Notes: a model not told the origin generated them from the letters alone. DNA of 64,000 nt from Octopus bimaculoides (GCF_001194135.2 NC_068998.1:16500297-16564296); one strand, 5' to 3'; positions 1-64,000 are shown, numbered from the stretch's first letter. Numbers and translations are program-made.

Positions 1-66
<66 letters not shown>
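1..66. repeat. (GT)n microsatellite
   Basis: Direct reading. Confidence 0.95.
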
Positions 67-68
<2 letters not shown>

Positions 69-148
69 ATATACATAAATGTATACATACATGGATGAGT
101 TAAAATGACAAATATGCTTGTTGCTAATACTGTAAAGTGGAGGATTAC

Positions 149-289
149 CTGGAACACATCTTGTCCTGTCAAAAGAATGTCTGAAGCCAGAGTCACATAT
201 GCAAATGTAGCCATCACATGATCTGGCCATGCAAGTTGAATGCAGTGGACATTCTGAACTGAGTCGGCAACCATTAAATATTAAGGGAA
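149..289 (-). CDS. Exon of a secreted Cys-rich protein: EGF/EB-like module (V)PLIFNGCRLSSECPLHSTCMARSCDGYICICDSGFRHSFDRTRCVP
   Basis: Minus-strand acceptor ttttttttcag, donor GTAATC; 141 nt, phase 1-1 and open; Cys spacing C-x5-C-x5-C-x4-C-x4-C-x-C-x12-C with CxCxxGF; symmetric phase-1 exons are typical of EGF-type modules. Confidence 0.85.
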
Positions 290-1429
290 CTGAAAAAAAA
301 ATCAACAAAAGGCATGTCATATCTTAAGATACACATATTCCATAAGTAAATAACAAGAAACAATATTAAATCTATATAAAACTATGGGTATATTTTAAAT
401 ATATGTATGCTTTGTATGCATGAAATTTATACTTATATTATGTATTTGGCACAAGCATGGCTTTATGGTTAAGAAGCTTGCTTTGCAACCACATGGTTTA
501 GAGTTCAGTTCCACTGCACAGCACCTTGGACAAGTGTCTTCTGCAACAGGCCTGAACTGACCAATGCCTTGTCAGTGAATTTGGAAGATGGAAACTGTGT
601 GGAAGCACATTGTGTATGTATGTGTGTTATATATATATACATATAAATATACATAGAAAGGGTGAGAGGGAGGGAAAGACAGAGAGATAGATTGGTAAAT
701 AGATAGATAGAGAGATAAATTGATAGACATAAGCTTTTATATACATATATATGTTATATTGATAATTATATACATAACTATATCAAGGGATCGGATGAGC
801 CTCTCCATGCATTAAAAATAGATGCCAAATGGTGCTAAAAACTGCCTTAAGTGTCCTATAGCACAGGTTTTATTTTGCGCTGACCACTTGATAAAATCAT
901 TAAAGTGATTTTATTCTTTGTTTTATATATATATATAGAGAGAGAGAGGGGGGAGGTATGTATGTTTGTTTGTGTTTGTGTATCTCTATTTGTATCTCTA
1001 TCTGTGTCAACCACCACTTGACAACTGGAGTTGGTTTGTTTACATCCCCATAACTCAGCACTTTGGTGAAAGAGACTGATAGAAAAAAAAAGTATTGGGG
1101 TTTTGCTTGATTAATTGTTTCATGGCAATGTCCTAGCATGTCCACAATCCAATGACTGCAAAAGAAACAATAAAATATATTATGAAAAACTATAACCACT
1201 ATAAAAGTGAGATCACAGCCATAGCCTATACTAGTGTCGCATAACCAGCCCATGTAAAAAGCACCATCCGAACGTGGCCGATGCCAGTGCCATTGGCTTC
1301 AGCTAGGTACAGTAGAGTTTGCTGTAACCTGCCTGGGCACTAAGAATAGAAAAATCTGGAACAACTATCAAAAAGCATTTGTACCACAATTCTAACAAAC
1401 AATTCTGACCAACCACAGCCCTGAAGAGA

Positions 1430-1920
1430 GGAGAAAGGGAGGAGAAAGGGTAAATAGGAAGGAAAGGAGGAGAGGGAGTGAGGGTGAAGGAGGAAATGTA
1501 GGGGGAGTGTGATGGGAGGAGGAGATGGAGTGAATTGGAGAGGGAGGGAGGAGATTGGAGAGGAGGGGAAGGAATAGGAGGGGAGTAGCAAGTGGAGTGA
1601 GAGTAGCAAGTGGAGTGGGAGTAGCAAGTGGAGTGGGAGTAGCAAGTGGAGTGGGAGTAGCAAGTGGAGTGAGAGTAGCAAGTGGAGTAGCAAGTGGAGT
1701 GAGTGGGAGCAGGAGTAGGAGGGTGGGGTGAGTGGGAGGAGAGGAGGAAGAGAAGCAAGAGGAGAGGAGGAAGAGAAGCAAGAGGAGAGGAGGAAGAGAA
1801 GCAAGAGAAGAGGAGGAAGAGAAGCAAGAGGAGAGGAGGAAGAGAAGCAAGAGGAGAGGAGTGGGAGAGGAGGAGGAGGAGGAGGAGGAGAAGAAGAAGA
1901 AGAAGAAGAAGAAGAAGCAA
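1430..1920. repeat. Polypurine block: 18-bp minisatellite (GAGTAGCAAGTGGAGTGR, ~6 copies), 23-bp minisatellite (GAGGAGAGGAGGAAGAGAAGCAA, ~5 copies), (GGA)n and (GAA)n
   Basis: Direct reading; accounts for the ORF-track entries between 1303 and 2054. Confidence 0.9.
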
Positions 1921-2790
1921 CAGACTTGGAATGGTATTTTAATTATGAACCTCCAAAAAGTGAAAGGCAAAGTTGACTTTGGTGGGATTTTTAATTGAGA
2001 GTGCAGAGACACAGAAGTAATAACACCACAAGGTATTCTATATGTTGTTCTCACAACTCAGTCAATTGACTGCCTTAGCTCAAGAATTATGACTGCTTCA
2101 TGTCAGAAACTTAAAGATTAGATGAAGACTCACTGGCAAAAAATATTATTCTTTTGTTTTAATCACAGTGACCTCTATATCAAAAAAAGGATCTTGCATG
2201 ATTAATTCTCTAAGCCAAGAAATAGAAGCATAGAAATCAGTGAATAATTATTTTTTGGTAATCTGTTTCATTTGAGCAATAAAACTGTACTGCCAGAGAT
2301 TAAGCACAAGATTCAAACAATAACTTGGATCATAATATATCTGGCAGTGGTCTCCAGCCATTTATTGCACCATGGATTGGTTTCTTGCAAGACAATTTTT
2401 CCACAGACCAGGAAATTACACATAAAAAAACACAAAGTGCATTGTATATAATCTAATGATTACATGCACACACACACAATTACATACATACATACATACA
2501 TATGGTAGGTGGGTAGGTATGTGTATGTATGTATGTATGTAAGTGTGTATGTATATAGGTAGGTAGGTGTATGAGTTTTACAAATGTGAAAAGTAGGATA
2601 TATGTGAAGTCAGAAGACAAAATCAGAAGCCAATAAAAAATATATAAAGGAAAGAAAGTGTGTGTGAATATATAGGCACATATAAAAGAGGGAATTCAAA
2701 AAGATCTAGTAGTGCCTTAAGAGCAATCTATCCAATGAAGTACCCTACTAGCACAGAGCTGTTGCGGAATCATATTTATTTATGTAATTA

Positions 2791-3288
2791 CACTGGGCAA
2801 TGAAAAACAAGTTTATTGTCTGCTACCCAATCAAGTACTAAATCAAGTATGCTGATTCTGAATCTAAACTCAGAATTGCTGTAGCACATCAGAATTTTAA
2901 GTTATGAACATAATTATATATTAATGCTATATTGATATCAGGAATAGTTAAGTTCAAGGTAAATAATTATTATAATAGTATATTAGTATTGTATATAGTA
3001 TATTCATGTTTAAGGCAAATAGTATCATAATATAATGGTACATAGTATATTTATGCTCAGGGAATCCTCACTTTATCTTTGATAAGCTGAGCTCAGAAAT
3101 GTTTTAGACACTTGCTCGTGTACTTATGCATCATGCTGGTCTCCCGTTTAAAGAACCAACAGTAAGTCACCCATCATGTGTGGATTGAACTGGCCTTGAT
3201 ACCTTGTTTCCATCTCAAATATGTCCTGGCGGAACCTCTCACCATGCTCAACACTAACAGCACCAAGATTAGTTGGAAAAGAATCAGC
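2791..3288 (-). mobile_element. DNA transposon 3' relic with a frameshifted transposase C-terminus (3288-3093)
   Basis: Minus-strand translation FPTNLGAVSVEHGERFRQDIFEMETRYQGQFNPHMMGD/YCWFFKRETS...KHF* resembles the widespread motif NLGAVSDEHGERFHQDI...RYQG...DYCW; 1-nt frameshift; candidate TA-flanked terminus CACTGGG at 2791; superfamily not assigned. Confidence 0.7.
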
Positions 3289-3414
3289 GAAAATTGCACG
3301 CATAATATAAAGTAAAAGTTATTCATTGGATCTTATTTGTTTCATAGAGTCAGAGTTATCTACTTCTATTCACACAATGCAGCCTGCTTCATCTCCCACA
3401 ATCAATAATGAAAA

Positions 3415-3830
3415 TATTCTTTTATTCTTTTACTTGTTTCAGTCATTTGACTGCAGCCATGCTGGAGCACCGCCTTTAGTCAAACAAATCGGCCCCAGGA
3501 CTTATTCTTTGTAAGCCTGGTACTTATTCCGTCAGTGTCTTATGCCGAACCACTAAGTTACGGGTACGTAAACACACCAATATCGGTTGTGAAGCGATGG
3601 AGTGGGGGACAAACACAGACACACACACACATACACAAGTACAAGTATATACATATATATACGACGGATTTCTTTCAGTTTCCGTCTACCAAATTGACTC
3701 ACAAAGCTTTGGTTGGCCCGAGGCTATAGTAGGAGACACTTTCCCAAGGTGTCACACAGTGGGACTGAACCCAGAACCATGAGGTTGGGAAGCAAGCTTC
3801 TTACCATACAGCCGCACTTGTGCCTATATG
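3415..3830 (-). mobile_element. tRNA-derived SINE, most abundant family in the window. Other copies at about 455-620, 960-1260, 5080-5615, 5910-6140, 8260-8730, 13035-13430, 21585-21860, 25550-25705, 26310-26420, 27005-27160, 27745-28040, 37985-38150, 58360-58530, 58810-59180, 62180-62570, 63375-63860
   Basis: Recurrent blocks GGCTGTGTGGTAAGAAGCTTGCT, AAGTGTCTTCTACTATAGCC, CTTGTGAGTGGATTTGGTAGA and CAGTCAAATGACTGAAACAAGTAAAAGA, with an internal (CA)/(TA) microsatellite. Confidence 0.85.
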
Positions 3831-4273
3831 TGCAAAATAAAAATAAAATCCAACATCAATTCAGTCTTTACACAACATAGTGAGTGAAGTGTTATTTGCT
3901 TATAAAGGTCACCAAAGACAAGTTGGTTTAGACATGTAGTATGTTATTCACTTAAAGGTGTCAAGTACAGAAAAGATGACACAGTCTATAAACTTGTCAA
4001 CAACTTATTTCACAACGAACAGATAAACATTGCAAGAAAATAGTAATTAAAAAAAATAGAAAAATAGAAAGTGGATAATGTTGTTGTTTTATGAAAGACA
4101 AACTATTTCAACAGAGAATCAACCGATATATACAAACAAAAACTTAATATACTTGTATCCCAAGTTTTGGTTTTTTAAACTTTTTTTTTGATCAGCGTTT
4201 AACTTCTGATTTCTCTTTCTCCATTATTTAGTTTTATATATTTGTTTACTTATTTATTTTATATTTATTTATT

Positions 4274-4311
<38 letters not shown>

Positions 4312-4699
4312 CGTGCATGCTGTGTAACAATCAGCTGACTCAGATACCAACAGTGGTATGTGCAGGAGTATGAGAAGGGTAACAGAACAAGGGATATCAT
4401 AAAATTTTCAGAACAAGCTCATTAATAATAAGTTTAGATCTTTGATAAAAAGGAACTCTTGTAAGAAAATTAATTAGGAATGACACAAATTGATAAAATG
4501 AACTTCAGTACAAAAAAATCAACTAGAACTGACAGAAAAAAATTCTGTAGCTTATGGGAAGATAGAAGGATAGGATTGAGGGCTGGGTCACTGAAAATAC
4601 TCAATTTCTATGTGAATCTGCTTTCTTAATTGTCGTTGCTTAGTTACCTAAAAATATAAAAAGGGTCGACCCTGACTGAGAAGACCTGTCACCAAAAGC

Positions 4700-5030
4700 A
4701 GATATAGGCAACCAGTGACACTTGTGCCAAATATAACCCTTCCGAGATCGTTGCCAGTGCCCCTGGAATGGCTTTTGTGCGGGTGGCACATAAAAGACAC
4801 CATTTCGAGCGTGGCCATTGCCAGTACCGCCTGACTGGCCTTCGTGCGGGTGACACGTAAAAGCACCCACTACACTCTCTGAGTGGTTGGCGTTAGGAAG
4901 GGCATCCAGCTGTAGAAACTCTGCCAAATTAGATTGGAGCCTGGTGTTGCCATCCGGTTTCACCAGTCCTCAGTCAAATCGTCCAACCCATGCTAGCATG
5001 GAAAGCGGACGTTAAACGATGAACGATAAT
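4700..5030 (+). mobile_element. Young SINE with RTE-like tail (GCATGGAAAGCGGACGTTAAACGATGATG). Near-identical copies at 22757-23100 (-) and 62660-63000 (-); older or partial copies at about 36770-37040, 48710-48880, 55380-55560, 56290-56520, 63165-63360
   Basis: Direct sequence similarity among copies. Confidence 0.8.
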
Positions 5031-5939
5031 AGTTTAAGGGCATACAGTATACAGCTTTCATTTTTTAATCTTTTATTTTTTAACCTTTTATTTGTTTCAG
5101 TGATTGGACTGCAGCCACGAAGGGCCATCATCCTGAAGGGTTTAGTCAAACAAATCAAAAGCAGTATTTTTTTTTTTTTTAGTTAGTCTGATATTTATTC
5201 CTGGGTCTCTTTTCTGAAACTGCTAAGTTATGGGGACATAAACAAACCAACACCAGATGCCAAGCTGTGGTAGTGGGACACATCCAAGCACACACACACA
5301 CACACACACGCATACGTGTGTGTGTGTGTGTGTGCATGCATGTGTGTGTGCATGCATGTGTGTGTGCATGCATGTGTGTGTGCATGCATGTGTGTGTGCA
5401 TGTGTGTCTGTGTCTCTGTATGTGTGTGTGTGTGTGTGTGCGTGTGTGTATGTACCACAGGCTTCCAAACAGATTTTGTCACCCAAATCCACTCAAAAGG
5501 CTTTTACTGGCCGGGGGCAGTAGTAGAAGACACTTGCCCAATGTGCCATGCAGTAGGACTGAACTCAAAACGATGTGGTTTCAAAGTGAACTTCTTAACC
5601 ACACAGCCATGCCCACATAATTTTTTTTTTCCCCATTTCTCAGGTGAAAAGACAGTAGCCATGATCCTCTATAAGTCATCCCTGAATGATGGACAAAACA
5701 AAAGTATCCTCACACTAGAAGCCTGACCTGAATGCAAACAACAGAATGTGTTCCATTAAAAGCAACGCAGGCATCAGGCAGTTGTGTCAGACCAAATGAT
5801 GGATTAAGTAGGCCAAGACAGAATTTGAACATGAAAACAAGAAAGAGCTGGAACAGATATTACATAACATCTTGCTCATCCAAACCTCTAAGAGCTGTGT
5901 TAATCCACTGTGCTAGATTGGAGGCAGTGGTGGGGGGGA

Positions 5940-5977
<38 letters not shown>

Positions 5978-6249
5978 ACAGGTTTCTTTCTTCTGCCAAA
6001 TCCACTCACAAGGCTTTGGTTGGCCAGAGGCTACAGCAAAAAAAAAAAACACCTGCCCAAGGTGCCATGCAGGGGGACCGAACTTGGAACCATGTGGCTG
6101 AGAAGCAAGCTTCTTACCACACAACCATGCCTGTGTCTACACAGAATATCATTCAAAAGTATTGAGTAGAAGAAAGACTTGTGTAAAAAATCAAAAGAAA
6201 TCTCAATTGAAGGAATTCAGTATCTTATATATGTACTTATTAGTATACA

Positions 6250-6800
6250 TGTGGAGGCGCAATGGCCCAGTGGTTAGGGCAGTGGACTTGCGGTCATAAG
6301 ATCGCGGTTTTGATTCCCAGACCAGGTGTTGTGAGTGTTTATTGAGCAAAAACACCTAAAGCTCCACGAGGCTCCGGCAGGGGATGGTGGCGAACCCTGC
6401 TGTACTCTTTCACCACAACTTTCTCTCACTCTTACTTCCTCTTTCTTTTGTGCCTGTAATTCAAAGGGCCCGCCTTGTCACACTGTGTCACGCTGAATAT
6501 CCCCGAGAACTGCATTAAGGGTACACGTGTCTGTGGAGTGCTCAGTCACTNNNNNNNNNNTGCTGTACTCTTTCACCACAACTTTCTCTCACTCTTACTT
6601 CCTCTTTCTTTTGTGCCTGTAATTCAAAGGGCCCGCCTTGTCACACTGTGTCACGCTGAATATCCCCGAGAACTGCATTAAGGGTACACGTGTCTGTGGA
6701 GTGCTCAGTCACTTGCCCGTTAATTTCACGAGCAGGCTGTTCCATTGATCGGATCAACTGGAACCCTCGATGTCGTAAGCGACAGAGTGCCAACAAAAAA
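6250..6800 (+). mobile_element. tRNA-head SINE (A box TGGCCCAGTGG, B-box-like GGTTTTGATTCC). Opposite-strand copy at 14750-15140; related heads at about 33535 and 34716
   Basis: Pol III box motifs; the two long copies align along their length. Confidence 0.8.
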
Positions 6801-6817
6801 GTATACATGACTCTTAC

Positions 6818-6851
6818 CTTGAGCAGATATTAATGGAAACAGTAACAAAAC
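6818..6851 (-). CDS. 34-nt exon encoding the end of a signal peptide (VLLLFPLISAQ+1)
   Basis: Acceptor ctttcttttacag, donor GTAAGA; phase 0 in, phase 1 out, which fits both neighbouring exons. Confidence 0.75.
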
Positions 6852-7218
6852 CTGTAAAAGAAAGGAATACACACATAAATTATAAAAGAAAAAAAAAGAT
6901 TAGGCATTTAAAGATTTAAAACATTAAATGTTGATCTTCTCCGATTCTGTTTACCAATCTAAGGCTGATGGTATATAACTAATCTATTCTCTTTATCATG
7001 TCAGATATAGAAAATAACATTTGGTACCGGTTTTGGTAGTTATTTTAGTTGCGTTTTTTAGTTTTGCTTTGGTAATTACACTGTGTAACACGATTTTTGT
7101 CCAGTTCAGAGTAAGTGTTGTAATCTCATCTCTTATATGATATGCTATGCCATGGAAACCAGGTTAAGGTCCAGTTTTATGAGCCCTAGGGTTTATGACA
7201 GACTTCTTTGCCTCCATC

Positions 7219-7268
<50 letters not shown>

Positions 7269-7278
7269 CCTCTCTCTA

Positions 7279-7327
<49 letters not shown>

Positions 7328-8412
7328 CACATGCTCTCTCTTGCTCTCTGTTCTAAACAAATGGAGACAACATAGAACAGAGACAATTCCTTAGTCTTTC
7401 TAGAAACAAAAGAATTCAAATCCTGCCAAAATCAACTTTGCCTTTTGTCCTTCTTCTGGGGATCAATAAAACAAATACAAGTCAAAAATCAGGGTCAATT
7501 TATTCAACACACACACACACACACACACACACAATATCTGGCATAGTGCATATATTAGGAACAAAAAAATCTAGCAAATGCTTTGTGTCGTCACTAAGAT
7601 ATAACAGTACCCTGCTTAAAAAAACACTTATCTACATTTTTTCTTCTGTTGTTTCAGATAAATTGCAAATATGATCAGCTGCTTAAGGAATTAGCTGCAG
7701 AAGATGTAGTTCCAGTTTCAAGATTTGATCCAGTTGTGTGGAATGTTGTGCAAATGCCATTAATGAAAATCTCAAGTAAACCCAACCCTTGCCAATAAAA
7801 TTGTGTAAATTATGAAATTTGTGCAAAGGCATATTGTATGGACAGTATCTATACAAATAAGTCCATAACTATTGTTAATATTTACTTTGTTACCTAGTTT
7901 AAGCCATTAGCATTCAGATTACTCTCTCAAATATAATGCTTATCTATTCACATCGTTTTGGATTAACCATGCATTATCTCATGACTTTGATAATTTGATG
8001 ATGTGATTGTTTATTTTTATAACGACATTGTAGGATATGTGTGAGAAGCCAGATCTAGTCAGTGTGAACATAAAACAGAATATTTGAGCTGGATGTGGCT
8101 GGTTTAAATGCTAAAAGGTTAACTCTATCACCTAGCCCTTGATCCTGTTACAAGCTCTTTCAGTTAAATTCTCTGGTCTAAGGAAAATTTTCCTCCCAGG
8201 GTGATGGTCACCCTGGAAGCCAGAAAAAAATTTGTAAAAAAAAACATAAAATAGAAATAACCATGACTGTGTGGTAAGAAGCTGGCTTCCCAACTACATG
8301 GTTCTGGGTTCAGCCCCACTATGTGGCACCTTGGGCAAGTGTTGTCTACTATAGCCTCAAGCCAACTAAAGTCTAGTGAGTGGATTTGGCAGATGGAAAC
8401 TGAAAGAAGCCC

Positions 8413-8467
<55 letters not shown>

Positions 8468-9436
8468 GTATATATATGTATATGTATGTATGTATATGTA
8501 TATTTCTATGTATGTGTGTTTTTGTGTATGTGTTTGTCCCCCACCACCACCACTTGACAACCAGTGTTGGTGTGTTTACATCCCAGTAAATCAGCAATTC
8601 AATAAGAGAGTTCAATAAAATAAGTACCAGGCTTTAAAAGAAAAAATGAAAACAGGCCTAGGGTCAATTTGTATGACTCAAACCCTTCAAGGTGGTGCCC
8701 TTGTATGGCCACAGTTAAATCACTGAAACAATTAAAAGATAAAAATATATCTGTTATGAGTATAAACCAGAGGACAAGTGAGAAAATGAGAGAAGGCCAG
8801 GTAACTCCAGCTTCAGGTATAAAGGCGCACAACATTTCCTCCGGATCTATCAAACCTGTCTAGGTGGGAACACCAGAAGGGATTTTACAACCCAACCCCA
8901 GGCACTGGAAACTTTTACTATGCTACTAATTTAAAGAAGATTAAGAAATAATTACAATGTGTAACACAATTTTTGTCCTTGAGTAGCAACTCTTATTTCC
9001 TATTTGCTTGTCTCTAGAAGGTATGAAAAATGGCTAATATTTCCTTCAAACTTTGCTTTTGTTATGATATTTATTCAAATCCAAAAGAATTCCTCTCAAC
9101 ACATCACTATGATGCTCCCCAACTGCTCCTGCTCATGATCAGAGAAGCATATATTGTCAGCCACTAAGGGACATGCTCAAGTGTTTATGGTCAAGCAACT
9201 TACAAACAAATTTGTGGTATTGAGCAGAATATTTGCTTTAACAATATTTTTGCTTCAGCAACTCAGCACTGAATCTGTCTGAAATATAATGGAAAATAAG
9301 TCAGTTTCAAAGCAGGTCACAAAAGCAAAGTCTGAAGGTAACAGAAGTCATTTCCTTTGATTTCTAGATAGAAGCAAATAGGGAGTAACAAAAATAATTG
9401 TTACAGTGTCAACTGTACAATAATTGCAGTAATTAC

Positions 9437-9484
9437 CTGTAAAAGTATACATTGGAGTAAATTATCCCACACTTTTTCTACCAT
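9437..9484 (-). CDS. First coding exon (MVEKVWDNLLQCILLQ) of the secreted EGF/EB-like protein
   Basis: caacATGg Kozak context; ends CAG|GTAATT at phase 0. Joined with 6851-6818 it gives MVEKVWDNLLQCILLQVLLLFPLISAQ, a hydrophobic signal-peptide-like stretch. A possible acceptor (ctcttttaaag) would start this exon at 9602. Confidence 0.7.
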
Positions 9485-9699
9485 GTTGAGTGCTCAGTGA
9501 GTTGATGTTATGTGTTCCAGTAGTTAAAGGTACAATCCCTTTGAGAAGGTGTACAGATCCTTAAATTTTAGGGTTCCTTAAAGAAAGGTGCAATACTCAA
9601 TTCTTTAAAAGAGGGTGTTGACTTCTCTAGCTACACTGTGTTGTTAAAGTGATGTCCAGTAGAGATGATACATTAGACTACTGCAATAACTGCACTGTG

Positions 9700-10056
9700 T
9701 TTAGTGGTGGTGGTGGCGGTGGCAGTGGCAGTAGAGGTAGTGGTGGTATTGGTAGTGGTGCTGGTGCTATTGCTGATGCTAGTGTTGGCAGCAACGGTGG
9801 CAGTTGTGGCTGTGGTAGTAGTGTAGGTGGTGGTGCTGGTGCTGGTGGTGCTGGTGGTGCTGGTGGTGCTGGNNNNNNNNNNNNNNNNNNNNNNNNNNNN
9901 NNNNNNNNNNNNNNNNNNNNNNNNNNNNNNNNNNNNNNNNNNNNNNNNNNNNNNNNNNNNNNNNNNNNNNNNNNNNNNNNNNNNNNNNNNNNNNNNNNNN
10001 NNNNNNNNNNNNNNNNNNNNNNNNNNNNNNNNNNNNNNNNNNNNNNNNNNNNNNNN

Positions 10057-10110
<54 letters not shown>

Positions 10111-10286
10111 ATGTGTCTGTAAGATTTGCCCCCTTAATTTGGAACAAACAGGTAGAAGCGGTTCATGGCAGCGCCATACTGAAGAGGTAATCAAGTAGAT
10201 TGGTGATGTGACCAAGTGGAACACTTAACACACCTTTGTTATTACAAGAATAATAATAACAATACTACTACTACTACTACTACTAC

Positions 10287-10339
<53 letters not shown>

Positions 10340-10731
10340 TTAGAAGAGAGCAATGATGATTTTTTTTACTTTAAAAAATATATAGATTTGTTTGAAGATA
10401 TTTTTGGAGAAGTCGAAAATCCTTGTGAAAAACCCATTTATATGGCTGGTAGACACGTTCAGGTAACACAGTCTGGTATTATAAGCAAATATTTGGAAGT
10501 TATGTAGCACAGAGATGATTTAGGTGTTATTGCCACTGTCACATCCCTTTGTTTGTCATCTAACACAAACTTCAGTTCCATTACGCCCACCATTGCCATG
10601 AACTCCAACACCTCCAACCACACTGACTCAGCAAACAAGCACCAATATCATCATCATCATCATCGTCATCATCATCATCACCACCACCACCACCCACATT
10701 AACCTTCTTCCTCTTCTCCCTCATCATTATT

Positions 10732-10771
<40 letters not shown>

Positions 10772-10977
10772 CTACCACCACCACCACCACCACCATCACC
10801 ACCATTACCACTACCGCTATCACCTCAACCACCACCACTATCTGTATTATCATCATCATCATCATCACGACTACCTTGTAACTATCACCACCACCATCAT
10901 AATCACAATCACCCCATTGCCACTAACATCACCACCACCACCACCACTACCACCATCATCATCATCATCATCATCAT

Positions 10978-11023
<46 letters not shown>

Positions 11024-11060
11024 GTCACCTTCACTACAACACCATCACTACAACTACCAC
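9700..11060. repeat. Low-complexity cluster: degenerate (GGT/GCT)n, (GT)n, (TAC)n(TAA)n and long (CAT/CAC)n
   Basis: Direct reading. Confidence 0.9.
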
Positions 11061-11587
11061 CAACAATACCAGAGACGTTTTTTGAAGCATTTATGCCACT
11101 CAAAACATAGCATATGACCCGTTGCCTTATCACCATAAGCTTGTCAGAGCATGCTCAATATCTCTGGAGCAGACTTCCCAAGTTTAACACAAAATTTCAC
11201 ACTGCTTCTGTGTTTCTATCCATGACAAAATTGCAGACTACAGCATACGTGTGATCACAAAAACACAAATTTCACAACTTGTATGTATGCAGGTATGTAC
11301 ATATGTATATGTGCATGTGTGTGTATGTGTATGTGTGTGTGTGTGCGTGCGTGCATGTGTGTGTGTGTAAGTACACTTGTCTCAGCATCCTGTAATACAG
11401 CATCATACAAATGATGTTCATTTCCAGTCTTCCATGAAAAATATATCTGGTCAGGGAAAATATTACATTGCTTGGAAACAAGTGAGGGTTAGCAACAGGA
11501 AGGTCATCCAACTGTGAAAATTTTACCTCAGCAAATTCTGTCTGACCCATACAAGCATGGAAAAGTGGACATTAAACAACAATGACA

Positions 11588-11622
<35 letters not shown>

Positions 11623-11684
11623 TTACAAAAAGCAACTTAAATGAGGACAAAAGACTTATTGATACCCTATTTTAGCACCACCAC

Positions 11685-11722
<38 letters not shown>

Positions 11723-13234
11723 AAATGTCTTATCTAACAAGATGTTCTATTAGAAATAGTGCACTCAAGTCACCCAGATCAGAAGTGATCGCAAAGGTCT
11801 GGTCTATTTCATCTGAAAGAAAAATCACCCGATTATGCTACTTCCTCTAAAGCAAGTACAAAAATATGTAATTTTAATAACTGTGATATCAACACCAATA
11901 ATGAATTGATTAAGGAAAGTCACACTATGGGAAAGACATTATTGCTAGTCATCCAGCACGAAACTTAAGAAGTTGACTAGTCAAACAGCAATTAAAATTC
12001 AAGGAAGAAATCATAACTAATGATGGTAATATCAATTTAATTAGATTGTACTGAAATAACAGGTATAAAGAAAATTCTGTTATGGATGTTATGGTTCAAG
12101 ATCTCATATTTTTTAGTCCTCAATGACCAGAAAAACAGGACATTTGCTGTTCATCTTTTATCTTTTATCTTTCGCTTGTTTCAGTCATTAGACTGCGACC
12201 ATGCTGGAGCACCACCTTGTAGAATTTTTAGGCAAATGAGCCAATCCCAGTACTTCCTTTTTTTTTTTTTCTTTTCTGTTAATCCTGCTATTTATTCTGA
12301 GGGATAAAAATCTTTCACAAGCACATAGAAACCAAAGAAATCACAATTTTATAACTTTGATAATGCTTTCATCCATGCCAATTTGTATATCATCATCATC
12401 ATCATCATCATCATCGTCATCATCATCTAACATCCATTCTTTTTTAATGCTTGCATGGCTCAGACAGAATTTGTTGAGGCAGATGTTCTGCAGCTGGATG
12501 TTCTTCCCGTCAACAACTCTCACTTATTTCCAAGCAAGGTAATATTTCTCCATGACCAAACATGTTTTTTATGGAAGACTGGAAACGAACAATATCTCTT
12601 GTATGACAGTGATGCTCATTTACAACTGTGACATGCTGTTAAGATAAGGGTGCCACTCCAAAATGCTGAGGTAGATGGTAGCAAGTGCCAGGGTATACCC
12701 TCAAAGTATGGAGGTCATAATATAAGTGGCAGAGCATTGCCAAAGAAGCGTGAGTAGAGAGTGGGATGGGAAATACAGTGACTGGTGAAAAAGGCAAAGT
12801 TGTTGAAACCTGTAAAGGATGTTAGTGCTTAAGACAATAGTAAAATCTAATGCACAGATTGTCTGAAGTTGCTGTAATGTCTCATGTTTCATTGACCCTA
12901 AAAATAGTTCTTAGACATCATTCCTAATGCAAGCTGCTTAGCTGATAAAGAGCTTATCTGTCACATAAATGACGTAAATGACATCTAAGGTTTCTGTTTG
13001 TTTACCATACTGATCAATACATGAAAGTCAGAAAATCATTACTCTTTTACTTGTTTCAGTCATTTGACTGCGGCCATGCTGGAGCACCACCTTTAGTCAA
13101 GCAAATCGACCCCAGGACTTATTCTTTGTAAGCCTAGTACTTATTCTATCAGTCTCTTTTGCCGAACTGCTAAGTTACGGGGACATAAACACACCACCAT
13201 CGGTTGTCAAGCGATGTTGGGGGGACAAACATAT

Positions 13235-13265
<31 letters not shown>

Positions 13266-16200
13266 CATATATATGACAGGCTTCTTTCAGTTTTCATCTA
13301 CCAAATCCACTCACAAGGCTTTGGTCGGCCTGAGGCTATAGTAGAAGACACTTGCCCAAGATGCCATGCAATGGGAATGAACCCAGAACCATGTGGTTGG
13401 TAAGCAAGCCACTCCTACTTACCACTCATTGCACAAAGAATTTTAATAACTTTGTTATTAACCTCGTTATTAAAATTATTCGTCCACAAACAGTGAACTG
13501 ACAGAATCCTTAGTGAATCAGAAGAATGCTTTGTGGTATTTCTTCTGGCTCTTTACATTCTGAGTTCAATCCCTGCCAAAGTCAACTTTGCATTTCATGC
13601 TTTCGGGGGGATGATAAAATAATGTAGCAATCAAGTACTTGGGCTCATGTAATTGACTTACTTCCTCCCTTCAAAACTGCTGGCCTTGTCCCAAATTTAG
13701 AAAGAATTGAAAGGATTCTTTACACTGACAGTTGGAAGGAGGAAGAAAACAACAAGAATGAGTGCTCAACACCATATTGGTGGATAAAATTTCTTTATTT
13801 GTGCATTAAGACTACCATTGGTTTCATGTAAAGAGAAATATCTTGATATCTTAATTTTTCAAGCTGACCACATGGAGGCATGGTGTTCATCTCCATTTTG
13901 GATGAAAGCACAAAATATATTTAAAACATTTTGGATGAAAACACAATATATATTTAAAACATTTATTTATATATATATGCAACACATAGTAAATTCTTGG
14001 CCATCTAGACACCTCTGTATGGAATTACTTGTTCTGCATACTTAGAAAATATAACTTTCAACAGGACACCCAAACTGTGCATGCTTCACTCACATTTCAG
14101 AAAAACTATGGTGAATCTACAAGTAATCAAGGAAAGCTCTACTATGTCAGAAACTTCCAAAATGGAAGCCCTTTTTATAATAAAGAGAAATGTGACATAA
14201 CTGCATCAAACTCATGAAGAGCAGAGGCATGTCCATTACTTTAATCTTCTGTATGCATTTATATGGCCACATGCAAAAAGTTAAGTCCAGATTTCCAAAA
14301 TATTCTTAATAAATAATGAAGGGAAATAGAGTTATTAAACATAATTGTCAGAGAAGTAGAGTTGTTAAAAGTCAGGGAAATAGAGTTGTTAAACATAATT
14401 GGCATTGTGCCAAAATTTAAAACATCTATTAGTGAAACAACGGATCTTAAAAACTTCTGAGAAGATAATCTTCATATAAAAGTTGTGATGGGTGTGAGGA
14501 AAACAAGTAGATGCATTTGGTCTAATTATAGCATTCATCAACAAGCGCTACACCTTAGATAGGTAGACTTGTTGCATGAATGACTAATTGTGTTTTTCAA
14601 ATCCACATATCAAATGTAAATGAAGAAATGTCATTTACTCTATTATATGCCAATAGGAATTGTATGCCAGCCTGATCAATTTGATTCAACAAGCATTGGA
14701 TCCAAATACACAGGAAAGAAAACTATATTTATATTTCACTAACATGCATTGTTGTTGTTGGCACTCCGTCGCTTACGACATTGAGGGTTCCAGTTGATCC
14801 GATCAACGGAACAGCCTGCTCATGAAATTAACGTGCAAGTGGCTGAGCACTCCACAGACACGTGTACCCTTAACGTAGTTCACGGGGATATTCAGCGTGA
14901 CACAGTGTGACAAGGCTGACCCTTTGAATTACAGGCACAACAGAAACAGGAAGTAAGAGTGAGAGAAAGTTGTGGTGAAAGAGTACAGCAGGGTTCGCCA
15001 CCATCCCCTGCCAAAGCCTTGTGGAGCCTTAGATGTTTTCGCTCAATAAACATTCACAATGCCCGGTCTGGGAATCGAAACCACGATCCTATGACCGTGA
15101 GTCTGCTGCCCTAACCACTGGGCCATTGTGCCTCCACTCTAACATGCATTAACCCTATAGCATTCAGAATACTCTGTCAAATGTAATGCTTATTTATTCA
15201 CACTGTTTTGAATTAATCATGTAATATCTTGTAACTTTGAGATTTTGATGACATGACATTTTATCTTTAGAATGATATTGTATAGTAGATATGAGAAGCT
15301 AGATCTGACCAGTTTGAACCTAAAACAGGTAGAATATTTTGGCCAGATATGGCTGGTTTAAATGCTAAAGAGTTAAACAATAGATTTGATAGTACTTTAA
15401 CCGGTTTACATACGAGACTATGTGTACAAATATCATTAAGTTTGCAAATATCACTCCCTAGAACAGTTGCATGTCTCATATAAAAAAAAAATACAGTCAT
15501 GAATGAAATCTTTTTAATCTTGAGTATGCTCTGTCAGGACTGACCAATGATGAAAAAAGATTAAACAACAACTACCTGAAGCTAATGGTGGAGACCTCTG
15601 GGTGATCAGATGAACTACTAGGAATAACAACCAATACTACATCAAATTATAACTTGCTGTCTTGAAAAAGAGAAGGACACATTGGATAATGTGATCCTAA
15701 ATAAACTACATCTGAAACAAAAACAAAAAAAAAAGGAATATGTCAATCACATTTGAGATGGGGGGAGGCCTTTCCTGATAGTTCTGCTAAATAAGAGCTG
15801 ACTGAGACTAATCAACAACATCAAAAGCAATAAGGCCTAAATTATTAAGTGCCGTCAATAAATAAAGTCGTACTAGTTGATATTAAGGACGCTGTTTGGT
15901 TATTCAGTGTGTGAATGTGTGACATAAATATCCAAATAGGAAACATGATGATTACAGAATAACAACAACTGGCTAACTTTGTTTCGCTTGATTAACAACA
16001 AATTTTAAAACTATATTAAAAAAAAAACCCACTGGGAATAATAATATGAATGTGTGGAGGGGTGTAACTATGAGAATGTGTGCACCATATCATCATCATC
16101 ATCATCATCATTATCATCATCATCATCATTATTAACATTTAACATCCATCTTCTATGCTAGCATAGTCAGATAGTTCAACAGGAGCTGGCAAGTTAGAGG

Positions 16201-16396
16201 ACTGTGCCAAGCTCCTATATCTGCTTTGGCATGGTTTCTACAGCTGGTTGCCCTTCCTAATGTTAACCACTATACAGAGAGTATTGAGTGCTATTTTACA
16301 TAACACTGGCACCATTGATGCAACTAAGTAACTCACAAGATAAGAATTTGGTTATCAAAGATTGAATCCACGCCATGCTGCAACTACACACACACA

Positions 16397-17129
16397 CATA
16401 TATATGTAGTGGATCTTGCAGGCGAAATGTAGATTCGATCCTAAATAGCCAAATTTAAATTAACGTTTCAACAGCACTTTTCTCACGAGGGAAAACAATA
16501 GCTTTTCTGTAACAGCAGTTTACATTTGCTAGATGCCTTAGCTAAGCAAAATAATGTCTTCGTCACTTGACCCTTCTAAACTCTTCTATTTCACCAAAAT
16601 CTAGAATTAAGATAACAAGAACCCCCAAGCAAAAGTCAGTTAGTGACAACTCGAGTTAGTAAAAACCTGAGTTAGGCAAAGCGACCATCCGTTAGTGAAT
16701 GGACAGCTAGTTAGGCCCACAAGCAGGCAGCTAATATAGACAAATGGTCAGAGGGAGAAAGAAGTTTACAGTCAGCAACTATGGGACAACTTTCTAGGAC
16801 TCTACAACTTTTACTAGCTCAATTTCTTTTCCCTAACAACATCATTCTATCTCTATCTGTGGATTACTACTAAGAGAACGTGTACACAAACTATACAAGG
16901 AAAATCTACAACATCTATCTATACTTCGCATGCTTTTCTATTTACTAATTATACATACCAAGCCGTTGTGGTTTGGGATTTTTTTTACTATATAAAGGTA
17001 AATAAATATTTTCTTCACAACTTCAATCACTGTTCTTTCATCTTTACATAATGGCAATCAACGAAGAATCAATCCTTACAAACTGATTACGACTCCGACG
17101 TTCCATACTATTGTTTACAAATTAATTTC
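16397..17129. repeat. Left arm of a ~730-bp inverted duplication (partner 21961-22706)
   Basis: Collinear reverse-complement matches throughout, e.g. CTGATTACGACTCCGACGTTCCATACTATTGTTTACAAATTAATTTC vs GAAATTAATTTGTAAACAATAGTATGGAACGTCGGAGTCGTAATCAG, and TATATGTAGTGGATCTTGCAGG vs CCTGCAAGATCCACTACATATA. Confidence 0.92.
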
Positions 17130-17462
17130 GCTAATTTTTCAGATTAACACCCGCACGATTTTAACAACACCCCACCACTACCACCACCACCACCCAAAAA
17201 AAGTCGGATTTTTTGCGTGGAATGAAGTACCCTGACCTCCTAATTTGCTGCAAATCCTATATTACAAAATCCCGTTACAAAAATAAACTTCTATCGTTAC
17301 GGATATCCTGTAGCTTATTTTGATTNNNNNNNNNNNNNNNNNNNNNNNNNNNNNNNNNNNNNNNNNNNNNNNNNNNNNNNNNNNNNNNNNNNNNNNNNNN
17401 NNNNNNNNNNNNNNNATATATATATATATACATATATATATATCCTCCTGACGAAGGTAAAA

Positions 17463-17554
17463 AAAGAATACGCACACCCAGTGTTTAGGGTTAGAGTTAG
17501 GGTTTAGGGTTAGCGTTAGAGTTACATTGAAAACGGGAGGTGTGCGTATTCTTT
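17463..17554. repeat. 16-bp perfect inverted repeat enclosing degenerate TTAGGG-like repeats
   Basis: AAAGAATACGCACACC (17463-17478) and GGTGTGCGTATTCTTT (17539-17554); loop contains TTTAGGG TTAGAG TTAGGG TTTAGGG TTAGCG TTAGAG. Confidence 0.85.
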
Positions 17555-17699
17555 ACTTCCACCTACCCTCCCTATATAGCATTATAGGAATTAGATTCAT
17601 ATTAAAATGTTAAGTTCAAGAAAAAGAAGAATATAAATATTTTTGTCTGAAGTATTTTTATTTATTAATTCATTGTTTCTAGGTTTCTCTACTACCACC

Positions 17700-17990
17700 A
17701 TCACCAAGAAATTGACCCCGTGACCTGACACGAGTTCAATATCTGACCCCCGAACAACGTCATTCTTAGTCTCAAGCTTCAGGTACTTTAAACCAGCTTG
17801 AGTCGGCCTGTTCGGCAAATATCGTTAGAATTCCGTAAGCAGCCGAAGTTGATATCGTCAGCGTTGCGTTGACGCCAAACATTCAGTTGTTAGTTTTCTG
17901 TTGTCCACGAAACAGATATAAACCTTCTCTCGATTTTTCTTTCTCTCCCGCCTTTTAATTGTCAACACTGCCTCACGCTTTTATAGTGAA
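17700..17990 (+). promoter_or_regulatory. GOT1 core promoter / 5' UTR region
   Basis: CpG-rich stretch directly upstream of the ATG; Inr-like TCAGTT at 17883-17888. TSS position is inference. Confidence 0.5.
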
Positions 17991-41450
<23,460 letters not shown>

Positions 41451-43476
41451 CCAGGAGAAAATAAACATTAGGTATATTTCAATTTCTCTTTTTCCCAAAT
41501 ATTATATAAATGCAAAAAAATATTGTGCTCTATTGTTTAAAGAGGATAATTTAAATGGTCGTTAATATTTTGTTGTTGATTGGGCAACAAGCTGGCAGAA
41601 TCATTACTGCGCCAGGCTAAATACTTAGCATTTTGTCCATCTTTACATTCCGAGTTCAAATTCTACCGAGGTTGACTTTGCTTTTCATTCTTTTATGGTC
41701 GATAAAAGAAGTACCAGTTGAATACTGGGATCGATGTAATCTACCTGGCCCTTCCCACTAAATTGCTGATCTTGCGCCAAAATTTGAAACCAATGTTTTG
41801 TTGTAGATTGGCAGAATACCTTATGGTATTTTGTTACAATTTTTTACATTCTGAGTTCATATCACAGAGGTTGTTAGAATATATACCAGTTAACTACTGG
41901 ACTTGTGTGGCTGTGTGATTAGGAAGCAAAGCTTCCCAACTATGTACTCTTTGGTTCAGTCCCACTGCACAGCACCTTGGGCAAGTCTTCTACTAGAGCC
42001 CTGGGCTGACCAAAGCTTTGTGATTAGATTTAGCAGAAGGAAACTAGAGGCCCATTATTAATATACATGTGTGTGTATGTGTGTGTTGACATCATATGAT
42101 GGGTGTAAATGAGCATCCCAGCTCACTGCCTTTATGATTAATGGAAATAATAAAGAATTTGGAGAGGTTAAGTTTAATGGGTAACTTTGCTATTATTAAG
42201 CTAGTGTTTAGAATAAAAGTTTTTATGGAAATTTTAAATTTAAATATGAACATTTGTATCATAGAAGTAATAACTAGTAACCAGGATGGTATTAGAATAG
42301 TTAATGAAAAGTCTTGTGCACCAGATGTATTAAAAGGTTAATCGTTGAGATCTATATGCAGTTGTTGTTTCAATCAATCCAAGTTGGCTTCAATGAAACA
42401 AACTTTTATTTCACTATTCCTTTTCATATTGTGTTTTATTTTGACTTATCTGCTACATTCGTAATATATTACCATTCTTTTTTTATTTATATATTTTTCA
42501 GATATATGCTGAGTATGAAGTTAAGAATACCTTCAAACTAAAAAATATCAGTTTGATAGTGTTAGTATATTTAGAATTGATGGTTTGATTTTAATTTTTG
42601 TTTTGGAAATGAGCTGCCAGTTGATGGTAAATTTGTAGAAATGTGTCCATACACACACACACAGAGATTTTTATGGAACTCTATTAAATGTGTGAAGTAA
42701 GTTAAGAGTTATTAACAATTAAGGTTTTATTCAACTTTAAGGGATAGGGGTTCTTTTTGTTTTGTTTTTTCCCAATCTTTTCATCAATTTAACCAGGCTT
42801 AAGGTAACGATAATGCTATATTTTGTAAAAGCTAATACCAGATTAATGAGCAAAGCTTTTTTTACATAATATGTGTGTGTGTGTGTGTTTCATTAATAGG
42901 GGAATGCATAATTGCTTCAAGATAAACTATATATTGGCAAATATTTTTCTTCAATATTTTTTACATTCTTTGAATTTTTTTTTTAATATTTAATCAAGCC
43001 ATGTAAAGACATCAAGAGAAGGCAAAGAAAAAAATTTTTATAATATACTTTATAAAATATGGGAAATAATTTTTGTGCTTTGAAACTATTCTTCTGTTTA
43101 AAAAATCTGATCTGATATATATAGATATAGATATATATGTTAGATTTTTTAAATACAGGACAATAATCATATGTTTGTATGTACATGTACTCTTTTGCAA
43201 AGGAGTATTTTCCATGTATTTATTATTGGTATTTATTTGTTGGAAATTATGGGAAATAGAAGAAAGAATAAATTACTTCAAAGAAACATTGATATACTAG
43301 ATGGCTAATGTCATTAGTACAAGAAAAGAAAATGAGATTATACACCCTGTCCAATATATTTGAATACAACTTCATGTAAAGCTATATTTCCTTAAACTAT
43401 GCAAAAATCGATGATATTTTCCCTGTTTAATTAAGTTTTGTTTTGTTGTTGTTGTTTTTATTTTTTATAAACGTAA

Positions 43477-43482
43477 AATAAA
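43477..43482 (+). terminator. Candidate GOT1 polyadenylation signal
   Basis: AATAAA followed by GT/T-rich sequence at the end of a ~1-kb SINE-free AT-rich block; other AATAAA at 41460, 43267 and 43561. Confidence 0.3.
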
Positions 43483-45019
43483 TTTCTGTCTGGTATTTTT
43501 TCGAAGTTGTGTCTTCTGCACATTAAACAATCCCAAAATTTAATACTCTCTCTCTCTCTCAATAAAATAAGCACCGGTCAAGTACTGGGGTTGATTTCGT
43601 TCATTGTTCCCTCTCCTAAAATTTATGGTATTTTGCCTATGCTAAAATACCACTATCACTTGCTTGTATGAAACATAAGCTACAGACTTGTTATCACTTC
43701 TCACTGCTACACTGTGACAAAAATAACTCGCTTCTCAATTATAAATGTAGAAGCAGCTGTCTTCTTTTATCATTTCTGTTCTCATACTCTTCTAGAATCA
43801 TTTTAATGGCCCATAAGCACCAACTTCTACAAGGGGGCTTTTGGTCCATACGGGGCTAGAGTGGCACAAATCTTTGTGTAGTTCTTGGTACTCTGCAGAA
43901 CTTATATTGCAAGAAACTTGATCTGTTAAGGACCCTCACTAAGTAAGTGTCCTCTGGTATTTGATGACACCTTCAAATTGTTAATTTGTTGTTATCAATC
44001 ATTCTTCATTGTATCCTTCATCTTCTTGCTGCCAAAAGTCTAATCCAGAACTCTGGATACTGGAACCTTAATGACTACTGGCACCAGAGTCAACTGATCC
44101 CATAACTTGCAATGGAAAAAGTTATTACTCCTTGAAATAGCTAAACTTTTAGCTGTCATCCACAAAACAACATTGGGAAAATAGACACCAAAGTCGGCCT
44201 TTTTGGTAATGCAAACTTCTACAAGTGTTCCTTGATACTCAGTCACCAAAATTATGCAAAATGTCATGCTTCCTTGGGCTTATTATACTAAAGAGTGCTA
44301 AATTTGAAGTACCATGTCTAGTTTTCACTTAATATCTGTAATAATAAATTTATTTCCATCAACTCACAAGATTGTTTTTATTATTATTTATCGTACTATT
44401 GTCTTTGTAATGACTCCTCATATCCTGCCCATGCAGCAAATGAAAAATTATTATTATCATTATTTTTGTTATGGATTTCAAATTTTGGCTCACAGCCAGC
44501 AATTTCAAGGGAGGTCAATTACATCAACCCCAGTGCTCAACCCCTAAAGGACGAAAGGCAGAGTCAACCTTGGCAGAATTTGAACTGTGGTCGACTTTGC
44601 CTTTCGCCTTTTAAAAATCAATAAATTAAGTACCAGTGAAACAATGGAGTCGATGTAATCATCTAGTCCCCTCCTCCCAAATTTCAGACTTTGTGTGTTT
44701 TATAGAAAGGATGATCATTATCATTCTTATAGTTTTCTTCTAAATAATATTGATCAAAATTGCAGGTATGGGGGTCAGTAACAAGCACAAACTCATGATT
44801 TATTATCAACCAAAAGACCGACAACATATTCTCTACTCTATTATCATAGTTTTAGCATGTGTGTGTGAACAATTGTTATTTAGCCCCAAATCAGACCTGT
44901 TTCTTGCTGGTATGGGTCAGATAGTTTTTCTGGGTTAGTCAATTCAATAAAGAGCAGAAATAGAGTATTGCTTGGATTTGAAATTTCAAGCAGAGCCCTT
45001 TATTTCACATTTTTTTATT

Positions 45020-45488
45020 TTGCAATGAAGGCCTCTGCACAAAATGTGGAGTATTTTTAAGATTTTGAGCCATACCTGAAGTCTTGAGAAGTGGCTCAAA
45101 TCTAATATGACAAAAGGGTTCTTGTTTTATCAAGACAATGCTCCAGCACACAAGTCCATTTCAATGGCTGCTATGTGTGACTGTGGCATTGAACTGGTTG
45201 ATCACCCTCCCTATTCTCCTGATTTGACCCCCATCTGACTATTATCTGTTCTTCAACACTTGACAGGGAACCAGTATCACAGTGATGATGACATCATATC
45301 TGTTGTTGATGACTTTTTTTTATCAATAGGATGAAAGCTTCAACGCCATTGGACTCCAAGCACTGCAACACTGATGGAAAAAGTGTGTGGTGGATTGCAA
45401 GGGAAACTAAGTTGAAAAATAAATCTCGTTTGGTCACATTCTATGAGAGTATCTTGGTCAGCTTATGAACTTTCCAGCCAACCTATGT
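45020..45488 (+). mobile_element. Mariner transposase relic (catalytic region) with right end
   Basis: Translation ...FYQDNAPAHKS...DHPPYSPDL-PSDYYLF...WKKCV, with stops and frameshifts. Confidence 0.85.
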
Positions 45489-47224
45489 ATTGAAATACAA
45501 TAAAAAATCAACACAATGTTTATTTTAGAATATTTTTATTTTCTAAAATGAAGTACAATGAATCAAATTTCCATACACATGTAATTTTCTCTTCCATAAG
45601 TTCAAAAATAAATTTAGTATGGAAATTTATCAGCAGTTTGGAAATCCATTTATTAAGCATCCATATGAAAATTTTTTTATTTTTTTATTTTTCTTCTTTG
45701 ACAAGGAATGTCAATAAATAAAACATATAATTGACCAGAATAAAACAAGAGTGTCATTAAGTTTGAAAATTAAAATGGGAAAGAAAATATACATGTATTT
45801 AAGAACCAAATTTTTTACTTTTTTTTTCTGTATTTGTATTGAAATGAAGATTATGTTAATTGAAAGACTTCATTCTAATGAACAGACTTCTAACATCTCA
45901 GCTCACAAACTTAAAAACCATGGAGAAATAATGAAATCCATTACAATGATGCATGATGATATTAACTTACATTCACAGTTAATCTACTATAATACATTTG
46001 TTGTGTGAGGGCCATTATCCATTGATAGTGACTCAGCACAAGGATGGGGTAGAACTTAAAGGTTTCATCTTTGTAGTTTACTGTATTTTCTTTTTTTCTT
46101 ATTGCCCACAAGGGGCTAAACATAGAGGGGACAAACAAGGACAGATAAAGAGATTAAGTTGATTACATCGACCCCAGTGCATAACTGGTACTTAATTTAT
46201 CGACCCCGAAAGGATGAAAGGCAAAGTCGACCTCAGCGGAATTTGAACTCAGAACGTAACGGCAGACGAAATACCACTAAGCATTTCGCCCGGCGTGCTA
46301 ATGATTCTGCCAGCTCACCACCTTTACTGTATTTTCTGGCATACAAGTCAAATTTTTCAGGCCAAAATTTACAGCAAAAAAAAGGCAGGTCAACTTATAC
46401 ACCACAATGACTTTGGAGGACCAAATGTGAAATGCAGCAGGATTCAAAAAGATAGTGACAATGTTTTAATGTTTACATAACAAGTTTACACTATATACTA
46501 CATCAACTTGTATGCTGGAAAATACAGTATCTTGGGCATGTTGCCTTACCCTTTTGCAAGTATAAAAAGTGTGAGTGGATTGAACTCAATACTGAAAGCT
46601 AACAAACATTTGATCATATAGTGCCTACTACATTGATAAAAATCATAGTACCACATATTTCTGAGAATTGTGAGGAGCAAGAAATGAATAGCAAATTTTG
46701 ATCAAGAGTAGCTTGAATCTTTGTTAACTTTACCAGCTTCATCTCCTCTTATATAATATTTTCAGTTAAAAAAATAAGAAGTAGAATATCAATGTTATTA
46801 TTTGTTTTCATGTTATGTTAATTTTGACTATATTTAGAATATTTACATTATCTTTTTTTTTAATGTTTCAATTATTTACATTAAAAAAAAAATGAGATAT
46901 TTAAGTAAGTTCACCAAAACATTGTACAATATAAGCCTAATCAGAAAAACAAAAACAAATAATATTGTTATTCTTGGGAATGGTCTTATTTTGCCAATTA
47001 AACACTCACACTATATCTTGGTCTTCATTTCAGCTTTTTTGTTTATTATCTTAGTTCCTTTGTGTTTAATTGACAAAATATGACCATCCCCAAGTATAGT
47101 ATTATCTATTTCAACATACAATTTCACATCAAGAATCTTGCAAAACAAATACATAAACATAACAAAAAGACTAAATTTTCAGAAAACTGATTATTAACAA
47201 GTGCTAGTGTTTTGGTGAGTTTAA

Positions 47225-47460
47225 CCCTTTAGCATTCAAACCAGCCATATCCAGCCCAAATATTCTATCTTTTTTTTATTTGTTTTTTTTTTTGTTCAAA
47301 CTGGCCAGGTCCAGCTTCTCTTATCTACTCTACACTGTCACTCTAAAAATAAATAATCATATCAATGAAATCTCAAAACCATGAGATAATTTACAATTAA
47401 TTCAAAGTAATATGAATAAATAAGCATTACGTTTGACCAAATAATCTGAATGCTATAGGG
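47225..47460. mobile_element. piggyBac-type MITE (TTAA|CCC...GGG|TTAA). Family copies at about 7900-8122, 15153-15372, 52285-52522, 61695-62144
   Basis: TTAA on both flanks; TIRs CCCTTTAGCATTCA and TGAATGCTATAGGG. Confidence 0.8.
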
Positions 47461-47987
47461 TTAAAAGACATAGTCAGAATTTACAACCTTTTGAAATTTT
47501 TGCAAACTGGAAAAACAAAAGAAAAAAAAATTCCTATTTATGAAGGAGAATGGTGAGGGAGGAGGCAGTGAGGAAACAAAACAAAAAGGAAGAAACAGAG
47601 TAAATTAATAATCCTCATATTTGTTGATTGATAGTTATTCCTTAATAGACAGGAGTTTAAATGTTATTACTTATTACAGTTTGGTATACCCCTTGGGAGG
47701 GAAGAAAAAAAAAAACATGATGTTGCTTGTTTTCAGTCTGCCATAGTGACTGAATGGATACTGCTTGAACCAGCAGAGCATCAAACAAAATTCCTTGATG
47801 TGTTTAGTTCAATCCCATTATGTCCTACAATCAAATGCCACCACAACTGACTTCACTTCTCACCATTTAAGGATCAATAAAATGATATAACCAATATACC
47901 ATTTGATATAACCAAAACATATTTTTCTCAAATACACAACTGAATGAGCGACTGATAGTTTCATGCTTTTATGATATTTTTAACTAA

Positions 47988-48127
47988 GCATATTTATAAA
48001 CTGAGCCATGTATCTCCAAGCAATCTTTCAGGCTCTGTTTAAGCATTATATGTATTTTAAAAACAAGGATGCACAAACAGAGCCTGAAAGATTGCTTAGA
48101 GATACATGGCTCAGTTTATAAATATGC
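47988..48127. repeat. 53-bp inverted repeat (one mismatch) with a 34-nt loop
   Basis: 47988-48040 vs 48075-48127; single C/A mismatch at 48017/48098. Confidence 0.95.
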
Positions 48128-49582
48128 CAACTTAAAGTATCACAAAAGCATAAAACTATTAGTGGCCCTTTTGATTTTGTATTAGATATTTGTCTGACAC
48201 TGGATGGAGTACCTTTTTCGTTGATTCTACCAATATTGGATATATATATATGTATACGTGTATATATATATATATATATATATATAGAATCACAATTAAA
48301 GGTTACAAACCTCATTCAGGGATAGCAAAATCCTATGAAAGTACTGGTTAGTTACCTATACAAAGAATATTGAACATTACATTTAATACTCAACTGCAAG
48401 GTAACTATATAAACCGTGGTTTATGTGTGTGTGTGTGTGTGTATGTGTGGCCGTGTGTATAAAATTCAGGGTTAACTGTTCAGAGGAAAGCACTTACAAC
48501 TAAGAGTCAATATAATGAATGCAACAAAAAGTTTTTTATTTTTATTTCATCTGGAGTCAATCAGGGATTGGTTGTAACAAAAGGTGAGTGGACTCTTATT
48601 CAACTAATTCCTGATGTATCAAGACAAAACAAAATACCTTTTCTTAGATTCATTATTTTTATCAATTAACTATAAATAAATAAATACATATATATTTATA
48701 TTATATCATCATCATCATCATCGTTTAACGTCCGCTTTCCATGCTGGCATGGGTTGGATGGTTTGATGAGAACTGACAAGCCAGGAGGCTGCACCAGGCT
48801 CCAATCTGATCTGGCAAGGTTTCTACAGCTGGATGCCAACCACCCTGAGAGTGTATTGGGTGCTTTTTACGTGCCTAGGAATGTTGTTGACAGTGACTGC
48901 TCAGTTTCAGCCATTTAAGCTATTGTCAGACTGCCAATGATGGCTTAACTGGTTGAAACTTTGAAGTCATTGTCAACAACATTTTTATAGAAGAAGAATA
49001 AATTTGCACTCTACAAATGTATAGAGTAACCCATCAGATTAATGTAAAATTGTTTTCTTTATAACTGAACATGAAAACAAACATTAATATATCTAATATC
49101 TATTTAATCTATATATAGAGAGAGAGGGGGGGAAGATAGACAGAGATGGACAGCATGTGTATGTGTGTATATAAGTAGTATGCAAATATGTATGTATGTA
49201 TGTAAGTGGTATGTATGTGTGTATGTATTTGTATGCAAGCATGTATGTACATATGTACAGTAGAAACTCGTTTTGTGAATGGAAATGTTATTGCAAATTC
49301 AAATCTAAATACAGAAAGCAGGGGAGATAACTCCTACGAATTTTTGAAAAATGACAATGCAGAGAGAGAGCCTTATCTTCGTCGTCAAATGTAAAAAACA
49401 TCAAATATGTTTTGTTTTTGTTAAATCTCCTCAGTAAAGCCATATTCACTAGCAATTGTCTTCACTTAGAATGATAAGTTTCATCATTATCTTCAAATTC
49501 ATCATTATCAACACCACCACAACTTTATTACACCACTATCATCATCATCATCATCAACAGCAACAATAACAACAGCAGCAGC

Positions 49583-50364
49583 GGATGGTCAACTGGAAAG
49601 AGAAAGTCCAACACGGAGAGCTTTTCCAGCAAACATTGGATGAAACCAATGAAGAGTCCTGGAGATGGTTAAGACAGAGTTTTTTACAGAAGGAAACAGG
49701 GCTGATTCTTGCTACTCAAAAACAAGCTTTAAATGCACAAACTCAAGAATAAGCTTTATGTACAAAGTCAATCAAGTGTAGCATTGATAAGACAGCAGCA
49801 TTACCTTTTTTGTAGGCTATGTGGAAAATTGTCTGAGACAGACATATAACTAGTGGAAGCTCAAAACTAGAGGCATACAAAAAATATCATGACAAAATAG
49901 CAGTGCGGATACAATGGGAGTTGTACAAGAAGTATGGGCTAGAATGATCCATATGAACACCAACTTTGGCCAGTAGCAGAGAATGATCAGGTGAGACGCA
50001 CATGGGATATGCCAATATATACAGACAAAAGGCTGCAACATGACTGACCAGATATCACTTTCCAGCTGAGAGTCCACAGAATGGACCTGCATCAAGGTTG
50101 CTTTTCCTGCAAACCAGAATATTGTTAAGACAGAGGATGAAGGTGTCGGGAAGTACCAAGACTTATGATTGGAAACAAAAAAAAAAAATCCACAGAGCTT
50201 CAAAAGTGAGTGTGGTACCTATTGTGATCAATGCACTTAGAACCATCTCGAAAAGAGCAATATCCTGGCATCAAAAGCTGCAAATACCAAACTTCTGAGG
50301 AGGTATTCAGATGGCAGCAATACTTGGGACAGCTCATGTGTTGAGGAATGTGTTGCATCTCTAA
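49583..50364 (+). mobile_element. R4/Dong-clade non-LTR retrotransposon 3' relic (zinc knuckle plus restriction-like endonuclease)
   Basis: Degenerate translation WKEKVQHG...LILATQKQAL...CRLCGKLSET.HITSG...HDKIAVRIQWEL...WDMPIYTDKRLQHD*PDI...KYQDL...VVPIVINAL...ILGTAHVLRNVL*. Confidence 0.75.
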
Positions 50365-52519
50365 GCTGCAGAATGGGGCTGAGATGTGACATAGATAAAA
50401 ATCAGTTAAGGGAATAAAATGTATTCCTTTAGATACACTTTGTATCATTACAATTGCATTCATTAATTGCTGCTTAACTCTATAAAGTTCCACTAAAACA
50501 TGGATACACAATTAAATAGGAATTATTAAATAGCTTTTGAAAGAAGATTCCAGGCTCTATAAACAAACTGAAAGAAAGAGTAAATGTGTAGGAGGTAGTG
50601 AAAATAGTGACAGTGGTTTCTTAAAGTGGCATAATGTCACTAGAAATCTGCCAGGAAAGAGCTTAGCTAGTTAGCATTGACCCTAGTATATACCTGGTAC
50701 TTATTTCAAAGACAATAATAATAATAATTCTTTCTAGTTTTGGTATAGAACCAGCAACTTTATTGGGAGGGGGTTAGTTGATTACATCAACTTCAGTACT
50801 TGATTGTTATGTTATTTTATTGACCCAGCAGGGATGAAAGTTGGCTTTTAGTTGTATAAGTTGGCTTTGGCAGGATTTGAACTCAGGACATCAAATGCCA
50901 GAAATGGTACTAAACATTTCATCCAGCATGCTAACAATTCTGCCAGATCGTCATCTTATACAAAATTAACAATAATATTATCGACAAAAAATAAGACTAT
51001 TAACATGTAATAATCAGATGACAAATATAAAATAATAATAAAAAATATAGAAAAATATACCTCACATCAAAAATACAGTCCTGAGGGAAAATAAATTTAT
51101 CTAAAAATTATGCAATAAAATTATTCAACTCTCATGAGTTAGAAATAGTACAACACACACATACACAAAAAAAAGAAGATAAAATATAAAACAAAGTATT
51201 TATCCAGCAATTGCATTGATATAACAAAATATACTGATATGAATTTCTGTTCGTAATGCTATATATATATTTAGCATTGCTTAATGAAAGAATGAATGAA
51301 ACAAGATGAACTTCTAACATGAAATTGATCAACAGCTGTTTATGATCAACAAACTTAAATTTTTCTGATGGATATTTTAGATTACATTATAATTTCATTA
51401 GGTTTTTAGGGTTTTATTTTATTTATTTATTTTTGTTTCTGGAACAAATATTACATTAATTATGAAAGCTTAAGGATTTTGCTACCATACAACTTACTTA
51501 ATGTTGGTTTAAAATTTTGACACAAGTCCAGCAATTTTAAGGGAGGGTTAAGTCGATTACATTGACCCCAGTGTTCAACTGGTACTTATTTTATTGACCC
51601 CGAAAGAATGAAAGGTAAAATGGACCTCAGCAGAATTTGAACACAGAACATAAAGACAGACAAAATGCTGCTAAGCATTTCACTCATCATGCTAAAAATT
51701 CAGCCAGTTCACCGCTTTCAACTTACTTAATATCAAAGAAGTTTGTAATTAGCCAAGTTAGTGAAGTATCATAATCCTAGCCATAGGATTGATAGTTCAT
51801 GTTTTGCTTACCAGTACTATGTTGTGTCTATGATCTAACTGCTCTGTTCTGCCTGGCTCTCTATAGTACGTCTGCAAATAGGTATCACAGCTGCATGTTG
51901 GTCAATTCTAAAAGCAGCAGAAACATTTTGTTAGCTTGTAGTACTGGGTTCAACTCATCTCTAGAACAGTTGCAATACTATAAAACTAGTAAAAAAACTT
52001 CACCATATCTATCAACCAGAAACAGTATAATGAGCAGAGTCATTCAAAGTTTCTGTTATTTTTTCTCTTATTTGCTCATTTTTTTTTTATGAGTTAGGTA
52101 CATTGTACAAGTTTACAAATCACAACATTTTGGTGTTTCCTGTCAAGGAAACACTTTTGTTATGGGTTTTTTGTTTTTGTTTTTTTACAAGGAAGCATTA
52201 CAACCTACAGTTACTACAAAAACACAGATTCTTATTTCTCATATATACTAATCAAATGGAATCACAAAGTTCTTTTTTATATTCCAGCTTCCAATATTAT
52301 TAACCTATTAGCATTTAAACAGGCCATATCAGGCCCAAATATTCTAGTTGTTTTATGTTCAAACCAACCAGATTGAGACTCTCACACCTATCCTGTAATG
52401 TCATTCTAAAAATAAACAATCACATCACTGAAATCTCAAAGCCATGCATTAATGCATAATTAATTCAAATCAATGTGAATAAATAAGCAGAATATTTGAC
52501 AGAATAATTTGAATGTTAA

Positions 52520-52950
52520 AGGGTGAAACCATGTGATGGATATGTATGGGAGTGAGACATGGTGTCTGGGGGAAAGCAAAATGGCAATTTTGAGAAGGAC
52601 CGAGAGAGCAATGTGTGGTGTGAAACTATTGGATAAAAGGAGGGCTGAGGACTTAATGGGGATGCTGGGGTTAGAGGAATCGGTGGAACAACTGACAACG
52701 GTGAATGGAGTGCAGTGGTATGGACATGTGTTGAGGAGGGATGAGGATCATGTTCTGAGGAGAGTGCTTGAGTTTAAAGTGAATGAACCACAAAAGCGAG
52801 ATCAACCAAAGAAAAGGTGGAGGGGAGGTTAGGAGGGTTGGTTCGAGGAGGGAGGATGCCCAAAATCAGGCGAGATAGTGTGAGAGCAGTTGCTGTAAGA
52901 GTGAGGTAGATCCGGCCACCCCTGTTAACAGGGACAAGCCCAGATTTAAA
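52520..52950 (+). mobile_element. RTE-clade LINE 3' fragment
   Basis: ORF 52533-52832: YGSETW...RRTERAMCGVKL...WYGHVLRRDEDHVLRRVL...PKKRW. Confidence 0.85.
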
Positions 52951-55704
52951 ATATTGGACATCATCAATCAATGAGAATGGTAACATTATTCAAATATTCA
53001 GTCTTCTACTTACTTCAAAATGAATGAGTCATGGAAAATTTAAAAGATCGGTGAAGATTGATGTAAATCAATGAATGAATGAATAACTAGCAATGAAAAT
53101 GTTGATGTCAAACTGTCATTTAAAGCATCTTTATACAAAGTGTCTGATGGCTCACCATAGAATGGTCAAATTAATTTACTGATGAATGGTAAATCAAAGT
53201 TCTGTTAAAGTTTTGTCAGCTGTTTTTCCTGTATTCCTTTCTAAGTTGAGAGACAATAACTAGTAGTATTCACTGAGGGGAATGGTTACAGCAATAGAAT
53301 CCACACACTTTTTGTTCTTGTGGAGCTGGTGGCAGAGAGGTGAGCAATTAATTGATTTCAAAGTTTGGCACAAGACCACCAATTTGGGGTAAGGGGTAAG
53401 CCAATTACATCAACCCCAGTGCTCAACTGGTACTTATTTTATCGACCCTGAAAGGATGGAAGGTAAATTTGACTGCAACAGAATTTGAACTCAGAACATA
53501 AGCTGGACAAAATACTATGAAGTATTTTGCCTGGTGTACCAACGATTCTGGAAGCATGCTGCCTTCAGGGCGAGTATTTAATTAACAAGAATATTATTTC
53601 TTGCTCCGATTTTCATATATGCAAATTTAACATATTTCACAATGCTTCAAGAAAACTTATTTGAGTCACAGCTGCTTTCTACAGCTGAGTATTTTTAGAA
53701 GTTATGAACAAAATCAGCCCTCATAACTACAAACATACAAGTTAACAAAAAAATTTTTTAAAGAATGGACAGATACATCAAATAAAATCAATTTAATATT
53801 ACAAATATAGAACTTTAAGACAGCCTGTTTAAACATTACTGCAACTAGCAAAAGCTATATCTTGGAATGTGTACTTACATAGTAAAGATAATAGATACAG
53901 GATTGACCAGACCTCTAATAATGGTTGAAATTAGTTGAATTTTATAAAAATAAGAATAATGTTACTAAAACGTAGCTTTAATTGATTTGTATGCAATTTC
54001 AACAACAACTTCAACTATACACTAATGGTAAAAATTACCAATTTAAAGCTGAAAGAAACAGCACCATTTTAACTGGGTACTCAACATGCAATGAGGAATT
54101 ATGCAATCCAGTTTGAAGTGTTTTTAGATATATGTTTACAAAGTGAACCCTCTGAAATAATGGTATTAAATTAAAAAACCCAAATAACCTAGGACATTAC
54201 ACACACACACACACACAATGGTCTTCCGCATAGTTTCCATTTACTAAATTCACAATTCACAATTCATTCACAAAGCATTGATCAACCTAGAGATATAGTA
54301 GAAGACACTTGCACANNNNNNNNNNNNNNNNNNNNNNNNNNNNNNNNNNNNNNNNNNNNNNNNNNNNNNNNNNNNNNNNNNNNNNNNNNNNNNNNNNNNN
54401 NNNNNNNNNNNNNNNNNNNNNNNNNNNNNNNNNNNNNNNNNNNNNNNNNNNNNNNNNNNNNNNNNNNNNNNNNNNNNNNNNNNNNNNNNNNNNNNNNNNN
54501 NNNNNNNNNNNNNNNNNNNNNNNNNNNNNNNNNNNNNNNNNNNNNNNNNNNNNNNNNNNNNNNNNNNNNNNNNNNNNNNNNNNNNNNNNNNNNNNNNNNN
54601 NNNNNNNNNNNNNNNNNNNNNNNNNNNNNNNNNNNNNNNNNNNNNNNNNNNNNNNNNNNNNNNNNNNNNNNNNNNNNNNNNNNNNNNNNNNNNNNNNNNN
54701 NNNNNNNNNNNNNNNNNNNNNNNNNNNNNNNNNNNNNNNNNNNNNNNNNNNNNNNNNNNNNNNNNNNNNNNNNNNNNNNNNNNNNNNNNNNNNNNNNNNN
54801 NNNNNNNNNNNNNNNNNNNNNNNNNNNNNNNNNNNNNNNNNNNNNNNNNNNNNNNNNNNNNNNNNNNNNNNNNNNNNNNNNNNNNNNNNNNNNNNNNNNN
54901 NNNNNNNNNNNNNNNNNNNNNNNNNNNNNNNNNNNNNNNNNNNNNNNNNNNNNNNNNNNNNNNNNNNNNNNNNNNNNNNNNNNNNNNNNNNNNNNNNNNN
55001 NNNNNNNNNNNNNNNNNNNNNNNNNNNNNNNNNNNNNNNNNNNNNNNNNNNNNNNNNNNNNNNNNNNNNNNNNNNNNNNNNNNNNNNNNNNAGTCAACGG
55101 TCAATCATAATAATGGCCGATCATAACAATGACTGACCGGAAGTTAGAAATTCTTATTTCAGGAGAGCTAAGAAAGGGGGAGATAACAAACGGTGATCGG
55201 GAACGAGGGGCTGTGTGAGGGAGGTAGAATGCTGGTGATCTTGACGTATGTAGTGTGAAAATGGGGAAGGGAGAAAGGGAGAAAGTAGTTGGTCAGTTGT
55301 AGTGTGTGCGTGGTGTGATGCGAGGGTATTGGTGTGGTGTGCGTGATATATATATATATATATATAATGTGCTGATGTCATGTAGAAAAGCACCCAGTAT
55401 ACTCCGTAAAGTGGTTGGTGTTAGGAAGGGCACCCAGCACTTCCTAACGCCAAAACAGACATGGAGTCTCAGCAGCTCTTCAGCTGGCCAGCTCCGATCA
55501 AACTGTCCAACCCATGCCAGCATGAAAATGGACGTTAATTGATGATGATGATGATGATGATGACGATGATAATGATGAAGAAGAAAGCAAGGAGCACAAA
55601 AAAAAAACCAAGATCAGAAGGAAACGTTTTAACAAATGCTTAAAAAGAAGGGAAAATAGTTTTGATGCTTTGGACACTAGTCCTTCATCAGAAAATTATC
55701 AAAA

Positions 55705-55738
<34 letters not shown>

Positions 55739-58330
55739 CGATGGGCTTCTATGTGGTTTCTATCAAACAATTTCACTCAGAAAGCAGGTATGTTAGCTAT
55801 CTGGAGCTTGATGGCAGCAGCAAGAATTTTATTGTCTCAGCGAAAAACTTGAATTTATCATATCCAACTAATATACAAGAGGAATAGGTCAATATTTACT
55901 GAAAAACTGATCTGTGACATAGTAGCATGGCGTTCAAGAAATTTGTCTCTAGTTCACTTAAAAACTAGGGTTACACATTGACCTTATTAACCCAAGTGTT
56001 TCCATGAAGAGGTTAAAGAATATCAAGAAACTACAGTGTTTGAAGGAGGATAATAGGTTAAGATTTTCTTTAAAAGAGTGTGGGTACACTCATAGATTAT
56101 GTCAATTTGTCTGCAAATGACTTCTGTGAGATTTAAGATTAAAAAATATAATTAACTAGGAACATACAGTTTAGACAATTTGAAAGGGTATCAGTCCAAA
56201 AATTAATGACATCCTTTCAAAATCTATGTCATCAAATCTATTCTAGTGACAAGTGACCAAGACTTTTGGCAGTTTACTATGCTTGAGAAGACACATCAAG
56301 CTAAATGAAATCATAGTCGTGGTCAATGCCAGGGACACATAAAAGGCACCTGTGCCAGTGACGCATAAGAGACCCAGGACACTCTATGGAGTGGTTGGCG
56401 TTAGGAAGGGCAACCAGTTGTAAAAACCAAGCCAAAACAGACTGGATCATGGTGCAGGTCTCAGTCAAACCATCTAACCCATGCCAGCATGGAAAACAGA
56501 CACTTAATAATAATAATGATAATGACCATAAAGATTATATGAAATAATTATTTCTAAAAATTTGGAACTATTTAAACAAAAGAAAAAAATTTATAAACCT
56601 TCAAGAAAACATGAAATAATTCTTTTTGGAATTGGATCTTGGAGTACATATAAAGCCTTCGATGTTTTCTATCCCAAAGGGTTTTACAACCTAAAATTTA
56701 CATGCTGTTATTTGTAGTATTATATGTACTTCAAGATCCAAATCCAAAATATAATTTTTTTTAAAAATGGTTAATTTACTTCTGATAGCCATTCCAGATA
56801 TCGGTCATAATACATTTCATCAAATCACTTACAAATTTAAATGGTAAAATTATAATCAAGTTGGTGAAACTAGCAGTAACAGATAAGCTATGAAAAACAC
56901 ACTGTATTAATTCTATACATCTTTTATATTTTACTTGTTTCAGTCATTGGACTGTAGCAATGCTGGAGCACTGCCTTTTAGCTGAATGAATCAAGTGAGG
57001 TGGAGGACAAATACAACTAAAAAGACACACACACACATGTCTACAATGAGCTTCTTTCAGTTTCTGTGTACCAAATTCACTCACAAGACAATATTAAAAG
57101 ACACTTGCCCAAGATGCCAAGCACTCATGAGTCTGGATTTTTTTTTTTTTTGAGTCTTATAAGTATCTAATACTACATTTACCAATGCATCTGTCCTATT
57201 TTTAAGACAGTAGGAAGACTGCAGTTTTTACACACTGGAAGTGTGGTGAATTTGAAAAATTATAATGTATAACGAAGAGACATGTTAATCGTCTCTTAAT
57301 TATGTGTTAGTGTTATGACACAGTCACTGATGAAAAATTCACCTAGCAAATTATTTTATTTGCTAAAAAAAAATTTTGAAACCTAGGTCTGACCCGCAAT
57401 AAAATAACAAGGTAAAAGTTCTTATTTTTCATTCCTTTTGAAGATTGCTCTTAAATGTAGTTTTGGTCGTTTTGACTGCTTCTTCTAGCGTGTAAAAACT
57501 GGATGTTGAAGACAGTTTTCTCTTGTGTTTAAATGTACACTATTTTATACTGGGTATATANNNNNNNNNNNNNNNNNNNNNNNNNNNNNNNNNNNNNNNN
57601 NNNNNNNNNNNNNNNNNNNNNNNNNNNNNNNNNNNNNNNNNNNNNNNNNNNNNNNNNNNNNNNNNNNNNNNNNNNNNNNNNNNNNNNNNNNNNNNNNNNN
57701 NNNNNNNNNNNNNNNNNNNNNNNNNNNNNNNNNNNNNNNNNNNNNNNNNNNNNNNNNNNNNNNNNNNNNNNNNNNNNNNNNNNNNNNNNNNNNNNNNNNN
57801 NNNNNNNNNNNNNNNNNNNNNNNNNNNNNNNNNNNNNNNNNNNNNNNNNNNNNNNNNNNNNNNNNNNNNNNNNNNNNNNNNNNNNNNNNNNNNNNNNNNN
57901 NNNNNNNNNNNNNNNNNNNNNNNNNNNNNNNNNNNNNNNNNNNNNNNNNNNNNNNNNNNNNNNNNNNNNNNNNNNNNNNNNNNNNNNNNNNNNNNNNNNN
58001 NNNNNNNNNNNNNNNNNNNNNNNNNNNNNNNNNNNNNNNNNNNNNNNNNNNNNNNNNNNNNNNNNNNNNNNNNNNNNNNNNNNNNNNNNNNNNNNNNNNN
58101 NNNNNNNNNNNNNNNNNNNNNNNNNNNNNNNNNNNNNNNNNNNNNNNNNNNNNNNNNNNNNNNNNNNNNNNNNNNNNNNNNNNNNNNNNNNNNNNNNNNN
58201 NNNNNNNNNNNNNNNNNNNNNNNNNNNNNNNNNNNNNNNNNNNNNNNNNNNNNNNNNNNNNNNNNNNNNNNNNNNNNNNNNNNNNNNNNNNNNNNNNNNN
58301 NNNNNNNNNNNNNNNNNNNNNNNNNNNNNN

Positions 58331-58364
<34 letters not shown>

Positions 58365-60862
58365 GACGGGCTTCTTTCAGTTTCCGTCTACCAAATCCAC
58401 TCACAAGGCTTTGGTCGGCCCGAGGCTATAGTAGAAGACACTTGCCCAAGGTGTCACGCAGTGGGACTGAACCCAGAACCATGTGGTCGGTAACCAAGCT
58501 ACTTACCACACAGCCACTCCTGCGCCTGAATTTTTCTCATTCATTCTTAAGCCCCAAAATGTTTTCGACTGCAATTCTATCACAAGTTATCAACTCGGTT
58601 ATGATTAATCTGAAGATTTCAATTACCAGGTTCTAAGGGCTCCTGACTTCATTTTCATATAACACTCATAACCTTACAAACTACTGTATACATTAAAAGG
58701 CATTGCAAAGATACCTACTGTATATCATATAATACAGTGAACATACAAACTGAGCTGTAGCTATCATTTTCTTTTTTTTCTTTTCTCTCTCTCTCTCTTA
58801 TTCATCTTGTCTACACTTTTGTCTTTAATCTTTTACTTGTTTCAGTCCTGAGAGTGCAGCCATGCTGGGGCACCACCTTGAAGAATTTTTAGTTGAATGA
58901 ATTGACCCCAGTACTTATCTATTTTTTTTAAGCCTGGTACTTATTCTATCCGTCTATTTTGCCTAACTACTAAGTTATGGGCAGGTAAATACACCAACAA
59001 CAGTGGCAGGGGACAAAGACACACACACATATACGACAGGTTTCTTTCAGTTTCCATCTGCCAAATCTACTCATAAGACTTTGGTCAGCCTGAGGCTATA
59101 ATAGAAACACTTGCCCAAGGTGCCACACAGTGGGACTGAACCTGGAACAATATGATTGGGAAGCAAGCTTCTTACGACACTTAATTTAATTTTTTATTAT
59201 ATGGCAAAGTCCTGATATGCATTGAGCAATGGAAGTATCCTCTAATGCCAGAATTCATAATGTAAATGTACTAAAATGAAAATTTGAATAATCAACGAAC
59301 TTCATCACAAATATACACATTACAACCTTTACCATATATCCTTGTTTGATTGCCAAGCAAATAAATAAACAATTGAACTGTAAGTCAAAGAGTCAATAGA
59401 TCACATTCTAATAACTGTCCATCCTGAGCTGTGCCTATAGCAAGAAGCATAACACCTATTGACTCAGGTAAAAAACATAGCTTCCATTCATAGCTACAAC
59501 TCTAAGGAGTAGAAAGAAGCACTTTATAATTAGCAAGTGTTTTGTTAGTTTTTCAACATTAAACTAAACTCCAACTCTAACAAACGCAATTTGAAATATG
59601 ATCAGCTTCCCATTAAATTTATCATCGCCACAACTATAAAGAAGTAAACTTGAGACAAATGAATGTAACTGTTTAAGTTATGTGGAAAATGTTAACCTAC
59701 ATATCTTGTTTCTAACCTTTAACTCATTGTGTAATGAATAGGGTATTAAAATCTTGACATATTCAATTCATCCCAGTTTTACAATATTTATCACTAGTAG
59801 TTTATGTATAAATCTGTAATCCAATCTGGTCTTATTTCACCTTAGACACAACAGGATACTATTCTTTTTAGTGCTGTTTTTTTTTTTTATATTTTTCATC
59901 AGCCTACTAACATCTGTTCTTTTTTTTTCTCTTTCACTTGTTTTTCAGTCACTGCACTGCAACCAAGCTGAGGCACTACCTTGACGGGTTTTATCAAACA
60001 AAAAACCCAGTACTTTTTTTAAAGTCTGGTTCTTATTCTATCAGTCTTTTTTGCTCCACTGCTAAGTTACAGGGACATAAACAAAACAACACTGGTTGTC
60101 AAGTAGTGGGGGTATAAATACACACACACACATATGTATACATATACATACACACACACACAACAGGCTTCCACACATTTCTATCTACCAAATTCACTCA
60201 CATGGCATTGGTTAGTCCAGGAGTAGAAGATAATTGCCCAAGGTGCCACGCAATGGGACTGAAACCAAAATGATGTGGTTGCAAAGTAAGCTAAGAAATA
60301 AACAGATAAATAAATATAAGAAATGATAGGGATACCATGGCCAGTGAACAGAATAAACATCAATGAAAAAATATTTGAAACAAAATTCTATGAAGGTGTG
60401 CATATATTTTGAACACAAAAGAGTAAAGACACCTTTTGGTCATGGATGACCATAGGATTGCACCTAGAAAGTTACCCTCCGAGGCACAAGTCCATGCAAG
60501 GTTGTTTAGGAAAGACCAGCAGTCACCCAGGTATACCAGCTTCCCCTTTTCGTGTCACCGATATTGTCCAAGGGAAAGACAAAGGCCAATGCAGCTTGGC
60601 ACCAGTGATGTCACAGCTGAGTGAATTGGAGCAACATGAAATAAAGTGTCTTGCTCAAGAACACAACACACAGCCCAGCCTGGGAATCAAACTCACTACT
60701 TTAGGATTATGAGCCCGACACTCTAACTACTGAGCCATATGCATTCACAAACATGTTTCTAATATATAAGGGTTGTGAAAAGGGCAATGAAAGTAACGGA
60801 GTGCACAACATAACTAACCAGTGCTATAGTTATTAAAAACATTGAATCCCTGTAGAGTCAGA

Positions 60863-60895
<33 letters not shown>

Positions 60896-61324
60896 AGCTT
60901 ACTTCTTAACCATGTGGTCTCAGGCTCAATCTTGCTGTATGCCACCTTGGGCAAGGGCCAACCAAAGCTTTGTGGGTGGATTTGGTATTTGGTAGATGGA
61001 AACTGGAAGAAGCTTGTCATATGTGTGTAAGAAGTTTACTTCTTAACCATGTCATCTCAGATTCAATCCCATTCTATGTCACCTTAGGCAAGTGTCTTCT
61101 ACAAGAGCCCTGAGCTGACCAAAGCTTTGTGAGTGGATTTGTAGATGGGGAAACTAGAAGAAGCTTGTCATGTGTGTGTGTGTGTGTGTTTTACTTCGTT
61201 TAGGATTAAAACATCAAAATCGAGATAAACGCAAATGCTCCATCTGATAGGCTTGATAATTGTTGAGGTATTCCGGTATTCCTTAACATGAAACCAATGG
61301 TAGGTAGCCTTAATACACAAATAA

Positions 61325-61364
<40 letters not shown>

Positions 61365-61713
61365 GCACACACACACACACAGACAAAACCTCCATTGTCA
61401 CAGTATGATATCGCTGGACCTTTGAATTACAATCCATTTGACAGGCTTTCACATTTTCAGTCTGCAAATGATATCTGGCCAAGATGCCATGCAATAGGAT
61501 TGAACCTGGGGGTCATTCATGATTGCAGTGTGAACTTCTTAACCATTTGAGGAAATCTAACCTTGCTTGGAAATGACTGTAGAAAATCTGCCTCAATAAA
61601 TTCCATCTGACCCATGCAAGCTAAGTAGACATTAAGATATGAAATAAATGAAGGCACATTTAAATTATATTCCTTCCAACCACAAACTCATACTATAATC
61701 CTTTAGCATTTAA

Positions 61714-61934
61714 CCCTTATGATACCAACCCAGCTGAAACCAGCTCTGGCTCTGTAGTACAAAAGTCTTGCTTTCATAAGTTTTTAATTAAAATCTTCCA
61801 CCAAACCTCAGTCACAACTTATGTTCCTAACACTAACTTAATGATAACTAAGTTATTTCACTAAATTTTTAGTTATATTTAAAATTAATTGAAAGAAACA
61901 CAGAGCATCTCAAAAGAAATACTAAACGAAAGGG
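61714..61934. mobile_element. Second piggyBac-type MITE nested in the first family
   Basis: TTAA at 61710-61713 then CCCTTATGATA ... AACGAAAGGG then TTAA at 61935-61938. Confidence 0.7.
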
Positions 61935-64000
61935 TTAAACCAGCCAAATCCAGCTCAAATATACTACCTGTTTTATGTTCTAACCCGCCAGATCCAGCCT
62001 ATCACACCTACCCTTCAAGGCCGTCATAAAATATACAAACACATTATCAAAATTTCAAAGCTACAAAATAATGCATAATTAAATAAAGATAACTTGAATG
62101 AAAAAGTATTACATTTGACAGAATAATCTGGATGCTAACGGTTAAATATCACTCTCTCATTCAAGCACACACATAATACATATCTTTTATCTTTTACTCA
62201 TTTCAGTCACTAGACAACAGCCATGCTGGGGCAGCCTCAAAGAATTTTAGTTGAACGAACTAATCTCAGTGCTTATTTTTTTTTAAAGCCTGGTACTTAT
62301 TCTATCATTTTCTTTTGCTGAATTGCTAAATTACAGGGACATAAACACACCTACACCGGTTAAGCAGTGATGAGAGGACAAAGACAGACACATACACACA
62401 TATATATGATGGGCTTTTATTAGTTTCCATCTATCAAATCCACTCACAAGGCTTTGGTCAGCCCAAGGCTACAGTAGAAGACACTTGCCCAAGGTGCCAC
62501 ACAGTGGAACTAAACCCAAAACCATGTGGTTGAGAAGCAAACCCCTTACCACACTGCCATATTTGCACCTTTTTTCCTTTGTTTTGCTTGCTTAAGTCAT
62601 TGGACTACAGCCATGCCAGGGCACCACATTGAAGGGTTTAGTTGAAAAACCAACCCCAGTCATCATCATCATCGTTTAACGTCCGCTTTCCATGCTAGCA
62701 TGGGTTGGACGATTTGACTGAGGACTGGTGAACCAAATGGCTACACCAGGCTCCAATCTGATTTGGCAGAGTTTCTACAGCTGGATGGCCTTCCTAACGC
62801 CAAACTCTGAGAGTGTAGTGGGTGCTTTTATGTGCCACCGGCACGAAGGCCAGTCAGGCGGTACTGGCAATGGCCACGCTCAAAATGGTGTATTTTACGT
62901 GCCACCTGCACAGGAGCCAGTCCAGCGGCACTGGCAACGATCCCGCTCGAATGTCTTTACACGTGCCAGGAAGGCGATGCTGGGCACAGGTGCCATCACG
63001 GGTCTAGTACAGAAGTATCAGACTGAAAGCAATACCTCAATCCCAACTAGCCTTTTAGGAAAAAAAAAGTTTTGCTGAACTGCTAAGTTATTCAGGATGT
63101 AAAGAAACTAACACCTGTTGTCAAGTGGTAGAAGGGAAGGAAACAAACACAAAGATACATATGTGTATACCTGTGGCATGTAAAAAGCACTTAGTACACT
63201 CTGTAAAGTGGTTGGTACTAGGAAGGGCATCCAGCTGTAGAAATCTTTCCACAACAGACAATTTGGAGTCTGGACAGCTCCCTGGCTGGCCCACTCCTTT
63301 CAAACCAGACAACCTACGCCAGCATGGAAAATAAACATTAAACGATGATGATGATGATGATAATATATCTTTATGTATTCATTTATTCTTTTACTTGTTT
63401 CAGTCATTTGATTGCAGCCATGCTGGAGCACCACCTTAAAGGGTTTTTAGTTGAAGAAATCAATCCCGGGACTTATACTTAGTAAGCCTAATACTTATTC
63501 TATCAGTCTCTTTTGCCGAACTACTAAGTTACAGGGATGTAAACACACCAACATCAGTTGTCAAGCAATAGTGGGGGCACAAACACATAAATAAATAAAT
63601 AAATATATNNNNNNNNNNNNNNNNNNNATATATATATATATATATATATACATACATATATACACATACATACAACAGGCTTTTTTTCAGTTTCTGTCTA
63701 CCAAATCCACTCCCAAGGCTTTGGTCAGCCCAAAGCCATAGTAGAAGACACTTGCCCAAGGTGCCATGCAGAGAGACTGGCCTAAGGTGCCATGCAGTGG
63801 GGCTGAACCCAGGACCATGTGGTTGGGAAACAAGCTTCTTACAACACAGCCACCTGCAACTATACATATATGTCAGGTTTCAATGGGGTTCCACACAATT
63901 TCCCTCTACTATATTCACTCACAAGGCATTGGTCAGCCCAAGGTATTGCAGAAGACACTTGCCAAAAGTATTGCGTAATGGGACTGAACCCTGAATCCGA

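Follow-up and report, generated by a model that had tools for sequence, protein, structure and literature searches.

Three short exons on the minus strand of a 64,000-nt stretch of Octopus bimaculoides DNA (NC_068998.1:16500297-16564296; hereafter the window) are the first 74 codons of a real octopus gene, a finding that is correct but ordinary. With a probability of about 90%, the window holds the 5′ end of the orthologue of the Octopus sinensis gene that encodes XP_036365453.1 (fibrillin-1-like isoform X1). The gene is already annotated in O. sinensis. The practical value lies in annotation: even in a fragmentary octopus assembly, the raw sequence allows the 5′ end of the gene to be identified by eye, and with the three exons it would be possible to join the downstream O. 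bimaculoides fragments into one full-length model.

Exons, introns and an assembly gap

The coding part of exon 1 (9437..9484, minus strand, 48 nt) provides the start of the coding sequence, with its ATG and 16 codons, MVEKVWDNLLQCILLQ. The start codon has a Kozak-like context (A at -3, G at +4) and lies three codons downstream of an in-frame TGA, and the exon ends at the donor CAG/GTAATT at 9436 in phase 0. Intron 1 (6852..9436, minus strand, 2585 nt, phase 0) interrupts the predicted signal peptide. Exon 2 (6818..6851, minus strand, 34 nt) encodes VLLLFPLISAQ and the first base of the Val-28 codon, and is bordered by the acceptor ttcctttcttttacag/G and the donor AAG/GTAAGA. It is followed by intron 2 (290..6817, minus strand, phase 1), which is 6528 nt long as assembled and contains dispersed repeats and an assembly gap. 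Exon 3 (149..289, minus strand, 141 nt, phase 1-1) lies between the acceptor tttttttttcag/TT and the donor CAG/GTAATC; it encodes (V)PLIFNGCRLSSECPLHSTCMARSCDGYICICDSGFRHSFDRTRCVP and the first base (G) of the following codon, and its product is an EGF-like module with seven cysteines that opens the first repeat unit. Intron 3 begins at the donor G/GTAATC and occupies positions 1..148 of the minus strand, where it runs into a (CA)n microsatellite at the edge of the window.

Spliced together, the 223 coding bases of exons 1 to 3 yield 74 amino acids; frame, start codon and the five splice sites are all intact. The sequence-only reading had proposed three minus-strand exons of 48, 34 and 141 nt with canonical sites and fitting phases, and the reconstructed translation agrees with its 74 residues exactly. 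Its remark that the gene is invisible to the ORF track also holds, as neither exon 1 nor exon 2 is long enough and the open frame of exon 3 (3..323) runs off the window end. Likewise borne out is the claim that the gene continues beyond position 1: exon 4 of O. sinensis lies 3493 nt beyond the donor of exon 3, which places it off the window. The next exon would start in phase 1 and encode (A/G)SNILEKCDFSDNCPP..., a continuation of the form A/G-x-N-I-L-E-K-C. Direct splicing of exon 1 to exon 3 is impossible, the phases being mismatched, and the single-exon ATG starts able to splice to exon 3 were all microsatellite-derived junk.

The gap in intron 2 (6551-6560, within the feature 6398..6713) separates the two copies of a perfect 153-nt direct duplication, in which 6398-6550 equals 6561-6713 at 153 of 153 positions. 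The gap is probably an assembly artefact, namely an unmerged overlap of two contig ends joined with Ns, in which case intron 2 is really about 163 nt shorter. The reading frame is untouched, because the gap sits within the intron and intron length is irrelevant to frame. The assembly is fragmentary, with nine gaps.

Orthology and conservation

An exhaustive phmmer search of representative proteins returned 23 relatives, and one cluster includes the O. sinensis proteins. The orthologue, XP_036365453.1 / XP_036365454.1, is named “fibrillin-1-like” in RefSeq (isoforms X1 and X2, 1095 and 1089 aa), whereas the sequence-only reading had recognised no named orthologue. The same sequence family also contains an entry called “uncharacterized protein LOC115219958”. 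The 74-residue peptide is identical to the O. sinensis N-terminus at 70 of 74 positions without gaps, the four substitutions being V2A, V5M, L14F and G34R.

At the DNA level, the window from 13609 to 69 is collinear with positions 1 to 21078 of the O. sinensis locus (L001), which amounts to 13.5 kb of synteny. The annotated O. sinensis CDS exons, which belong to automatically predicted gene models, lie at L001 10001-10048, 12670-12703 and 20858-20998 and use the same AG/GT sites as the window; when joined, they reproduce residues 1-74 of the O. sinensis protein exactly. Introns 1 and 2 measure 2585 and 6528 nt in the window versus 2621 and 8154 nt in O. sinensis. Exon 3 is identical at 139 of 141 bases, so that 2/141 bases are changed, whereas the introns around it differ at about 11% (binomial P = 1.2e-5), and exon 2 is identical at 33 of 34, the sole change being synonymous. 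Exon 1 (44/48 identical, 4 bases changed) is no better conserved than the introns, and since its conservation is at intron level, the case for this exon is made by the orthologous annotation and by splice and Kozak context only. The sole O. bimaculoides products found for the gene are fragments of its downstream part, 183-264 aa long and 91-93% identical to the orthologue.

The standard EGF cysteine pattern occurs once in the six frames of the window, at exon 3, and in 0 of 300 simulations with an order-3 Markov model. Exons and sites were ranked with a splice-site matrix that is a rough approximation of our own, not trained on cephalopods; by this rough matrix, just 10 candidate internal exons lie within 30 kb upstream of exon 3, and exon 2 scores best among them; of all such sites on the strand, its donor comes 5th of 3520 and its acceptor 10th of 3478. 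A chance arrangement is rejected by the simulations, the splice-site ranking and the conservation test.

It could be argued that exons 1 to 3 are a decaying remnant, either a pseudogene or a gene that has lost its 3′ part, or a chance arrangement, given that only 223 coding bases are visible in a fragmentary assembly with nine gaps. This reading is extremely unlikely. The intact frame, ATG and five splice sites speak against it, as do the clear constraint on exon 3 relative to the introns, the 13.5 kb of synteny with a full-length annotated gene, the downstream fragments of the same species at 91-93% identity, and the EGF motif found in none of the 300 simulations.

A word-index protein search with the 74-aa peptide gave no match, and the same search with the N-terminal 188 aa of the O. 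sinensis protein did not return even that protein itself. The index evidently misses this family, so that both results are uninformative and are no evidence of an unannotated 5′ part. An Rfam scan of the window gave no matches, and a 95%-conserved block at 13426-13609, examined for host-gene exons, showed no open frame. A literature search found no paper on the accessions of the gene and none relevant to the EB module in molluscs.

Domain class and membrane topology

The seven cysteines of the exon 3 module are spaced as C-x5-C-x5-C-x4-C-x4-C-x-C-x12-C, with CP at the second cysteine. The EGF_2-type signature of PROSITE is C-x-C-x2-[GP]-[FYW]-x4,8-C, and it is present in the module as CICDSGFRHSFDRTRC, with the core C-x-C-x2-G-F-x8-C. 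The signature and, in the predicted structure, a hairpin are common to the module and to EGF-like domains such as EGF2 of factor IX, the EGF domains of DLL4 and Jagged, Pfs25 and the cbEGF domains of fibrillin; the octopus module differs from these in having seven cysteines rather than six and in being without the calcium-binding consensus. In the AF2 model, a predicted structure with a pLDDT of 88.9, the module forms a two-stranded hairpin (16-21/25-30). The best Foldseek matches are almost all EGF domains, albeit weak ones (E >= 0.15, TM 0.45-0.6), and so are the nearest PDB sequences, at sub-significant values (E of at least 0.06); a PDB profile match to 1oig had E = 0.21.

In a Pfam scan of the window peptide alone, every model fell under its gathering threshold. 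Within the EGF clan, hEGF scored 16.1 bits against a cut-off of 29.3, EGF_MSP1_1 14.6-16.4 against 27, and EGF_CA 11.5 against 27; Dumpy DPY (PF21164) reached 17.3 bits on residues 35-52, under its 27-bit cut-off. The EB module (PF01683), first described in proteins of C. elegans, scored 14.5-16 bits on the window peptide alone, under the cut-off of 24.3, versus 190 bits across 12 stretches of the full orthologue, which consists almost entirely of EB matches. When the window's exon 3 was combined with O. sinensis exon 4, EB rose to 37.6 bits, over the 24.3 cut-off; here the last cysteine of exon 3 combines with the next, off-window exon to form the canonical EB match. The module in the window is better described as an EGF-like module in front of an EB module. 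Of the EGF/EB-like class assigned by the sequence-only reading, the EGF signature is present, while the module alone scores below the Pfam thresholds for both EB and EGF.

Fibrillin-1 has cysteine-rich extracellular repeats with EGF-like folds, as does the octopus orthologue, but the latter differs in possessing a transmembrane anchor. A Pfam scan of the full orthologue gave EB and a sub-threshold cEGF match, with no TB/8-Cys domain and no cbEGF array over threshold. “Fibrillin-1-like” is a misnomer, a name given by weak similarity and not by family membership, and the RefSeq label is thus shown to be wrong for this EB-module membrane protein.

Exon 1 would encode the n-region of the predicted signal peptide and the start of its h-region, and exon 2 the remaining h-region and the c-region. 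The hydrophobic core spans residues ~9-25 (Kyte-Doolittle 12-mer maximum 2.8), and ISA/Q fits the -3/-1 rule by eye, so that the likely cleavage site is ISA/QV, after Ala-26. A predicted signal peptide split by an intron and followed by an EGF/EB-like cysteine module, as first proposed, is encoded by the same exons in the 70/74-identical O. sinensis protein. At 1050-1070 the orthologue has a strongly hydrophobic 19-mer, after which comes SRKK; this is a C-terminal transmembrane helix with a short tail. Thus, of the earlier term “secreted”, the leader was upheld and simple secretion was not, since the orthologue has this helix (~1050-1070); because of it, the product would be a type I membrane glycoprotein unless shed, and we infer a type I membrane topology in this species.

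The predicted cleavable N-terminal signal peptide of exons 1 and 2 would send the nascent chain into the ER, where exon 3 would supply the first disulfide-bonded EGF-like module with its seven cysteines. Off-window exons would add EB modules to give about five cysteine-rich repeat units, followed by an Asn/Asp-rich spacer, a single transmembrane helix and then a cytoplasmic tail of ~25 residues. The orthologue has 104 cysteines and 29 N-glycosylation sequons in total. Such a product would sit at the cell surface as a type I glycoprotein whose ectodomain is rigid and rich in disulfides, and this architecture alone would suggest a role in cell-surface or extracellular-matrix binding.

A different N-terminus has been annotated for one O. 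sinensis isoform, X3 (XP_036365455.1, 1048 aa), which starts exactly at Met-48. The main product might accordingly begin at Met-48 (MARSCDG...), from another promoter or 5′ exon and without a signal peptide. This is very improbable: such a product would start partway through a disulfide module and would have no ER entry despite at least 100 cysteines and 29 sequons, isoforms X1 and X2 carry the full leader, and the X3 start seems to have been picked automatically, as the first ATG of a 5′ transcript that is incomplete or alternative.

Relatives across Lophotrochozoa

Homologues with the same N-terminal layout were found in bivalves, a chiton, gastropods and the annelid Owenia, which contradicts the earlier suggestion of a mollusc- or cephalopod-restricted family. 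All seven cysteines are in register with those of 14 modules from molluscs and an annelid; the cysteines are invariant, and Pro13 is present in at least 90% of the sequences. In the bivalve and annelid relatives, a hydrophobic leader finishes 5-7 residues before the first cysteine. The bivalve homologues include Saccostrea cucullata LOC134273817 (XP_062612009.1), Magallana gigas K1PRW9, Mizuhopecten OWF36501.1 and Potamilus KAK3578370.1, and their identity is ~40-45%. As in octopus, the same seven-cysteine module directly follows the signal peptide (LIFEKC... versus LIFNGC...); a phase-1 intron after ...SQ or ...AQ and then EB modules are found, with a type I transmembrane anchor in several. 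The bivalve proteins possess in addition an LDL-receptor class A domain and long Ser/Thr-rich mucin-like regions, which are absent from the octopus protein.

In the oyster Saccostrea (locus L003), the module exon is exactly 141 nt and of phase 1-1, as in octopus. The signal-peptide exon (exon 1, 58 nt) ends in ...TCT CAA G/gt in phase 1, and octopus exon 2 ends in ...CAA G/gta, so that the position and phase of intron 2 are conserved. The Saccostrea homologue differs in being without octopus intron 1, and its signal peptide is contained in one exon. The same acceptor and donor positions around the module are seen in an oyster-like Logan contig (L002).

The oyster structure bears on a further reading, in which exon 3 is real and translation starts unspliced at an in-frame ATG (320-318), giving MTCLLLIFFSVPLIFNGC..., with exons 1 and 2 as chance look-alikes. 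This ATG falls in the open frame of exon 3, which begins at 323, the T-rich acceptor tract before the exon translates as a hydrophobic, leader-like stretch, and O. sinensis retains an in-frame ATG one codon further on. The hydrophobic stretch, however, is the polypyrimidine tract, and in the oyster the signal peptide has an exon of its own, which ends at the same phase-1 position, while a genuine acceptor immediately precedes the module. The CDS annotated in O. sinensis joins exons 1-2-3, and no internal-exon candidate in 30 kb scores higher than exon 2, of which 33 of 34 bases are conserved; these points leave an unspliced start highly unlikely and favour the three-exon gene.

It stands at roughly even odds that these proteins form a family of type I membrane glycoproteins, as yet uncharacterised, that spans Lophotrochozoa, with a leader, a seven-cysteine EGF-like module and EB modules in that layout, and in which the 141-nt phase 1-1 exon of the first module has kept its length and phase since before the split of bivalves and cephalopods. 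Such a family could be a distinct class of cell-surface or apical-matrix receptors. The exon structure is strikingly conserved across molluscs in this EB/EGF family, with no wider consequence as yet. On this reading, current annotations would hide the class under misleading names: “fibrillin-1-like”, “MEGF6/10”, “prion-like Q/N-rich protein 25” and “integumentary mucin”.

A conserved, spliced gene start

Three short minus-strand exons, E1 to E3, form a real, conserved and spliced gene start. A sequence-only reading had proposed them as the hidden beginning of a gene for a secreted Cys-rich EGF/EB-like protein, and the sequence agrees exactly with the segments, splice sites and phases described there. 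E1 (9484-9437, 48 nt) opens with an ATG that has A at -3 and G at +4, preceded by an in-frame TGA three codons 5′, and ends in the donor CAG/GTAATT. E2 (6851-6818, 34 nt) lies between the acceptor ttcctttcttttacag/G and the donor AAG/GTAAGA, and E3 (289-149, 141 nt, starting and ending in phase 1) between tttttttttcag/TT and CAG/GTAATC. Spliced together they encode the 74-residue MVEKVWDNLLQCILLQVLLLFPLISAQVPLIFNGCRLSSECPLHSTCMARSCDGYICICDSGFRHSFDRTRCVP, with one base over.

We regard the Octopus sinensis orthologue as decisive for this start. No named orthologue had been recognized from the sequence, but XP_036365453.1 and XP_036365454.1 (‘fibrillin-1-like’ X1 and X2, 1095 and 1089 aa; N-terminus MAEKMWDNLLQCIFLQVLLLFPLISAQVPLIFNRCRLSSECPLHSTCMARSCDGYICICDSGFRHSFDRTRCVP/ASNILEKC...) are identical to the 74-residue peptide at 70 positions, spanning both junctions. 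The O. sinensis locus (L001, CM016873.1:25506333-25577162) is collinear with the window from 13609 to 69, at about 85-91% non-coding identity. Its counterpart exons (10001-10048, 12670-12703 and 20858-20998) have AG/GT sites identical to those of the window and, when joined, give the annotated N-terminus exactly. The core interpretation of a spliced start with a split leader and an EGF/EB-like module is thus judged correct, as the orthologous CDS is built from the same three exons. Between the two species E1 differs at 4/48 positions (three non-synonymous, one synonymous), E2 at 1/34 (synonymous) and E3 at 2/141 (one synonymous, one Gly-to-Arg). With intron divergence at about 11%, E3 is clearly under constraint relative to the introns (P = 1.2e-5). 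In the orthologue 3493 nt separate exon 3 from the start of exon 4, whereas the window ends 148 nt past the E3 donor, so the gene continues beyond position 1, as had been claimed.

The window is AT-rich (36% GC), with abundant microsatellites, dispersed repeats and nine N gaps; it is eukaryotic sequence from a draft assembly. Across its six frames E3 is the sole match to an EGF cysteine pattern, which appeared in none of 300 sequences simulated from the window with an order-3 Markov model. Our own rough donor/acceptor matrix, used to score splice sites, picks out only ten internal-exon candidates over the 30 kb upstream of E3, with E2 in the lead (17.3 vs 13.4 for the runner-up), its donor ranking 5th of 3520 and its acceptor 10th of 3478 on the strand. 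Among ATG-to-phase-0-donor candidates in the approximately 33 kb upstream of E2 (to 40000), E1 ranks fourth and is the closest to E2.

Intron positions and the unspliced alternative

The main rival is an unspliced start at a minus-strand ATG (318-320), in frame shortly 5′ of the E3 acceptor, from which translation would read MTCLLLIFFSVPLIF... (MTCLLLIFFSV...). Translation of the polypyrimidine tract into Leu, Ile and Phe makes this read-through resemble a signal peptide, a warning for leader-spotting in T-rich introns. The rival is disposed of by the leader-exon and E3 boundaries shared with an oyster. In Saccostrea cucullata (XP_062612009.1, locus L003) the leader occupies a single 58-nt exon ending ...TCT CAA G/gtatga in phase 1, followed by an exon of exactly 141 nt, tttacag/CT CTT CTA ATA TTT GAG AAA TGC ... 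TGT GTT CCA G/gtaaga. The octopus counterpart reads ...GCT CAA G/gtaaga, then cag/TT CCC TTA ATA TTT AAT GGT TGC ... TGT GTT CCA G/gtaatc, and the acceptor and donor positions around the module also match in a second, oyster-like contig. By these shared boundaries the intron between E2 and E3 is ancestral, as are the two ends of E3. Unlike the S. cucullata gene, the spliced octopus gene has one additional phase-0 intron, within its leader. The O. sinensis in-frame ATG sits one codon later than that at 318-320.

Intron 2 contains a 10-N gap (6551-6560) whose flanks are identical over 153 nt (6398-6550 and 6561-6713); it is therefore almost certainly an unmerged contig overlap, and the two copies look like contig ends bridged by Ns, not a true tandem duplication. 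Being intronic, it has no bearing on frame or CDS continuity. The duplicated stretch (6398-6713) falls within a dispersed repeat with a further match in L001, at 26624-27004 (84-89%).

Module, protein and family

When the E3 module is aligned with 14 others, taken from O. sinensis, bivalves, an annelid and two database contigs, all seven Cys are invariant (consensus xIxxxCxxHxxCPxxAxCRPxxCDGYxCxCxxGFxxSxDRxxC). Alone it falls below threshold for every Pfam model (Dumpy_DPY 17.3, hEGF 16.1 and EB 14.5 bits), and a profile search of PDB sequences returned EGF domains only, weakly (DLL4, factor IX, thrombomodulin; E >= 0.06). An AlphaFold model with the family alignment as input is confident (pLDDT 88.9) and contains a beta-hairpin; its fold neighbours are nearly all EGF domains (Pfs25, RIPR, fibrillin cbEGF, MSP1-19, factor IX), none significant for so small a domain. 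The full orthologue matches Pfam EB at 190 bits over 12 stretches. Joined to O. sinensis exon 4, E3 gives an EB match above threshold beginning at its last Cys, so the module is accurately described as EGF-like and running on into an EB module.

With 104 Cys and 29 N-glycosylation sequons, the orthologue contains five copies of the 7-Cys module and an Asn/Asp-rich spacer, then a hydrophobic helix (~1050-1070) and a short basic tail. The proposed secretion holds in that the leader would direct co-translational ER targeting, with cleavage near ISA/QV; free secretion does not, as the helix and tail predict a type I membrane glycoprotein. The module would fold through disulfides and the C-terminal anchor would display the protein at the cell surface, an architecture suggesting a likely binding or matrix-organising role. 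A Pfam scan of the full orthologue detected neither the TB domains nor the cbEGF arrays of fibrillin-1, and the name ‘fibrillin-1-like’ is therefore a misnomer.

An exhaustive phmmer search (1.84 billion representatives) yielded 23 relatives, with one cluster holding O. sinensis proteins. A word-index protein search matched neither the window peptide nor residues 1-188 of XP_036365453.1, though its collection contains that protein; such negatives are unreliable for this family. Relatives occur in bivalves (Saccostrea, Magallana, Mizuhopecten, Argopecten, Potamilus), a chiton (Liolophura), gastropods (Haliotis, Elysia) and an annelid (Owenia), with a weak match in a springtail. Their automatic names are inconsistent. 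In several the leader is followed directly by the module, and the bivalve proteins have LDLa and mucin-like regions in addition.

Literature searches found the gene mentioned in no paper. The gene start is ordinary, because RefSeq already carries an orthologue with the same N-terminus. For Octopus bimaculoides the database entries are downstream fragments only, of 264, 183 and 250 aa, which share 91-93% identity with O. sinensis. This divergence resembles that of the window, and the use of E1-E2-E3 lies in mending this fragmentary annotation. One O. sinensis sequence is deposited twice, as ‘fibrillin-1-like’ X1-X3 and ‘uncharacterized protein LOC115219958’ X1-X3 (cluster members P0003 and P0035-P0039). 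The LOC115219958 forms start at Met-165 (MFECITT...) and ‘fibrillin-1-like’ X3 at the internal Met-48, mid first module; both starts are likely to be artefacts, arising from transcript evidence that is incomplete at the 5′ end.

Surroundings of the gene

A second gene on the same strand, encoding a 623-aa product with Pfam DUF4659, spans the whole 70.8-kb O. sinensis locus (1-70830), so that the EB-module gene appears nested in an intron of this larger gene. No exons of the DUF4659 host were found in the window. A CRAL_TRIO/UBA_Pinta gene lies downstream in L001 on the other strand. The long ‘ORFs’ at 1303-2054, 9649-10224 and 10581-11136 are not genes but arise from translation of simple repeats (poly-Leu/Ser/Pro, Gly/Ala, poly-Met), in places across N gaps. 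A dispersed repeat of ~310 nt occurs at ~80-88% identity in several copies in the window, including 62660-62968, 22697-23071 and 48671-48875, and in at least six in the O. sinensis locus. A further element, SINE-like, recurs beside microsatellites throughout.
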